Positions 1 through 64,000 of a stretch of DNA of 64,000 bases are shown here, one piece after another. Position numbers and translations under genes: made by a program. The DNA comes from an uncultured Bacteroidales bacterium. GTDB taxonomy: Bacteria; Bacteroidota; Bacteroidia; Bacteroidales; TTA-H9. Position 1 is the first letter of the stretch. Each line of letters opens with the position of its first letter. The notes under the pieces are model-generated. The model was not told the origin of the DNA. It made no database searches and saw nothing but the letters and a program-made list of their open reading frames with translations. The stretch spans positions 10,025 to 74,024 of the forward strand of contig CAYUII010000010.1 in NCBI GenBank assembly GCA_964444785.1, in the 5' to 3' direction.

Positions 1-156
1 ATTAACAGTCACCGGAGGCAGCCCTTTTGCACCCTCCGCAGCCACAACCATCTGTGCAAAGGGTAAATACCGGTTTATACGTGACTCGTATATCTTACAC
101 CCATTCTGAATATACTCCTCGGTTGTCTTACCGGTTAATATCAAACTAATCTTCAT
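1..156 (-). CDS. rlmH: 23S rRNA (pseudouridine1915-N3)-methyltransferase RlmH, N-terminal fragment; the gene runs off the window edge
   Basis: Hand translation of the minus strand from the ATG at 154-156 gives MKISLILTGKTTEEYIQNGCKIYESRINRYLPF... This matches the typical RlmH N-terminus pattern (MKI.L..vGK....y...g..eY.kRi). Not in the ORF track because it is truncated. Confidence 0.6.
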   Translation of the reverse strand, partial: MKISLILTGKTTEEYIQNGCKIYESRINRYLPFAQMVVAAEGAKGLPPVTVN

Positions 157-463
157 GTCTGTTTTTTACTTGTTCTTTTCTAATGAGATGTCCAACCCAT
201 AGCACAGATCACCGAAAACCAATGAATCATTGGTAAACCCTATTCTATGGTCTGCGTTTTGCAAAAATAGAGCATCTCTAAGGTTTTCCTTCCATCTGGC
301 GAGATCATTTCTTTCGACTATTTATAAAGGAAAGATAAATCATTTCTTATAGGGCACGTTTTTTGCGATTAAAAAGCACAGGTTAGAAACATCTTTTATA
401 GATTTGCCAAATAGTTTACATCTGGTCAGATGTGTTTCTAACCTGATAATTTTTTATACAGCG

Positions 464-892
464 ATGATGGAAATTTTACCCAGATATGGTTTTTATAGGT
501 TAAGTACCCTCTTTGTATTTCTTTTTGGAACCTTTTTTCTTCCAGAAAGCAGTATAGGACAGACAAAGGATATTTCATCTGCAGTTACAAAGGCAGTTGC
601 AGAGGGTAATGCCAGTGAGTTGGTAAAGTACTTTAATGAGAAGGTTAACATCTCTATTCCAGGTTCAGATGGACTTTTTAGTAAAGAGCAAGCAGAAGTT
701 ATACTTGAGAATTTCTTCACCAAAAATAAAGTTACCTCATTTAAGATTAACCATAAAGGGGGGTCAGGAGAGGGCTCACTCTATTATATTGGTGTTTTGA
801 ACACAAAAGAGCGCAAATACACCACATACTTTTTACTACGAGTAATTCAGGGCAGGCAAGTTATTCAACAGTTACAATTAGAAGCCGATTAA
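464..892 (+). CDS. DUF4783-like small secreted protein
   Basis: ORF 404..892. The first in-frame ATG is at 464 (MMEILPRYGFYRLSTLFVFLFGTFFLP...), giving a signal-peptide-like N-terminus. The body (LVKYFNEKVNISIPG...EGSLYYIGVL...YTTYFLL) resembles the Bacteroidota DUF4783 family. Confidence 0.55.
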   Translation: MMEILPRYGFYRLSTLFVFLFGTFFLPESSIGQTKDISSAVTKAVAEGNASELVKYFNEKVNISIPGSDGLFSKEQAEVILENFFTKNKVTSFKINHKGGSGEGSLYYIGVLNTKERKYTTYFLLRVIQGRQVIQQLQLEAD

Positions 893-3660
893 TCACCGAT
901 CTCATAGGCCTTCAAAGACTCTCCTTGACCCGTGATTAAAAGCGCCGGACGAGTGGAAGTTGGTTTAGTTACAACAAACGGGGTACTCCCTCGTAACACT
1001 GGCTGGTTCTCATTGCTTCCTTTTACTTGCAACAAGTAAATCTCAGACGACTTACGACTAAAAACACCTATTATCGTATTCTTGCCCTTAAGTTTAATGA
1101 GTTGAGGAGCATCTGTAATCTTGTAAGTAAAATGGTGTTGCATGATGATGTTTTTCATCCGGTCATAGATATATAGTTGCTTTCCATCTACATATAGAAA
1201 GTCTCTATCACCATTGCCATCGGTATCTTCATAAAGAAAGATATGATCATTAGAGAAGCTATTAAAGGCCGTTTTAGTGACAGAACCCGAACTCGGGATA
1301 TAGACGAGGTTACCATCCGAATCGGTGGTAATCATTGTTCCCTTATTATTGGTTTCATTGATATAAAAAGCAGACTTTGAAGCGTTAGTAAAAGATTTAG
1401 AGATATTCATTATGCGTTTCCCATTCTTATCCGTAATGAGAACATTTCCCTTTTCCAGAGGGAATATTAAATACTCTTTCCCTTTATTTTCCAATAGGAT
1501 TGGATCAGAATTCACCCGCTTCTCAAGTTCAGGTTGTGACCAACTTTTATCTGGTTTACCATCGCGTGTATATGCCACAACTCTCTGATTGATTAGAGGA
1601 ACAACAATTCTGTATTCCAGACCCTTTAGTTTCACAACTGATGCTCCTATAGAGGTCTTTGCTGAAAGCTTAATAGGGAAAGGCTTTACTTCCCTTCCTT
1701 TGGCATCAAGTAGATGAATAGACTGGTTAGTACTAACCAGGTATTGTATCTTTCCATTTTTGAGATAATCAACGGCGAAGATTTGCCCAACAATGGGTTC
1801 CTCCAATTGAATCTGCCAATGAATCTTTCCATAAAGATCAACGAAAGAGACTCTGTTATCGGCATCATGAACCAGGAGAACCATCTTATCGGGAAGAGCG
1901 TGAGCAGGTAGCAAATAAGGTTTTCCGGTAATAGTTGCACCTATTTTTGTATTCCAAGAAATAGGTGTTTCACTTTGCGTCAGATCCATAGTATCAGAAG
2001 CATTAAGGGTCGAGGCATTGACTGAGTCTTCATCAGCTTGAACAGATAATGAATTCTGGGTAGAATCAGGGCTCTGTTTACCCCTGATTAGAATAGAGGT
2101 GAAGAATAACTCTTGGTCGCTCGAGAACTGCAAACTAACTCCCTCGATCGACTGAAGTGTTGAAAGACTCTCATCAAAATCTTCGGCAATAGGGTTATCA
2201 AGGAAGAAGTGGTGAAACATCTTTGATCGCCAAGGATTATAATAGAGCGAGATTGAGGCAATCGTCTGAATATTGGTTGATATATCCTTATAATCGGGCG
2301 AGTTAAGAAGAGTTTCACCCTTTAGATAATCCATGATTGCATTTTGAAGTGTAAATGGCGATGGACTAAAAACGAAGACATCATCCAGTTGATAGTAATA
2401 AGCTTCGGTGATATCAGGAATCATGTTATACATGAAATTCCCAAAGAAACGATGAAAATCGATCTTTCTTAACTCATGGCCATTAATGTTAACGGTATTC
2501 ACTTGAAGAGCCGAAGGAATTGATTCGTCGAGCATGGCCTTAAGTTGAGATGGGTTTTTACTTGTGAGTAAAACCAGGCTATTTGCCGTAGCTTCTTGTT
2601 CATTTCCCGTGATCAAGGCCACAGTTAGTTCCGACAGGTCTGCATCTTTAAGGTTCTGAATAGTTGAGGCATCAAGAAGCGTTGACTCGGAAGATTTCTC
2701 AACCGCTGCCGACAAATAATTATTGTATTGATCAGCAAAGGGTGTAAAGTCGCTAAAACTAAATGAAGCATAGGAAGCTGTAGACGCAGGCAACATAGCA
2801 ATAGTATGAGATTCTCCGGCCTCCTGACTCTTGAAAAGGTTAAGAAAATCGGGATTCATGGGCATCGTGAAACCACTGAGCATCACCTCATCCTTCTTTA
2901 CTGAGATATCTAATCCTGCCCATCGGGCAAATCGCTTCAGCTTCACAAAGCCAGGGATAAAGTCACGTGCCGAAAAATGACTTAAGACCTGAGGTAAAGA
3001 AGAGAACTGAACATAAAGATGAGCATCCACATTACGTCCGGCAGTTTCATGAACTCTGGAAAAGATCGGGTCTTGCAGAAGTGAAGACCCTCTCTTCAAT
3101 TGTTCAGAGGCCTTATCAAGAAGTGTTACATCATAACTTCCAATAAACAAAGCATTCTGTATGGTATAAAAGAATGGCTCGTTAGCTCCTTTAAAGAGAA
3201 TGGCATGGAAACGGGTATCTCTAGCAGGGACAGCCATACTATGTTTACTTATAAAACGATCAACCGTCTTACTGGTAAGAGGTTGAGGAAGCTGCATAAC
3301 AAAAAGAAAATCAGCTGAAGTATCACTAGTGGGGTGCAAAGAAATGATCAATTGCTTCGTTTTAAATGCCTCGTTAAGACTCTCATCCGATTTAAGAGTA
3401 GTGTCTATAGCACCTATCAAGGTAGTCAAACGAGAAAAGATATCTGTGGTTCTTAAAGAAGACCAGACTTTGCTATCCGAATGAAGCTTTTCCCAAAGGT
3501 TAGCCGGACCATTCACTTCGAGTAATGCAGAGGCATCAACAGGTATGGCTTCGATTGGCTGGGATCTCTTTTGGGTTAACCAATCATACCCCAAATAAAT
3601 ACCGGCAATAGTTACCAATGAAACTAAAACTATGATGGTAATGATGATCTTTCTTTTCAT
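889..3660 (-). CDS. Large N-terminally membrane-anchored protein with a DUF3352-like N-region and a C-terminal beta-propeller / FG-GAP-like repeat region
   Basis: ORF 889..3696. The likely start is MKRKIIITIIVLVSLVTIAGIY (cat at 3658-3660), which gives a single TM helix. The C-terminal third has repeated beta-strand blocks and a Ca-binding FG-GAP-like motif (DTDGNGDRDFLYVDG). Confidence 0.55.
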   Translation of the reverse strand: MKRKIIITIIVLVSLVTIAGIYLGYDWLTQKRSQPIEAIPVDASALLEVNGPANLWEKLHSDSKVWSSLRTTDIFSRLTTLIGAIDTTLKSDESLNEAFKTKQLIISLHPTSDTSADFLFVMQLPQPLTSKTVDRFISKHSMAVPARDTRFHAILFKGANEPFFYTIQNALFIGSYDVTLLDKASEQLKRGSSLLQDPIFSRVHETAGRNVDAHLYVQFSSLPQVLSHFSARDFIPGFVKLKRFARWAGLDISVKKDEVMLSGFTMPMNPDFLNLFKSQEAGESHTIAMLPASTASYASFSFSDFTPFADQYNNYLSAAVEKSSESTLLDASTIQNLKDADLSELTVALITGNEQEATANSLVLLTSKNPSQLKAMLDESIPSALQVNTVNINGHELRKIDFHRFFGNFMYNMIPDITEAYYYQLDDVFVFSPSPFTLQNAIMDYLKGETLLNSPDYKDISTNIQTIASISLYYNPWRSKMFHHFFLDNPIAEDFDESLSTLQSIEGVSLQFSSDQELFFTSILIRGKQSPDSTQNSLSVQADEDSVNASTLNASDTMDLTQSETPISWNTKIGATITGKPYLLPAHALPDKMVLLVHDADNRVSFVDLYGKIHWQIQLEEPIVGQIFAVDYLKNGKIQYLVSTNQSIHLLDAKGREVKPFPIKLSAKTSIGASVVKLKGLEYRIVVPLINQRVVAYTRDGKPDKSWSQPELEKRVNSDPILLENKGKEYLIFPLEKGNVLITDKNGKRIMNISKSFTNASKSAFYINETNNKGTMITTDSDGNLVYIPSSGSVTKTAFNSFSNDHIFLYEDTDGNGDRDFLYVDGKQLYIYDRMKNIIMQHHFTYKITDAPQLIKLKGKNTIIGVFSRKSSEIYLLQVKGSNENQPVLRGSTPFVVTKPTSTRPALLITGQGESLKAYEIGD

Positions 3661-3817
3661 TCCTGTCTCCTTATTTCTATCAGTGACCCAATCCATTACA
3701 GATATAGCAACGCTATATTTGTCAAGTCATTATACTCAGTCAACGTTGAATTATTGCTGTAAAAAGCAAAATTAGTGTAAAGGTATACACATTCATCCGT
3801 GCAGGAACATAGAATGG

Positions 3818-4426
3818 TTAAAAATCAAGGCTAAGCTGTTTCTTTACTACAAATGTCTTTCTATGCCATTCTGTTTGTCCGTATTTATCAATAGCTCTAA
3901 TATGTTCTTGAGTAGGATACCCTTTATTTTTATTCCAGGCATAATCAGGAAACTCAGCAGAGAGCCTAAGCATAAAATCATCTCGATGGGTTTTAGCTAA
4001 AATGCTGGCTGCCGCTATGGAAGCAAACCGGCCATCCCCCTTGATCATGCAGAGATGAGGAATATCATGATAGATCTTAAAGCGATTACCATCAACCAAT
4101 ATAAAATCGGGTCTTATTGCCAACCCAGTCAATGCTTTGTGCATGGCGAGTATGGAAGCATTCAGAATATTGATCTCATCGATTTCGTCCGCCTCGACCT
4201 GTTCAACACACCATGCTATTGCCTTAGACTCTATCTCCTTTCGAGCCACCTCTCTTTGTTTGCGACTAAGCTTCTTCGAATCATCCAGAAACTCAAAAGG
4301 AAAATCTTTTGGCAATATCACTGCAGCAGCAAAGACTGGTCCCGCCAAACAGCCTCGTCCCGCTTCATCACATCCTGCTTCAACCTGATTTTCAATGTAC
4401 CATTTTGCGAGTTGATGAGAGATCAT
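3818..4426 (-). CDS. rnhB: Ribonuclease HII
   Basis: GCDEAGRGCLAGPV active-site motif, ~200 aa, with ...DSKKLS...R and ...LVDG... motifs typical of RNase HII. Confidence 0.95.
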   Translation of the reverse strand: MISHQLAKWYIENQVEAGCDEAGRGCLAGPVFAAAVILPKDFPFEFLDDSKKLSRKQREVARKEIESKAIAWCVEQVEADEIDEINILNASILAMHKALTGLAIRPDFILVDGNRFKIYHDIPHLCMIKGDGRFASIAAASILAKTHRDDFMLRLSAEFPDYAWNKNKGYPTQEHIRAIDKYGQTEWHRKTFVVKKQLSLDF

Positions 4427-5406
4427 AAAACAGATGTGTTTTGCAGAATCGCCATTACCAAGATCAGTGTTAATAGTAACTCATAGGTCAGTCGATATTT
4501 CATACTTAACAGGTATGAGGAAGAAAGAGCCACCACAGGAAGGGTCACCAATGCCAGATGCTCTCTTACTAACCCTGCTGCAAAAGGAGTACCGGCCAAA
4601 GCAATCAAGGTAAACCAAACAAACGTCCATACATTTTTCCGGTAACTAAGCACTCTCTCCATTCGATTAGCTAACCCCGAACGAAGTGATTGTATCGCAA
4701 TAAAAAGTGCAACAATAATAATCACAATCTCAGGTATTGTAGGAATAAGATCGGTAGTAAGGGGTGCTTCATAGACCAACTTAAACCCACTTACCAGACC
4801 CAAAAGGGTTCCCTTCCAAAGACTATAAGTCAGAATATATAGACTAATAACAAAGGGGCCAAGGATTGATAATAGCCACTCCCGCCATGTCCAAATGCCA
4901 TTAACGGCAAAAGAAAACCAAATAAAAACAATGAAAAAGATAGCCACCGGATAAATCAAGGCAGTCAAGACCACAAGAATAGAACTAAAAAAGACAATCG
5001 GATAGCCTCCCTCTTTCTTACTTAATCGTATCATCTGAGTCAAAACGATCAACATGACAGGGGTAATAAAAGTCATCGCAGATACTTGTAGTAAGCCGGG
5101 AGCATGTGAAAAGAAAAGGATATACAGAAATGCAGGGAATAGGGTATTACGTTGAATAAAATCAGTACTTATAAGAAACTGATTGAATATAAGAGCTTGT
5201 GAAACGATCAACACAAATGAAAGGAGAACCCCGACGAATGGATAGGCGACAAAAGGTTCGAGCAGAAACTGCTGACTACTACTGGCAGTTTGAAGGTTTA
5301 CCGGCGGCGGACTGATAAAAGCGTGGCCCCATAACAGTGCAGCAATTAATGAGAGTAAGGCAACTTGAGCCGGAAACTCTGAACGAAAGGTTCGAATAAA
5401 TATCAT
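4423..5406 (-). CDS. Polytopic inner-membrane protein of unknown function (possibly DUF6427-like)
   Basis: 327 aa, about 8-9 hydrophobic segments. Its stop overlaps the rnhB start by 4 nt, which suggests translational coupling. Confidence 0.6.
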   Translation of the reverse strand: MIFIRTFRSEFPAQVALLSLIAALLWGHAFISPPPVNLQTASSSQQFLLEPFVAYPFVGVLLSFVLIVSQALIFNQFLISTDFIQRNTLFPAFLYILFFSHAPGLLQVSAMTFITPVMLIVLTQMIRLSKKEGGYPIVFFSSILVVLTALIYPVAIFFIVFIWFSFAVNGIWTWREWLLSILGPFVISLYILTYSLWKGTLLGLVSGFKLVYEAPLTTDLIPTIPEIVIIIVALFIAIQSLRSGLANRMERVLSYRKNVWTFVWFTLIALAGTPFAAGLVREHLALVTLPVVALSSSYLLSMKYRLTYELLLTLILVMAILQNTSVL

Positions 5407-5601
5407 CAGATGATCTGTATCGGATACATTACAAAGGTCGTGAAATTTGCGTGATAATCACAATGCTCTATCTGTTAGGGGTCAACTCTGTATACAAAAT
5501 GGAGGCCTCCTCAATAGTTATAAGGAAGCCTCCATTTAGCACATCTCGAGTAATCCTAAATAGTATAGAGACTAATTAGGATCCTCATCTAAGACTACAA
5601 T

Positions 5602-7686
5602 TTATTTGATGCCAGCAAGATTCATCATAAATCTCCATTGAAACTCTTGGTCATCAATAAGTTGTTGTGTTGACTTACCAGAACCATGTCCGCTTTCAAA
5701 GTCAATATAAAGCATAACCGGGGAGATCTGGCCTGGATTATTTTGGAGAGCGGCGACAAATTTCTTGGCATGAACTGGGTCAACTCTCACATCATTGGCT
5801 CCAGCTGTAACCAGAAGGGTTGGATGGTTTAACCCTTGACGAATGTTATGATAAGGGCTATAGGTAAGCAGGTAACGGAAATCGGGGTCTTTGTCAGGAT
5901 CGCCATATTCAGGGATCCAATAACGGGCAATCAAGAATTTATGATATCTAATCATATCTAGCAGAGGAACGGCACAGATACCCCCTTTAAAGAGATCAGG
6001 ACGTTGGGTTACAACAGCACCGATAAGTAAGCCCCCATTTGAACCTCCACGAACAATCAAATGATCAGGATTAGTATACTTTTGGTCGATGAGATATTCT
6101 CCGGCAGAGATAAAATCATCGAAGGTATTTTGTTTATTAAAGAGCATGCCATCGCGATGCCAGTTTTCTCCATATTCATTACCTCCTCTAAGGCAAGCAA
6201 TCGCATAAACACCTCCACGATTAACAAAAGAGGCAGCTAAGCTGATAAAAGAGGGAGTCTGTCCTACATTAAAACCACCGTAGCCATAGAGAAGAGTAGG
6301 ATTATTTCCATCCAGTTTCACATCTTTGCGATGCATAAGGAACAGAGGAATCTTTGTACCATCTTTAGAAGGATAGAAAACAATAGAGGCAGTGATATTT
6401 TTTGTATTTACAGGTGATTCCATTCTATAGAACAGTTCCCATTTAAAAGTTTTAGGATCTGCTTTATAGATGCTATAAGGCTCTGTGAATGATTCGATAC
6501 CCATATACAGAGTATTACTTTCACGATGATAGGAGATGTAGCTTACACTTCCAATAGCAGGAAGCTCAAGTTGCTTAATAAATTTCCCATTTAGATCATA
6601 AAGCATGAGTCTGCTTAATACATCCTTTTTATCTCTAACGATGATATTCTCAGGGGTAACGGCAAACTCATCAATAACGGTCTCCTGTTCAGGAATCAAA
6701 GTAGTCCAGTTCTCAAAGTCAGGTTTAGTGACATCGCAAGCCATGATTTTAAAGTTGGGAGCATGGTCATTGGTCAAAAAATAGATTTTGTTTCCGATAG
6801 CATCAGGGTTAGCTTGGAATTCGGTTGAACTATAGATCTTATGGAATTGATCTCTGGTACCAACCTTTCTCATACTAAGAGTATTTGAGTAGAAGTCCCC
6901 TTCACTTAAGAAGGTTAAGTCAGCGTAACGAGCATCCCAGATACCGGCTACATCCTTTGAATCTTTAGGGGCAAGAAGGAATTCAGCTTTCTCAAGATCC
7001 GTTCCCAGTTTATACCAATAGGTTTTAGGGGGCTCCTGTTTATCGACCATCTCTTTGGTTCTGATGGTAACATAGGCATGCTTTCCATCTTTAGCGAAGT
7101 TAAATCCATAAACACCGGAAATAGGTTTATAAACCTCTTTACCGGTTTTAGTATCGATCAAATAATAGGTTAATATTTCAGCACCTGCTTGCTGTACACC
7201 AACGGCAACCATAGAGGCATCTTCGGTGAAGTCATTGCCTGACATAGCTGATTTTCCGGAAGGATCTTTAGTAGTTGGATCAAAGAGGAGTTTCTCTTTT
7301 CCATTCAGACGAGTATAAAGTTTGCTTTGAGCTTCCCCTTTCTTCTTTCTATTAAAGAAAAGTCGGGTACCTTGCATAAAGTCAGGGCCTGTGTAATCGC
7401 GATCGATTAAGGCGGTGATCTCCTGTTTTAAGCCCGGGATTTCAGGATAGTTTTCATTGATATATTTTACAGTAGCTTGATGTTGAGCTAGAGTCCAATC
7501 AATGACTTCTTGATTTTTACCATCCTCAAGCCAACGATAGTTATCCGTAAGTAATACCCCATGAAGGGTATCGGTTACAGGGCGGATAGGGGTTGTGGGA
7601 TGTTGAAATTTCTGTTGTGCTGACATATTAAATGGGATTGCCAAGGTAACGCACAAGGCAAAGAGCGATAAATTATATTTTTTCAT
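5602..7686 (-). CDS. Prolyl oligopeptidase family serine peptidase (S9A), secreted
   Basis: Signal peptide MKKYNLSLFALCVTLAIPFNMSAQQ, an N-terminal propeller region, and a catalytic GGSNGGLL serine motif with a C-terminal Asp/His region (..AGANDVRV.. ..GHG..). Confidence 0.9.
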   Translation of the reverse strand: MKKYNLSLFALCVTLAIPFNMSAQQKFQHPTTPIRPVTDTLHGVLLTDNYRWLEDGKNQEVIDWTLAQHQATVKYINENYPEIPGLKQEITALIDRDYTGPDFMQGTRLFFNRKKKGEAQSKLYTRLNGKEKLLFDPTTKDPSGKSAMSGNDFTEDASMVAVGVQQAGAEILTYYLIDTKTGKEVYKPISGVYGFNFAKDGKHAYVTIRTKEMVDKQEPPKTYWYKLGTDLEKAEFLLAPKDSKDVAGIWDARYADLTFLSEGDFYSNTLSMRKVGTRDQFHKIYSSTEFQANPDAIGNKIYFLTNDHAPNFKIMACDVTKPDFENWTTLIPEQETVIDEFAVTPENIIVRDKKDVLSRLMLYDLNGKFIKQLELPAIGSVSYISYHRESNTLYMGIESFTEPYSIYKADPKTFKWELFYRMESPVNTKNITASIVFYPSKDGTKIPLFLMHRKDVKLDGNNPTLLYGYGGFNVGQTPSFISLAASFVNRGGVYAIACLRGGNEYGENWHRDGMLFNKQNTFDDFISAGEYLIDQKYTNPDHLIVRGGSNGGLLIGAVVTQRPDLFKGGICAVPLLDMIRYHKFLIARYWIPEYGDPDKDPDFRYLLTYSPYHNIRQGLNHPTLLVTAGANDVRVDPVHAKKFVAALQNNPGQISPVMLYIDFESGHGSGKSTQQLIDDQEFQWRFMMNLAGIK

Positions 7687-7704
7687 TGAAAAGAATATTG
7701 GTTA

Positions 7705-7746
7705 TAATAAAGGGTATCCGATATTTAAGAATTTGATCAGATACCC
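7705..7746 (-). terminator. Rho-independent terminator downstream of the M13 peptidase gene
   Basis: gggtatccgat (7712-7722) pairs with atcagataccc (7736-7746) with one mismatch. On the minus strand a T-rich run (tttatt) follows. It lies 25 nt past the stop at 7772. Confidence 0.55.
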
Positions 7747-7771
7747 TAAAGTTAGTCAAATTATCATCTAA

Positions 7772-9811
7772 TTACCAGATGGTTGCTCTTTTCTCAGGCT
7801 GGATAAAGAGTTTAGCATCGCTTTTTATATCGAATGCTTCATAGAATTCATTAATATTAAAGAGAGCCTTATTTACTCGAGCCTCTGCTGGAGAATGTTC
7901 ATCTTCTTTAATATCTCTCATAAGCTTTTTATCACGAATAGACTCCCTCCAAACTTGGGCATAAGAGAGGAAGAATCGCTGCATAGGAGTAAAGCCATCA
8001 ATCTCTTTTTCATCGCCTTTTAAGACGGTTTTAAAGGCGCGTAGGCTAAGATTAAGGCCTCCATTATCGGCAATATTTTCACCTAGGGTAAGCTTACCAT
8101 TAACTCTTAAGCTATCGAGAATAGGATATTCATTAAACTGATCAACAAGGATCTGAGTTTTAGCAACGAATTTTTCAGCATCGGCGGGTGTCCACCAATC
8201 AACCAGATTTCCTTTTGCATCATATTTTCTACCTTGGTCATCAAAACCATGAGTCATTTCATGACCAATTACAACACCAATTGCTCCATAGTTAACGGCA
8301 TCATCAGCATCTTTGTAGAAGAAAGGAGGCTGAAGGATGGCAGCTGGGAAAATGATCTCATTCATAGATGGGACATAACCGGCATTCACTGTTTGTGGGG
8401 TCATAACCCATTCTTCCTTATCCACTGGCTTACCAACCTTACTCATCTCTAACTGAGTCGAGAAACGACTAGCATTCCAGGCATTTACGATGTAACTATT
8501 AGCCTCAATATCAAGTTTGGAATAATCAATCCACTTGTCTGGATAACCAACCTTAACCCTCATTGCCTCTAACTTTGTAAGAGCAGCCTTTTTAGTCTCG
8601 TCACTCATCCAAGATAGATTCTGCAGTGAAGAAGCCAAGCTCTTTTTAAGATTATTAGTTAACTCAACCATACGAGCTTTAGCTTCAGCTGGGAAATGTT
8701 TTTCCACGTACAGCTTGCCAATAGCTTCACCTAAACCACCGCTAACTGTTGAGAGAACACGTTTCCAGCGTGGTTTCATCTCCTTTTGACCAGATAGATA
8801 GCTATTATAGAAATCGAAATCTGCTTTTTGAATAGCATCGGTTAGATAAGAAGAGTTATGAATCATCAGGGTGAATCTGAAGTAGTTTTGCCAGGTTGCA
8901 GCAGGAACCTCCGTCAACAACTTACTAAAACCGGCAAAGAAATTCGGCATCATAACATTGACCTTATCTAGATTTGGAAGACCCAGACCTGTAAAGTAAG
9001 CCATCCAATCAAAATTCGGAGCCAATTTCTTTAACTCGTCAATGGTCTTCATGTTATAGGTAGCAATAGGATCTCTTCTCTCTTCAATCCCCATCGAGAC
9101 TTTTGCCAAACTCGTTTCTAAAGCCATGACTTCAGAAGCAGCTTTTTCTGCAGCAGCTTGATCCATACCACTTAGCGTAAGCATAGTACGAATAAACTTC
9201 TGATATTCACTTCTTATCTCAGCCATCTGAACCGAAGGATCTAAGTAATACTCTACCTCGGGTAAACCCAAACCACCCTGATAGAGATTGAGAACCACCA
9301 TCTCGCTTTGACGAGCATCTGGCATTTGGAAAGCAGCAAAAACAGGATAAGTTCCACGCATGTGAAGATCTGCATAATACGCAGCCAGCTCCGCTCCTGT
9401 ACCTAATTTGGCAATTTTGTCAAAATCTGCTTTAAGTGGCTCTATTCCTGCCTTCTCTATGGCAATACTATCCATACCCGACTTATAAAAATCACCAATT
9501 TGCTGGGTTACTGACCCCTTAGTCCCATTAGCTCCGGCAGCCTCCTGAACCAACGATTTCAATTGCTCTCGGTTCTCTTCAGCCAACTGAACAAAAGCAC
9601 CATAATCAGCATACTGATCAGGCACCGGATGGCTCTTAATCCAGTTACCATTAGCATAACGAAAAAAATCGTCCCCAGGCTTAATGGTTTGATCCATATT
9701 GATGGTATCAATCGCTTTTACAGCAACAGCCTCCTGTTTGCCCGATTGACACCCGGTAATTAATGCTCCAGCACAAATTACGGCCAGAAGTGTAGTTTTG
9801 TTTAGATTCAT
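7772..9811 (-). CDS. M13 family metallopeptidase (PepO / endothelin-converting-enzyme-like), lipoprotein
   Basis: HEMTHGFD zinc motif, ENIADNGG motif, and a lipoprotein-type N-terminus (..ALITGC). Confidence 0.9.
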   Translation of the reverse strand: MNLNKTTLLAVICAGALITGCQSGKQEAVAVKAIDTINMDQTIKPGDDFFRYANGNWIKSHPVPDQYADYGAFVQLAEENREQLKSLVQEAAGANGTKGSVTQQIGDFYKSGMDSIAIEKAGIEPLKADFDKIAKLGTGAELAAYYADLHMRGTYPVFAAFQMPDARQSEMVVLNLYQGGLGLPEVEYYLDPSVQMAEIRSEYQKFIRTMLTLSGMDQAAAEKAASEVMALETSLAKVSMGIEERRDPIATYNMKTIDELKKLAPNFDWMAYFTGLGLPNLDKVNVMMPNFFAGFSKLLTEVPAATWQNYFRFTLMIHNSSYLTDAIQKADFDFYNSYLSGQKEMKPRWKRVLSTVSGGLGEAIGKLYVEKHFPAEAKARMVELTNNLKKSLASSLQNLSWMSDETKKAALTKLEAMRVKVGYPDKWIDYSKLDIEANSYIVNAWNASRFSTQLEMSKVGKPVDKEEWVMTPQTVNAGYVPSMNEIIFPAAILQPPFFYKDADDAVNYGAIGVVIGHEMTHGFDDQGRKYDAKGNLVDWWTPADAEKFVAKTQILVDQFNEYPILDSLRVNGKLTLGENIADNGGLNLSLRAFKTVLKGDEKEIDGFTPMQRFFLSYAQVWRESIRDKKLMRDIKEDEHSPAEARVNKALFNINEFYEAFDIKSDAKLFIQPEKRATIW

Positions 9812-9841
9812 TGTGGTAAGTCGTCAAAATTTATTAGTGTC

Positions 9842-9877
9842 TATTAAAAAATTAAGCCAAAAATGCATTTGGCTTAA
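9842..9877 (-). terminator. Rho-independent terminator downstream of dnaX
   Basis: ttaagccaaa (9852-9861) pairs with tttggcttaa (9868-9877), a 10-bp stem. On the minus strand ttttttaat follows. Confidence 0.6.
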
Positions 9878-9968
9878 ATATCAGAAACATAAGAAAATTA
9901 TTATTATCAAATAGTCAAACAATGTGTAAAAGATTCGGTCATAGCTTGTGCGTAAACGAACAGTGAAA

Positions 9969-11765
9969 TTACCCTTCCACATCTGCATCAAATGCAATGC
10001 GAAGCTCATTTAAAACTGGATTTATCTCCATCATTCGACCATACTTTTCCTGAGGTGTCCAGGCTTTAACCTTCGTCTCTTCTTTAGGTTGAACCGAAAT
10101 ATTAAGACTAAGGTATGAGTTCTTAAGCTGTGCTTTTAGAAACCCCAGCAACTCGGGCCGAATCTCATTAATCGCCTCTAAAAGAATTGGATTTTCTACA
10201 GTGTGGACAATATTCTTGTTATCCTGTAGCTGAGGAAGAGATGCAGAAAGAGCCGTATAAAGGCTTATATTTTTCTTATTATCAATTTGGCTTATATAAT
10301 TTTGCCAGGCGAGGATCAATTTATCAGGAGTGACCGGATCATTAAGTAAAACCGCAGGCTCTGGCTCTGTGTCAGAGGCTTCATCCTCTTTGGGAGTAGG
10401 CTGCGTAGGTCTAAGTGAAGGAGCTGTTCTTCCTGTTGGGCCACTATAGGTTGGAACAGGCCTTGCTGTTTGAGGTTGAGGTTGGGGTTGAGAGACTGTT
10501 GGCTGAGGCATCACCGAACTCTGGTTCATTGACTGTTGGGAAGTTGGCGAGGAGGAGGGTTGAGCTGGACGATTAACAGGTTGCTGTGAGGCCATATTGT
10601 TAGGCTGATTGGGTGCTGTTGAGACGGTACTTGCTGATACCGGTTGTTGAGGTTGTATTCCATTGGGAATACCTCCAGCTTCCTGAATCATCTTCAACAA
10701 AGCGACCTCAATATGAAGTCTTTTATTATTGGAGTTTCGATAGGTTATATCGGCCTGATTAGCAATATCCAGAGATCGAAGTAGAAATCTCAGATCACAT
10801 CGAGCCGCTTGACTTGCAAACTGTTGCTTGACCGCACTGGCCACCTCTAGTAATTTAAGCGTTGCTGCATCCGTTGAAATCATGAGTTGACGCAAATGAT
10901 CTCCTAACCCTACAATGAAGTGTTGTCCATCAAATCCATTGCTAATAACCTCATCAAACAAAAGGAGGACTGAAGAGGTCTGGCCGGCAAGAATGGCATC
11001 AACTACTTTAAAGTAATACTCATAATCAAGGACATTAAGGTTCTCAATGACTTTATGATACGTAAGGTTACTTCCGGCATAGGTCACCAATTGATCGAAG
11101 ATAGAGAGCGAATCACGCATCGCACCATCAGCCTTTCTGGCAATAACATGTAAAGCCTCCTGCTCAACTGTTATTCCTTCAGAAGAGGCCACCCACATCA
11201 AATGGTTAACGATATCATCAACGGTTATCCTTTTAAAGTCGTAAATCTGACAACGAGAGAGAATAGTAGGTAAAATCTTATGTTTCTCAGTAGTAGCTAA
11301 GATAAACTTTGCGTAGGCAGGAGGCTCTTCAAGAGTCTTAAGAAAAGCATTAAAAGCAGCTTGAGAAAGCATATGAACCTCATCGATGATATAGACCTTA
11401 AACTTACCATCCTGAGGCGGTATTCTAACCTGATCTATAAGGCTCTTAATATGTTCAACCCCATTATTTGAAGCAGCATCCAACTCATAAATATTGAAAG
11501 AAGAGCTTTGATTAAATGCCTTACACGACTCACAGGTATCGCAGGCTTCCAGTTCAGGAGTCAGATTCTTGCAATTTATGGTTTTTGCCAAGATTCGAGC
11601 ACATGTTGTTTTACCAACCCCTCTGGGTCCTGTGAACAAAAAGGCCTGAGCCAAATGATTACTCTTAATTGCGTTCTTTAATGTAGAGGTGATAGCATGC
11701 TGACCAACAACGGTATTAAACGTTGAGGGTCTATATTTTCTAGCAGATACAACAAAATTATCCAT
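9969..11765 (-). CDS. dnaX: DNA polymerase III subunit gamma/tau
   Basis: N-terminus ARKYRP..F..VVGQ, Walker A GPRGVGKTT, a Zn-module with four Cys (CKNLTPELEACDTCESC), and SRCQ. A long Q/P/S-rich linker precedes the C-terminal tau domain. Confidence 0.95.
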   Translation of the reverse strand: MDNFVVSARKYRPSTFNTVVGQHAITSTLKNAIKSNHLAQAFLFTGPRGVGKTTCARILAKTINCKNLTPELEACDTCESCKAFNQSSSFNIYELDAASNNGVEHIKSLIDQVRIPPQDGKFKVYIIDEVHMLSQAAFNAFLKTLEEPPAYAKFILATTEKHKILPTILSRCQIYDFKRITVDDIVNHLMWVASSEGITVEQEALHVIARKADGAMRDSLSIFDQLVTYAGSNLTYHKVIENLNVLDYEYYFKVVDAILAGQTSSVLLLFDEVISNGFDGQHFIVGLGDHLRQLMISTDAATLKLLEVASAVKQQFASQAARCDLRFLLRSLDIANQADITYRNSNNKRLHIEVALLKMIQEAGGIPNGIQPQQPVSASTVSTAPNQPNNMASQQPVNRPAQPSSSPTSQQSMNQSSVMPQPTVSQPQPQPQTARPVPTYSGPTGRTAPSLRPTQPTPKEDEASDTEPEPAVLLNDPVTPDKLILAWQNYISQIDNKKNISLYTALSASLPQLQDNKNIVHTVENPILLEAINEIRPELLGFLKAQLKNSYLSLNISVQPKEETKVKAWTPQEKYGRMMEINPVLNELRIAFDADVEG

Positions 11766-11895
11766 GTATTTACCTTTGCTGGGTTGTTACTCCAAAAATA
11801 CGAAGAATCATGTGATAAAGGCTGCTTTTTAACCGATCCTCAAAATCCGCAAGAGTGAATTAACCTCCCAAAGAACACCTTTTGAACCATTCAAA

Positions 11896-13236
11896 ATGGT
11901 TATCTTGCACAACAAATTGACCATCATGCTTCTAATTTGGATTTCGACAGAGACTAACAGAACACGCTATATCTTTCGATTAGTGATTAAAGATCTGTTG
12001 GGAATAGATTTTAAGGTAACCACCAATATCGATGAGTTTAAACAGTTTGAAGGAGCAAGGTTATCTTATGGAAAGTTAGCTATTGAGGAGTCTATTCCCC
12101 ACATTCAAAGTGCTGATCTTCTCTTTCTAAGAGGTATTGATTCATTAGATTTTGAAACGAGTCGTTTCAACGAAGCCCCTGTGATCTTTAAGACTTATTC
12201 CAAAAGCTCCATCTTGCCCTATGATATCTTTGCCGCTTCATTCTTTATGGTCAGCCGCTACGAAGAATACTTACCTTACCGTCGCGATGAACATGGCCGA
12301 TTCAGTGCTAAAGAGAGCTTGGCTTGGAGTAAAGGTTTTCTGCAACTCCCTATCGTAAACATTTGGAGTTTACAGCTATTATCCATCCTTAAAAATCTAT
12401 ACCCAAACCTCCCATTCAAAACCCCTGATTACAAATTCGAACCTACGATAGATGTTGATAGTGCCTTTGCCATCCGTCACAAAGGGATGCTTCGCTCCAT
12501 TGGTGGATACGTCAAAGATATCTCAGCTGGTGACCTCCACAACATGATTTATCGCACCAAAGTCATCTCTGGTTCTCTCCCTGATCCATTTGATGTCTTT
12601 GATGAATTACACACCTTACACCAGTCTTTTAACCTCCGCCCCTTCTACTTCATTCTCTACGGAGCTTATGGAATGTATGATAAAAACATCCCTACTAATA
12701 GCGAAAAATTCAAGAGACTAATCAGATGGCTGGCCGACACCGCCGAGGTAGGCATTCATCCCTCTTATGCCAGCAATCGTAACCCAAACATCCTCAAACA
12801 AGAGGTCGATGAATTAAGCTCGGTCTTACACACCTCTGTTATCAGAAGCCGCCAACACTTCCTTAAACTGGAACTGCCCCTCACCTACCGTAACCTGATC
12901 AACCTCGACATTGAACACGATTATACCATGGGCTTTGCGGCCGCCCCAGGATTTAGAGCTGGAATAACCATCCCATTTAAATTCTATGACCTCGATCTTG
13001 ATGCTCCTGGCACCTTGACTATTCATCCTTTCACTCTCATGGATGGTACTATGAAAGACTATCTGAAAATCAACGATGATGAAGTGGTTGATTATACCAC
13101 TGAACTCATTAAAACGGTAAGAGAGTATGGGGGCACATTCGGATTGCTCTGGCACAACGAAACATTCAGTGAAACAGGAAGATGGAAAGGTTGGCGCGAT
13201 ATTTATATCCGCATCTTAAAAGAGGCTGCCGTTTAA
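11896..13236 (+). CDS. Polysaccharide-deacetylase-like protein (conserved hypothetical)
   Basis: 446-aa ORF. An alternative start at 11926 (MLLIWISTETNRTRYIF) is plausible. The C-terminal half resembles NodB/PuuE-type deacetylase-fold proteins common next to housekeeping genes in Bacteroidota. This is a weak motif-level call. Confidence 0.4.
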   Translation: MVILHNKLTIMLLIWISTETNRTRYIFRLVIKDLLGIDFKVTTNIDEFKQFEGARLSYGKLAIEESIPHIQSADLLFLRGIDSLDFETSRFNEAPVIFKTYSKSSILPYDIFAASFFMVSRYEEYLPYRRDEHGRFSAKESLAWSKGFLQLPIVNIWSLQLLSILKNLYPNLPFKTPDYKFEPTIDVDSAFAIRHKGMLRSIGGYVKDISAGDLHNMIYRTKVISGSLPDPFDVFDELHTLHQSFNLRPFYFILYGAYGMYDKNIPTNSEKFKRLIRWLADTAEVGIHPSYASNRNPNILKQEVDELSSVLHTSVIRSRQHFLKLELPLTYRNLINLDIEHDYTMGFAAAPGFRAGITIPFKFYDLDLDAPGTLTIHPFTLMDGTMKDYLKINDDEVVDYTTELIKTVREYGGTFGLLWHNETFSETGRWKGWRDIYIRILKEAAV

Positions 13237-13427
13237 CCTCCCGCCACTCTCAAATCACCCCCCTATTCTTTATAAAACCACATCGTTTGGCTCGTTGTTT
13301 GTAATTTTACCGATGATTATACGTTTTCAATAGTATCTTAGAATCATTTCTAGTTAGATTACAAATGGAGTAGGAATTTAGGCCAATTAGAATTGGCATT
13401 GTCCCTCTTTTAAATAAATGATATAAA

Positions 13428-14393
13428 ATGAAGAGATCAATTGGATTTTTATGGATTGGACTTACCATCCTGAGTCTAACAGGATGCGTTTCACAAAAGA
13501 AGTTTACTGATCTGGAAGGGCGATATAGAGAGTGTACCGACGAGGTAGCCTCATTGAGACAACAACGTCAGGATCTTGAAAACGAAAAGAAAGAACTTAG
13601 CTCTACCAATACCCGCCTTAGGGAAGAGAGCAAGAAGCTTGGAACCGATACTCTTTCTCTTGGTCAGGCTCTTCGTGATGCGAAGTATGATATGGCTAAA
13701 CTGAATAAGAGTCATGATGAGTTATTGGAGGCGATGACCAAGATGCAGAGCGGATCACAAACTGAGTTACAACGTCTCTTGGGTGAATTACAAGTGGCTC
13801 AAGAGAAACTATCTCACAAACAAGACTCGCTACGCTCTTTAGAAAGAGAACTAGCCGGCCGTCAAAAAAGACTCGCTGAATTGGAACGTATGCTTGCCAA
13901 ACAAGACTCTCTCACGATTGCTCTGAGAAAGAAAGTGGCTGATGCCCTCTTAAGTTTTCAAGGGAAAGGACTTACTGTGACCATGAAAAATGGGAAAGTA
14001 TATGTCTCACTCGAAGAGAGTTTACTCTTTAAATCAGGCTCTTATGATGTAGGTACTCGTGGAGAAAGTGCTCTTGAACAGTTGGCTTCCGTCTTAGCTT
14101 CTAATCCTGATATCTCTGTCATGATTGAAGGTCATACAGATAATGTACCCTATAGAGGTTCGGGGCAACTTAAAGACAACTGGGATTTAAGTGTTATGCG
14201 TGCAACCCAAGTGGTTAAAATACTCATGAAAAATAAACTAATTGACCCCTCACGCTTAACTGCTGCCGGACGATCAGAATACCTCCCGCTAACAACCAAT
14301 GCAACTCCTGAAGGCAAAGCATCAAATCGTAGAACCGAGATCATTCTTACCCCAAAACTGGATGAACTCTACAAACTTATTGAAGGAAAATAA
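13428..14393 (+). CDS. OmpA-family lipoprotein with an N-terminal coiled coil
   Basis: Lipobox LSLTGC and a ~150-aa heptad-rich Q/E/L region. The C-terminal OmpA/MotB peptidoglycan-binding motifs are GHTDNVPY, NWDLSVMRA, and NRRTEIIL. Confidence 0.85.
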   Translation: MKRSIGFLWIGLTILSLTGCVSQKKFTDLEGRYRECTDEVASLRQQRQDLENEKKELSSTNTRLREESKKLGTDTLSLGQALRDAKYDMAKLNKSHDELLEAMTKMQSGSQTELQRLLGELQVAQEKLSHKQDSLRSLERELAGRQKRLAELERMLAKQDSLTIALRKKVADALLSFQGKGLTVTMKNGKVYVSLEESLLFKSGSYDVGTRGESALEQLASVLASNPDISVMIEGHTDNVPYRGSGQLKDNWDLSVMRATQVVKILMKNKLIDPSRLTAAGRSEYLPLTTNATPEGKASNRRTEIILTPKLDELYKLIEGK

Positions 14394-14419
14394 CTCCTCT
14401 TTATAGCCCCAAACTCTTG

Positions 14420-14543
14420 ACCTGTTCGCTCCCTCTCCGCTCCCTCTCCATATAAAGCTCTATCTTATCCGAAAAAAAAAGTAGAAGAAAATAGTTTTAA
14501 ACGAAAAAAGAGCGAAGAGCGAGCGCAGAGCGAGCGAACAGGT
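14420..14543. repeat. Short (internally deleted?) member of the CT/GA-armed inverted-repeat element family
   Basis: The left arm acctgttcg|ctccctctccg|ctccctctccatat (14420-14453) faces the right arm gagcgaagagcgagcgcagagcgagcgaacaggt (14510-14543). The outer 12 bp are perfect, followed by regularly spaced C-C mismatches. The spacer is A-rich and 56 nt long. Confidence 0.7.
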
Positions 14544-14618
14544 AATAGGTAACGCCTAAAGATCAACCCCGTTTAATAATCACCCTTTAGATCAACCAAC
14601 CTTATACAATAGGGTTTA

Positions 14619-15284
14619 CTACCCCTCTATAGCCTGGTTTAGAAAATGAATAAACGGCACCATCGCTGTAAATGGCTCTATTGCTAAAGCAACAAGATCG
14701 GCGGATGCAATCTCTGCATCAGACAAAGATAGACCTGTAACAAAATGCTTCTTCTTCAAAACCTCTATCCCTTCGAAATCTGGAGAATATCCCTTTGGTG
14801 GTCTACTCAATGAATCCCCCATATCCATTAACTCCGGGTAGAACTTCATGAACTTTTTGTTATTGACTATCTTCTCAAAATCACCCCAGTTATAAAAGAT
14901 CTCTTGACGCAAGGCCTTAAGATTCTCCGGAGATGGACCATATACACCTCCTCCAATAAATGATTTACCAGGCTCAAGATGTAGATAATAACCCCCAAAA
15001 GGGCTCTTTTTCCCTCCTCGAGTAAAGAAAAGTCCGGCATGTGATTTATAGGGATCCTTATTATTGCTAAACCTTATATCCCGATTTATCCTAAAGATAC
15101 AATCTGAAGGAGTTAATGCCCCCAATAAGGGATCAACTTTTTGTAACTCCTTAATAAGACTTGAGACCAACTCAACCTGTAACTTCTTTATCTTTTCATA
15201 CCACTCCTTGTTAGCTTGAAACCATTCCCGGTAATTATTCTCAGCCAAAGCCCTATAAAAGGCTAATATTTCTTCACCAATCAT
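14619..15284 (-). CDS. DUF2461 (TIGR02453) family protein
   Basis: ORF 14619..15476. The conserved family start is MIGEEILAFYRALAENNYREWFQANK (cat at 15282-15284), and it contains the internal RINRDIRFS motif typical of TIGR02453. Confidence 0.75.
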   Translation of the reverse strand: MIGEEILAFYRALAENNYREWFQANKEWYEKIKKLQVELVSSLIKELQKVDPLLGALTPSDCIFRINRDIRFSNNKDPYKSHAGLFFTRGGKKSPFGGYYLHLEPGKSFIGGGVYGPSPENLKALRQEIFYNWGDFEKIVNNKKFMKFYPELMDMGDSLSRPPKGYSPDFEGIEVLKKKHFVTGLSLSDAEIASADLVALAIEPFTAMVPFIHFLNQAIEG

Positions 15285-15398
15285 AACGGATGTTTTGTGC
15301 AAAAATAAGCCATGAAGCAATAACCGTAAGTAAAAATACCAAAATTCTACTCCATCAGAGGAAATTACAATACTACTTTTAAGGCAAACTAACCCCTT

Positions 15399-16226
15399 AT
15401 GAAGTCTCTTCCTTTTTGGATATACATACTTATTTGGATAATAATCCTTTTGCATCCATATAGTCTGTTCTCTCAATCTGCCCCCAAGCTTTTAGGTGCT
15501 GCAACTGCTGCTCTGGCTATGAATGATGCAACTTCAACCGGGGTTTGGTCAGTCGATGGCAACCCTGCGGGCATAGCCACTGAGCCTCTCTCAGTTGGGA
15601 TTGGAGTAAATAACCACTTCTGCGAAAGTAGCATGTCAGTAAAAGGTATTGCCGCTATTATTCCTATCGCAAATACCCGCCTTGGCCTTTTGTACTCTCA
15701 TTTCGGAGAGGCTCTCCTATCAGAACAGCATCTAGGGTTATCAATGGCTCGTCTATTCAGCAAATTGCAAGTAGGAATATCAGGGCACCTCTACTCACGC
15801 CAATCTTCGGAAGCAGCCATTCCAAATCGTCTCGCAGTTGGCTTCTCTTTAGGGGTCATGGCTCCCATAAACAAGAAACTCTCTGTTGGAATTGCCTCTG
15901 ATAACCCTATCGCCATGTATTGGAACGATCCAGGTAATGAGGCTTTAACTCAAAGAATAACCCTCGGAATTCTCTGGCAAATGCGACCAGACTGGAACAC
16001 CCAACTGGCTGTCGAAAAACAAACAAATTGGCCTTTAAATATTAAAATAGGCCTAGAGTTTCAGCCAGCAAAGAGACTCTCTCTTAGACTAGGCTATTCA
16101 TCTGAACCAGCCTCCATCCACTTTGGCACAGGCCTCAACTGGAATCACTTCTCCTTAAACCTGGCAACGCTATACCAAACAACCACCGGTCTATCCCCTC
16201 AAATAGCTATCCAATGGAATAAGTAA
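15399..16226 (+). CDS. Putative outer-membrane beta-barrel protein
   Basis: Signal peptide MKSLPFWIYILIWIIILLHPYSLFSQ. The rest shows an alternating hydrophobic beta-strand pattern and an NPAGIA-type motif as seen in PorP/PorQ-like barrels. The family assignment is uncertain. Confidence 0.45.
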   Translation: MKSLPFWIYILIWIIILLHPYSLFSQSAPKLLGAATAALAMNDATSTGVWSVDGNPAGIATEPLSVGIGVNNHFCESSMSVKGIAAIIPIANTRLGLLYSHFGEALLSEQHLGLSMARLFSKLQVGISGHLYSRQSSEAAIPNRLAVGFSLGVMAPINKKLSVGIASDNPIAMYWNDPGNEALTQRITLGILWQMRPDWNTQLAVEKQTNWPLNIKIGLEFQPAKRLSLRLGYSSEPASIHFGTGLNWNHFSLNLATLYQTTTGLSPQIAIQWNK

Positions 16227-16253
16227 ATACACAACCAACACGTACTAACCCAA

Positions 16254-18395
16254 ATGTTGAAACTAAGAAGCACCATACTTGGTTTATTGCTCCCGATGGT
16301 CACCGTAAATTGCCTTTGTCAGGAGATCCCTTCCTCTATCCGAAATAAGGCCGAACTACTGCTTGAAGAGGAAAACGAAAGAGACCTGGAGACAGCAAAC
16401 ACCAATCAACTACTCGACGAATTAGCCGTCCAATTTTCACACCCGATAGCCCTAAATCAAATAAGAGCTAATGAGATACTATCATTACCCTTCCTTAGTC
16501 GAAATCAAGCCATTGAACTAATGAAATACCGTGAAACATACGGAAGGATACTATCAGTTAATGAACTATTGCTCATTCCGGGATTCGATTCAACAACAGT
16601 AAATCAAATTGCTCAAATCATAACCCTTGATGAAATAGAGCAATCTACTCCACTAATGAAACGGCTATTCTCTAACATTAAGAATCAAGCAGAACTGCGG
16701 TGGTCACAGAATCTCTCTCCGCCTATTGGATATCACCCGGCAAGTGATTCAACTAACTATCGATACGCAGGGTATTACCCCGGAATAGCTGCGGGACGAA
16801 GGTTCAAATATACCCTTAGTTCGCCGGGCGGACTGGCAATTGGTTTGACAGCGGAGAACGATGCGGGAGAGCCTTTTCGCTTTGAGAAGGGTCAACTCGG
16901 GTTTGACTTTATATCTGGTTATATTCAGGTAACGGGTAGAAAAGTAATTAAACGCATTTTACTGGGTGATTATTCATTGAGTCTTGGTCAAGGTTTAGCA
17001 GCGTGGACTGGCTTTTCTTTCCGAAAAGGGGGATATGATGAACGTGTTTGGAAAAGAGGTAAAGCAATAAAACCTTACACTTCAGGTGATGGGAACCTAT
17101 TCTTACGTGGAGGAGCAATAGAGTTAAACCACAAAAGAGTGAACCTTACGCTATACTCCTCCATTCGAGCGATTGATGGAAGAATATATACTGATGACAC
17201 ATTAAACTATCCGGTAATTAGCGAAGGAACGACTGGATTGCACCGCACCAAATCAGAGAGAGAGAGACGAGGAATTGTCAATCAGTTTATTTATGGAGCA
17301 GATCTCTCTTACCTCGTAAATAGCAGTGCCATTGGTATCACTTTCATCACAACCGAGTTCTCTGCGCCACCCGCTCCAACAATAGAACTGTATAGAATCT
17401 ATTCAAAGACAAAACAATTTAACAAAAACTACTCTCTACATTACCTCTTTATTGGAAAAAGAATAACCCTATTTGGGGAGGTAGCTCTGTCTGAGCCTAA
17501 CGGACTGGCTTTTATAATTGGGAATACCACAGAGACCCCATTTAATGGAATTCTTAATATGGTTTACCGTAACTATAATCTACATTACAGTGCTCCTATA
17601 TCCAATGGATTTGGAGAGAATAGCCACAATAATAACGAGAGAGGATTCTTTCTAAGTTGGGGATTTAAACCCACACCAAGTCTTAACCTATCTCTCTCCT
17701 CCGATGTCTACAAGACAAGCTGGATCGCATATAGAACAGATTTTCCTAGCAATGGCAAGGAGTATACCATAAAAGCAACATGGCAACCTCTCAAGGAAAT
17801 AGGAATTTCTTTACGATTCAGAGGTGAAGATAAAACCATGAATTCCTCTTCATCATCCACTGAAATCTTAGCTGAGCCTACCTCATCAAGGCGAACCACT
17901 ATCTCATCAAGAATAGACTTCAAACACTCCGAAAATCTAAAATTTTGCACTCGTCTTGAGTGGAAAGAGAGCGAAACAGGTGGCAAGTCCAAAGAAGGAA
18001 CCGCACTAGGTCAGAGTATAACGTACACCTACAATAAACTATCTATCACCCTCTCCACCCTGTTATTCACAAGTCTCTCCTATGAAGTGCGCAGCTCATT
18101 ATCTGAACCAGAAATCCAGGGAAACTTCACTATTCCGGGTTTAATTGGAGAGGGATATAGAAACAGTATCTTAATCAAATGGAAATACCATTCTATTAAC
18201 CTTAACTTAAAATATAGCCATGCCCAGTTGCATCATTCTCAATGTAACACAGACTCTCCCGATTCCTATATTACCCCTACGAGAGACAGTTTCACTCTAC
18301 AAATTATATACAAATCGAGGAGAAAAACAGGGAAAGCTAACGCTCAAACAGACGCCCCTGCCAGGTATCTCTTTGAGCCAAGCGATCCTCAATAG
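16254..18395 (+). CDS. Secreted helix-hairpin-helix (ComEA-like) domain protein with a large beta-rich, outer-membrane-like C-terminal region
   Basis: Signal peptide. Residues ~60-125 (LNQIRANEILSLPFLSRNQAIELMKYRETYGRILSVNELLLIPGFDSTTVNQI) follow the ComEA tandem-HhH pattern. They are followed by ~550 aa of amphipathic beta-strand-like sequence. Confidence 0.6.
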   Translation: MLKLRSTILGLLLPMVTVNCLCQEIPSSIRNKAELLLEEENERDLETANTNQLLDELAVQFSHPIALNQIRANEILSLPFLSRNQAIELMKYRETYGRILSVNELLLIPGFDSTTVNQIAQIITLDEIEQSTPLMKRLFSNIKNQAELRWSQNLSPPIGYHPASDSTNYRYAGYYPGIAAGRRFKYTLSSPGGLAIGLTAENDAGEPFRFEKGQLGFDFISGYIQVTGRKVIKRILLGDYSLSLGQGLAAWTGFSFRKGGYDERVWKRGKAIKPYTSGDGNLFLRGGAIELNHKRVNLTLYSSIRAIDGRIYTDDTLNYPVISEGTTGLHRTKSERERRGIVNQFIYGADLSYLVNSSAIGITFITTEFSAPPAPTIELYRIYSKTKQFNKNYSLHYLFIGKRITLFGEVALSEPNGLAFIIGNTTETPFNGILNMVYRNYNLHYSAPISNGFGENSHNNNERGFFLSWGFKPTPSLNLSLSSDVYKTSWIAYRTDFPSNGKEYTIKATWQPLKEIGISLRFRGEDKTMNSSSSSTEILAEPTSSRRTTISSRIDFKHSENLKFCTRLEWKESETGGKSKEGTALGQSITYTYNKLSITLSTLLFTSLSYEVRSSLSEPEIQGNFTIPGLIGEGYRNSILIKWKYHSINLNLKYSHAQLHHSQCNTDSPDSYITPTRDSFTLQIIYKSRRKTGKANAQTDAPARYLFEPSDPQ

Positions 18396-19284
18396 CCCGA
18401 GCCACCTCATCGGCTCTGATCTTACCCCATTGAGGCGCGATAACAAAACGAGGCGGGGCCTCTCCTGAGAAGCGCTCAATTACAAATTCAGAATTAAGCC
18501 GCTCGGTAAAATCAACCACAAACTCATAATACTCATCTGGAGTAAACAGGTCATATTCATTTGGATTAAGCTCATAATCCCGCTGCATAAGCGTACCCTG
18601 AATAATCTGGAGTTGATGAAATTTAATGGTATCTAAAGGCAAAGAAGATACTATCTCTGCTTCTGCAAGCATTTCCTCACGGGACTCGCCCGGCAATCCA
18701 AAGATCAGATGAGCTCCAACATGAATTCCTCGTGCAGCACTCTCTTTGATGGCCCATTGAGCTGTTTCGAAAGAGTGACCACGATTAATCCTATCAAGCG
18801 TTTTATTGTAACATGACTCTATTCCATATTCAAGAATAACATAATATTTCTGTGCCAAGGAGGCAAAAAAATCTAGCTTTTCTTCATCCACACAATCGGG
18901 CCGTGTACCGATGACCAAACCAATAACTCCATCCATACTCAAAGCCTCGGTATAGAGTCTTTTAAGTTGGTCAAGAGGAGCATAGGTATTACTAAACGCC
19001 TGAAAATAGGCCAGATATTCAACAGCTCTTCGGTACCTCCATGAATGGAACTCCTTGCCTTCCATGAGTTGTTGAGACACCCCCTTAGTAGGAATGCAAT
19101 AGGAAGGGTTAAAGGCATCATTATTGCAGTAAGTGCAACCACCATGACCCACTTTTCCATCACGATTAGGGCATGTAAATCCGGCATCTACAGATAGCTT
19201 TTGCACCCGACGGCCAAAAACCCTTTTAAAGTACTCATTGTAATTATTATACCTTCTATTACCAAAGAATTGTGTTTGCTTCAT
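18337..19284 (-). CDS. TIGR01212-family radical SAM protein
   Basis: CPNRDGKVGHGGCTYCNN cluster motif and the ~315-aa length typical of the YtqA/YhcC family. Confidence 0.85.
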   Translation of the reverse strand: MKQTQFFGNRRYNNYNEYFKRVFGRRVQKLSVDAGFTCPNRDGKVGHGGCTYCNNDAFNPSYCIPTKGVSQQLMEGKEFHSWRYRRAVEYLAYFQAFSNTYAPLDQLKRLYTEALSMDGVIGLVIGTRPDCVDEEKLDFFASLAQKYYVILEYGIESCYNKTLDRINRGHSFETAQWAIKESAARGIHVGAHLIFGLPGESREEMLAEAEIVSSLPLDTIKFHQLQIIQGTLMQRDYELNPNEYDLFTPDEYYEFVVDFTERLNSEFVIERFSGEAPPRFVIAPQWGKIRADEVARAIEDRLAQRDTWQGRLFER

Positions 19285-19362
19285 TTTGCAAAGCTAATCA
19301 GAGATTATATAACAACCCTCATACTAACCCATCAAACCAACCGACAACACCCTACACCTAAT

Positions 19363-19391
19363 CAAAAAAAAAGGGCTGCTTGCGCAGCCCT
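19363..19391 (-). terminator. Rho-independent terminator of the POT transporter gene
   Basis: agggctgc (19372-19379) pairs with gcagccct (19384-19391), a perfect 8-bp GC-rich stem with a 4-nt loop. On the minus strand a run of 9-10 T follows. Confidence 0.8.
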
Positions 19392-19407
19392 AAGTCATAA
19401 GACTCTA

Positions 19408-21093
19408 CTATTTAGTAGCACTTTCGAGTCTCTTCATCATCGAGAAGATGAAAGCAGCTGATAGTAAACAGCAGACTACAAAGAAGAGCCATAATTGCCA
19501 AATTTCAACTTTACCGTAGAGAATTGCCCCAATGAAGAGTAATTGGTTACCGAGTGCCGTTGCGGCCAACCAGCCACCCTGCATAGTACCCTTATATTTT
19601 GGAGGAGCTACACGAGATACGAATGAAATACCCATCGGACTGAGGAAAAGCTCAGCGATAGTGAGTACAAAGTAAGTACTGATCAGAAGATATGGTGTTA
19701 CTAATTCAGATTGAGGAACGGGATCCCCGGCCAAAGTAGCTTGTGAAGTTAACCCAAATGAACCGATGGTCATAACAACAAATCCCAAAGAAGCTAAGAT
19801 CATTCCAATGCCAATCTTACGAGGAGCAGAGGGCTCCATTCCCTTGCTATTTAACCAAGAGAAGAGGCCAACGGCGACCGGAGTTAGCGAGACGATGAAG
19901 AAAGGATTCATGTGCTGGAAAAGTTCCGGAGAGAAAGCATTAACGGAAGGCATGGAGGATAATTTATAATAGGCTAGATATCCTAAAATAGCAGCGGCGC
20001 CCAAACCGACAATACGTTCAATAGATTTTGAACTCTTTCTTATCAAGAAGTATAGACCAAGAGCAGTACCAAATAGAGGAAGTAGTGTCCATAGGTCAAA
20101 CCAGAAGAAAGTATCAGGAGCCACAGAACGCTGAGTGTAATCACGTGCAAAAAACGTAAGAGAGAGCCCGTTCTGGTGGAATGACATCCAGAAGAAGATA
20201 ACAACACCAAAGACAAGGAACAGAGCGGTTAAACGTTTACGAACTTCATCAGCAGGCATATCAGCTACAGGAGCAGCTTCACCTTTAGCATTTTTAGTCA
20301 TTACGCTATAACCAGGTTTCAGATAGCTATTAAATGCAAAGTAAACAATAAGAGATACGAGCATCATCACCGCTGCAAAACCGAAAGCCCAGTTGTAACC
20401 TCTTGAGAAGGCACTGATATATTGTTCAGCAAATGTATTGACATCAAAGTTAGCGGGAAGAGCGCCATTCAGATAAGCAGATGGAGCAATAGCTGTTAGC
20501 TTATCTGCTGCACCCTCTACACCATGTTTTACGTTCCAGCATAAAGCAGGAACCTCGGCTTTATCAACAAAGTTGGCAGTTGCTAAGATGTACTTCTTAA
20601 GGCTAATAGCTACCGTAGGAGCAAACAGGGCACCAATATTAATACCCATATAGAAGATAGAGAAAGCACTATCGCGCTTGCTCTGAAACTCCGGAGCCTC
20701 ATAAAGATTACCTACAACGGCTTGAAGGTTACCTTTAAACATACCATTACCAAAAGCAATAACAAATAGACCTACACAAGTCTGAATAAGACCTGCCATA
20801 TTATTGGGAGTAGGAATAGCAATAAGAACATAACCTACAGCCATAGCGATAATACCAAATGCAATGGTCTTCTTTAGACCAAATACACGGTCTGCGACCA
20901 ATCCTCCAACCAAAGCCAAAGCATAAATTGAAGCATAGAAGATGGAATATATAATTCCCGCATTGTCTCCTGTCAGACCAAATTTAGCCTGAAGGAAAAG
21001 TACAAGAATTGCCATCATGGTATAGAAGCCAAACCGCTCCCCCATGTTTGCAAAGAAAGCTACTAGCAATCCTTTTGGATGTCCTTTTAACAT
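19408..21093 (-). CDS. Proton-dependent oligopeptide transporter (POT/PTR2 family)
   Basis: N-terminal GERFGFYTMMAIL motif, a 14-TM-like profile, and a PTR2 signature-like FYMGINIGAL. Confidence 0.9.
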   Translation of the reverse strand: MLKGHPKGLLVAFFANMGERFGFYTMMAILVLFLQAKFGLTGDNAGIIYSIFYASIYALALVGGLVADRVFGLKKTIAFGIIAMAVGYVLIAIPTPNNMAGLIQTCVGLFVIAFGNGMFKGNLQAVVGNLYEAPEFQSKRDSAFSIFYMGINIGALFAPTVAISLKKYILATANFVDKAEVPALCWNVKHGVEGAADKLTAIAPSAYLNGALPANFDVNTFAEQYISAFSRGYNWAFGFAAVMMLVSLIVYFAFNSYLKPGYSVMTKNAKGEAAPVADMPADEVRKRLTALFLVFGVVIFFWMSFHQNGLSLTFFARDYTQRSVAPDTFFWFDLWTLLPLFGTALGLYFLIRKSSKSIERIVGLGAAAILGYLAYYKLSSMPSVNAFSPELFQHMNPFFIVSLTPVAVGLFSWLNSKGMEPSAPRKIGIGMILASLGFVVMTIGSFGLTSQATLAGDPVPQSELVTPYLLISTYFVLTIAELFLSPMGISFVSRVAPPKYKGTMQGGWLAATALGNQLLFIGAILYGKVEIWQLWLFFVVCCLLSAAFIFSMMKRLESATK

Positions 21094-21276
21094 ATGTTTT
21101 CTGATTAGTTAATGAATGAATTGTCTGATAGTTATTCAAACGGTGCAAAGCAAATATATGAAAAAAAAGGAATGTCACTCTACCTTAAGTCTCACATCAA
21201 CCTTTCGTAATCACTTTTTACCCTATTGATGTAATTTTATCTAACACTAATCGTCATCTAAATAAGAAACACGGAA

Positions 21277-21798
21277 ATGACAATAGACGAATACACCAAT
21301 AAACTTTGGCCTATACGTGACAGAATCTTCCGTCTGGCTAGAAGACTTCTAGTCAATGAAGAGGATGCGCAAGACATTGTCCAAGATACTTATCTAAAAC
21401 TCTGGAGCGCAAAAACCCGGCTAGATGAAGTGTCTAACATGGAAGCAATGGCTATGACGGTAACTCGGAACCTCTGCCTTGATAGGCTTAAAAATCATAA
21501 CCACAAATATACTGTCTACGAGAACTCATTTCCAGATTCGACTTCTACCACTACAACTGCTGATAATCAGATTCATCTTAAAGACCTTCAAAAGAATTTA
21601 AGCCATCTCATCAGCCAGCTCCCTGAGCAACAACGTACCGTCATGCACCTCAGGGATGTTGAAGGAATGGAGTTCGACCAAATATCGTACATCAGTGGTC
21701 AATCTATCAATGCAGTCAGAGCCAACCTCTCCCGCGCAAGAAAGAAAGTCCGCGAAACCCTTGAAAAAATCTATGAACATGAACAAGCCCTATACTAA
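21277..21798 (+). CDS. ECF-type RNA polymerase sigma-70 family factor
   Basis: Region 2 (DAQDIVQDTYLKLW) and region 4 (QRTVMHLRDVEGMEFDQISYISGQSINAVRANLSRARKKV). Confidence 0.9.
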   Translation: MTIDEYTNKLWPIRDRIFRLARRLLVNEEDAQDIVQDTYLKLWSAKTRLDEVSNMEAMAMTVTRNLCLDRLKNHNHKYTVYENSFPDSTSTTTTADNQIHLKDLQKNLSHLISQLPEQQRTVMHLRDVEGMEFDQISYISGQSINAVRANLSRARKKVRETLEKIYEHEQALY

Positions 21799-22426
21799 AA
21801 AATATATCCTCGAATTACTAGACAAATACAATGAGGCCGAAACTTCTTTGCAGGAAGAGCATATTCTTCAGGAATACTTCCTTTCTGATTCAGTTGACAA
21901 AGATCTTCTACCTTATAAGTCTCTTTTCACCTTTCTTAAAAACGAGCAAAAGATCACTGCCCCTGAAGTAAAAAAGGAGGGAATGGTTACAGTAACCTCT
22001 AAACCAAAAAACAGGGTTCGTCGCTTAATCATCATTAGCTCCTCTATCGCAGCCTCGCTCTTACTTGGCATAGGCTTGACTATAAAACTAATTGACTATC
22101 AAGAACGGCAAGAAAGGGAAGCGCTAGCCGCTCAATTAAAACAAAAAGAGATGATGGCCTCTTTTGGTGCCTTTGCCGAAGCAATCTCTTTAGTTGCAAC
22201 TAACCTTGACAAAGGGCTACAGCCTATGAACAGTGTCAATGCACTCAACATCATCGAGAAGGATACGACAAACCAACTCGAATCGCAAGAAGAAGAAAAC
22301 CCAAATGCTCTTATTACCGCACTGGAACTATTAGCCAAATATCTTCCTGCTGAACAGAATGACAATGACACCACAAACAATTCATCCAATAATAGAGATA
22401 ATATTCCGGAATCTTTATACTTCTAA
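21773..22426 (+). CDS. Putative anti-sigma factor / single-pass membrane protein
   Basis: The start MNMNKPYTKKY overlaps the sigma gene end by 26 nt. There is one TM segment (RRLIIISSSIAASLLLGIGLTIKLI). The call rests on position and topology only. Confidence 0.45.
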   Translation: MNMNKPYTKKYILELLDKYNEAETSLQEEHILQEYFLSDSVDKDLLPYKSLFTFLKNEQKITAPEVKKEGMVTVTSKPKNRVRRLIIISSSIAASLLLGIGLTIKLIDYQERQEREALAAQLKQKEMMASFGAFAEAISLVATNLDKGLQPMNSVNALNIIEKDTTNQLESQEEENPNALITALELLAKYLPAEQNDNDTTNNSSNNRDNIPESLYF

Positions 22427-22463
22427 TCCTGTTTCTATTAAATAATCGAAAAACAATGTATCT

Positions 22464-23009
22464 ATGAAACGTATAAAATGGATCTTTTTAATGATCATTC
22501 TCTTCGTCGGATCTCAGATTCAGGCGCAAGGTGTAGCCCAGAAATTCTACGACAAATATGTAGGGAAAAAAGGGTATTCTGTAGTCAATATCTCTCCTGA
22601 GATGTTTAAAATGTTCTCTGAAATGAAGGTTAATGACGGAACCAAAGAGAACAAAGCAGGAGAAATGATCGAGGCTGCCAGTAAACTGAAATCCATGCTG
22701 GTCATCAGTGTATCCAAAGACTCTATTGATCCTGGTTTTGCCGCACGAAAAGAGTCTTTTGCCTCCGAAGCAAGAGGCGCCATCAACGCTTCATTCACCC
22801 AACTAATGGAGGTTCGTGAACAGAATGAAGATGTGAGAATCTTTGTTAAAAGATCTGGTAAAATTGTCTCAGAACTGGTTCTTATCTCAGAAGATAAAAA
22901 CAAAGCGATCTTGGTTGGAATCACTGGCGACATTGACCTCAACCAAATTGGAGCTCTGGCAAGCAAAATGGGCGTCCCCGAGTTCCATGGGAAAAAACAC
23001 AAAAAATAG
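22464..23009 (+). CDS. DUF4252 domain protein
   Basis: Signal peptide and FYDKYVGKKGYSVVNISPEMFKMF, typical of DUF4252. This family commonly follows ECF sigma/anti-sigma pairs in Bacteroidota. Confidence 0.65.
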   Translation: MKRIKWIFLMIILFVGSQIQAQGVAQKFYDKYVGKKGYSVVNISPEMFKMFSEMKVNDGTKENKAGEMIEAASKLKSMLVISVSKDSIDPGFAARKESFASEARGAINASFTQLMEVREQNEDVRIFVKRSGKIVSELVLISEDKNKAILVGITGDIDLNQIGALASKMGVPEFHGKKHKK

Positions 23010-23221
23010 TTTTCTTATCATCATCTACCGACGGCTCCCTCTAGTTTGATTATTTTACGGTTTTTGTCGGTAAAAGGCTCTGTTTCTTTTATTATTTGAC
23101 AGTTAGATCAAATAGTAAATTGAGACAGAGCCTTTCTCATCTCAATTTATCTGGCTTAATTTGGTTTCTTATAATAGACCAATTGCTTATTGTAACTTTG
23201 CGTGGAAAAACAATTCAGACA

Positions 23222-24055
23222 ATGGAACTCAATGACCTCATAAAATACGCTCTCGCAGAAGATATAGGCGATGGCGATCACACTTCGCTCTCTACCATTC
23301 CCAGTTCAGCTATGGGAAAAGCTCGTCTTATAGTTAAAGAAGAAGGGATTTTAGCTGGGATGCGAGTAGCTCCTCTTGTCTTTGAACGAGTTGATCCCTC
23401 TATTATCTTTAAGCCATTACTTGAAGATGGAACGCCCATCAAACCAGGAGATATAGCCTTTATCGTTGAAGGTCCTTCCATTAGTCTGCTTACTTCTGAA
23501 AGACTCGTTCTTAACTTCATGCAACGAATGAGTGGAATTGCTACGATAACCAGCCATTATGCAAAAGAGTTAGATGGATTACACACTAAAGTCATTGATA
23601 CCCGTAAAACAACCCCTTTAATGAGAGAGTTAGAGAAAGAATCTGTTAGAATAGGAGGAGGAGGAAACCACCGCTTTGGCTTATTTGACATGATTCTTAT
23701 CAAAGACAATCATGTCGATTTCGCAGGAGGAATAAAACAAGCCATCAATGCAGCTCAGCAATATCTTCAAAAAACAGGGAAATCCTTGAAAATTGAAATA
23801 GAAGTTAGAAACTTCGATGAGCTTAACCAGGTCCTCTTATGTGGTGGGGTTGATCGTATCATGCTTGATAACTTTAACCCGGAAATGCTGACCCAAGCCG
23901 TTAAAATTATCGATGGTAGATATGAAACAGAAGCATCAGGTGGAATAACACTTTCAACTCTAAGAAGCTATGCATTGTCAGGGGTAGACTATATCAGCGT
24001 TGGTGCTTTAACCCACCATATCAAGAGTCTGGATCTGAGCTTAAAAGCATTTTAA
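23222..24055 (+). CDS. nadC: Nicotinate-nucleotide diphosphorylase (carboxylating)
   Basis: MELNDLIKYALAEDIGDGDHTS..., ...TRKT.P..R..EK.AV..GGG.NHR.GL.D..LIKDNH..., and C-terminal EASGGI. The start was moved to the ATG at 23222. Confidence 0.93.
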   Translation: MELNDLIKYALAEDIGDGDHTSLSTIPSSAMGKARLIVKEEGILAGMRVAPLVFERVDPSIIFKPLLEDGTPIKPGDIAFIVEGPSISLLTSERLVLNFMQRMSGIATITSHYAKELDGLHTKVIDTRKTTPLMRELEKESVRIGGGGNHRFGLFDMILIKDNHVDFAGGIKQAINAAQQYLQKTGKSLKIEIEVRNFDELNQVLLCGGVDRIMLDNFNPEMLTQAVKIIDGRYETEASGGITLSTLRSYALSGVDYISVGALTHHIKSLDLSLKAF

Positions 24056-24088
24056 TTCTATTAGGCAGCGAAAGTAACCTCCAGAAAA

Positions 24089-25081
24089 ATGAAGAAAATA
24101 AAGCAGTTCGAGAATGATCTCAAATCGGGCTATCAAGGAATAGTTAATTCTGAGATTGTTCTCAAAGCGGAAAGGCTTCTGAGAAAACTCATCCTTCCCG
24201 GCTTTGATGGTATGCCGCTTTATGATGTCCTAATGTTTTTTATAAAAGGACTCAATAAAGGAGCTCTCACGCTTCGAGCTGCCGCCTTTACTTATAACTC
24301 TTTTCTAGCAATCTTTCCAACCATTATCTTCTTCTTTACCATCATTCCTTATATCCCTATAAATAATTTCCAAGAGAATCTGATGGCGCTACTCGCTGAG
24401 TTTATTCCTGAATCAGCTTTTCAAACAGTAGAGACAACCGTTTATGATATCGTTAATAAGCCCAGAGGAGGACTGCTTTCATTAGGCTTCTTGCTGGCTT
24501 TGATCTTTTCAACCAATGGAATAGCCAGCCTTATTGGTGCTTTCAATCAAACATATCACTCTATTGAGACCCGTCCTTTTATCATACAGCGGTTAGTAGC
24601 TATTGTTATTGTTCTTCTACTTAGTGGTATGGTCATTCTGGCTATTGCATTAATGACTATTGGTCCCCCATTACTAAACACATTGGTAGATCTAGGCATT
24701 CTACATCATGGACTAATCTACTATTTAGTCTTAATTTTACGATGGTTAGTTATTCTAGCTTTACTCTTCTTTGCATTTAGCACCTTATACTATCTTGCCC
24801 CAGCTAAAAAAAATAAATTCAGGTTTATTTCGGCCGGGAGTACCTTAGCAACTTTACTAACCATACTTCTTTCAGGAGGGTTTAACTATTATGTAACTCA
24901 TTTCACCTCCTACAATAGGTTATATGGTTCTATTGGAACTCTGATGGTTATTATGCTATGGCTCTACTTTAATGGATTGATCATGCTTATTGGATTTGAA
25001 CTCAATGCAAGTATCATCGAAGCAAGACATAAACACGACCATGATCTCGATCAGAATCATGACTTATCAAAAAACAAGTAA
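24089..25081 (+). CDS. YihY/BrkB (virulence factor BrkB) family membrane protein
   Basis: AAFTYNSFLAIFP motif, six TM segments, and the YGS.G..mv.mlWlYf motif. Confidence 0.85.
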   Translation: MKKIKQFENDLKSGYQGIVNSEIVLKAERLLRKLILPGFDGMPLYDVLMFFIKGLNKGALTLRAAAFTYNSFLAIFPTIIFFFTIIPYIPINNFQENLMALLAEFIPESAFQTVETTVYDIVNKPRGGLLSLGFLLALIFSTNGIASLIGAFNQTYHSIETRPFIIQRLVAIVIVLLLSGMVILAIALMTIGPPLLNTLVDLGILHHGLIYYLVLILRWLVILALLFFAFSTLYYLAPAKKNKFRFISAGSTLATLLTILLSGGFNYYVTHFTSYNRLYGSIGTLMVIMLWLYFNGLIMLIGFELNASIIEARHKHDHDLDQNHDLSKNK

Positions 25082-25116
25082 GCAAAAGACCTCGTCGACC
25101 ATCGTCGTAAAAGCCA

Positions 25117-25644
25117 CTATCGCTCGTTGAAGATCTTTCTCATTGGATGCAGATAGGCCTCTAAAACATATTCAAGAACCTCCTCCTCCTGAAAGATACG
25201 ATCAACAAACTCTCTAAAAACCCCCTCTCCTCCTTTTTTACTTAACTCCCACTTTGCGGCCCGCCGAACATAATAGGGAACATTAGCCGGCACAGCACTA
25301 ATCCCGGCTCTTTCTAATAAAAGTATATCATTAATTTCATCTCCAATAAAGGCGACCTCCTCAAGCGATATACCTAAAGACTCACACAGCTCCACTGCTG
25401 CAAGTAACTTATTATCAACTCCCAGAAAAACATAAGGAACCTTTAGCTCCTCTGCTCTCAAGGTAGCTGTAGCCCCACCCTCTCCTGATATTATGGCCAA
25501 AGGAATGTTAGCTGCAGCAAGAGTCCCAACAGCAATCCCATCTGATGTTGAAAATCGTTTTGTTTCATTACCTTGATCATCCAAATAGACAGAACCATCA
25601 GTCCAAACACCATCTATATCAGTAATAACCAACTTTATTCTCAT
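25117..25644 (-). CDS. HAD-IIIA phosphatase, KdsC-like (3-deoxy-D-manno-octulosonate 8-phosphate phosphatase family)
   Basis: MRIKLVITDIDGVWTDG (DxDGV.TDG motif) and GDEINDI. About 175 aa from the ATG at 25642-25644. Confidence 0.7.
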   Translation of the reverse strand: MRIKLVITDIDGVWTDGSVYLDDQGNETKRFSTSDGIAVGTLAAANIPLAIISGEGGATATLRAEELKVPYVFLGVDNKLLAAVELCESLGISLEEVAFIGDEINDILLLERAGISAVPANVPYYVRRAAKWELSKKGGEGVFREFVDRIFQEEEVLEYVLEAYLHPMRKIFNER

Positions 25645-25748
25645 TCTTTTCTCGTTTTTCAAAACATCAGTAAATGTAAGGAAACCACGCATGACATACA
25701 ATTAAGTGATAAAGCCCTTATCTTTGCAACAAAATAAACAATCGGGCT

Positions 25749-26735
25749 TTGACTGCATATCAACAACTTGTAGTGATTGCCGGAGCGGGAGCTATCGGCA
25801 CAGCATTAGGTCAAGTATTGGCTGAAGCAGGAGCACACGTCTTACTTCATACCGTTGAAGAAGATGTGGCTCAGAATATTAATCTGAATCACTCCAATTC
25901 TAAGTATTTCCCAGCGATAAGGCTTCATCCGGAATTAAAGGCAACGACCTCTACTGAAGAGATCAAAGAGGCATCTATTGTCTTTCTGGCCGTTCCATCT
26001 ACTGCGGTGGTAAGCTATGTCTCTTCTCTACAACCATTTTTAAACGACAATGCGATCTTGGTCAACATGGCCAAAGGGTTTAGCCCCGAAAGAAGAACAA
26101 TCGCAGAGGAGTTAATAGAACTTGTATCCCAGAAAGTTGCAACACTTAAGGGACCCTCTTTTGCTCGCGAATTAATCAATTACGTCCCTACGGCATTTAC
26201 AATCGGATCAGCAGATAGCAGTGTAAAAGACCAGCTCTATGAGCTATTCGAAGGAACCTGTATCTATACCGACTTCACAAAAGATGTCAGAGGGGTTGAG
26301 CTCTTAAGCATCCTGAAGAACATTTATGCCATTGCAGCCGGTATTGTCGATGCTCATTTCGACTCTCCTAACCTGCGATTCCTTGTTCTAACAAGAGCTT
26401 TCTATGAAATGAGAGCTGTTATGCTTCACTTCGGAGGGAAAAAAACCACTATGTTCAGATATTGTGGTTATGGAGACTTCGGCCTTACTGCCTTGAACGA
26501 TTTAAGTCGAAATCGAACCTTAGGCCTCCTTATTGGAAAAGGATTCTTTACCGATAATATCAGCCAAAAGGTTGTCTTAGAGGGTAAAATCGCCGCAAAT
26601 ATCTTCTGTGAAGAGCTCATGACCCATCGCGACTTAGAGAACTTCCCTATCCTTCACGAGCTATACAAAGTATTCAATGTACCAAACTACGATGTCAGAG
26701 GATTCGTAGATAAAATCTTACAAAATAGTAGATAA
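25749..26735 (+). CDS. gpsA: NAD(P)H-dependent glycerol-3-phosphate dehydrogenase; apparent TTG start
   Basis: Rossmann motif VVIAGAGAIGTALG, plus NMAKGF and LKGPSFA.E motifs. There is no in-frame ATG upstream of the Rossmann strand. Confidence 0.78.
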   Translation: MTAYQQLVVIAGAGAIGTALGQVLAEAGAHVLLHTVEEDVAQNINLNHSNSKYFPAIRLHPELKATTSTEEIKEASIVFLAVPSTAVVSYVSSLQPFLNDNAILVNMAKGFSPERRTIAEELIELVSQKVATLKGPSFARELINYVPTAFTIGSADSSVKDQLYELFEGTCIYTDFTKDVRGVELLSILKNIYAIAAGIVDAHFDSPNLRFLVLTRAFYEMRAVMLHFGGKKTTMFRYCGYGDFGLTALNDLSRNRTLGLLIGKGFFTDNISQKVVLEGKIAANIFCEELMTHRDLENFPILHELYKVFNVPNYDVRGFVDKILQNSR

Positions 26736-26802
26736 GAAAATCTTATACTGATGTGCTGAGTAAGAATGCTCCTTGCCCACCAAACAGAAGTGCATAGATT
26801 AT

Positions 26803-26829
26803 GCTAGCAGCCTGTCGCTAGCAGCCTGT
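26803..26829. repeat. Tandem duplication of a 14-nt unit (gctagcagcctgtc / gctagcagcctgta)
   Basis: Read directly from the gap between the convergent gpsA and GT4 gene ends. The two units match at 13 of 14 positions. Confidence 0.6.
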
Positions 26830-26847
26830 AACAAGCAGTTTACAGAC

Positions 26848-28164
26848 CTACCCCCTTCTAAGTCTCCTGGCAATACTAAGCAGCATATCTGCTTGCCGAC
26901 GACGAGAGTACACCTCTATTTTTTCCATCTTAGATTCATGGGGCTCCTTTTGTCTCCAAGCCTCATATTCACTCCTTAAAAAGGCTGCCATCCCATCTTT
27001 ATCGTTGTAATAGAACATCACTCCGGCAGAGGTCTCATTCAAGATCTGAGCGGCATCTCCATCCAAGGGGCCAACGGCCAGGATTTGCCTTCTAACGCCG
27101 ATATACTCAAATAGTTTACCGGTAAGAATTCCTTGGTTATTATTAATCTCAGGAATCACCAACAATAAAAGAGCCGCTCTACTCATTACCTTTAGAGCCT
27201 CTTTATGCGGCTTATATCCATCAAATGTACAGAATTGCATCAACCCATTCCTTGTAAAAGCATCTCTCTGTTTCTCACTAATACTGCCCGTAAACTGTAT
27301 ATGTAATGGAATTGAGGGATCTTTCGAGACGATTTCAGAGACCGCTTGCGCAAAAGCCTCCACAGAGTAATCAGCCGACATCGTTCCTGTGTAGGCAATC
27401 TCGAAGCGATCTTGATTGATCATAGGAAGTGCCTCCATATCCGACTCATCATAGCCGTTGGGAATAACATGGAATGAGTCCTTATTTAACCTATCTGATT
27501 TAGACAAGAAGAGTCTCTTTAAAGCGGGACTAACCGTAATCATTGCATCGGCTTTGCTCAACAGTTTCAGCTCAAGATGTCTATCAATCGATGATGCCAA
27601 GGCGGTATGCAGAAGTTGATTATAATAATAGATATCTGTCCATGGATCGCGAAGGTCAGCAATCAGGGGCAAACCGGTTAACTCTTTAAGTTTAATCCCG
27701 GCTAATTGAGTTGAGTGAGGAGGAGAGGAGACAACGATAACATCTATATCATCTCTTTGTATCTCCGAAAGAGCAGCCTTTATCAGAAACTTGTTCCATC
27801 CCTTTCTAGGATCGGGTATAAAGAAGTTACCTCTGATAAACTTCATTACTTTATCCAGTAATCCGCTTTTCGTTTCATTAGCAAAGCCACTGTGAGGGAT
27901 TTGCTTCTTTCCGGTAATTTTCCGGTAGAGTTCAAAAGGTTCGAAGGTACGGGTTCGAACAACCCGTACCCCCGAAGGAATTTCGTTCAGTAAGGAGGGA
28001 TCTGTTACGGCATAGCTTGCCTGCTTTTCATCGACCGTTATAACAGTAACCTTAGCACCGGCCTCATAGCAGTACCTTACAAATTTCAATGGCCGTTGTA
28101 CACCGGGACCACCCGCCGGAGGCCAATAATAGGATATAAAAAGCAGATGAAGCTGCTTATTCAT
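26848..28164 (-). CDS. Glycosyltransferase family 4 protein
   Basis: N-terminus LLFISYYWPPAGGPGVQR and a C-terminal E..G....EY-type GT-B motif (GKLFEYIG). Confidence 0.8.
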   Translation of the reverse strand: MNKQLHLLFISYYWPPAGGPGVQRPLKFVRYCYEAGAKVTVITVDEKQASYAVTDPSLLNEIPSGVRVVRTRTFEPFELYRKITGKKQIPHSGFANETKSGLLDKVMKFIRGNFFIPDPRKGWNKFLIKAALSEIQRDDIDVIVVSSPPHSTQLAGIKLKELTGLPLIADLRDPWTDIYYYNQLLHTALASSIDRHLELKLLSKADAMITVSPALKRLFLSKSDRLNKDSFHVIPNGYDESDMEALPMINQDRFEIAYTGTMSADYSVEAFAQAVSEIVSKDPSIPLHIQFTGSISEKQRDAFTRNGLMQFCTFDGYKPHKEALKVMSRAALLLLVIPEINNNQGILTGKLFEYIGVRRQILAVGPLDGDAAQILNETSAGVMFYYNDKDGMAAFLRSEYEAWRQKEPHESKMEKIEVYSRRRQADMLLSIARRLRRG

Positions 28165-28268
28165 TTCTAATTAGTTTGTGCATCAAGAGTATTCCGCCAT
28201 TGGTCAGGATCTTTAATATCGGCTCCATTTCGAGCGAAACTGATCCGAACAAGGCTAAAATACTATAC

Positions 28269-30719
28269 TTAGGATGATTTCTTCGATAACAAAGCCTTTT
28301 TAATCTCAAGGCCAATCAGCGTAAGGAAGAGACCTAAGATTAACAAAGATCCAATCATTGCAATCGTACCACCGGTTTTATACGACTGAGGTTCAAATCT
28401 GAACTCAATGGTATGATTACCTTCAGGGACCATCATTGCACGAAGAACATAATTTGCACGGAAATGGCTAACGGGTTGCCCATCTAAAAACGCATTCCAT
28501 CCTTTATCATAATAGATCTCTGAGAAGACAGCCAATTGAGGTATACTACTTTGCGTTTTATAAACGAGTTTATTAGCCCTGTAAGATTCCAGTTTAATCT
28601 TCGCAGTTGAATCCACACCCGTAGCAAAACCCTTTACTTGATCAGCAAAACGTCTGTCAACTACAGCTTGATAAGCGGTCTTTAGGCTATCTAAAGCTGC
28701 CATCTCTTGATCTGCATTATCGACCAAAATTAACTCTTTAACGAACCAGGCGTGACCAAGTGCTTGCATGTTAATCTGTACCTGAGGCTGACGATCTTGA
28801 CCTGGAACAATCAGATACTTAGTATTAAGCATATTTAATACCTGCATATTGTTCTTTGAGATCTGATGATCTATCAATTCTTGGTACCGACGAAGCTTAG
28901 CCCCATGATAACCACCGATAGACTTATGAAAATAACTTGTAGAGGCATCCATAAAAGGACTTACGGTAAGATTTAGGACACGGAAATCGGGATCAGTGTC
29001 CTTCATGATAAACTTATCCGCATCGCTTGGAGTGAACGGAGTCGCCATTTTAGTAGGTCTTACATAGTTTTCATCAGATATATAGCGACGATTTACGAGG
29101 TATAAGTCCCCAAAAGTAGTCACCCCAATTATCGCGATAGCCACCCATTGATTAAGTTTTAGATAGATAGTTGCTAGAATTGCAGCTACTCCGATAAGAA
29201 TAATCAACATTGACCGCAATACATCGGCGGTAAAGATGGCTTCACGAACTGCAGATAGATTGGTAATATACATAGCTGCTGCCTGGGCTTGCTCACCACC
29301 AGCTTGCTGCATCTGTCCAAGTTGTAGATATTCTGACTCGGAAAGGAAGTTAAAGAACGATCCCGGACTAGCTAAGAAGAGTAAACTAATACCTAAAGTG
29401 ATCCCAGCTGCAATAAATACCTGCTTTGTGTATCTACTGGGGGATGCTTCAGAGAATAGCTTGTGTAATGTTAACAAGGCCAATAGCGGCATGGTAAGTT
29501 CAGCCATCACCAAGGTCATCGACACCGCTCTAAACTTATTATAGCCCGGCACATAATGCATGAAGAAATCCGTAAAAGGCATTAGGTTATGACCCCAAGC
29601 TAAAAGAACACTTAACAAGGTAGCAGCCAACAGAGCCCATTGAAGAGGGCCTTTTAGGATCATAAATCCGAGAACAAATAGGAAAACAATTATAGCTCCG
29701 ATATAAACAGGGCCAGAGGTAAAGGGCTGATCCCCCCAATAATGATTCATCTGAGCAATGGTAGGACGGGTTTCGGGAGCAGCCTTATCAAGAGCCTTAT
29801 TATCTTGACCAATTAAACCAGAAGCACCTCCTTTAGCATTGGGATAGAGCAGCGACCAGGTTTCTCCGATTCCATAACTCCATTGTGTTGCATAGTCTTT
29901 ATCTAGACCACTGGTCTTAACCTCTGCATTATGTGAGAGCTCAGACTTACCACGTATGGTAACCTTACCGTATTCATAGGTAGTCAAAAGGTTACCCATG
30001 TTTGGTAAGACCGCCAATCCGCCAGCCACAATAAGCACAGCAGTGGCTATTGAAAACTGCTTAAGTTTTTTATCTAAAATGGATTGAATAAACTGAGCCA
30101 CGCCCAATAAAACCAGAATAAGACCCAAGTAATAGGTTATCTGCACATGATTAGCGGTCAACTCCAGAGCAGCAAAAAAAGCTGTAATGATTCCTCCTGC
30201 AAGGTATTTTCCCCGGTAGGTAAGAATAACCCCAGCCAAGACAGGAGCCATATAAGCAATGGCGTGAGCTTTAGAATTATGGCCTGCTTCCAGAATAATC
30301 AAAAAGTAAGAAGATAAGCCATAAGCCAGAGCGCCAGCGATTGCTACCCATGGATTAATACCGAGCACAATCAATAGAAAGAAGAAGCCGACGAAATAGA
30401 GAAATACATAATCTGCCGGAACAGGTAAACCAAGACGAAAAACCTGGTCAACCTTTTTCATCAAATTAGAAGGATAATAGGTACTAATCTGATAAGCAGG
30501 CATCCCGCCAAACATTGAGTTCGTCCATAATGGCTCTTCACCAAACTTAGCTCTATGATCAGCGATCTCCTTTGACATTCCCTGAAAATGCATTATATCA
30601 CCCTGATTGAGCTTCTTCCCCTCGAATAAAGGTTGAAAAAACATAAATACAACCAAGAAGAAAATAACAAAAGCCGCTACGAACGGAGCAACTTTACCCA
30701 AAACTTTACTGACATTCAT
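28269..30719 (-). CDS. YfhO-family membrane protein (polytopic glycosyltransferase-like)
   Basis: More than 12 TM segments, a large C-terminal extracytoplasmic domain, and a final TM. The start was moved to MNVSKVLGK (cat at 30717-30719). Confidence 0.75.
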   Translation of the reverse strand: MNVSKVLGKVAPFVAAFVIFFLVVFMFFQPLFEGKKLNQGDIMHFQGMSKEIADHRAKFGEEPLWTNSMFGGMPAYQISTYYPSNLMKKVDQVFRLGLPVPADYVFLYFVGFFFLLIVLGINPWVAIAGALAYGLSSYFLIILEAGHNSKAHAIAYMAPVLAGVILTYRGKYLAGGIITAFFAALELTANHVQITYYLGLILVLLGVAQFIQSILDKKLKQFSIATAVLIVAGGLAVLPNMGNLLTTYEYGKVTIRGKSELSHNAEVKTSGLDKDYATQWSYGIGETWSLLYPNAKGGASGLIGQDNKALDKAAPETRPTIAQMNHYWGDQPFTSGPVYIGAIIVFLFVLGFMILKGPLQWALLAATLLSVLLAWGHNLMPFTDFFMHYVPGYNKFRAVSMTLVMAELTMPLLALLTLHKLFSEASPSRYTKQVFIAAGITLGISLLFLASPGSFFNFLSESEYLQLGQMQQAGGEQAQAAAMYITNLSAVREAIFTADVLRSMLIILIGVAAILATIYLKLNQWVAIAIIGVTTFGDLYLVNRRYISDENYVRPTKMATPFTPSDADKFIMKDTDPDFRVLNLTVSPFMDASTSYFHKSIGGYHGAKLRRYQELIDHQISKNNMQVLNMLNTKYLIVPGQDRQPQVQINMQALGHAWFVKELILVDNADQEMAALDSLKTAYQAVVDRRFADQVKGFATGVDSTAKIKLESYRANKLVYKTQSSIPQLAVFSEIYYDKGWNAFLDGQPVSHFRANYVLRAMMVPEGNHTIEFRFEPQSYKTGGTIAMIGSLLILGLFLTLIGLEIKKALLSKKSS

Positions 30720-30826
30720 TGTGTGCAGATTGATGGTTAATGGTTTATCTTGATGTGGCCCTGCTAGCCAACTCAAAGGTAAAAAAATGCTATGAGGTAG
30801 AACAAAACTATTCTATCCTTATATCT

Positions 30827-31102
30827 TTATTCTTTTGACTTCTCGATTTTCACCTCCTCAAAGTTGATGTCCTCTCCCATATTGGAAAAGCTACCTTTAC
30901 GCTTCTGTTGAGGATCTGATGTAACCGTTATAGTTCCTTCCGGCCTCTCTTTTTCTGGCCGAGGCTGAGAATAACCAAAGCGCTGCATCAAACGCTCGGT
31001 ATACTTCTTCGCAAGCCACGGCAGTATAAGCTTACTAACATATCCCAACAACCAAAAAGAGACAACTATAATAAAAAGTACCTCAAAAAAACTCATCGTC
31101 AT
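30827..31102 (-). CDS. DUF4834-family small membrane protein
   Basis: 91 aa. One N-terminal TM segment (FFEVLFIIVVSFWLLGYVSKLILPWL) is followed by a charged tail. Confidence 0.55.
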   Translation of the reverse strand: MTMSFFEVLFIIVVSFWLLGYVSKLILPWLAKKYTERLMQRFGYSQPRPEKERPEGTITVTSDPQQKRKGSFSNMGEDINFEEVKIEKSKE

Positions 31103-31199
31103 TTAATGTATTTCAAGAATTAACTCACAACAAAGATACCAACTCTAATCAAATCCTTTTACGAAGAAAACCATCCTAACTCCAGCAACCCGATTAAAC

Positions 31200-31232
31200 A
31201 GCAAAAGGAGGTAATGATTTACACTACCTCCT
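31200..31232 (-). terminator. Rho-independent terminator of rpmH
   Basis: aggaggta (31206-31213) pairs with tacctcct (31225-31232). On the minus strand ttttgctgttt follows. It lies 36 nt past the rpmH stop. Confidence 0.7.
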
Positions 31233-31267
31233 TCCGCTATGTCTTAAAAGCGGCAATTATGCTGGGA

Positions 31268-31432
31268 TTAGTTTCCTTTACGCTCGAGATTCTCGTCGGA
31301 GACAGTCAGTTTCCAGCGACCCTTTGCCCTTCTGGATGCAAGCACGCGGCGACCATTAGCAGACGACATTCTCTTACGGAAACCGTGCTTGTTTATTCTT
31401 TTTCTCCTTGATGGCTGAAATGTCCTCTTCAT
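31268..31432 (-). CDS. rpmH: 50S ribosomal protein L34
   Basis: Hand translation gives [54 protein letters not shown] (54 aa), which carries the canonical L34 signature. It is below the ORF-track length cutoff. The listed + strand ORF 31214..31411 is its antisense shadow. Confidence 0.93.
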
Positions 31433-31454
31433 AGCTCGTATTTTTTTGGGAGTG

Positions 31455-31486
31455 CAAAAGTAGGATTTTATTTCCTACTTTACAAA
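31455..31486 (-). promoter_or_regulatory. Candidate Bacteroidota-type promoter for rpmH (-33 TTTG, -7 TAnnTTTG)
   Basis: The minus strand reads TTTG (31483-31486), a 20-nt spacer, then TACTTTTG (31455-31462), ending 22 nt upstream of the ATG. An 8-bp hairpin (31457-31464 with 31474-31481) overlaps the -7 box. Confidence 0.45.
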
Positions 31487-31620
31487 CTGTTCATCAATTA
31501 TTTTTAGTAACCGGTGCAAATTTAACTCTTTTATCGGAATTTTAAACTATTAACTGGGATAATCTGGATTGCCTGATTCCTCGAATTCAAATACCTTTCT
31601 GATTGAGTATACATTATCAA

Positions 31621-31890
31621 CATCTCTTCGCTTCTTCTTCGCTTCTTCTTCGCTCCTTCTCCATATAACTATACTAAAGCCTATGTTAAAACAGGAAACT
31701 CACTTCTTTACTTAGCATCTCATTTGTATTTCTTTAATAGATCGACTCCCTTCGTTAACCCAGGAGAAACGGATCCTTCTATGGTCATCAGCCAGTACAA
31801 ATCCATAAGAGATCTCAAGCCTCTACCTATTAATCCATTTTAACAAGAGGTAGATATGGAGAAGAAGCGAAGGGGGACGGGAGAGATAGA
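31621..31890. repeat. Full-length member of the CT/GA-armed inverted-repeat element family (~270 bp)
   Basis: Left arm: catctcttcg|cttcttcttcg|cttcttcttcg|ctccttctccatat. Right arm: atatggagaagaagcgaagggggacgggagagataga. The core 31651-31666 pairs with 31854-31869 at 15 of 16 positions. The interior is 187 nt and ORF-free. Confidence 0.7.
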
Positions 31891-31944
31891 TTTGAAAGGT
31901 CATCTTTCTTAGTTCACAAAAAAAGAGTGATAAATTTGTCTGGG

Positions 31945-31986
31945 CACTAAAAAGAGGGGCTATCACGGCAAAAACCGGATAGCCCC
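31945..31986 (-). terminator. Rho-independent terminator of pepD
   Basis: ggggctatc (31956-31964) pairs with gatagcccc (31978-31986). On the minus strand tcttttt follows. It lies 32 nt past the stop. Confidence 0.75.
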
Positions 31987-32017
31987 ATATAAACCGTTAA
32001 AGAGAAACTAGTAGAAA

Positions 32018-33478
32018 CTATTTAGAAGGAACGTCAGCCAGAGTTGCTATCAAGAAGTTAAAGAATTTTGCAACGCTGGGAACGTTAACTCTTTCATCGG
32101 GTGAGTGAGGAGAGCGAATAGTGGGGCCGAAGGAGATCATATCCCATTTTGGATAGACACCGCCTAGTAAACCACACTCAAGACCGGCATGGATAGCCTT
32201 TATTTCAGGAATCTTTCCGTAGAGTTTCTCATAGGTAGCCTGCATCGTTTTCAGGATGGGTGACTCCATATTGGGTTTCCATCCGGGGTAACCTCCTTCA
32301 AATAAGATATCAGCGCCAGCCAATTCAAATACGGAGGAGATCATAGCCGCTAAATCATCCTTTGCACTATCCACCGAGCTGCGCATCAAGCATGATATTT
32401 TAATCGTTCCATTAAGACTTTTAACGCTGGCAAGGTTATTAGAGGTCTCTACTAATCCTGGCATTGAGTCACTCATGCGAATAACCCCGTTAGGGCAAGC
32501 ATAGATCGCATTGGTTAATGACCATTGAGTACCTTGATCCATCACTGAATCGATCTCTTCAGAAGCAACAACTTTGAAGCTGAGGTTTGGTTCGGTAGCA
32601 GAAAGCTCACTTTTAAAGATCTGCTCCATTTCATTCGCATAATCCAGAAGACTCTGCTTCATTTCATTTGGAACCGCAACAACCGCAACAGCCTCTCTAG
32701 GTATCGCATTACGTAAAGATCCACCCACAACAGAAGCAAGGCGTAACTGGAATTTCTCAGTAGCAGCTTTAAGGAATCGGAAGAGAAGTTTATTAGCATT
32801 GCCTCTTCCAAGAACGATGTCCATTCCTGAGTGGCCTCCCTTTAACCCAGAGACCTTAAGGGTATAGGTAGAATGCTCGGCAGGCATTGCCTCTTCAGTG
32901 TACCTAAAAGTGGCAGTCGCATCAAGGCCACCGGCGCATCCGACATACAACTCACCCTCATCCTCTGAATCAAGATTAAGCAGGATATCGCCCTTTAATA
33001 ACCCGGGTTTTAAACCAAAAGCACCGGTCATTCCTGTCTCTTCATCAGCAGTAAAGAGGGCTTCTATAGGACCATGCTTAATGGTTTTACTTGCCAAAAC
33101 AGCCATAGCTGCAGCCACTCCAATACCATTGTCGGCACCCAGCGTTGTACCATTCGCCTTCATCCATTCTCCATCGGGACAAGTCTCGATAGGATCTTTT
33201 GTAAAGTCATGGGCTTTATCGCTATTAGCTTGAGGCACCATATCCAGATGACCTTGCAAAACCACCCCTTGACGATTCTCCATTCCAGGGGTAGCCGGCT
33301 TACGGATAATAACATTGCCAACCTCATCCATGATGGTCTCTAGATTGAGTTGTTTTCCAAAACTCATCATGAATTCACGGATAGCTTCCTCATGCTTTGA
33401 AGGACGAGGAATAAGGGTGAGGCTACGAAAGTGTTCCCACACCTCTTTTGGTTCAAGATTTAAAAGATTCTCATTCAT
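32018..33478 (-). CDS. pepD: Aminoacyl-histidine dipeptidase (M20C, Xaa-His dipeptidase)
   Basis: N-terminus LEPKEVWEHFRSLTLIPRPSKHE, plus QGHLDMV and GADNGIG motifs. 486 aa. Confidence 0.92.
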   Translation of the reverse strand: MNENLLNLEPKEVWEHFRSLTLIPRPSKHEEAIREFMMSFGKQLNLETIMDEVGNVIIRKPATPGMENRQGVVLQGHLDMVPQANSDKAHDFTKDPIETCPDGEWMKANGTTLGADNGIGVAAAMAVLASKTIKHGPIEALFTADEETGMTGAFGLKPGLLKGDILLNLDSEDEGELYVGCAGGLDATATFRYTEEAMPAEHSTYTLKVSGLKGGHSGMDIVLGRGNANKLLFRFLKAATEKFQLRLASVVGGSLRNAIPREAVAVVAVPNEMKQSLLDYANEMEQIFKSELSATEPNLSFKVVASEEIDSVMDQGTQWSLTNAIYACPNGVIRMSDSMPGLVETSNNLASVKSLNGTIKISCLMRSSVDSAKDDLAAMISSVFELAGADILFEGGYPGWKPNMESPILKTMQATYEKLYGKIPEIKAIHAGLECGLLGGVYPKWDMISFGPTIRSPHSPDERVNVPSVAKFFNFLIATLADVPSK

Positions 33479-33511
33479 AAAATATCTGTATTAGTTCGTT
33501 CTATTAATAGA

Positions 33512-34129
33512 TTAAAAAAGATGAACAAGCAACTTCGTCTCAAAGAACGATTCTTTGAAAAAGTTGCTTAGATAATAAACATGACTATGATAGTTTATTG
33601 TATTAAGTTCAGATTCAACTTCTCCCCCCTTTAAATAGAGCACTCCATTTTGAAGATGGTTAATCTGCTCTTTTCGAATCCGGCCTTTGATCATGGCCAT
33701 AAAGTCAGGAAGAGCGGTTACGGCGCGACTCACTACAAAATCAAAATGCTCCTTAACATCTTGAACTCTTACATGACGCGGTTCGATGTTTTGTAGTCCC
33801 AGAGCTGACCCAACTTCAGAAACCACTTTTATCTTCTTTCCTATACTATCGATCAGCGTAAACTGCGTTTCAGGAAATAATATGGCTAAAGGAATTCCGG
33901 GAAACCCCCCACCAGTACCAACATCTAGGACATAAGTACCTGGTGCAAATTTCACCACCTTAGCAATCGCTAAAGAGTGTAACACATGATGCAGATACAG
34001 TGACTCAATATCTTTTCTTGAGATTACATTAATTTTCTGATTCCACTCGGTATAAAGCGCCTTAAGCTGAGATAATTGGTCAACCTGAAGGTCACTTAAG
34101 TCTGGGAAATAGTGCCGAATTAATTGCAT
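33512..34129 (-). CDS. rsmG: 16S rRNA (guanine527-N7)-methyltransferase
   Basis: LDVGTGGGFPGIPLAI SAM-binding motif and SRAV. ~205 aa. Confidence 0.9.
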   Translation of the reverse strand: MQLIRHYFPDLSDLQVDQLSQLKALYTEWNQKINVISRKDIESLYLHHVLHSLAIAKVVKFAPGTYVLDVGTGGGFPGIPLAILFPETQFTLIDSIGKKIKVVSEVGSALGLQNIEPRHVRVQDVKEHFDFVVSRAVTALPDFMAMIKGRIRKEQINHLQNGVLYLKGGEVESELNTINYHSHVYYLSNFFKESFFETKLLVHLF

Positions 34130-34417
34130 TGAGCAAAGGACTTTCTTTCAAATGATGAATGTTCAAATATAGGTAAAATTTCAACCTCATTGATTCATTT
34201 AAAGCCATATCTATCGAAATATACTCCCAAGATTCATCTTCGAAAAATCGCAAATAACCTCTGATGGTGCCAATGATTCGACTATGAAAGCAGAAAGGGT
34301 AGCATTCATTGGATTAAATCAATATCTTTATCGATACTATTTTAAAACCTTTTTGCGTATCTACCGTATAACCGGTACTTATCATAATTACGGTACTTAT
34401 TTTAATTTTAGATAGAG

Positions 34418-35443
34418 ATGAAAAAAACTCTCTTACTGACAGCAAGCTTACTTCTTTTAGGCATTTATTTAAAAGGGCAATCTGATAATGGCTACTCACT
34501 TCGTGAAGCATATATAAGCAAGTATTGGCAGATTGCTGTTGATAAAATGAGAGACTACCGGATTCCGGCGAGTATAACGTTAGCTCAAGGCATTCTTGAA
34601 TCTGGGGCAGGTAGAAGTGATCTGGCCACAGAGGCCAATAATCACTTCGGAATAAAATGTCATAAAGAATGGAATGGTGACTCTTATATAAAGGATGATG
34701 ACGCCAAAGGGGAGTGTTTCAGGAAGTATAGCAATGCAGAGGAGTCTTTCAAAGACCACTCTCTTTTTCTTACGACGAGAAAGTGGTATGCCCCTCTGTT
34801 TAAGCTAGAGGTTACCGATTATAAAGGATGGGCTTATGGGTTAAAAGCAGCCGGCTATGCCACTAATCCTAGTTATCCTCAGATGCTGATAAAGCTAATT
34901 GAAGACCATAAACTTTATCGTTTTGATGAGCCCGGTTACAGCCCAGAGTCTACTAAACTAATTGCTGAAAATGACACCACCAACAAAGAAGCTAATGAGC
35001 TTATTGTCTCTGAAGTATCAGAATCTTTACTTCCGGTTGTTCAAGAAAGCACCCCAAAAGCAGAACAAGAGAGGTTACAGATCTATGAAACAGGACCCGT
35101 TGATCGTAGTCTTTTTCTTATAAACGGCTTAAGATGTCTTATTGCCAAACCCGATGACAATATATTGAAGGTGGCCATTGATTTCAGTATTGATCCCACT
35201 GATCTGATTCGCTATAATGATCTTGACTCCAGAGGTTCGATCAGACCGGGACAAGTGATTTATCTGGAAAAGAAGAAACGAACAGCTCAGAAGGAGACCT
35301 TTACAGTAGCTTCAAATGAGAATCTATATGATATCTCTCAACTTTTCGGGGTCAGGCTCAGCCTACTTGTTAAGCGAAATGGGGTTGATCCCCACTCTCC
35401 ACTGCCTGCAGGCACCAAGATTTCATTGAATAAAAGCAAATAA
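34418..35443 (+). CDS. Secreted glucosaminidase-domain protein (mannosyl-glycoprotein endo-beta-N-acetylglucosaminidase-like) with C-terminal LysM repeats
   Basis: Signal peptide, LAQGILESG.G.S.LA...NN.FGIK (FlgJ/GH73 motif), and two LysM-like segments near the C-terminus. Confidence 0.8.
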   Translation: MKKTLLLTASLLLLGIYLKGQSDNGYSLREAYISKYWQIAVDKMRDYRIPASITLAQGILESGAGRSDLATEANNHFGIKCHKEWNGDSYIKDDDAKGECFRKYSNAEESFKDHSLFLTTRKWYAPLFKLEVTDYKGWAYGLKAAGYATNPSYPQMLIKLIEDHKLYRFDEPGYSPESTKLIAENDTTNKEANELIVSEVSESLLPVVQESTPKAEQERLQIYETGPVDRSLFLINGLRCLIAKPDDNILKVAIDFSIDPTDLIRYNDLDSRGSIRPGQVIYLEKKKRTAQKETFTVASNENLYDISQLFGVRLSLLVKRNGVDPHSPLPAGTKISLNKSK

Positions 35444-35498
35444 ATAACCCATAAAAGAAAAGCTTCTAATCTGTTAAACTGATTAGAAGCTTTTCTTT

Positions 35499-36584
35499 TT
35501 AATCCAAACGTTTTCTTTTCATCCAGTAAAGACTTGCCAGTGCGGCAAAGAAAGAGAGAATAGCAACAGCAGGATATCCCCAGAGCCATTGTAGTTCCGG
35601 CATATGAGCAAAATTCATCCCATACCAACCTGTGATAAAAGTCAAAGGGAGGAATATAGTAGATATCACCGTAAGCCGTTGCATAGAACGATTCAATAAA
35701 AGGTCATTCTGAGAGGAGTAAAAATCCATTAGGCTGCTAAACGTTTCACGTAAATTATCTAAGGATTGGCTAACATTATGAAGATGGTCGTTGGCATCTT
35801 GTAAAAAGATCTTGGTAGAAGGTGCAATTAAAACATGGTCTTCTACTGATAATCGTCTAAAATCTTCTCGCAAAGGGACAATAGCCTTTCGCATTAACCC
35901 ATAAGCTTTCTTTGCTTTTAATATCAGAGAGGCATCAAACTGGTCAGGTGAACGGAGCAGCGCCTCTTCAAATGACTCTATCTGTTCTTCAAATCCCTCA
36001 AGAGCAACAAAATAAAGATCAATAAGATGATCCGTAAGCAAATAAAGCAAAAAGTCGCCCCCCCGACTTAACAAAGAGGGATTATGTTCAAATCGTTCAC
36101 AAATATAATCGGCGAGGGTGCCTGGTATTTCTCGAAATGAGAGTAGGTAATCTTTTCCTAGGACAAAGCTTATATGTTCACGATCAAACTGTGCTGCAAT
36201 CGGGGAGTAGTTAATGAGTTTCATTGTAACAAATAGATGAATACTATCCTCGGCAACTTTGGGCATCTGTTCAACATTCAGGATATCTTCAAGCAAGAGT
36301 CTATGAATTCCGAACTGTTTGCCCGCTTCCTCCAAGAAAGAGTAATCAGATAATCCAGCCAAATGAATCCAGCATCGTTTACCCTCAGGAACAGGAATTA
36401 GCGCCTGAGATAATGAGAGATTACGTTGAAGTTCATATCCATGCTCATCCCACGTTAATCGGAGAATCTGTGGCTCAGATTTACTAGTTCCGGTATAAAC
36501 AAGAGAACCGGGTGCCATCCCAGCTTTCTTATACTTCGATTCTCTCTTTTCGTGTGGTTTCTGTAGAGGTTTATTTTTCTTCAT
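35499..36584 (-). CDS. corA: Magnesium/cobalt transporter CorA
   Basis: GWYGMNF signature before the last TM segment, with two C-terminal TM segments. The start was moved to MKKNKPLQ (cat at 36582-36584). Confidence 0.88.
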   Translation of the reverse strand: MKKNKPLQKPHEKRESKYKKAGMAPGSLVYTGTSKSEPQILRLTWDEHGYELQRNLSLSQALIPVPEGKRCWIHLAGLSDYSFLEEAGKQFGIHRLLLEDILNVEQMPKVAEDSIHLFVTMKLINYSPIAAQFDREHISFVLGKDYLLSFREIPGTLADYICERFEHNPSLLSRGGDFLLYLLTDHLIDLYFVALEGFEEQIESFEEALLRSPDQFDASLILKAKKAYGLMRKAIVPLREDFRRLSVEDHVLIAPSTKIFLQDANDHLHNVSQSLDNLRETFSSLMDFYSSQNDLLLNRSMQRLTVISTIFLPLTFITGWYGMNFAHMPELQWLWGYPAVAILSFFAALASLYWMKRKRLD

Positions 36585-36643
36585 TTCTGGATTAATCAAC
36601 AAATCAATAGACAAATCTTGACAAATAGTACACAAATAGATTG

Positions 36644-37318
36644 TTAAAGTGCGACAAGCTCAACAGGAAAGAGATGGGGTATCTTATCAAGTGAGATGGC
36701 TTTATGATGATGAGGGTAAAGGTAGTTAACCGACGACAAGGATGCATTAAAAGTAAGAGAGAAAGTATAGGCCTCAGGAAAAAACCGCATAAAATGATTC
36801 TCAAGTTCAGTGTAATGGCACGAGAGAAAGAAAGCAGCCCCAGCCATTCCCGCTCTACCTTGCGTTCGTCGATTCATTCCAGCAAAGACACGGTGAAGAA
36901 AGGGCACATAACGATAATTGGCCAACCAGTCATCGGCTATCATATAGGGGAAGATTCGCTTAGTAACAGCAGGTAATAATACAAGGAATCGATTTAAGTC
37001 ACTGTAACACTCCTTGGAAAAAGTAGTCAGAGGCGTTTCAGACAGTTGAGGCCAATGCGTGGCAAGGAAATGGTCATAAAGAATGTCTGCAATAACACCT
37101 GCCCATTTACCATAACCAGAAGCCAACAGACGGGTACTCTCCCTAAAAACAGGGTGGGTATCAGTAAACGAATCCAGTGCCCGATGAGCTTCAATTCCTT
37201 TTTGAAGATGCAAGGGTAAGGATGAAGAGATAGAGCCTTTGAATCCATCAGCAGCAAAACTACCAACCCTAAAATCAGGCTGGGAAGGAGAAAGATAGAG
37301 ATGAGCCAAAAAATTCAT
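36644..37318 (-). CDS. acpH: Acyl carrier protein phosphodiesterase-like (DUF479/AcpH family)
   Basis: MNFLAHLYLS...G.F..D..KG N-terminus, characteristic of AcpH. Confidence 0.75.
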   Translation of the reverse strand: MNFLAHLYLSPSQPDFRVGSFAADGFKGSISSSLPLHLQKGIEAHRALDSFTDTHPVFRESTRLLASGYGKWAGVIADILYDHFLATHWPQLSETPLTTFSKECYSDLNRFLVLLPAVTKRIFPYMIADDWLANYRYVPFLHRVFAGMNRRTQGRAGMAGAAFFLSCHYTELENHFMRFFPEAYTFSLTFNASLSSVNYLYPHHHKAISLDKIPHLFPVELVAL

Positions 37319-37439
37319 AATCGAATATTAAACCGTTTGGAATTGACAAAGGTACGCTTCACAGAGGGGTTAGAAGTGTGGGATATAAACAAAAAAATAA
37401 GTAGTTTTGCCGAACCGTTCCAAACAAAAATCCAATCAC

Positions 37440-39047
37440 ATGCATAAAATGATACTATTGGGAGATGAGGCAATAGCTCAGGCCGCAATCGATGCCGGAA
37501 TTTCCGGGATTTATGCTTACCCCGGCACCCCATCAACCGAAATAACCGAATATGTCCAGCACTCAAAAGAAGCTAAAGCCGCAGGTGTCTTAGCCTGTTG
37601 GACTACCAACGAGAAGACTGCGATGGAGACTGCCATAGGCATGTCATATGCCGGCAAACGCACAATGGTATGTATGAAGCACGTTGGTCTTAATGTAGCT
37701 GCCGATGCTTTCGTCAATAGTGCGGTTACAGGTGCCAATGGGGGATTAGTTGTTGTTGCTGCTGATGACCCATCTATGCATAGCTCTCAAAATGAGCAAG
37801 ACTCACGCTTCTTTGGAAAATTCTCATTACTTCCCATCTTAGAACCTTCAAATCAACAAGAGGCATACGACATGGTTCGATATGCTTTTGATCTCTCAGA
37901 AACCTACCGTCTGCCTGTGTTGCTTCGTATCACTACTCGCTTAGCTCATAGTAGAGCAGGGGTTGAAACAAAAAGCAAGCGGGAACAAAACACCCTCTCA
38001 TTACCCTCCAATCTCAGGCAGTTTGTACTGTTACCCGCAATTGCACGTAAACAGTATAAATCTCTATTAAACGCTCAAACCGCCTTAGAAAAAGACTCAG
38101 AAACCACTGGGTTTAATCAATTCATTGATGGTTCAGACAAATCTTTAGGAATCATCACCACAGGCATCGCCTACAATTACCTCGTCGAGAACTTTGAAAA
38201 CGGAGAAGTTCCTTATCCGGTATTAAAGATTGGCCAATATCCACTACCTCGTAAGTTAGTAGAGAAGATGGCCGACAGTGTTGAGCGCATCATCGTTATG
38301 GAGGAGGGCATGCCAGTAGTTGAAGAGTGGTTAGCTGGCTATTTAGGACGTGGACTAAAGGTTTCAGGAAGATTAGATGGAACCCTGCCCCGTGATGGAG
38401 AACTTAACCCCAATCTTGTAGCCGTTGCGTTAGGTTTACCTGACAGTCGTGGTCCAGAGATCCCTTCTATCGTGGTAGGTCGTCCACCCTCACTTTGCGT
38501 TGGTTGTCCGCATACTGATAGTTATACTGCACTGAATGAGGCTCTCTCTGAATACAGCAGAGGCAGAGTCTTTGCAGATATCGGATGTTATACATTAGCA
38601 GCGCTACCCCCACTTGAGGCCATCAACTCATGTGTCGATATGGGAGCAAGCATCACTATGGCTAAAGGTGCTGCCGACGCCGGCTTAGTACCCGCTGTAG
38701 CCGTTATAGGTGACTCTACTTTCTGTCACTCAGGAATGACCGGTCTTTTAGATGCTGTCATCAACAAATCGCCCATCACGGTACTTATTCTTGATAACTC
38801 AACCACAGGGATGACAGGAGGACAAACTTCTGCAGCCTTTGGAAGATTAACAGATATTTGTAAAGGCTTAGGTGTTGAGGAAGATCACATCCGCATCTTG
38901 AAGCCCTTGCGCAAAAACCATGAAGAGAATGTACAAATCATGAAAGAGGAGCTTGCATACCAAGGAGTATCTGTCATCATTCCTACACGTGAGTGCATTC
39001 AGACACTAAATAAACGTATGCGCGAGAAATTTAAGAACAAAGCTTAA
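37440..39047 (+). CDS. iorA: Indolepyruvate ferredoxin oxidoreductase subunit alpha
   Basis: ILLGDEAIAQAAIDAGISGIYAYPGTPSTEI, a TPP-binding region (GDSTF.HSG), and a CxGCPH cysteine motif (CVGCPHTDSY). Confidence 0.88.
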   Translation: MHKMILLGDEAIAQAAIDAGISGIYAYPGTPSTEITEYVQHSKEAKAAGVLACWTTNEKTAMETAIGMSYAGKRTMVCMKHVGLNVAADAFVNSAVTGANGGLVVVAADDPSMHSSQNEQDSRFFGKFSLLPILEPSNQQEAYDMVRYAFDLSETYRLPVLLRITTRLAHSRAGVETKSKREQNTLSLPSNLRQFVLLPAIARKQYKSLLNAQTALEKDSETTGFNQFIDGSDKSLGIITTGIAYNYLVENFENGEVPYPVLKIGQYPLPRKLVEKMADSVERIIVMEEGMPVVEEWLAGYLGRGLKVSGRLDGTLPRDGELNPNLVAVALGLPDSRGPEIPSIVVGRPPSLCVGCPHTDSYTALNEALSEYSRGRVFADIGCYTLAALPPLEAINSCVDMGASITMAKGAADAGLVPAVAVIGDSTFCHSGMTGLLDAVINKSPITVLILDNSTTGMTGGQTSAAFGRLTDICKGLGVEEDHIRILKPLRKNHEENVQIMKEELAYQGVSVIIPTRECIQTLNKRMREKFKNKA

Positions 39048-39180
39048 CCTTCTCCCCCTAACTTATTAACAGAAAAAACAAATTCAAACCACATAAGATT
39101 CCCGGTCTGACCTAATTGCAAACTATTTTTAATAAAGGACGCCAGGAGGTTGAATGTGATTATTGAAAAACAGATATTAT

Positions 39181-39756
39181 ATGAAAAAGGATATTATTCT
39201 GGCAGGTGTAGGTGGACAAGGTATTCTGTCTATAGCCACAATTATAGGTTCAGCAGCAGTAGCATCAGGTTTATACGTTAAACAGGCGGAGGTTCATGGG
39301 ATGTCACAACGCGGAGGCGATGTTCAATCGAATCTTCGTATAAGCGACAAGCCTGTTGCTTCAGATCTTATTGCTTTAGGAAAAGCTGACATCATTCTCT
39401 CGGTTGAGCCAATGGAATCATTAAGATACCTCCCATGGTTAAGTGAATCTGGCTGGTTAATCACCAATGTTACTCCATTTGTCAATGTACCCAATTATCC
39501 ACCTATTGATGCTATTATGGGTGAGGTAAACAAGGTCAGACAGCATCTTATCATTGATGCCGACCAAGTTGCAAAAGATCTTGGATCAGCACGTGTTGCT
39601 AATATGGTCATCTTAGGGGCTGCGGCTCCATATCTGGGAATGCCAATTGAGGCTCTAGAGCAGGCTATACGGGCTACCTTTGGAAGAAAAGGCGAAGAAG
39701 TCGTAGAGTTAAACATCAAGGCGCTTCGTACAGGGAGAGACTCTGCAAGAAGCTAA
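39181..39756 (+). CDS. iorB: Indolepyruvate oxidoreductase subunit beta
   Basis: MKKDIILAGVGGQGILS...QAEVHGMSQRGG. ~190 aa, directly downstream of iorA. Confidence 0.85.
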   Translation: MKKDIILAGVGGQGILSIATIIGSAAVASGLYVKQAEVHGMSQRGGDVQSNLRISDKPVASDLIALGKADIILSVEPMESLRYLPWLSESGWLITNVTPFVNVPNYPPIDAIMGEVNKVRQHLIIDADQVAKDLGSARVANMVILGAAAPYLGMPIEALEQAIRATFGRKGEEVVELNIKALRTGRDSARS

Positions 39757-39832
39757 TCTGATAATTCAATGTATAGTTAAATAAGATTGCCGGTAACTTA
39801 AACTACCGGCAATTTTTGTTATTTTGCATACC

Positions 39833-41089
39833 ATGAAAAGATTTATTATTGAGATCGCCATGATGACCTTTATCGGGGTTATTCTGGTAATTGGGATAAG
39901 ACAAATAAGTAAGTATCAGAAGGCCATAGTTAATGAGACGGTTATACCGAAGCCTGAGCCAATTTTATTATTTGGCATTGACATAGATTCATTAGATGTT
40001 AAGGAGGGTGTTATTGGAAATGGAGCGAATTTAAGTTCCATTTTATCAGCCACCGGGATGAGTGCCTCCACCATAGATCAGCTTGTTAAGAGATCAGAAG
40101 GCATTTTTGATTTGAAAAAGATAAAGGCGGGTCACCCCTACACGCTGCTTTTAGCAAGAGATAGCCTCTCCACGCCGACTCACTTCATCTATGAAGAATC
40201 GCCTATTAAGTATGTTGTGTTTAACTTACGTGATACGTTGGGTGTTTCACGTGGTGAAAAAGAGGTAGTAATTAAGCATGATACACTTCATGGAACCATT
40301 ACTTCTTCTTTATGGGTGGCTCTTAAGAATAATAATCAGGGACCAGCGATAGCGCTCGCGATGGAAGATATCTTTGGAGGAGTAATTGATTTCTTTGGAT
40401 TACAAGAGGGAGATGCTTTTCAGGCAATCTATGAGACCATGTATGTTGAGAACGAATGTATAGGTATGGGTAAAATAGAGGCTGGCAGTTTTACGCAATC
40501 AGGGAAAAGATATGAAGCCTTTTGGTATGACAATGATACCTTAGGTTTTAAAGGAGGTTATTATGATGGACAAGGACAAAGTACAAAGAGAGCCTTTCTA
40601 AAAGCCCCATTAAAATTCAGTAGGATAAGTTCTCATTTTAGTGGAAATCGCTTTCATCCGGTCTTAAAGATTTTCAGGCCCCATCACGGAGTCGATTATT
40701 CAGCACCAATAGGGACTCCTGTCTTTACTATTGGCGATGGGACAGTCGTTCAGGTAAGCTTCCAGAGAAATGGAGCCGGCCGGTATATTAAGATTCGGCA
40801 TAACAGCACCTATTCAACAACTTATATGCATTTGAATGGGTATGCTGATGGGATTAGAGAAGGTGTAAGGGTCAGACAGGGACAAGTGATTGGTTACGTA
40901 GGTAAATCTGGGTTAGCTACCGGTCCGCATCTTGATTTTAGAGTCTATAAATCAGGAAAACCAATTAATCCTTTAAAGGTGGAGTCACCGCCAGCAGAAC
41001 CGATTCCAGCAAACTTAAAACCTTTGTTTATGCAGAAAATTGCTTTAATTCATAAAGCACTAGAAAAAGCAGCAAAAAAAACAGAATAG
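39833..41089 (+). CDS. M23 family metallopeptidase, membrane-anchored
   Basis: N-terminal TM segment and the C-terminal motifs HHGVDYSAP.GTPV...GDG.V and STTYMHL...GQVIGYVG.SG..TGPHLDFRV (LytM motifs). Confidence 0.88.
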   Translation: MKRFIIEIAMMTFIGVILVIGIRQISKYQKAIVNETVIPKPEPILLFGIDIDSLDVKEGVIGNGANLSSILSATGMSASTIDQLVKRSEGIFDLKKIKAGHPYTLLLARDSLSTPTHFIYEESPIKYVVFNLRDTLGVSRGEKEVVIKHDTLHGTITSSLWVALKNNNQGPAIALAMEDIFGGVIDFFGLQEGDAFQAIYETMYVENECIGMGKIEAGSFTQSGKRYEAFWYDNDTLGFKGGYYDGQGQSTKRAFLKAPLKFSRISSHFSGNRFHPVLKIFRPHHGVDYSAPIGTPVFTIGDGTVVQVSFQRNGAGRYIKIRHNSTYSTTYMHLNGYADGIREGVRVRQGQVIGYVGKSGLATGPHLDFRVYKSGKPINPLKVESPPAEPIPANLKPLFMQKIALIHKALEKAAKKTE

Positions 41090-41113
41090 CAGAACAGACC
41101 AAGAGGAAACGCT

Positions 41114-41518
41114 CTATGATCGAGTCAGATATTGATCCATTATCTGAAGAAGGGTTGTCTTCTCATACGGTTTAGTAATAAACTCATCACAGCCTGCCTT
41201 TTGACAGGCTGTTTTATATTCATTAAACGCAAAAGCAGTTTGAATAATAATAGGAAGTCGATGGTTCATCTGCTTCAGAATTTCTGTAGCGGAGATCCCA
41301 TCAAGTTCAGGCATTTGAATATCGAGTAGGGCTAAATCAATATTATCATGCTCTTTTGCCAGATTTACTGCCTCGAGACCGGTTCTTGCCCAGAAACAAT
41401 CAATGCCGGTAGGTGAGAGAATAAGACGAAGGAGCTTGCAAGTAAGATCATCATCTTCTGCAATAAGAAGTCGCTTTCCAACCCAGTTGTGATGTAATGA
41501 AGAAATGCTTTGAGTCAT
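41114..41518 (-). CDS. Stand-alone response-regulator receiver (CheY-like) protein
   Basis: LLIAEDDD...DLALLDIQMPELDG...TA...KP pattern. 134 aa with no output domain. Confidence 0.85.
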   Translation of the reverse strand: MTQSISSLHHNWVGKRLLIAEDDDLTCKLLRLILSPTGIDCFWARTGLEAVNLAKEHDNIDLALLDIQMPELDGISATEILKQMNHRLPIIIQTAFAFNEYKTACQKAGCDEFITKPYEKTTLLQIMDQYLTRS

Positions 41519-41760
41519 GTTAGGGAACTTATAAAACCTACCCTGCTTTAACAGAGAAACGAAAAGAGTATTCGGTAAAATGCAGTATTAGGCCTGGGGT
41601 TATGCGGCTCTTATAGTTTATTCGAAGTAGGTAAAGAACTTATGATGTTGCGTTTATTACCGATGCCGTGGCAAAGATATATAAAATTACCCTAGACATT
41701 TGTGATTAATTAATCAGTTTTCAATAATCGCAACCATTCCTATAAAAATTAGGTACCATT

Positions 41761-41799
41761 AAAAGCAAAGTCTCTCTTCTATCTGTTAGAAGAGAGACT
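41761..41799 (-). terminator. Rho-independent terminator ending the lpx gene array
   Basis: agtctctcttct (41769-41780) pairs with agaagagagact (41788-41799), a perfect 12-bp stem. On the minus strand tttgctttt follows. It lies 39 nt past the lpxA stop. Confidence 0.78.
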
Positions 41800-41837
41800 C
41801 AATTAATTTTAATCAGTGGGATATGAACCGAAGTGCC

Positions 41838-42629
41838 TTATTCTTTCGCGTTTTTCCCATATCCCTTCATAATTCCCCGCGTCGAGGTATTAATAAACGA
41901 AAGGATCTCATCTCGTTCAGCTGTGGCAGGCATCTCCGCTTCTATAAGAGCCATTGATTGCGACACATTCAAGCCACGCAAATAGAGTGTTCTATAGATA
42001 TCTTGAATATCTTTAATTTGGTCTGGGGTAAACCCCCTTCTTCTTAAGCCAATAGAATTGATTCCGGCAAAAGAGAGTGGTTCACGAGCCGCCTTACAAT
42101 AAGGGGGGACATCTTTACGAACAAGAGAGCCGCCAGAGATCATGGCATGAGAACCTATTTTACAAAATTGGTGAACAGCGGATAATCCCCCAACAATAGC
42201 CCAGTCATTAACTTCGATATGACCGGCCAAATTAACCGCATTAGCCAGGATTACATTATTTCCAATAATACAGTCATGCGCAACATGAACGTAAGCCATC
42301 AAAAGACAATTGTTTCCAACCACGGTCTCATGATTTGCCTTTGTCCCTCTATGAATAGTAACAAACTCACGAATAGTGGTATTATCCCCTATGCGAACCA
42401 ATGTATCTTCTCCTCCAAACTTCAAGTCTTGAGGTACCGCAGAAATTACGGCTCCAGGAAAGATCTTACAATTCTTTCCAATACGAGCACCATCCATGAT
42501 GGTAACATTGGAACCGATCCAAGTACCTTCACCTATTTCAACATTGCCCTCAATGTTAACAAAAGGTTCTATCACCACATTTTTGGCAACTTTTGCCTGT
42601 GGATGAACATATGCAAGAGGTTGATTCAT
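41838..42629 (-). CDS. lpxA: Acyl-ACP--UDP-N-acetylglucosamine O-acyltransferase
   Basis: Hexapeptide repeats, the C-terminal helical domain (GLRRRGF..), 263 aa, and its position after lpxC-fabZ. Confidence 0.95.
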   Translation of the reverse strand: MNQPLAYVHPQAKVAKNVVIEPFVNIEGNVEIGEGTWIGSNVTIMDGARIGKNCKIFPGAVISAVPQDLKFGGEDTLVRIGDNTTIREFVTIHRGTKANHETVVGNNCLLMAYVHVAHDCIIGNNVILANAVNLAGHIEVNDWAIVGGLSAVHQFCKIGSHAMISGGSLVRKDVPPYCKAAREPLSFAGINSIGLRRRGFTPDQIKDIQDIYRTLYLRGLNVSQSMALIEAEMPATAERDEILSFINTSTRGIMKGYGKNAKE

Positions 42630-42650
42630 TTCTTTGTTAATTGAGGGTGT

Positions 42651-44048
42651 TTAGTTTGATATCCTTGAGATTTGAGCAAGCATTTCGGCCTCCATGACCA
42701 CTTTATCACCTACCCAAGCTTGTCCTGCCATATGACATAAACCGCGCCTAATTGGCGACAATAACTTCAATGAGAATATTAGAGTATCACCAGGAACGAC
42801 CCGGTTACGGAACCTGACATTATCTATCTTCATGAAGAGCGTAACATAATTCTCAGGATCTTTAACGCTAGATAAGATAAGAATTCCTCCGGCTTGAGCC
42901 ATTGCTTCTATCTGAAGTACCCCGGGCATTACAGGAACATCTGGGAAATGGCCTACAAAGAATCCTTCGTTCATCGTTACATTTTTCAGACCAACGACAT
43001 GAGAATCGCTCATCTCTAAGATTTTATCAATCAAGAGAAATGGAGGTCTATGTGGAAGAAGTTTCTTAATTTGATTTATGTCGAAGAGTGGGGTTGCATT
43101 TGGATCATAATAAGGAGCTCCAGATGGGTTAGTATTCAAGCGAACCCTTTCTAAAATCATTCTCCCAAAGGCAACATTACTGGCATGTCCAGGACGAGTA
43201 GCAATGATATGAGCTTTAAGTCGACCGCCCAACAGAGCTAAGTCGCCGATAACATCCAGCAATTTATGACGGGCAGGCTCGTTAGGAAAATGGAGATCGA
43301 GGTTATTCAATATACCCTCTTGTAAAACCTCAACTTTAGGTCTATTGAAGAAAGTACTCAGTCGGTCCAGTTCTTCCTGAGAGATAAGTCTATCTACAAA
43401 AACGATGGCATTGCTTAGATCACCTCCTTTAATTAGGTTGTGCTGTATAAGCAACTCCATTTCATGCAAGAAAACAAAGGTTCTACAGTTAGCTATTTCA
43501 GCAACAAAGTCCTCAACTTTATCCAGTGTTGCATGCTGGTTATTGAGGACTTTTGATTCATAATCGATCATTACGGTAAAACGAGGCTTATCATTAGGTA
43601 TTGCTACCAATTCGACCCTTTTCTCCTCATTTCTCCAGGTAACAACATTATGAAGTTCTATATACTCTCTATCAGCTTGTTGATCAACAATACCGGCTTT
43701 CAATAAAGTCTCCACCCAGACCCGAGAAGAGCCATCAAAGATGGGGAGTTCTACGCCATTAGTTTCGATCAAGATATTATCAATTCCCAAACCATAAATA
43801 GCGGCCAGTAGATGCTCGGTAGTTGAAATACGAACCCCATTTTTTATCAGGTTAGTACCCCGCTCTGTGTCTGCAACATAATCAACAAGAGCCTCTATGA
43901 TAGGCTTCTCTTCCAGATCTATTCTAGCAAACTTATATCCATGATTTTCTGCAGCAGGTCTGAAAGTGACTGTAACTTCCTGACCTGTATGGAGCCCATT
44001 CCCTGACACAGTAACAGGCTGCGCGATAGTTTTTTGTTTTTCGCTCAT
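42651..44048 (-). CDS. lpxC-fabZ: Bifunctional UDP-3-O-acyl-GlcNAc deacetylase / 3-hydroxyacyl-ACP dehydratase
   Basis: The N-terminal LpxC region (TVSGNGLHTG, TTEHLLAA, IATRPGH) is fused to a C-terminal FabZ hotdog domain (LLPHRPPFLLID...FFVGHFP..PVMPGVL.IEA.AQ). The start was moved to MSEKQKT. Confidence 0.95.
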   Translation of the reverse strand: MSEKQKTIAQPVTVSGNGLHTGQEVTVTFRPAAENHGYKFARIDLEEKPIIEALVDYVADTERGTNLIKNGVRISTTEHLLAAIYGLGIDNILIETNGVELPIFDGSSRVWVETLLKAGIVDQQADREYIELHNVVTWRNEEKRVELVAIPNDKPRFTVMIDYESKVLNNQHATLDKVEDFVAEIANCRTFVFLHEMELLIQHNLIKGGDLSNAIVFVDRLISQEELDRLSTFFNRPKVEVLQEGILNNLDLHFPNEPARHKLLDVIGDLALLGGRLKAHIIATRPGHASNVAFGRMILERVRLNTNPSGAPYYDPNATPLFDINQIKKLLPHRPPFLLIDKILEMSDSHVVGLKNVTMNEGFFVGHFPDVPVMPGVLQIEAMAQAGGILILSSVKDPENYVTLFMKIDNVRFRNRVVPGDTLIFSLKLLSPIRRGLCHMAGQAWVGDKVVMEAEMLAQISRISN

Positions 44049-44144
44049 AATCAGTTGGCAAAAGTAGTACAAATTGTGGAAATAATTTGCACTAACATTA
44101 GAGAATCCAACCCTATCGGGTAGTATATAACTTGTCTATTTGAG

Positions 44145-45173
44145 TTATTTCGTTGCATTGGGTTTCTCAAGAGCCCGTAGTCTTTTTTCAAGCTCAGGGA
44201 GTTGCTTAAATATCACAAAGGCTCTCTGATAGGCGTGGGCATCAATAGCAGGAGCTCCCATTACAACAGCCCCTCTGTTTTTAATTGAACTACCGATGCC
44301 TGATTGTGCAGCCATTTTGACCTCATCGGCAATCCTCAAATGACCTGCTATTCCAACCTGTCCTCCAAACATACAATTGGCACCAATATGGGTCGATCCG
44401 CTAACTCCTGTCTGGGCTGCAATGACCGTGTTATTTCCTATCTCTACATTGTGCGCTATTTGGATTAGATTATCAAGCTTAACACCCCTTCTAATGATAG
44501 TGCTTCCAAGTGTCGCCCTATCAATACAAGTATTTGCCCCAATTTCAACCCAATCCTCAATGACCACATTCCCAATTTGAGCCACCTTTTTAAATGTATC
44601 GCCCTGTTGTGGAGCAAAGCCAAAACCATCGGCACCAATTACAGTTCCACTATGAATCGTACAATTACTTCCTATTACAGTATCTGAGTAGATCTTTACT
44701 CCAGCATACAGAGTAGTGTTATCGCCAATGACGGTATTATCGCCAACATACACCTGAGGATAGATCTTTACATTGTTACCAACCCTAACATGCTCACCTA
44801 AAACAGCAAACTCTCCTACATATACCTCTTCACCCAACTTCGCTGATTCAGGGATATGAGAAACCTTAGACACCCCCTTTTTATCATTTCGAATCTTATT
44901 ATATAGTTCAAGGAGAGTGGCAAAAGAGGCGTATGGGTCAGCCACCCTTATAAGAGTAGACAAGACCTGCTTCTCAGCAACAAACTGATCACTAACAATT
45001 ACAATTGAAGCCTCCGTAGTATAGATATATTGTGTATACAGCGGATTAGCGAGAAAAGACAACGTCCCAGGCTTCCCTTCCTCAATCTTTGATAGTTGCG
45101 ATACTCTGACGTCAGGATTCCCTTCAACGGTACCCGACAACAATGCGGCGATCTGCTGTGCTGAAAATTCCAT
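44145..45173 (-). CDS. lpxD: UDP-3-O-(3-hydroxyacyl)glucosamine N-acyltransferase
   Basis: The N-terminal LpxD domain ([16 protein letters not shown]) is followed by long hexapeptide-repeat LbH and a C-terminal helix. Confidence 0.95.
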
Positions 45174-45257
45174 TTAGCGCGTCATTTAAAATGCAATGTT
45201 ACGAAGATTTTTTCTGGTTCTCAATTTGCATTTTGCGTAAACTATTACAATCCCCTG

Positions 45258-47720
45258 TTATAGGGCCCACTTAAAGGTCAGCATTACACTTAAATTATCC
45301 TTTGTTTTAGGAAGACTATATGGCCCAAAACGCCAAGCTCCGCCTAATCCCAGATTGTATAGCTTAAGATTTAGTAAATTATTAAAGTTTAAACCCGCCT
45401 CATAGTATCCTTTATCTGGCATCTTAACTTGGGTTCCCAAGTGATATTCCGGATGCTTCATATCGCCCCAAAGAGCATTAAAATATACTTCTGGTCTCGG
45501 ATTAAAATGCTTACTCTTAAACAATAATCCCTCAAAGTCATGCAAGAAGAAAAGGGCTACATATCTGTCAGAATAAAACTCATTCATACGCATGGTTGAG
45601 AAACTCTTAGGAGCAAAGAAGGTAAAGTTACCAGATGCAGCTACGGCATTATACAATGACCCAAGAGGCAAAGAGCCTGTTGCATAACCACCATTGATAT
45701 CTATTCTGGTCTTGCCAATAAACTTAGTATAAAAACTGCGACTCATTGCCACATCCACTTTATCGTAAGCCAATTCTCCTCCCAGTAAGTTATCAACCCC
45801 TCTGGTATAATTAACCCAAACTATCGGATAATCTGATCCTAGTGAGTGAAAGCTTCTTACCGTTCTAAAAAACTTCTCCCTAAAGGCAAAACGAAAACCT
45901 ACCTCAACTTCGGTCTGATGAAAAGTCCCTTCCATCTTATCTTTCCCATCTTTAAGAAATGAGTACTCTGGGAAAGGACTCCTTGTCAATGAGGTCAGAG
46001 CAACCTTAAAATGGAAATGCCTCAAAGCCCTGAAACTAGTCCAAACAGAATTACTCTGCGCATAATCCATTCTACTTATCTGAATATCTCTAAAGAAAGA
46101 GGGATCACTAACCAAGATATCATTCAATGGAAGACGAGTGCTTCCACTCTCAACCACATCATGTTGAAACTGATAGCCCGCCTTCCAATTAGCTAAACGA
46201 TAAAGAGTCGTTGATACCCCACCGCTATATTTTAATTCTTTATCTTTCAGCCCATAGGCAACAGATCCATTAATAGAAAACCTTCTGGAGAACTTTTCGT
46301 TGGTTTCTACGCCGGCTCCAAATCTGAACCCTTCAAAGTTGTTAAACTTGATAAATTTATCTAACGGTAAATCAAACCAACCCCAAGGGATCTTGCCGTT
46401 CATGAGCGTTTCAGCGATTTTTGCCACCCTTTGAAAGTTCTCTTTCTCTCCAATAGAATCAATAAAACGATAGGTCTCCTGGTTCTTAAGTGACAATGAA
46501 TCGGTTCTGTTTTTATTCCAAAAGGTCTCATCCCGAGAACCGGCACGTGGGTCAACATCTGTCCCCAACATTGAAAACGTTCCACTTGGGAAGTCCTTAC
46601 CAACAAAAACCTTATCGATATAAGTACGACCCTTAGCAACAATATATACTTGCTTTTTATTAGGTCCTTTACCTGCCTGAACGACCATATTCTTAAAATA
46701 GATGTCGGTGTTCAGCTGAAGCGGGAACCAATGGATAGAATCCGGTTTTGAGTATTTCTGTTGAATTCGAATCATCATTCCACCTGTCATCACATAGGGC
46801 TCCGCAATGACGTTGCTAACAGCCCAACCATCAGTAGTGATATATAAAACGCCCTTCAACCCATCAAAGTTAGTTCCTTTCCAAGGTCTAAAAGAGATGA
46901 TAAAGGTGGAGTCTTTACCTTGATAAGTAGTATCTTCAATCTGATAGAAATAACGATCTAAACTTCCCCCAGTCAAAGGGTTTACATAACTCCGATCACC
47001 AATCTTAAAGATGTCTTTATAAAACGTAGTGGTTTGCAATTGAGATAAGACAAACACAAATACAGGATCCTTTAAACCTGACATCCTGGTGGCAGTCAAC
47101 TTATTCACATCTCTATCAGGAGGCATAAAGCTACGTTCAACCACATTTTCAATCAAGAAAAGGTCTCGCTTAGCAAAAAACTTCTTCATCTCTCGCAATG
47201 AAGTATCTTCTGGCATGGTATCCTTACTAATCAACGAATCAGCCACAGAGGCATTTTTCTTCTCTGAGGAATCCTGATCGACAGTAAAGATCATCTTCTC
47301 ATATGCCGTATACTTAAACCCTTCCAGCTTCTCATAATTATTCTGGTCTCTATGGGCAATAGCCTTTCTAAGAATTCTATTGGCCGGGTTTTCAGTTGGG
47401 AGAATCTCGACCTCTGCCAATTCTACGGCTTTTCTATTCATCTTCAGTAGAAGATTAGAGAGTTTACCTTCAACTTTATAAGTCAATCGTTCATAACCAA
47501 CATAGCTTAAACGCAGAGACTTTATCGGTTGATTTGAATTAAAGCTAAACTTCCCATCTATATCAGTTGATCCTCCTCTTGAGGAGTTATTGATCTGAAT
47601 ATTAACAAAAGCGAGAGGCTCCCCGGTCTTGTTATCCACAACAACTCCATTGACAGCATATTGAGCAGACAGGCTTGATCCAAGAAAAATTAAAAAAAGA
47701 ACCGTAAAAAGGTTTCTCAT
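45258..47720 (-). CDS. CarboxypepD_reg-like domain + DUF5686 outer-membrane-type protein
   Basis: Signal peptide and N-terminus AVNGVVVDNKTGEPLAFVNIQI (carboxypeptidase regulatory-like fold). The C-terminal part is a large beta-rich region ending ..LTFKWAL, a barrel-like aromatic terminus. Confidence 0.6.
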   Translation of the reverse strand: MRNLFTVLFLIFLGSSLSAQYAVNGVVVDNKTGEPLAFVNIQINNSSRGGSTDIDGKFSFNSNQPIKSLRLSYVGYERLTYKVEGKLSNLLLKMNRKAVELAEVEILPTENPANRILRKAIAHRDQNNYEKLEGFKYTAYEKMIFTVDQDSSEKKNASVADSLISKDTMPEDTSLREMKKFFAKRDLFLIENVVERSFMPPDRDVNKLTATRMSGLKDPVFVFVLSQLQTTTFYKDIFKIGDRSYVNPLTGGSLDRYFYQIEDTTYQGKDSTFIISFRPWKGTNFDGLKGVLYITTDGWAVSNVIAEPYVMTGGMMIRIQQKYSKPDSIHWFPLQLNTDIYFKNMVVQAGKGPNKKQVYIVAKGRTYIDKVFVGKDFPSGTFSMLGTDVDPRAGSRDETFWNKNRTDSLSLKNQETYRFIDSIGEKENFQRVAKIAETLMNGKIPWGWFDLPLDKFIKFNNFEGFRFGAGVETNEKFSRRFSINGSVAYGLKDKELKYSGGVSTTLYRLANWKAGYQFQHDVVESGSTRLPLNDILVSDPSFFRDIQISRMDYAQSNSVWTSFRALRHFHFKVALTSLTRSPFPEYSFLKDGKDKMEGTFHQTEVEVGFRFAFREKFFRTVRSFHSLGSDYPIVWVNYTRGVDNLLGGELAYDKVDVAMSRSFYTKFIGKTRIDINGGYATGSLPLGSLYNAVAASGNFTFFAPKSFSTMRMNEFYSDRYVALFFLHDFEGLLFKSKHFNPRPEVYFNALWGDMKHPEYHLGTQVKMPDKGYYEAGLNFNNLLNLKLYNLGLGGAWRFGPYSLPKTKDNLSVMLTFKWAL

Positions 47721-47732
47721 ATTAACAAAGTC

Positions 47733-48473
47733 TTAGTGGTTGATTTGAGCAGCGAAATAATCCTCCAGATCACGAAGTGTTTGATCAGTAGTATTGATAT
47801 CATGCACGATGACACCACGCTCTAGAACAACTATTCGTTTACTAACATCGGTTACATGGTTTAAGTCGTGAGAGCTAATAAGCATGGTAACCTCCTTCTC
47901 TTCTTGCTCCTGCTTTAGCATCTGTTTTAATCTGATCTGAGAGCTTGGATCCAGATTAGTAAACGGCTCATCTAAAATCAGCACGGCCGGGTGAGTCATC
48001 ATAGCAGCGGCTATACCAACCTTCTTTTGATTACCTTTCGATAGATCGCGGATATATTTCTTTTTCCCAAGGATTTCATCATTAAAAAAATCCTTAAACC
48101 TCTCATAGAAGAGGTTCAAATCACCATCAGACATCTTGTTAAGAGAGGCTACAAACTTAAAATACTCTTCCGGGGTTAAAAAGTCGATTAGAAACCCTTC
48201 ATCAAGATACGACCCTGTATAAGCTTTCCAAAGCTCTGATCCTTTTACATTAACCCCATTTGATAATACCCCCCCACTTGATGAGACAATCAAGTCAAGC
48301 ACCAAACGAAAAAGAGTTGTCTTTCCGGCTCCATTATTTCCTACTAAGCCAAAACTCTCACCCTTTTTAATCACCAAATTCGGGATATCAAGGACAACCG
48401 TGTTATTATAAGCTTTTGAAAGTTTCTCGACAGTTAAAATATCATTCTGAAAAGTAATATTTGTTGATTCCAT
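47733..48473 (-). CDS. ABC transporter ATP-binding protein
   Basis: Walker A GNNGAGKTT, signature LSKGNQKK, Walker B LILDEP, and an H-loop SSHD. Confidence 0.9.
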   Translation of the reverse strand: MESTNITFQNDILTVEKLSKAYNNTVVLDIPNLVIKKGESFGLVGNNGAGKTTLFRLVLDLIVSSSGGVLSNGVNVKGSELWKAYTGSYLDEGFLIDFLTPEEYFKFVASLNKMSDGDLNLFYERFKDFFNDEILGKKKYIRDLSKGNQKKVGIAAAMMTHPAVLILDEPFTNLDPSSQIRLKQMLKQEQEEKEVTMLISSHDLNHVTDVSKRIVVLERGVIVHDINTTDQTLRDLEDYFAAQINH

Positions 48474-48526
48474 TTTATTTACAGTTTAATCGGTTTATGA
48501 ACTATTTAATGACTCTACATAAAGAT

Positions 48527-50008
48527 TTAGCTTGGCTGGCGAAACCCTTCAGCTAAGGCATACTTTCTATCAATAAAAAATGCAGCAATCTTCCGAAGAA
48601 TGAAAGATCGAAAAAGTATCCCTAGAACACCTAAAGCAGCAATGATAATCAAGCCTGTGGCATGCATCCCAAACAATGAGAATGGAGCAACCACCAGAAT
48701 AGGAAGACCCATGACCGGAATAATTATAATGAAGTGTTTTGCACCAACTCCTTGATAGTTCATCATATGGCCCTGGCTTAATTCGACTTTCTTAGTATTA
48801 TACGCTGCCAATAGAAGATAGATGTAAACCGTCACTCCGAGATTGTAAATAAAGGTCGCCAAATTTATAAAAAACAGATGCTTACCCATTAGAACATACG
48901 GAGTTGTCAGAATAAAAGAGATGACTGTTGGAATTGCCAAGATAAGATACTTTGCTTTGAAATACTCTTCGAAGTTTATATTCTTTGTTAAAATCGCATC
49001 AAAGTAACTTCCCTCCCAAGCCACAAGAAACTGTCCATAACTCATCATGAAACCACCCGATATAAAGACCCCCACAAAGGTTAGCCATCCATAAGACTCT
49101 TTATACATAGGGTTGGGATAAAAGAAAAATCCATACAAAAGGAATAGAGGCATTAAATAAAGAACACTTTTTGTCCTCTTATTCCTAAAGATTAAGCTGA
49201 TCTCTAACAGTATCAACTCACCAATCTTTCCATATTTCCTTAAGCCTTCAAACTTCTCAGTACTAATCCCTTTATCGGCCTTCTTTGAGGTGCCTTCAAG
49301 AGTAAGCCTTGATGACATCTCCTTTACATTATAATAAAATAAAGTTATCGGAGCCATTAAGAAAAGCAATGCCGTCACAGGATAATCAATGGGCAATGCA
49401 AAAATAAACGAGGAAAAATCACGAATAGGTACTAGTTTAAAATAATCCCCGATGCCCACTAAAATAAGGATACCAAATGCTACGGCTACTAACCATGTTC
49501 TTTCCACAAGCCACCGTTTTAGCAAAAAAGTCTTCAAATTTACGGCCACAACCATGGATATGACAGATACCAACCACGGAAAAGCACTCCATCCTGGAAA
49601 ACTACTGTATACATTTATAAAAAAAGGTAACAGAATAATCAGTGGAAACAAATTAAGAAAATTTATAACCGTCTGTAATAAGACCACTGAGCTAAGCTTT
49701 CTCCGACTGATCGGTAACAACAAAAAGGGCTTAGCCGACATTTCGGGCATCTTCTGAATCAAAAAACGGAAAAGCAAATCAACAACAAAATAATACACCA
49801 ACCAAGACCCAAATGCCTTGATCACATCAACCCCCTCTATCTCCAAAGCCTCTCCTATGACTCGATCTAAAAAAAGACCCAACAAGAGGAAAACAAACAC
49901 AAAATAGAGAATGAAGATCCCTAAGATAATGTTCAAAAAGACATTCCTTTGCCACAACGAGCTCCGCAATGATCTTTTCCATTCAATAATGAATAAATCT
50001 TTTATCAT
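48527..50008 (-). CDS. DUF5687-like polytopic membrane protein (putative ABC permease partner)
   Basis: About 12 TM segments, immediately upstream of the ABC ATPase gene. The start was moved to MIKDLFIIEWKRS (cat at 50006-50008). Confidence 0.55.
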   Translation of the reverse strand: MIKDLFIIEWKRSLRSSLWQRNVFLNIILGIFILYFVFVFLLLGLFLDRVIGEALEIEGVDVIKAFGSWLVYYFVVDLLFRFLIQKMPEMSAKPFLLLPISRRKLSSVVLLQTVINFLNLFPLIILLPFFINVYSSFPGWSAFPWLVSVISMVVAVNLKTFLLKRWLVERTWLVAVAFGILILVGIGDYFKLVPIRDFSSFIFALPIDYPVTALLFLMAPITLFYYNVKEMSSRLTLEGTSKKADKGISTEKFEGLRKYGKIGELILLEISLIFRNKRTKSVLYLMPLFLLYGFFFYPNPMYKESYGWLTFVGVFISGGFMMSYGQFLVAWEGSYFDAILTKNINFEEYFKAKYLILAIPTVISFILTTPYVLMGKHLFFINLATFIYNLGVTVYIYLLLAAYNTKKVELSQGHMMNYQGVGAKHFIIIIPVMGLPILVVAPFSLFGMHATGLIIIAALGVLGILFRSFILRKIAAFFIDRKYALAEGFRQPS

Positions 50009-50190
50009 AAAAGTCACTTTTTGAAGCACACCATAACAACGATTGTGCTAATTTACTTATTTGGTTGAATATCTATTAATTAAATTCAATATCTATCATC
50101 TTTATGGATCTAATGACTTTATCATTTGTCCATTTTCGAACGGATCACTGTCCGACTATGTAATCAAAGATTACATAAGTAACCCCCATT

Positions 50191-50520
50191 TCATGGTTGA
50201 AGTTTGGGGTTATCTTTATGTCTATTGGCGTCACGCTGACTTTTTTTCTCAAGACTTTTCTCCAGAGCTACATTGAGATCGACTCCAGTCTGATTGGCCA
50301 TACAAATCAGGACAAAGAGTACATCGGCCATCTCTTCAGCCAACTTATCTTCTGATTCTCCCGTTTTAAAAGACTGTTCTCCATACTTTCTAGCGATAAT
50401 ACGAGCCAACTCACCAACCTCTTCCGTTAACAACACCATGTTAGTCAGCTCATTAAAATACCTTACTCCAACACTTTTTATCCAAGTGTCTACCCTTTCC
50501 TGTGCTTCTGCAATCGTCAT
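50191..50520 (-). CDS. MazG-like nucleotide pyrophosphohydrolase (small all-alpha NTP-PPase)
   Basis: EEVGELARII...E...E.ADVLF.L..MAN pattern. 109 aa. Confidence 0.8.
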   Translation of the reverse strand: MTIAEAQERVDTWIKSVGVRYFNELTNMVLLTEEVGELARIIARKYGEQSFKTGESEDKLAEEMADVLFVLICMANQTGVDLNVALEKSLEKKSQRDANRHKDNPKLQP

Positions 50521-50670
50521 CCTTTAAGCCTTTTCAGCAAAAGTAATCTGTTTACATTAAAAAATCATTACACGCTGGCTTCCCTCCTCTAAAATAATAA
50601 CTTTGTATCGCCTCTTGAGATGACCAATTTATACAGTTTCAACACATATCTAACAATAAATTGATTTTCT

Positions 50671-51087
50671 ATGTCAGAATTAAAGACTCAACCCTCCGGA
50701 GATTCTGTTTCTGAGTTTATCTCTAATCTTCTTGATGAGCAACGTCGTTTGGACTGTGAAAAGCTCAATTTGATCTTCTCTGAAGTGACCAATCAGAATC
50801 CGGTTATATGGGGTGGATCAATTATAGGTTATGGTCACTATCATTACAAGTACGAAAGTGGAAGACAAGGCGACTGGTTTACTGTTGGGTTTTCTCCCCG
50901 CAAACAGAACATTACTTTATACTTCATGATTGGGGTTGAAAAGTTAGCCCCTTTACTTAAATCTTTAGGGAAACATAAAACGGGAACCTCTTGTGTTTAT
51001 ATCAACAAACTTTCTGATATCAAAGAGGATGTTCTGAGGAATCTTATAAAACAAACTATAGAAAGCGTAAATAGTATTAACGGATGA
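50671..51087 (+). CDS. DUF1801 (YdhG-like) domain protein
   Basis: 138 aa. The family-level resemblance rests on ..WGGSIIGYGHYHYKYESGRQGDWF.VGFSPRKQNITLYF. Confidence 0.6.
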   Translation: MSELKTQPSGDSVSEFISNLLDEQRRLDCEKLNLIFSEVTNQNPVIWGGSIIGYGHYHYKYESGRQGDWFTVGFSPRKQNITLYFMIGVEKLAPLLKSLGKHKTGTSCVYINKLSDIKEDVLRNLIKQTIESVNSING

Positions 51088-51130
51088 GCCTTACAAAACC
51101 TATGTGCGATTAAAATAGGAAATCAATAGC

Positions 51131-51400
51131 TCTCCATTACCTCTTCGCCTCCCCTTCGCTCTCTCTCCATACTTAGATGGGAAAATACGGAGAGGGCTAA
51201 AATGGAATGCGCTTTCGGAATAAATCAGTATTATTTGGATAATACTCCAGATAGGGAGTGCTATGGATTCAGGTCAAATCCACAGATCTATTAAGCCAGT
51301 AGTAGCTGATTACATCTCCCTTAAAATAGACCTGGAAATCTTGCCAAATGAATAGAGAATGTATGGAGAGAGAGCGAAGAAGATACGAAGGGGAAGATAA
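51131..51400. repeat. Full-length member of the CT/GA-armed inverted-repeat element family (~270 bp)
   Basis: cttcgctctctctccatac (51154-51172) pairs with gtatggagagagagcgaag (51361-51379), a perfect 19-bp stem. The outer arms are ctcttcg|cctccccttcg and cgaagaagata|cgaaggggaag. The interior is 188 nt. Confidence 0.7.
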
Positions 51401-51593
51401 TACCACCCTATGAGCTACCCCCTACTTAAAAAAAACTCATAAGTTATTCTTATCCTTGATAGTATGCAGAATGTTGAGGACAAAAGAGGGTTAGATAAAG
51501 AACCCTTGAACATTACGAAATGTCCCCGAAAACGATTACATTTGTAACTCCCTACCTTTAACTATTTATAATAAATCTCATATAAAATTAATC

Positions 51594-53225
51594 ATGAACA
51601 ACGCTCATTATCATTTTGAGATGCCCCAGAATGAGAGGGTATTATCATACGCTCCAGGAACAGAGGAGCGTCGGCTATTAAAAGAGGAGCTGAATCGCCA
51701 GACCAACCAGAAGATTGAAATTCCTCTGATTATTGGGGGAAAAGAAGTTCGTACAGGGAAGACCGTTGAGGTTGTGATGCCACATAACCACAAGCATGTA
51801 TTAGCGGTTGCTCATATTGCCGGAGAAGAAGAGATCAAGATGGCCATTGAAGCTGCAATGGAAGCAAAAAAAGCATGGTCAATGCGTTCATGGCACGATC
51901 GGTCAGCTATTATGTTAAGAGCGGCCGACTTACTTCGTACCAAATATCGCTATGTCATCAATGCGGCAACCATGCTGGGACAAAGTAAGACCCCTCATCA
52001 AGCTGAGATTGATTCAGCATGTGAGACCATCGACTTTTTAACATTTAACAGCTACTTCGCTTCAAAGATCTATTCAGATCAACCCATCAGTGAGCCTACT
52101 CATCTGAACATGCTAGAGTATCGTCCATTGGAAGGATTCGTCTTTGCCGTATCTCCATTTAACTTTACATCCATCGCAGCCAACCTGAACGCAAGTCCGG
52201 TTTTAATGGGTAATGTCACCGTATGGAAACCTGCTACTACCGCCTTACTCTCCAACTACTATTTGATGAAAGTTTTTGAAGAGGCTGGTTTACCTGCAGG
52301 AGTCATCAACTTTGTACCCTCACAAGGCAGTACCATCGGACGTATTGTTTTAGGTCATAAAGATATGGCCGGTATTCACTTTACCGGATCGACAGGTACC
52401 TTCAATCATCTCTGGCGTACAGCCGGCGAGAACCTGACCCTCTATCGTGGTTATCCGAAGCTTGTTGGGGAAACGGGTGGAAAAGACTTTGTTTTCGTGC
52501 ACAAATCAGCTCAAGTTGATCAAGTAGCAGTAGCTTTAGTTAGAGGTGCTTTTGAATTTCAGGGTCAGAAGTGCTCGGCTGCTTCAAGAGCCTACATTCC
52601 TGAGTCAATGTGGCCCGGTGTTGAAGCTCGAATGAAAGAGATGTTAGGCACTATTAAACAGGGGGATGTTACTGATTTCACCAACTTCGTTAATGCAGTA
52701 ATTGATAATGCTTCATTCGATAATATCGTCAAATATATCGAAGCAGCAAAAAACACTCCTGATGCTGAGATTGCAATTGGTGGCAAGTACGACAAGAGTG
52801 TGGGTTACTTCATTGAACCAACCGTTATTAAAGCCAATAACCCTCACTTCATCTCCATTGAAGAAGAGATCTTTGGCCCCGTTCTTACCGTTTATGTTTA
52901 TCCTGATGAAAAGTATGAAGAAACCTTACATCTCTGCGATGAAACATCTCCATACGCTCTTACCGGTGCCATTTTTGCAACATGTCGTGCTGCTATTGAC
53001 AAAGCTCATGAAATACTCAGATATGCTGCCGGAAACTTCTACATCAATGATAAACCGACTGGAGCAGTAGTCGGACAACAACCTTTTGGTGGAGCTCGTG
53101 GCTCAGGAACCAACGATAAAGCAGGTTCTTTACTTAACCTGATTCGATGGACCAGTCCCAGAACTGTCAAGGAGACTTATAATCCTCCCACAGACTACAG
53201 ATATCCATTCTTAAAAGCTGAGTAG
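51594..53225 (+). CDS. pruA: L-glutamate gamma-semialdehyde (1-pyrroline-5-carboxylate) dehydrogenase
   Basis: 543-aa ALDH-superfamily protein with catalytic GETGGKD and EFQGQKCSA (Cys) motifs and an N-terminal extension typical of stand-alone P5CDH. Confidence 0.88.
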   Translation: MNNAHYHFEMPQNERVLSYAPGTEERRLLKEELNRQTNQKIEIPLIIGGKEVRTGKTVEVVMPHNHKHVLAVAHIAGEEEIKMAIEAAMEAKKAWSMRSWHDRSAIMLRAADLLRTKYRYVINAATMLGQSKTPHQAEIDSACETIDFLTFNSYFASKIYSDQPISEPTHLNMLEYRPLEGFVFAVSPFNFTSIAANLNASPVLMGNVTVWKPATTALLSNYYLMKVFEEAGLPAGVINFVPSQGSTIGRIVLGHKDMAGIHFTGSTGTFNHLWRTAGENLTLYRGYPKLVGETGGKDFVFVHKSAQVDQVAVALVRGAFEFQGQKCSAASRAYIPESMWPGVEARMKEMLGTIKQGDVTDFTNFVNAVIDNASFDNIVKYIEAAKNTPDAEIAIGGKYDKSVGYFIEPTVIKANNPHFISIEEEIFGPVLTVYVYPDEKYEETLHLCDETSPYALTGAIFATCRAAIDKAHEILRYAAGNFYINDKPTGAVVGQQPFGGARGSGTNDKAGSLLNLIRWTSPRTVKETYNPPTDYRYPFLKAE

Positions 53226-53252
53226 TACTCTAATTAAGAGATAATTTACCTA

Positions 53253-53295
53253 AACCCGGTGCTCATGTGAACAAAGAGCACCGGGTTTTTCTTTA
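53253..53295 (+). terminator. Rho-independent terminator of pruA
   Basis: aacccggtgctc (53253-53264) pairs with gagcaccgggtt (53276-53287), a perfect 12-bp stem followed by tttttcttt. Confidence 0.82.
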
Positions 53296-53326
53296 TTACG
53301 ATAAATATTTGTAAAGTATTATCATT

Positions 53327-54880
53327 ATGAATTATCCATACAGCGAGAGACTGCAACAGAGTCTTAAGAATTTAGGAATTGAACCCTCTCATATGGGATT
53401 AAGCACTGGAAAAAAATGGCATAAAACAGCCGGGAAAAAAGTAGAGATGACTTCACCCGCCGATGGTAGCTTAATCACCACAATTACCCAAGCTACCAAA
53501 GATGATTATAATCTGATGATGGAAACGGCTCAACAGGCGTTCCTTCAATGGAGAATGGTTCCCGCTCCAAAACGTGGAGAGATCGTCAGACAAATTGGGG
53601 AGGAGTTACGCCTGCACAAAGAAGACCTTGGATACCTAGTCTCCTGGGAGATGGGCAAAATACTCCAGGAAGGCATGGGTGAGGTACAAGAAATGATTGA
53701 TATTGCCGACTTTGCCGTTGGTCAGTCTAGACAACTTTATGGATTAACCATGCACAGTGAACGCTCCAGACACCGGATGTATGAACAGTATCATCCATTG
53801 GGAATAGTTGGAGTTGTAAGTGCCTTCAATTTCCCAGTGGCGGTATGGGCATGGAATGCTATGTTAGCACTAATCGCAGGGGATGTCGTCGTCTGGAAGC
53901 CGTCTGGAAAGGTCATGACTTGTGCTATTGCTGTACATAATGTTATGCACAAGGTTCTTTTGCGTAATAATTTACCCGATGGTCTATTAAATCTGATTTT
54001 AGCCGGATCATCAGAACTGGGTGATGATTTTTTCGCTGATAAAAGAATGCCTCTTATCAGTTTCACCGGATCAACCCGAGTTGGGAAAAAAGTGGCTCGA
54101 CTCGTCGGCGAACGACTCGGACGCTCTCTTCTCGAACTTGGAGGAAACAATGCCATCATCATCACTCCGTCTGCCGACCTTAAAATGGCTATCAGAGCAA
54201 CTGTCTTTGGAGCCGCCGGTACTGCAGGACAACGTTGTACTACCACAAGAAGACTTATTATTCACGAAAGCATATACGATACCTTCAAAGAAAGTCTTAC
54301 TAAAGCCTACAAACAATTACAGATTGGTCACCCATTAGACGACTCTACTCATATTGGCCCTCTGGTCTCTAAATCTGCGGTCACCGATTTTCAACATGCG
54401 GTCAATGAAGCTATAAAATCTGGTGGAAATCTCGTCTTTGGCGGCCAGGTACTTTCAGGCGAAAAATATGAAACCGGATGCTATGTTACCCCTACCATCA
54501 TTGAAGCTCGTAACGATTATCCCATCGTTCAGGAAGAGACTTTTGCCCCTATTGTTTATCTGATTAAATACTCAAATCTTAATGAGGCCATAGCCATTCA
54601 TAATGATGTACCCCAAGGCTTATCAAGCGCTATCATGACCAACGACCTTCGCGAATCAGAAGCCTTCCTCTCACATGAAGGTTCTGACTGTGGTATAGCA
54701 AATGTCAATATCGGAACCTCTGGCGCTGAAATCGGTGGCGCATTTGGAGGAGAAAAGGAAACAGGCGGAGGAAGAGAATCTGGCTCTGACTCATGGAAGA
54801 TCTATATGCGTCGCCAAACCAACACGATCAATTACTCTACTGATCTACCCCTTGCTCAAGGCATTCAATTTGATTTTTAG
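53327..54880 (+). CDS. ALDH7-type aldehyde dehydrogenase (alpha-aminoadipic semialdehyde / piperideine-6-carboxylate dehydrogenase-like)
   Basis: The C-terminal block GSDCGIANVNIGTSGAEIGGAFGGEKETGGGRESGSDSWKIYMRRQTNTINYS..LPLAQGIQF is close to the antiquitin (ALDH7A1) signature. The catalytic motifs are ELGGNN and GTAGQRCT. Confidence 0.9.
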   Translation: MNYPYSERLQQSLKNLGIEPSHMGLSTGKKWHKTAGKKVEMTSPADGSLITTITQATKDDYNLMMETAQQAFLQWRMVPAPKRGEIVRQIGEELRLHKEDLGYLVSWEMGKILQEGMGEVQEMIDIADFAVGQSRQLYGLTMHSERSRHRMYEQYHPLGIVGVVSAFNFPVAVWAWNAMLALIAGDVVVWKPSGKVMTCAIAVHNVMHKVLLRNNLPDGLLNLILAGSSELGDDFFADKRMPLISFTGSTRVGKKVARLVGERLGRSLLELGGNNAIIITPSADLKMAIRATVFGAAGTAGQRCTTTRRLIIHESIYDTFKESLTKAYKQLQIGHPLDDSTHIGPLVSKSAVTDFQHAVNEAIKSGGNLVFGGQVLSGEKYETGCYVTPTIIEARNDYPIVQEETFAPIVYLIKYSNLNEAIAIHNDVPQGLSSAIMTNDLRESEAFLSHEGSDCGIANVNIGTSGAEIGGAFGGEKETGGGRESGSDSWKIYMRRQTNTINYSTDLPLAQGIQFDF

Positions 54881-54882
54881 CG

Positions 54883-54975
54883 GCTGGCGGCTGGCTTCTG
54901 GCTGCTAGCGGCCAGAAGCCATTCCCTCCTTGAATCTTTGAATAAAAAATCTTGAATTCTATACAGCCGCCAGCC
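54883..54975. repeat. GC-rich nested inverted repeat directly after the ALDH7 stop (probable terminator plus outer stem)
   Basis: The outer stem pairs ggctggcggctg (54883-54894) with cagccgccagcc (54964-54975), 12 bp. The inner hairpin pairs ggcttctggc with gccagaagcc, 10 bp. The left side reads as heptads: gcggctg gcggctg gcttctg gctgcta. Confidence 0.55.
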
Positions 54976-55065
54976 CAATCTGTTAATCTTTCCTAAAACT
55001 AAGAGTGTAGTAATTACACAAACAAAAAAGATGTATATTCGCATCCTGACAAGATCGTTTGAAAC

Positions 55066-57210
55066 ATGAGAACTATTTTACTGTTATCATTAGCCTTTAT
55101 CCTCTCTCTGTTGGTAGCTAACGGACAGAGTATTCAATCACCCGACAAAAAGATCACCCTAACCTTTTCATTGACATCAGCAGGTGAGCCTACCTATAGC
55201 GTCACAAAAGAGGGGAAAGTAATCATTGAAGAATCAAAACTAGGATTGCTACTGAAAGGGCAACCATCACTGGAGAAAGGATTTATTCTTGCCAACAGTG
55301 AGATTAAGACAAAAGATGAAACTTGGACACCAGTATGGGGCGAAGAGACCCAAATCAGAGACCAGCATAATGAACTTAAAGTTAACTTAGTTCAGCCGGG
55401 AGAAAAAAGTCGGATTTTCCAAATAACTTTTCGAGTTTTTAATGATGGCCTAGGCTTTAGATATGAAATTCCAGAACAGCCTAATCTCAGAAGTTTTATC
55501 GTTTCTGATGAAATTACAACCTTTAATTTACCGAATGATCCCATGACTTTTTGGATTCCCGGTGATTTTAACTCCAATGAATATGCATACAACCATACAA
55601 GACTAAGTGCTATAGATGCCAGCATTGGAACAACAGAAAATGGTATTGGGGCGAAAACACTTATAGGTAAAGACTTCATTCAAAGTCCGGTCATGATGAA
55701 AAGTGACGAGGGATTATATTTAAGCATTTTTGAAGCAGCTCTATATAATTTTCCAGCCATGCATCTACAGATAGATCGTGGTCAGCTCTCCTTAAAAGCG
55801 ACACTTGCACCTGATGCAGTAGGGAATAAAGCCTATTTGATTGCCCCAGTTACGCTTCCATGGAGAACCGTAATCTTCAGCGACAAGGCAACCGACATCC
55901 TCGCATCCAGAATAATCCTCAATCTTAATGAGCCCAATAAAATAACCAATACCGAATGGATTAAACCCATGAAGATGGTTGGAATATGGTGGGAGATGCA
56001 TGTTGGCCTAAAGAGTTGGAACTACTCCAATGTCAACCATATTAACCTTAAATCTACAGATTGGACGAAAATGCCACCCAATGGAACGCATGGAGCCACA
56101 ACAGAAAACACCAAAAAGTACATCGATTTTGCTGCAGAAAATGGAATCGATGGGGTTTTGGTAGAGGGCTGGAATATTGGTTGGGAAGACTGGGCCGGCA
56201 ATTGGAAAGAGGATGTTTTTGACTTTGTAACCCCCTACCCCGACTTTAACGTTAAAGAGATCGCCGACTATGCGCGCAGTAAAGGGGTTAAAATGATTAT
56301 GCATCACGAGACGAGCGCATCTGCTACCAACTATGAACGTTGGGCCGATACAGCATTTCGTTTTATGAAACACTTTGGATATCCCGCCGTAAAGACTGGG
56401 TATGTTGGATACATCATCCCCAGAGGAGAACAACACGACGGTCAATGGATGATTAACCACTATCAACGGATCCTTGAGAAGGCAGCAGGTTATAAAATCA
56501 TGATTGATGCTCATGAACCGGTCAGACCGACCGGACAATATCGCACCTGGCCTAACCTGATGGCTTGTGAAGCCGCCAGAGGAAACGAATTCAATGCCTG
56601 GAGCCTTGGAAACCCTCCTAACCATGAAACAATATTGGCTTTTACTCGACTATTAGGTGGACCGATGGATTATACCCCCGGAATCTTTAAGATTAAAAGA
56701 AGTTACTACCAGCCTAATCAAACAGAACAGGTTCATAGTACCCTTGTTAAACAATTGGCTCTATATGTTACCATGTATAGCCCTCTAGTCATGGCTGCCG
56801 ATCTTCCCGAAAACTATACCCAACGAATGGATGCCTTCCAATTCATTAAGGATGTAAAAACCGATTGGGAAAAAACGATCTACCTAGAGGCAGAACCAGG
56901 AGAATTCATCACGACCGCAAGAAAAGCTAAGAACAGTGAGGAGTGGTTCATCGGATCTATCACCGGTGAGAAATCTAGAGAGACGAAATTACCCCTGAAC
57001 TTCCTTCCTACAGGCACAACCATGGTAGCAACCATTTATGCCGATGCAAAAGATGCCGATTGGAAAACCAACCCTGAAGCCTATACAATTCAGAGCTTCA
57101 GAGTTAACTCCAAAACAGAGCTAAAACTCAAACTGGCCGCTGGTGGTGGAGCCGCCATATCAATCAGACCTATGCAGTCTGAAAAAGACAAGAAATTAAA
57201 AAAACTTTAG
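55066..57210 (+). CDS. Glycoside hydrolase family 97 (SusB-like alpha-glucosidase/alpha-galactosidase)
   Basis: Signal peptide, ~714 aa, and an N-terminal SPDKKITLTF..T..G.P.YSV motif. The central motifs WW, VEGWN.GWE, and MHHET are typical of GH97. Confidence 0.88.
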   Translation: MRTILLLSLAFILSLLVANGQSIQSPDKKITLTFSLTSAGEPTYSVTKEGKVIIEESKLGLLLKGQPSLEKGFILANSEIKTKDETWTPVWGEETQIRDQHNELKVNLVQPGEKSRIFQITFRVFNDGLGFRYEIPEQPNLRSFIVSDEITTFNLPNDPMTFWIPGDFNSNEYAYNHTRLSAIDASIGTTENGIGAKTLIGKDFIQSPVMMKSDEGLYLSIFEAALYNFPAMHLQIDRGQLSLKATLAPDAVGNKAYLIAPVTLPWRTVIFSDKATDILASRIILNLNEPNKITNTEWIKPMKMVGIWWEMHVGLKSWNYSNVNHINLKSTDWTKMPPNGTHGATTENTKKYIDFAAENGIDGVLVEGWNIGWEDWAGNWKEDVFDFVTPYPDFNVKEIADYARSKGVKMIMHHETSASATNYERWADTAFRFMKHFGYPAVKTGYVGYIIPRGEQHDGQWMINHYQRILEKAAGYKIMIDAHEPVRPTGQYRTWPNLMACEAARGNEFNAWSLGNPPNHETILAFTRLLGGPMDYTPGIFKIKRSYYQPNQTEQVHSTLVKQLALYVTMYSPLVMAADLPENYTQRMDAFQFIKDVKTDWEKTIYLEAEPGEFITTARKAKNSEEWFIGSITGEKSRETKLPLNFLPTGTTMVATIYADAKDADWKTNPEAYTIQSFRVNSKTELKLKLAAGGGAAISIRPMQSEKDKKLKKL

Positions 57211-57232
57211 TTTTCATATCATTACCTTGATT

Positions 57233-57267
57233 GGGGGCCGCTCGAGAGAACGGTCCCTTTCTTTTTT
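57233..57267 (+). terminator. Rho-independent terminator of the GH97 gene
   Basis: ggggccg (57234-57240) pairs with cggtccc (57251-57257), 7 bp including one G.U. It is followed by tttcttttttc. Confidence 0.65.
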
Positions 57268-57433
57268 CCCTCCTCTATCTACACAAAGAATCATCACCAT
57301 ATATAAATCAAAAAACTTTAATAATGAAACACAAGAAATAGAATACAATGCGATAGGAAATCAAATAAAATCTTACTTTTAGCAAATTAAAACTACCCAA
57401 TTCAACACATTCAACCAATAAAATATCCTAACT

Positions 57434-57772
57434 ATGGATGTACAGAAAGTAGACATGTTTATGATGGCCAATGGAAAGTTCTTTGAGTCTCATTATTTAA
57501 TGCAAATCAGAGAGGCATTGCTTAAGTTGGATGACAATAAATGGCCAATAATACAGATTTTAGACTTTAAGGATCCTACTACCATGCTTATTGTTTCATT
57601 GCTTGGTGGTGCCCTAGGAATTGACCGATTTCTAGTAGGAGATGTCGGTTTAGGTATTGCCAAACTGCTTACTTGTGGCGGGTTAGGAATTTGGACCATC
57701 GTCGACTGGTTTTTAATTTCCGGAGTCGCACGCGAAAAGAATGCAGAAAAGATTTTCATGCACCTACGTTAA
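57434..57772 (+). CDS. TM2 domain-containing membrane protein
   Basis: LLGGALGIDRFLVGDVGLGIAKLLTCGGLGIWTIVDWFLI matches the TM2 two-helix signature (G.DRF..G.....K......G.W...D). Confidence 0.85.
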   Translation: MDVQKVDMFMMANGKFFESHYLMQIREALLKLDDNKWPIIQILDFKDPTTMLIVSLLGGALGIDRFLVGDVGLGIAKLLTCGGLGIWTIVDWFLISGVAREKNAEKIFMHLR

Positions 57773-57802
57773 ATATCAATATGAATCATTTTGATTTAAA
57801 GA

Positions 57803-58213
57803 TTGATTAGACGTCGTAAACTTTACTCCGTTGTGCTGCTATTAGCCGCTGGATCCTTTTTATGGATCGGATTCATGCTATGGCAGCACAACCTATCTAA
57901 TCACATTACTCTTTGCCCGATAAAAATAGTAACAGGATACCCTTGTCCGGCCTGCGGTACCACGCGATCTTTATACGAGATTATTCGAGGGCACTTTCTC
58001 ATTGCCTTACATACAAATCCTTTGGGCTATATAGCACTCGTTACCTCAATAGTATTTCCATCCTGGGTATTAATTGATCTTTTAAGAAGGAAGAGTAGTT
58101 TTTATAATTTCTATATAAAGTCAGAAAACCTTCTTAAGAGAAAGCAGGTCTATATTCCACTAATTCTATTAATCTTAGTCAATTGGTTATGGAATCTTAT
58201 AAAACAGATGTAA
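57803..58213 (+). CDS. DUF2752 domain-containing membrane protein; apparent TTG start
   Basis: An N-terminal TM segment is followed by CPIKIVTGYPCPACGTTRS (the CP...G..CP.CG.TR motif of DUF2752). The first in-frame ATG would delete the first TM segment. Confidence 0.7.
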   Translation: MIRRRKLYSVVLLLAAGSFLWIGFMLWQHNLSNHITLCPIKIVTGYPCPACGTTRSLYEIIRGHFLIALHTNPLGYIALVTSIVFPSWVLIDLLRRKSSFYNFYIKSENLLKRKQVYIPLILLILVNWLWNLIKQM

Positions 58214-58641
58214 CAGGAAACTTCTCTTTCCTATATCAGCCGATGGAGCATGAGGCGGAAAAAGCCTCAAATAGCTATCTAATGTCGCTCTTTGCCGTAA
58301 TGGTAGGGCTGCCTATCCCAATTATCAACCTAATTGCCACCTTTATATTCTGGATCAACAACAAAAAAGGCACCTATTTTGTACGTTGGCACTGTATGCA
58401 TGCATTATTATCACAATTCTCTCTTTTATTTGTTAACTCCATTAGTTTTTATTGGACGCTATCGGTCATCTTTGATGCTCTTCCTCTATCCAATTCGTGG
58501 ATTGCCTGGATAATGACTGCCATAATATTCAACCTGGCGGAAGTCGTTATTACGATCCAAGCCGCCATTAAAACACGTAAAGGAAAACATGTGTATTGGA
58601 CCTTCTTTGGCCCTTTAACTGATATTTTGGTCAACCCATAA
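58189..58641 (+). CDS. Small 4-TM membrane protein (DUF4870-like)
   Basis: ORF 58183..58641. The first ATG, at 58189, overlaps the end of the DUF2752 gene. An alternative start is at 58243 (MEHEAEK). The pattern ..NSYLM.L......P.PIINLIA..I.W is reminiscent of DUF4870. Confidence 0.45.
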   Translation: MESYKTDVTGNFSFLYQPMEHEAEKASNSYLMSLFAVMVGLPIPIINLIATFIFWINNKKGTYFVRWHCMHALLSQFSLLFVNSISFYWTLSVIFDALPLSNSWIAWIMTAIIFNLAEVVITIQAAIKTRKGKHVYWTFFGPLTDILVNP

Positions 58642-58726
58642 GTTTCTTGCTAACCAGACAAACGAAAAAAAAGAACCTTAGCAAGGATTACAACCTAAAT
58701 AATGCCATTCTAACAAACAGAAATAG

Positions 58727-59545
58727 ATGAAAAAGCTACTACCTCAATTAGCATTATTAATTGGATCATTTTTGGTAATATGGTTTTTACTTTCAAAAAT
58801 AGATTGGATTAAAATCCTCAAACTTGAGGAGAAAAGTGATCGGATGGAAGAGAAACTAGGGGAGCTACTTTGGAGTACTATAGAATCTCAACAAGTAATT
58901 ATAAAAGACACTTCTGCCATAAACCCAATTGAGCAGATCAAAGAGAGACTCTGCGAATCAAATCAGATTAATCCATCTACTATAAATATTCACCTTATAA
59001 AAAGTGACGAGATCAATGCATTTGCGATGCCGGGAAACCATATCATCATCAATACCGGGTTAATCAATGAGGCTGGATCCGTTCCAGAATTAGCAGGAGT
59101 GATTGCACATGAATTAGCGCATATTCAAAAAGGACATGTTATTCAAAAGCTAATTCGTGAGGTTGGGCTTACTATACTTCTTTCAGCAGCAGGAGGGAAA
59201 GCGGGGGGACAAGTAGCGCTTCAAATTCTAAAACATCTCTCCTCTTCGGCTTATGATAGAAACATGGAGAGGGAGGCCGATAGGTGGGCGATTACCTATT
59301 TATCTAATGCAGGGATCAATCCGAAAGCGCTGGCCAATTTCTTTGAGAGATTAGAAAACAATAAGAGTGCAATAGAGATCCCTTATTGGATTTCAAGCCA
59401 TCCGGAGTTAGAAGATCGAATTAGAGATGTAAAAAGAGAAGCAGAACTAAAGACCTTTGTTGCTAAACCTCTTCTTAGTAAAGAAGATTGGGAAAATCTT
59501 AAGAAGATCTGTAAGCCCTCAGAAGTAGGAGGCTTAACAGAATGA
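58727..59545 (+). CDS. M48 family metallopeptidase, membrane-anchored
   Basis: N-terminal TM segment, HELAHIQKGH (HExxH), and a downstream READRWA (E..AD) motif. Confidence 0.85.
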   Translation: MKKLLPQLALLIGSFLVIWFLLSKIDWIKILKLEEKSDRMEEKLGELLWSTIESQQVIIKDTSAINPIEQIKERLCESNQINPSTINIHLIKSDEINAFAMPGNHIIINTGLINEAGSVPELAGVIAHELAHIQKGHVIQKLIREVGLTILLSAAGGKAGGQVALQILKHLSSSAYDRNMEREADRWAITYLSNAGINPKALANFFERLENNKSAIEIPYWISSHPELEDRIRDVKREAELKTFVAKPLLSKEDWENLKKICKPSEVGGLTE

Positions 59546-59570
59546 AATTGGGTTGAATAAAAGAAGGAAA

Positions 59571-59597
59571 AAGAAAAAGGGTGGCCAATGGCCGCCC
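59571..59597 (-). terminator. Terminator hairpin between the convergent M48 and pheS genes; strong T-run on the pheS strand
   Basis: gggtggcc (59579-59586) pairs with ggccgccc (59590-59597). On the minus strand tttttctttttcc follows. Confidence 0.62.
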
Positions 59598-59628
59598 TTC
59601 TAAAGTATCAACAAACAATTACGATCTA

Positions 59629-60660
59629 TTAATAAACAGACTCGAATTGTTCTAAGAATCTTAGGTCATTTTCAAAATAAAGACGGAGGTCATTGATACG
59701 ATACTTGACCATCGTCATACGCTCGATACCTATTCCAAAGGCGTAACCTGTATAGATCTCTGGATCGATATTACAGTTACGTAGAACATTAGGATCAACC
59801 ATACCACAGCCGAGCACCTCTACCCAGCCAGTGTGTTTACAGATATTACATCCTTCACCGCCACAGATAAGGCAACTGATATCCATTTCAGCTGAAGGTT
59901 CAGTGAATGGGAAGTAAGAAGGTCGGAGCCTTATTTGGGTTTCTGGGCCGAACATCTCGCGGGCAAAAATCAGTAATGCCTGTTTTAAGTCGGCAAAAGA
60001 GACCCCCTTATCAATATATAAACCCTCTACTTGATGGAACATGCAATGAGCTCTGGCAGAGATGGCCTCATTACGGTATACCCTACCGGGGAAGATCTGA
60101 CGAATTGGGGGTTGTCCTGACTCCATCACACGAACCTGTACACTTGAGGTATGAGTTCTAAGAGCTAAGTCACCTCTAACGGGATGATGCTCTACAAAGA
60201 AAGTATCTTGCATATCTCTGGCAGGATGCTCAGGAGGGAAGTTTAATGCAGAAAAGTTATGCCAATCGTCTTCAATCTCGGGGCCTTCAGCAACAGAGAA
60301 ACCCATTTTCAAAAAGATATCGACGATCTGATTGCGAACAATACTGATCGGATGCCGTGTTCCCAGACGAGAAAAATTCACCGGCATAGTCAAGTCAAGA
60401 GATGGTTCATCAGAACCACCGGTAGACTCAACCATCTCCTTCAGCTCATTCAACCTCTCCTGAACCGAGGTCTTAAGACTGTTCAACAACTGACCCATCT
60501 CCTTTCTTTCCTCAGGAGCAACCTTCTTAAAGTCCTCGAACAGGTCATTTAACAAACCCTTTTTTCCTAAGAATTTTACTCGAAAACCCTCGAGCTGCTC
60601 AGCACTTTTAACCTCTAGAGCTTTAATCTCCTCAAGGTATTCACTGATTTTAGTCTTCAT
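59629..60660 (-). CDS. pheS: Phenylalanine--tRNA ligase subunit alpha
   Basis: Class II motifs (HP......I..IF..MGF, FRVYRNE, GFAFG.G.ER) and an N-terminal coiled coil. The start was moved to MKTKISEY (cat at 60658-60660). Confidence 0.95.
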   Translation of the reverse strand: MKTKISEYLEEIKALEVKSAEQLEGFRVKFLGKKGLLNDLFEDFKKVAPEERKEMGQLLNSLKTSVQERLNELKEMVESTGGSDEPSLDLTMPVNFSRLGTRHPISIVRNQIVDIFLKMGFSVAEGPEIEDDWHNFSALNFPPEHPARDMQDTFFVEHHPVRGDLALRTHTSSVQVRVMESGQPPIRQIFPGRVYRNEAISARAHCMFHQVEGLYIDKGVSFADLKQALLIFAREMFGPETQIRLRPSYFPFTEPSAEMDISCLICGGEGCNICKHTGWVEVLGCGMVDPNVLRNCNIDPEIYTGYAFGIGIERMTMVKYRINDLRLYFENDLRFLEQFESVY

Positions 60661-60765
60661 CTGTTTAAATCTAATTTTAAAAGGCCGCCCGGAATACACC
60701 AGATTTAACTTAATCTATCCCGATACGTTAATCTACCTCATCTAGCGTCGAAAGAAACCGACCTG

Positions 60766-61395
60766 TTACTTTATAATTTCAATAGTCATCGAGATTGGCT
60801 CAATGGGCTTGTCACCAGGAGCAGTCTTCACTGCAGCAATCTTATCAATCACATCGAGACCTTCAGTAATTTCTCCGAAGACCGTATAGGTACCATCAAG
60901 ATGAGGAGTACCTCCAACGGTAGTATAGGCTTTCTTCTGCTCCTCTGAAAACTTGACACCCATCTTCTGCTCATACATGCTAATCGTAGCCTCATTAAGG
61001 ATTTGACCCTGTACAATATAAAACTGACTTCCACTTGATTTCCGTTGTGGATTAACCTGATCACCCATTCTGGCAGCGGCTAGTACACCTTTACGATGAA
61101 AGTGTTCGGCCTTAAACTCTGCAGCAATAGTATAGCCAGGATCGGTACGACCATCCTTATTGCCACCACCTTGAATCATAAAGTTATTAATGACACGATG
61201 GAAAGGAGAGTCATTATACCAACCTTCATTAACGAGTTTGATAAAATTATCACGATGCAGTGGCGTGTCGTTATAAAGAACGCCCTTCATGTCACCCTTT
61301 GGGGTGTGAATTACGAATTTTGTCATCTTTTCAACCTTTTGTGCATTAGAAATCAAAGTAAGAGCAAGGAAAAGCCCTAAAAATATCTGTCTCAT
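60766..61395 (-). CDS. Peptidylprolyl isomerase, cyclophilin type, secreted
   Basis: Signal peptide plus FHRVINNFMIQGG, SQFYIV, and HLDG.YTVFG motifs. Confidence 0.92.
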   Translation of the reverse strand: MRQIFLGLFLALTLISNAQKVEKMTKFVIHTPKGDMKGVLYNDTPLHRDNFIKLVNEGWYNDSPFHRVINNFMIQGGGNKDGRTDPGYTIAAEFKAEHFHRKGVLAAARMGDQVNPQRKSSGSQFYIVQGQILNEATISMYEQKMGVKFSEEQKKAYTTVGGTPHLDGTYTVFGEITEGLDVIDKIAAVKTAPGDKPIEPISMTIEIIK

Positions 61396-61649
61396 GATCC
61401 CGTGATTTAATTACAAAAATGAACTCCGGAATGACCACTATACAACCTTTATAGTTATATTGTCTGACCACAAAGGTAATAAAAACAAGCCAACCCACTA
61501 TTTAAGTGTTACACAGCCTTATCAACCTATCAAAAGCAGATACATCAAAAATCAACGCTCAAAATGCCGCAATTCCTATTTGGAATTGACTCAGGAAAAG
61601 ACCAAGCAAACCCGAATTCATTATCTTTACCTCCTCTTGATTTTAAACC

Positions 61650-63443
61650 ATGTCGTCGCGGAAAATAGGATTAACTGAAAAGTTGGTAATTTTCTTTCTA
61701 GTGATTGCTATTCCTGCTATCACAATAATCAGCCTATTTGCATGGAATAGAGCTAAGGAGGCCCTTTTACAGCGAACAAAAGATCAACTAATCTCGGTCA
61801 GAGTTGAAAAAGAATTGGCTCTTCAACGGTTCTTTGATGATCAACTATTGTTAGCCTCTAGGTTGGCGGCTAGTAAAACCCTTAATAACCTAATTAAACA
61901 GTCGGATAAACTCAGACTTAGTTCGACAAACAACCACCGAATAGAGACTTTAAATGATAGTATTCTAAATGAAATATACCGTATTAACCTAGGATCCCTC
62001 ACTGCTTTCCAATGGATTTGGATTGGAAAACCCGGGAAAAAGTCTCTTTTTCTTCATCTACAAGGCTCTCAATCACTCCACCCAGAGTATACCATTCATG
62101 AATTGGCCTTACCAAAGCTTCAACATCAAAACATCACCCCAGGTATTACAGAAACTCCTGATGAGACATCCTTTCCAAGTACCCCACTTACCATTCTTTA
62201 TCCATTGCAGTATGACAGTATATTAATTCTTGCCGGTATTGATACTCTTCAACTTAATGAGCTAATGTTAAACAAAAACCCATATAACGGTCTTGGGAAA
62301 ACCGGTGAGAGTTATCTAATTAATCAGAAAAAAGAGATGATTACCTCTTCTCGCTTTGCAACTCACAAAGGGAAAAGAATCGTGGTCAACACTACTGGTG
62401 TAAACAAGGCCTTCAAAACCATTACTGCTACTGGCATCTATCAAGATTACCGAGACATTGAAGTCATTGGTTCATTTGCACCAGTTACCTATGGAGGCTT
62501 TAAAGGAGTCATTACTGCCGAAATAGACAGTTCTGAAGTCTTTTCCTCCCTTAACAAGTTTCTAAGAGATCTCCTTTTCATCAGTATCTTCTCCTTTTTA
62601 GCCATTTTTATTGCGGCTATTACGATTGCAGTAAGAATGACGAGACCTCTTCGATTATTAAAAGAAGCTTCAGCCAGAATGGCTCTTGGAGAACTTCATC
62701 AGAAAGTAGAAATCACAACAACTGATGAGATAGCCGAGCTTACAGAGACCTTCAATTTAATGTCAACTGCCATATTTGAGAAAAGTCAATTAATTGAGCA
62801 GGAGCGACAGGAGAGGGTTCGAAGTTTAATCGATGGGCAAGAGAAAGAACGACAGAGATTAGCACGGGAGATTCATGACAGCCTAGGGCAGACCCTTTTG
62901 GCAGCCAATTTAATGCTAAGTAGAGCAAAAGAGAGCCACGAGACAGAAAAAGAAGAGCTAATTAACTCTGCAGCTGAACTCATTAAGGGTTCTATTGGGG
63001 AAAGTAGAGCCATTATAAACAACCTAAGACCACCGGTTATCTCTGAATTGGGAATTGAAGAGGCCATCAGAGCCCTTTGTCGCGAAATGAATCTGTCTAC
63101 TGGATTGCAAATTGAGCTTAAGATAGAACAACTTCCCCCTGATCTTCCTGAACATGTCAAAATCTATCTATTCCGTATCCTTCAAGAAGCTCTCAACAAC
63201 ATACAAAAACACGCACAAGCTACTAAAGTAAATATTCTATTCAGTAGAACCCAAACCTCGGTACGCCTGTTTATTAAAGACAACGGAAAAGGCATACACC
63301 AATTAACTCACCTTAAAGCGGGCAATGGAATATCAAACATGAGAGACAGAACGCAACTGCTACAAGGAACATTTAAAATAGATAATTGCGGCTCCATGTC
63401 AACCGGGACTTGCATTACCATAGATATACCATACGGCAAATGA
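61650..63443 (+). CDS. Sensor histidine kinase (Cache-like periplasmic domain, HAMP, HisKA_3, HATPase_c)
   Basis: Two TM segments flank a ~280-aa extracytoplasmic region. It has a HAMP domain (RPLRLLKEAS..), an H-box REIHDSLGQ (NarX/DegS type), an N-box LQEALNNIQKHA, and a G-box DNGKGI. Confidence 0.88.
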   Translation: MSSRKIGLTEKLVIFFLVIAIPAITIISLFAWNRAKEALLQRTKDQLISVRVEKELALQRFFDDQLLLASRLAASKTLNNLIKQSDKLRLSSTNNHRIETLNDSILNEIYRINLGSLTAFQWIWIGKPGKKSLFLHLQGSQSLHPEYTIHELALPKLQHQNITPGITETPDETSFPSTPLTILYPLQYDSILILAGIDTLQLNELMLNKNPYNGLGKTGESYLINQKKEMITSSRFATHKGKRIVVNTTGVNKAFKTITATGIYQDYRDIEVIGSFAPVTYGGFKGVITAEIDSSEVFSSLNKFLRDLLFISIFSFLAIFIAAITIAVRMTRPLRLLKEASARMALGELHQKVEITTTDEIAELTETFNLMSTAIFEKSQLIEQERQERVRSLIDGQEKERQRLAREIHDSLGQTLLAANLMLSRAKESHETEKEELINSAAELIKGSIGESRAIINNLRPPVISELGIEEAIRALCREMNLSTGLQIELKIEQLPPDLPEHVKIYLFRILQEALNNIQKHAQATKVNILFSRTQTSVRLFIKDNGKGIHQLTHLKAGNGISNMRDRTQLLQGTFKIDNCGSMSTGTCITIDIPYGK

Positions 63444-64000
63444 ATCAAACAGATAAAGTCAAAATCATATTATTAGATGATCATTTGATCTTCAGAGATG
63501 GACTGAAATCTCTCCTAGCACAAGACGAGCATGTTTCTATTATTGGAGAAGCTTCAGACGCAGAACAACTATTCAAAATACTCGACCGAGTGATCCCTGA
63601 TGTTCTCATTGCCGATATCTCTCTGCCAGATGAGTCAGGAATTGAGATAACCCGAAGAATGCAAGCTCATTACCAATGTGTCTCTGTCTTAATTCTTTCA
63701 ATGCATAGTTCACAAGAATATGTACTTAGCGCCCTCGATGCAGGGGCTAAAGGTTATCTGCCCAAAGATTGCTCAGCCTCTGAACTTAAAGAAGCCATTC
63801 AGTCATTAGCGAAGGGAGACACCTACTTCAGCCCAACTATATCCGGAACCATCCTCAAGCATCTTTCCAGAAATAACCTAAAAGGGAGTGAAAACATCAA
63901 ATTAACCTCACGGGAAACAGAGATTCTTAGATTAGCTGCCAATGGAAAATCCAATAAGGAGATAGCCTCTGATTTATTTATTAGTCCACGTACCGTTGAT
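63440..64000 (+). CDS. NarL/LuxR-family response regulator; 3-prime end lies beyond the window
   Basis: Its ATG overlaps the kinase TGA (ATGA). Hand translation gives MNQTDKVKIILLDDHLIFRDGLKSLL...DVLIADISLPDESG... followed by LTSRETEILRLAANGKSNKEIA (LuxR HTH). Confidence 0.9.
   Translation, partial: MNQTDKVKIILLDDHLIFRDGLKSLLAQDEHVSIIGEASDAEQLFKILDRVIPDVLIADISLPDESGIEITRRMQAHYQCVSVLILSMHSSQEYVLSALDAGAKGYLPKDCSASELKEAIQSLAKGDTYFSPTISGTILKHLSRNNLKGSENIKLTSRETEILRLAANGKSNKEIASDLFISPRTVD

Follow-up and report, generated by a model that had tools for sequence, protein, structure and literature searches.

A dispersed intergenic repeat family with inverted arms built of 11-bp pyrimidine units in an uncultured Bacteroidales bacterium

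REPINs are REP doublets that form hairpins and are mobilised by RAYT tyrosine transposases. Foldback elements consist of long terminal inverted repeats (TIRs) of tandem subrepeats around a variable middle. Like Ac/Ds and En/Spm, they are eukaryotic, and they share with these elements and with Tn7 and Mu, whose end units are ~22 bp long, the production of target-site duplications (TSDs) and the existence of known autonomous partners. In the invertons of Bacteroides, inverted repeats flank ~170–230 bp of intergenic DNA, and one repeat family can recur at many loci, with a recombinase acting on them in trans; invertible promoter regions of this kind were reportedly described by Krinos et al. in 2001 and by Jiang et al. 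in 2019. In REPINs, the inverted arms are conserved, every spacer is unique, a few discrete spacings are preferred and vertical persistence is long (PMC3337134), and at least one account uses a GTAG or CGTC tetranucleotide at the foot of the repeat as a criterion for REPs (PMC3733652). The MITE families of P. gingivalis have TIRs in common but not interiors and are present in 10–20 copies per genome, and in one of them, BrickBuilt, a MITE occurs together with short tandem repeats (PMC4596501).

The 64-kb stretch of DNA analysed here (referred to as the window) carries three copies, E1, E2 and E3, of a dispersed non-coding repeat family of an uncultured Bacteroidales bacterium. The family is previously undescribed, and a search of the literature for a described element with such an architecture found none. 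E2, the copy under study, spans positions 31621–31890 (~270 bp, with both arms read directly in the sequence). It is probably, though far from certainly, a copy of a MITE- or REPIN-like family of non-autonomous ~270-bp elements that act, or once acted, as DNA and not as RNA.

The left TIR of E2 (31621–31666, + strand) has its pyrimidine strand on + and is made up of the 11-nt units ATCTCTTCG / CTTCTTCTTCG / CTTCTTCTTCG / CTCCTTCTCCATAT, the middle unit being present twice when compared with the family consensus. The initial annotation had described 11-nt units here, each punctuated by a CpG, and Tandem Repeats Finder bears this out with 3.3 copies of an 11-nt unit at 31625–31660 (96% matches). 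A separate repeat search returned three copies at a spacing of 11 nt, and the arm profile, run with nhmmer, matches at 31616–31649 and 31636–31666. The right TIR (31854–31890, + strand) has the purine strand on +, ATATGGAGAAGAAGCGAAGGGGGACGGGAGAGATAGA, and is matched by the arm profile on the minus strand from 31892 to 31854. The core of the two arms (31648–31666 and 31854–31872) is 19 nt long, 95% complementary and encloses 187 nt; over extended 28-nt arms the complementarity is 79%. The outermost ATCTCT and AGAGAT are present, and the arms and their outer pairing stand as originally quoted.

Inside the left arm lies a subterminal zone of ~35 nt (31667–31701, no strand assigned) with a weak family consensus and A/T patches in an 11-bp register, followed by an AT-rich variable centre (31702–31821, likewise without strand) whose sequence is unrelated to that of other copies. 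The right subterminal zone (31822–31853, − strand) bears the family motif TCTACCTCTTGTTAAAATGGATTAATAGGTAGA on the minus strand, which in E2 forms a hairpin with a 7-bp stem, TCTACCT/AGGTAGA (z = −1.87). The centre of E2 is not unusually structured and contains neither a conserved ORF nor a promoter motif of the Bacteroidota type. Consistent with the earlier statement that the 187 nt between the arms hold no conserved ORF, none of the ORFs that overlap E2 exceeds 48 aa and none is common to several copies.

E3 (51131–51400, no strand assigned) is a full-length sibling with arms at ~51135–51172 and 51361–51398, an interior of 190 nt and an inverted core that is perfect over 19 nt. Its neighbours are a DUF1801 gene (50671–51087, +) and an aldehyde dehydrogenase gene (51594–53225, +), and it is present in 11 of 11 near-identical contigs with constant orientation. 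E1 (14420–14546, no strand assigned) is a short, internally deleted sibling whose arms (14419–14453 and ~14510–14546) form a ~33-bp stem with a ~56-nt loop; it is located between the convergent genes for an OmpA-like protein (13428–14393, +) and a DUF2461 protein (−, stop codon at 14619). Both siblings had been recognised in the initial annotation, the short form at ~14420–14543, and its count of three copies is right for the window, but the family is larger. Matches to the paired-arm pattern at 22 metagenome loci collapse to 12 distinct full-length ones, including E2 and E3 themselves at ~99% identity, and related short copies are present in one other Bacteroidota MAG. With up to 3 mismatches allowed, the junction motif TCGCTCYYTCTCCATA occurs eight times within the window, where 1.6 ± 1.1 occurrences are expected and no shuffle reached eight, and the arms are the strongest pyrimidine/purine tracts (7 tracts compared to 0 in shuffles). 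A paired-arm scan of 185,579 species-representative genomes gave 0 matches, as did a scan of viral contigs for arms; a single-arm scan of the species-representative genomes gave 39 matches, 37 of them chance pyrimidine tracts from unrelated phyla. Metagenome assemblies often break inside the arms. All copies examined are intergenic, as had been claimed for those in the window; the neighbouring genes are convergent (four copies), tandem or divergent, and the copies keep no consistent distance or orientation relative to them.

Each end of the element consists of a 35–45-bp TIR of at least three 11-bp pyrimidine units. The consensus over 24 arms is TACCTCTCCCT / ATCYYCTTCGC / TCCYTCTCCATAT, the last unit also being written TCCYTCTCCAT-AT, and the short form of the arm signature is TACCTCTCC...CCATAT. 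The number of middle units varies between alleles of one locus (two in L011, three in L013 and L018). The two arms of the same element are 77% alike and arms of different elements 72 ± 8%; because an element's own arms are only slightly more alike than foreign ones, each arm matches a common recognition consensus. The two arms of an element are also paired at 85.8% of positions compared to 81.3% in shuffles, a small excess that a repeat read by protein alone would not require.

Beyond the arms, ~35–50 bp of degenerate subterminal DNA carries A/T patches that continue the 11-bp register, and stacking of the ends yields a weak, degenerate consensus of ~35 nt. A subterminal hairpin was considered as a conserved structure and rejected, as it is clear in about half of the copies, its stems differ between copies, and the mean z over 24 ends (−0.24) does not differ significantly from that of central controls (−0.04). 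The centre, ~90–120 bp long, is different in every copy. Interiors are not alignable, with only 5 of 66 pairs reaching z > 3, and a global MAFFT alignment of the interiors aligned arms only and flipped some of the sequences. They are AT-rich and fold no better than shuffles (mean z about −0.5 on both strands). Their lengths are quantised nevertheless: 189–191 nt in eight copies, 179–180 in three and 201 in one. The AA/TT and A/T content of the interiors has a sharp periodicity of 11.0 bp (z = 5.5 and 5.2 respectively), which is absent from a small set (n = 7) of control intergenic segments from the window. The A/T phase is locked to the arm junctions (R = 0.74–0.81, p < 0.001); the signal is significant after 20 nt are trimmed from each side and gone after a trim of 50 nt.

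E2 is located between a gene for a pepD-like dipeptidase (32018–33478, −) and rpmH (31268–31432, −), and had been placed more precisely between the pepD terminator and the rpmH promoter. A GC-rich hairpin 3' of pepD and outside E2 (31949–31986, −), GGGGCTATC...GATAGCCCC followed by TCTTTTT, is terminator-like by inspection, but was not called by a simple terminator scan, its loop being above the limit of the scan. The block upstream of rpmH, also outside E2 (31433–31490, −), has the form GTTTG ... TACTTTTGCACTCCCAAAAA-ATG, is conserved in relatives (alignment with L033 and L035) and, judged by its sequence, resembles a Bacteroidota −33/−7 promoter. E2 thus sits downstream of the hairpin and T-run and upstream of the promoter block, and does not evidently influence either gene, the rpmH promoter and the pepD terminator both being intact. 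In two relatives with 76% pepD identity the synteny is kept, but the pepD–rpmH spacer is 197 nt long, compared to 585 nt here, and 20 kb of their sequence contains nothing arm-like. The orthologous site is therefore empty in the nearest relatives, whose surrounding regulatory DNA is conserved. Among near-identical strains, on the other hand, E1, E2 and E3 show no presence/absence polymorphism and are found in every contig; a 64-nt length difference at E1, considered as an empty site, proved to be a separate indel beside it. Of ten contigs that cover pepD, six end within the arms of E2.

Compared to described systems, the family is closest in behaviour to REPINs. Both have two inverted conserved arms around a less conserved spacer, no two spacers alike and few discrete spacings, and both lack a TSD, are strictly extragenic and are vertically persistent rather than recently mobile (PMC3337134). 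The arms themselves differ. A REP arm is a short (~20–40 bp) imperfect palindrome, whereas the family arm is a pure pyrimidine/purine tract apart from the periodic G and cannot pair with itself, because one strand is otherwise all pyrimidine; its consensus includes neither a GTAG nor a CGTC tag. The 190-bp spacer forms no hairpin, whereas REPINs measure ~90–130 bp overall, and the copies detected number about a dozen, where REPINs run to hundreds. With bacterial MITEs (Correia/NEMIS, RUP and those of P. gingivalis, including BrickBuilt) the family shares its small size, AT-richness, lack of coding capacity, TIRs and occurrence as 10–20 dispersed intergenic copies, and E2 fits the size class of small (<~1 kb) non-coding elements with TIRs of 35–45 nt. 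Unlike MITEs, it has no TSD and, at E1, E2 and E3, no insertion polymorphism within the species, its tandem units are in the arms and not in the interior, and the interior, although fixed in length, is unique to each copy. To our knowledge, its TIRs resemble no IS terminus. The ends are reminiscent of Tn7, Mu and foldback ends and of the subterminal repeats of Ac/Ds and En/Spm in that several short repeated units extend beyond a minimal TIR and an asymmetric subterminal motif lies at one end. Unlike the invertons of Bacteroides, the copies show no inversion, internal promoter or consistent position upstream of operons, and they have longer arms that are composed of 11-bp units.

Among the explanations first proposed, a MITE-like element fits best, in that the copies are dispersed, intergenic, non-coding, bounded by TIRs and missing from an orthologous site; a TSD, a shared interior and a parent IS were not found. 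If E2 belongs to such a mobile family, each end would be an array of helically phased recognition units, with the conserved 11-bp units followed by the zone of A/T rhythm, while the centre would be filler that is free to mutate but held in length, placing both ends on one 11-bp lattice. An enzyme of the transposase or recombinase type, encoded at another place in the genome, could bind the units cooperatively on one helix face and pair the two ends, leading to the dispersal of copies into intergenic DNA. This dispersal would have taken place within the Bacteroidales lineage after its split from the nearest sequenced relatives. The suggestion of a protein-binding module made in the initial annotation is plausible as the mechanism of these ends, given that the 11-bp phasing extends into subterminal DNA; we infer the protein binding, the end pairing, the transposition and the trans-acting enzyme.

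The present copies look old, fixed in the species and now immobile, and nothing points to movement at present. At 14 inspected copies, the flanks lack direct repeats of ≥3 bp that could be TSDs, the outermost TA varies (CA or AA at four ends), and near-identical copies at different sites were not found. The 20 genes adjoining copies include no transposase, recombinase or RAYT gene, ~236 kb contain no widely spaced arm pair, and a parent IS is not identifiable in this DNA. Recent transposition between L018 and L022, which have 95–96% identical interiors and different immediate flanks, was considered and rejected; since ~1.8 kb of left flank is common to both (85.6% identity), they represent one locus in related genomes, rearranged on its right side. 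An autonomous partner in a Sphingobacteriia MAG, where a lone arm (L049) and paired arms (L075) occupy non-overlapping stretches of the same contig, was likewise dismissed, as no transposase-like ORF is present.

A role as RNA is unlikely. Read-through from a neighbouring gene would, on this explanation, allow the arms to form a 35–45-bp A-form RNA helix. Such a helix may be a target of RNase III, stabilise the mRNA or terminate transcription in both directions, roles that have been put forward for repeats of the REP and ERIC type. The 11-nt unit matches the helical repeat of the A-form, which has 11 bp per turn, and E1, flanked by convergent genes, takes the form of a compact hairpin. Whole elements fold far below shuffles in five of six strand folds (z −3.8 to −5.8; the minus strand of E2 has z = −1.1), and about half of the copies have the subterminal hairpin, with differing stems. 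Over 12 elements, 85.8% of arm cells are paired compared to 81.3 ± 0.9% in shuffles, with double changes in 13 pairs against 8.6, a small excess that subfamily structure could explain because the shuffle control did not preserve relatedness. Against this, there is no Rfam match at gathering score in the 64 kb, a permissive search giving only far-sub-threshold matches to eukaryotic miRNAs and snoRNAs, and the interior is unstructured. The strand that folds better varies from copy to copy, and orientation relative to flanking genes is not fixed. The bias towards T opposite G, noted originally in E2, is real there (5 versus 3) but is not a family property: wobble-compatible transition mismatches are split randomly by strand, with a majority-strand sum of 39 of 57 that equals the hand-computed binomial expectation of ~39, and numerous transversions abolish pairing whichever strand is read. 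In an RNA, an A/T rhythm of 11 bp in the unpaired subterminal zone would also be meaningless, and the structured ncRNA initially put forward as a candidate is not upheld. Even less probable, and in our view very much so, is an inverton, in which an invertase acting in trans on the arms would turn the ~190-bp interior around. The copies do resemble the invertible promoters of Bacteroides, where this takes place, in size class, in conserved repeats with variable interiors and in conserved spacing. E2 and E3 do lie ~190–195 nt upstream of a gene start and contigs do break at the arms, but variation in unit number fits these breaks better than inversion, because most are in the far arm, after the interior has already been crossed. 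At assembly level, all 41 contig comparisons, made at eight loci, show the interior in the same orientation with respect to its flanks. TAnnTTTG is not enriched (4 versus 2.9 ± 1.7 expected), and the 12 interiors together hold a single full promoter-like site; convergent genes flank four of the copies, and none of the 20 adjoining genes encodes a recombinase. H-DNA, the other half of the protein-binding suggestion, is not supported, as direct reading finds a true mirror repeat only in the left arm of E2 and not in other arms.

A further explanation, which we regard as improbable but deserving of more weight than these, is that the arm arrays are binding sites of a chromosomal protein, whether nucleoid-associated, loop-forming or cruciform-binding. 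Curvature could conceivably be provided by the A/T-phased subterminal DNA, with the fixed number of helical turns letting the protein bridge the arms, and the repeats, although perhaps spread as mobile DNA, might now be kept by host selection. The family would then possibly be a host-maintained, helically phased device and not a decaying parasite, with two 11-bp arrays on a common lattice separated by ~18 turns of curved AT-rich DNA. Its reader could, at a similar long shot, be an undescribed Bacteroidota protein belonging either to a new transposition or recombination system that leaves no TSD or to a nucleoid or loop-forming factor. On this doubtful account, the arms would be conserved in place while the centres mutate to saturation at unchanged length. 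Polymorphism is indeed lower in the arms than in the centre (6/533 versus 21/696 sites, 1.1% versus 3.0%, or ~2.7-fold; Fisher p = 0.03) and equals that of the flanking, largely coding DNA, which suggests constraint in place and is not expected of a dead selfish element; the contrast is one of 6 versus 21 sites, however, and could reflect a higher mutation rate of AT-rich DNA. Every tested copy is fixed in the population, TSDs and recent copies are lacking, the interior length is quantised, and the 11-bp A/T rhythm keeps phase with both arms, although the periodicity control comprises only seven segments. There is no candidate protein, the copies occur in every gene arrangement at inconsistent distances from their neighbours, and the pepD–rpmH site is empty in the nearest relatives despite the conserved regulatory DNA around it.

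For the uncultured Bacteroidales lineage, the family fragments metagenome assemblies and marks a synteny breakpoint at one locus, and it matters for genome annotation. It presents a new combination of REPIN-like behaviour, non-palindromic arms of 11-bp units and a phase-locked A/T rhythm, a combination that implies a recognition protein and a geometry of end pairing that differ from those in catalogued IS and RAYT systems. Should the arms really be selected in place, the family would represent domesticated repeat DNA in Bacteroidota, where such DNA has been little studied.

The element at 31621-31890 (E2) was identical on re-reading to the sequence quoted in the initial annotation, and the siblings claimed there, a full-length copy at 51131-51400 (E3) and a short copy at 14420-14546 (E1), are both present. 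E2 lies between rpmH (31268-31432, minus strand) and a gene for a pepD-like M20 dipeptidase (32018-33478, minus strand). It contains the 11-nt unit TCTTCGCTTCT 3.3 times at 31625-31660 (96% matches, Tandem Repeats Finder), and a repeat search returned three unit copies spaced 11 nt apart and an inverted core of 19 nt (31648-31666 with 31854-31872), its two halves 95% complementary and 187 nt apart. Across the window there are eight matches to the junction motif TCGCTCYYTCTCCATA with three or fewer mismatches, against 1.6 ± 1.1 in shuffles. The arms are also the strongest pyrimidine/purine tracts of the window, with none in shuffles, and BLAST similarity among the three window copies is confined to them. 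Purine- or pyrimidine-rich tracts of about 30 nt at 54746-54778, 57253-57282 and 59554-59584 have no arm-HMM match and appear unrelated to the family.

Four collection scans used the paired-arm pattern in three collections and the single-arm pattern in species-representative genomes. The paired-arm pattern had no match in 185,579 species-representative genomes or in viral contigs, and 22 matches in JGI metagenome contigs, which reduce to 12 distinct full-length loci once alleles of the same locus are removed. Two of the 12 are E2 and E3 themselves (about 99% identity), and the others extend the initial count of three copies in 64 kb. Of the 39 single-arm matches, 37 are chance occurrences in unrelated phyla; the sole genome with true arms is a MAG labelled Sphingobacteriia bacterium MS_R2_22, which holds one short paired copy and one lone arm. 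These copies (L075 1513-1683 and L049 7615-7720, two stretches of that MAG) have about 100 nt in common, including 19 nt beyond the arm (TTTCGCATGTCTTTT); the right arm is absent within the 330 nt examined of L049, whose arm may mark one terminus of a longer element. The family is thus real, multi-copy and restricted to one lineage.

When 24 arms are aligned from the junction outwards, their consensus resolves into three 11-nt units, TACCTCTCCCT / ATCYYCTTCGC / TCCYTCTCCAT-AT, of which the middle one is doubled in some copies, the E2 left arm among them. The number of middle units varies among alleles of one locus, with two in L011 (6885-6923) and three in L013 (68-117) and L018 (2747-2796), all metagenome stretches, which makes the arms in effect a small variable-number tandem repeat. 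The interiors are AT-rich (30-38% GC versus 40.7% for the window) and essentially unrelated in sequence (z>3 in 5/66 pairs), and their lengths, counted from the innermost arm unit, are 189-191 in eight copies, 179-180 in three and 201 in one. They carry a sharp 11.0-bp periodicity (AA/TT z=5.5, A/T content z=5.2), which is not seen in seven control intergenic segments of the window and is phase-locked to the junctions (phase concentration R=0.74-0.81, p<0.001). The mean phase of about -16 degrees is by calculation unchanged on flipping a 190-bp interior, and hence the A/T patches of both ends share one lattice. The signal is kept when 20 nt are trimmed from each side, marginal at 35 nt and lost at 50 nt. 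Stacking of 24 ends reveals a degenerate subterminal consensus (TCTTCTCC, an A/T block, TGG, ATAAAT and CGG/AAGAA) that is sharper at one of each element's two ends; a small subterminal hairpin with differing stem sequences is found in about half of the copies and is not significant overall. Taken together, these data describe two extended, phased ends and a free centre of fixed length.

All copies examined are indeed strictly intergenic, at varying distances from neighbouring genes: between convergent genes (E1, L014, L021, L030), tandem genes (E2, E3, L028, L029, L031) or divergent genes (L018/L022, L019). The gidB-pepD-rpmH-DUF4834-YfhO synteny is kept in two relatives, where the pepD-rpmH spacer is 197 nt rather than 585 nt; the rpmH promoter block (GTTTG...TACTTTTGCACTCCCAAAAA-ATG), upstream of which E2 lies, is alignable in both, and 20 kb of each contained no arm-like sequence, which argues that E2 is a lineage-specific insertion and not conserved regulatory architecture. 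The region upstream of rpmH at 31433-31490 is near-identical in relatives despite a pepD identity of just 76% and looks like a Bacteroidota-type promoter and leader of ribosomal protein L34 under strong conservation. The source organism is an uncultured member of the Bacteroidales, and its closest pepD relatives outside the species are MAGs at 75-77% identity. The pepD-rpmH site is empty in the two relatives; within the species, E2 is found in every contig reaching its site and E3 and E1 in 10/10 strain contigs each. Six of 10 independent pepD metagenome contigs stop inside the arms (ends of L004-L010 at 31623-31671 and 31871), five of them within the left arm and one within the right, as could result from assembly breaks caused by the repeats or from heterogeneity in unit number.

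A 64-nt segment directly right of E1 (14549-14612) is present in the window and three strain contigs and missing from seven others in which the OmpA-like protein is identical. Direct AATAGG repeats edge the segment, and AGATCAACC occurs twice inside it as a direct repeat; it was set aside as a separate indel, explicable as a short insertion that duplicated 6 bp or as a deletion by slippage. Recent transposition between L018 and L022 (interiors 95-96% identical) was likewise dropped: 1.8 kb of left flank is common and the right flanks are wholly different (a ComM/Mg-chelatase-like gene in one, [2Fe-2S] ferredoxin and Fe-hydrogenase-like genes in the other). Since L027 joins an L018-type left side to an L022-type right side, L018 2470-2800 and L022 1690-2010 represent one locus at a synteny breakpoint, where L018-type alleles have 51 nt extra at the left boundary. 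No sign of recent movement was found in the element copies. To the left, near L018 2180-2190, the alignment has a tract of eight G in L018 and nine in L022, L011, L013, L026 and L027. The tract lies shortly before a large minus-strand gene or inside its N-terminal extension and is a possible phase-variable homopolymer.

Whole elements fold well on both strands, as the inverted repeat itself dictates, and the better-folding strand is plus in E2 and minus in E3 and E1. With only C/T in the left arm and only A/G in the right, any transition mismatch allows a wobble pair on one strand and not on the other; in the 14 elements compared, the majority-strand sum of 39/57 equals the hand-computed binomial expectation of about 39, and many arm mismatches are transversions. 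Arms of the same element are 77% identical versus 72 ± 8% between elements. The check for compensatory changes found a small excess of paired arm cells (85.8% versus 81.3 ± 0.9% in shuffles) and of pairs with double changes (13 versus 8.6), but this is modest and could stem from subfamily structure. Interiors fold at shuffle level (mean z about -0.5 per strand). The non-coding RNA candidate found no Rfam family at gathering score, and a permissive search returned only far-sub-threshold eukaryotic miRNA-precursor hairpins. The 11-bp A/T rhythm lies in non-pairing subterminal sequence and is therefore meaningful for DNA shape, not RNA; we conclude that the element is read as DNA, and a transcribed long hairpin appears quite unlikely.

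Arms flanking an invertible interior would resemble Bacteroides invertible promoters, whose size class the elements share, but this is highly improbable given that interior orientation is the same in 41/41 contig comparisons over eight loci, the Bacteroidota -7 motif is not enriched in interiors (4 versus 2.9 ± 1.7 expected), four copies lie between convergent genes and no recombinase was found among neighbouring genes. The MITE-like proposal is partly supported, by a dispersed intergenic family with terminal inverted repeats, though not by target-site duplications or shared interior sequence, neither of which was found at the copies, nor by a transposase among 20 neighbouring genes, all ordinary metabolic, transport or regulatory; widely spaced arm pairs were also sought, in about 236 kb, and not found. 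Bacteroidota precedent exists in Porphyromonas gingivalis MITE families, which have common terminal inverted repeats, unrelated interiors and 10-20 copies (PMC4596501). Among documented elements the family behaves most like REPINs, in which inverted arms are conserved, every spacer differs, spacings fall on discrete preferred values and persistence is by vertical inheritance (PMC3337134), although the family lacks the REP-defining features (palindromic arms, GTAG or CGTC tags, a hairpin-forming spacer). Across seven loci, segregating sites amount to 6/533 in arms (1.1%), 19/1674 in flanks (1.1%), 10/476 in subterminal zones (2.1%) and 21/696 in centres (3.0%); the difference between arms and centres (odds ratio 0.37, p=0.03) hints at in-place constraint on the arms. 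An architectural or protein-binding module maintained by the host appears unlikely.

On balance we lean towards a non-autonomous DNA element whose extended ends would be arrays of helically phased binding units, putative sites for a trans-encoded transposase or recombinase-type protein. It would have dispersed within this lineage after the split from its nearest sequenced relatives and would now be old and fixed. The family is unusual in its non-palindromic arms of 11-bp units, its phase-locked subterminal rhythm, its quantised length with unique centres and its possible constraint in place.
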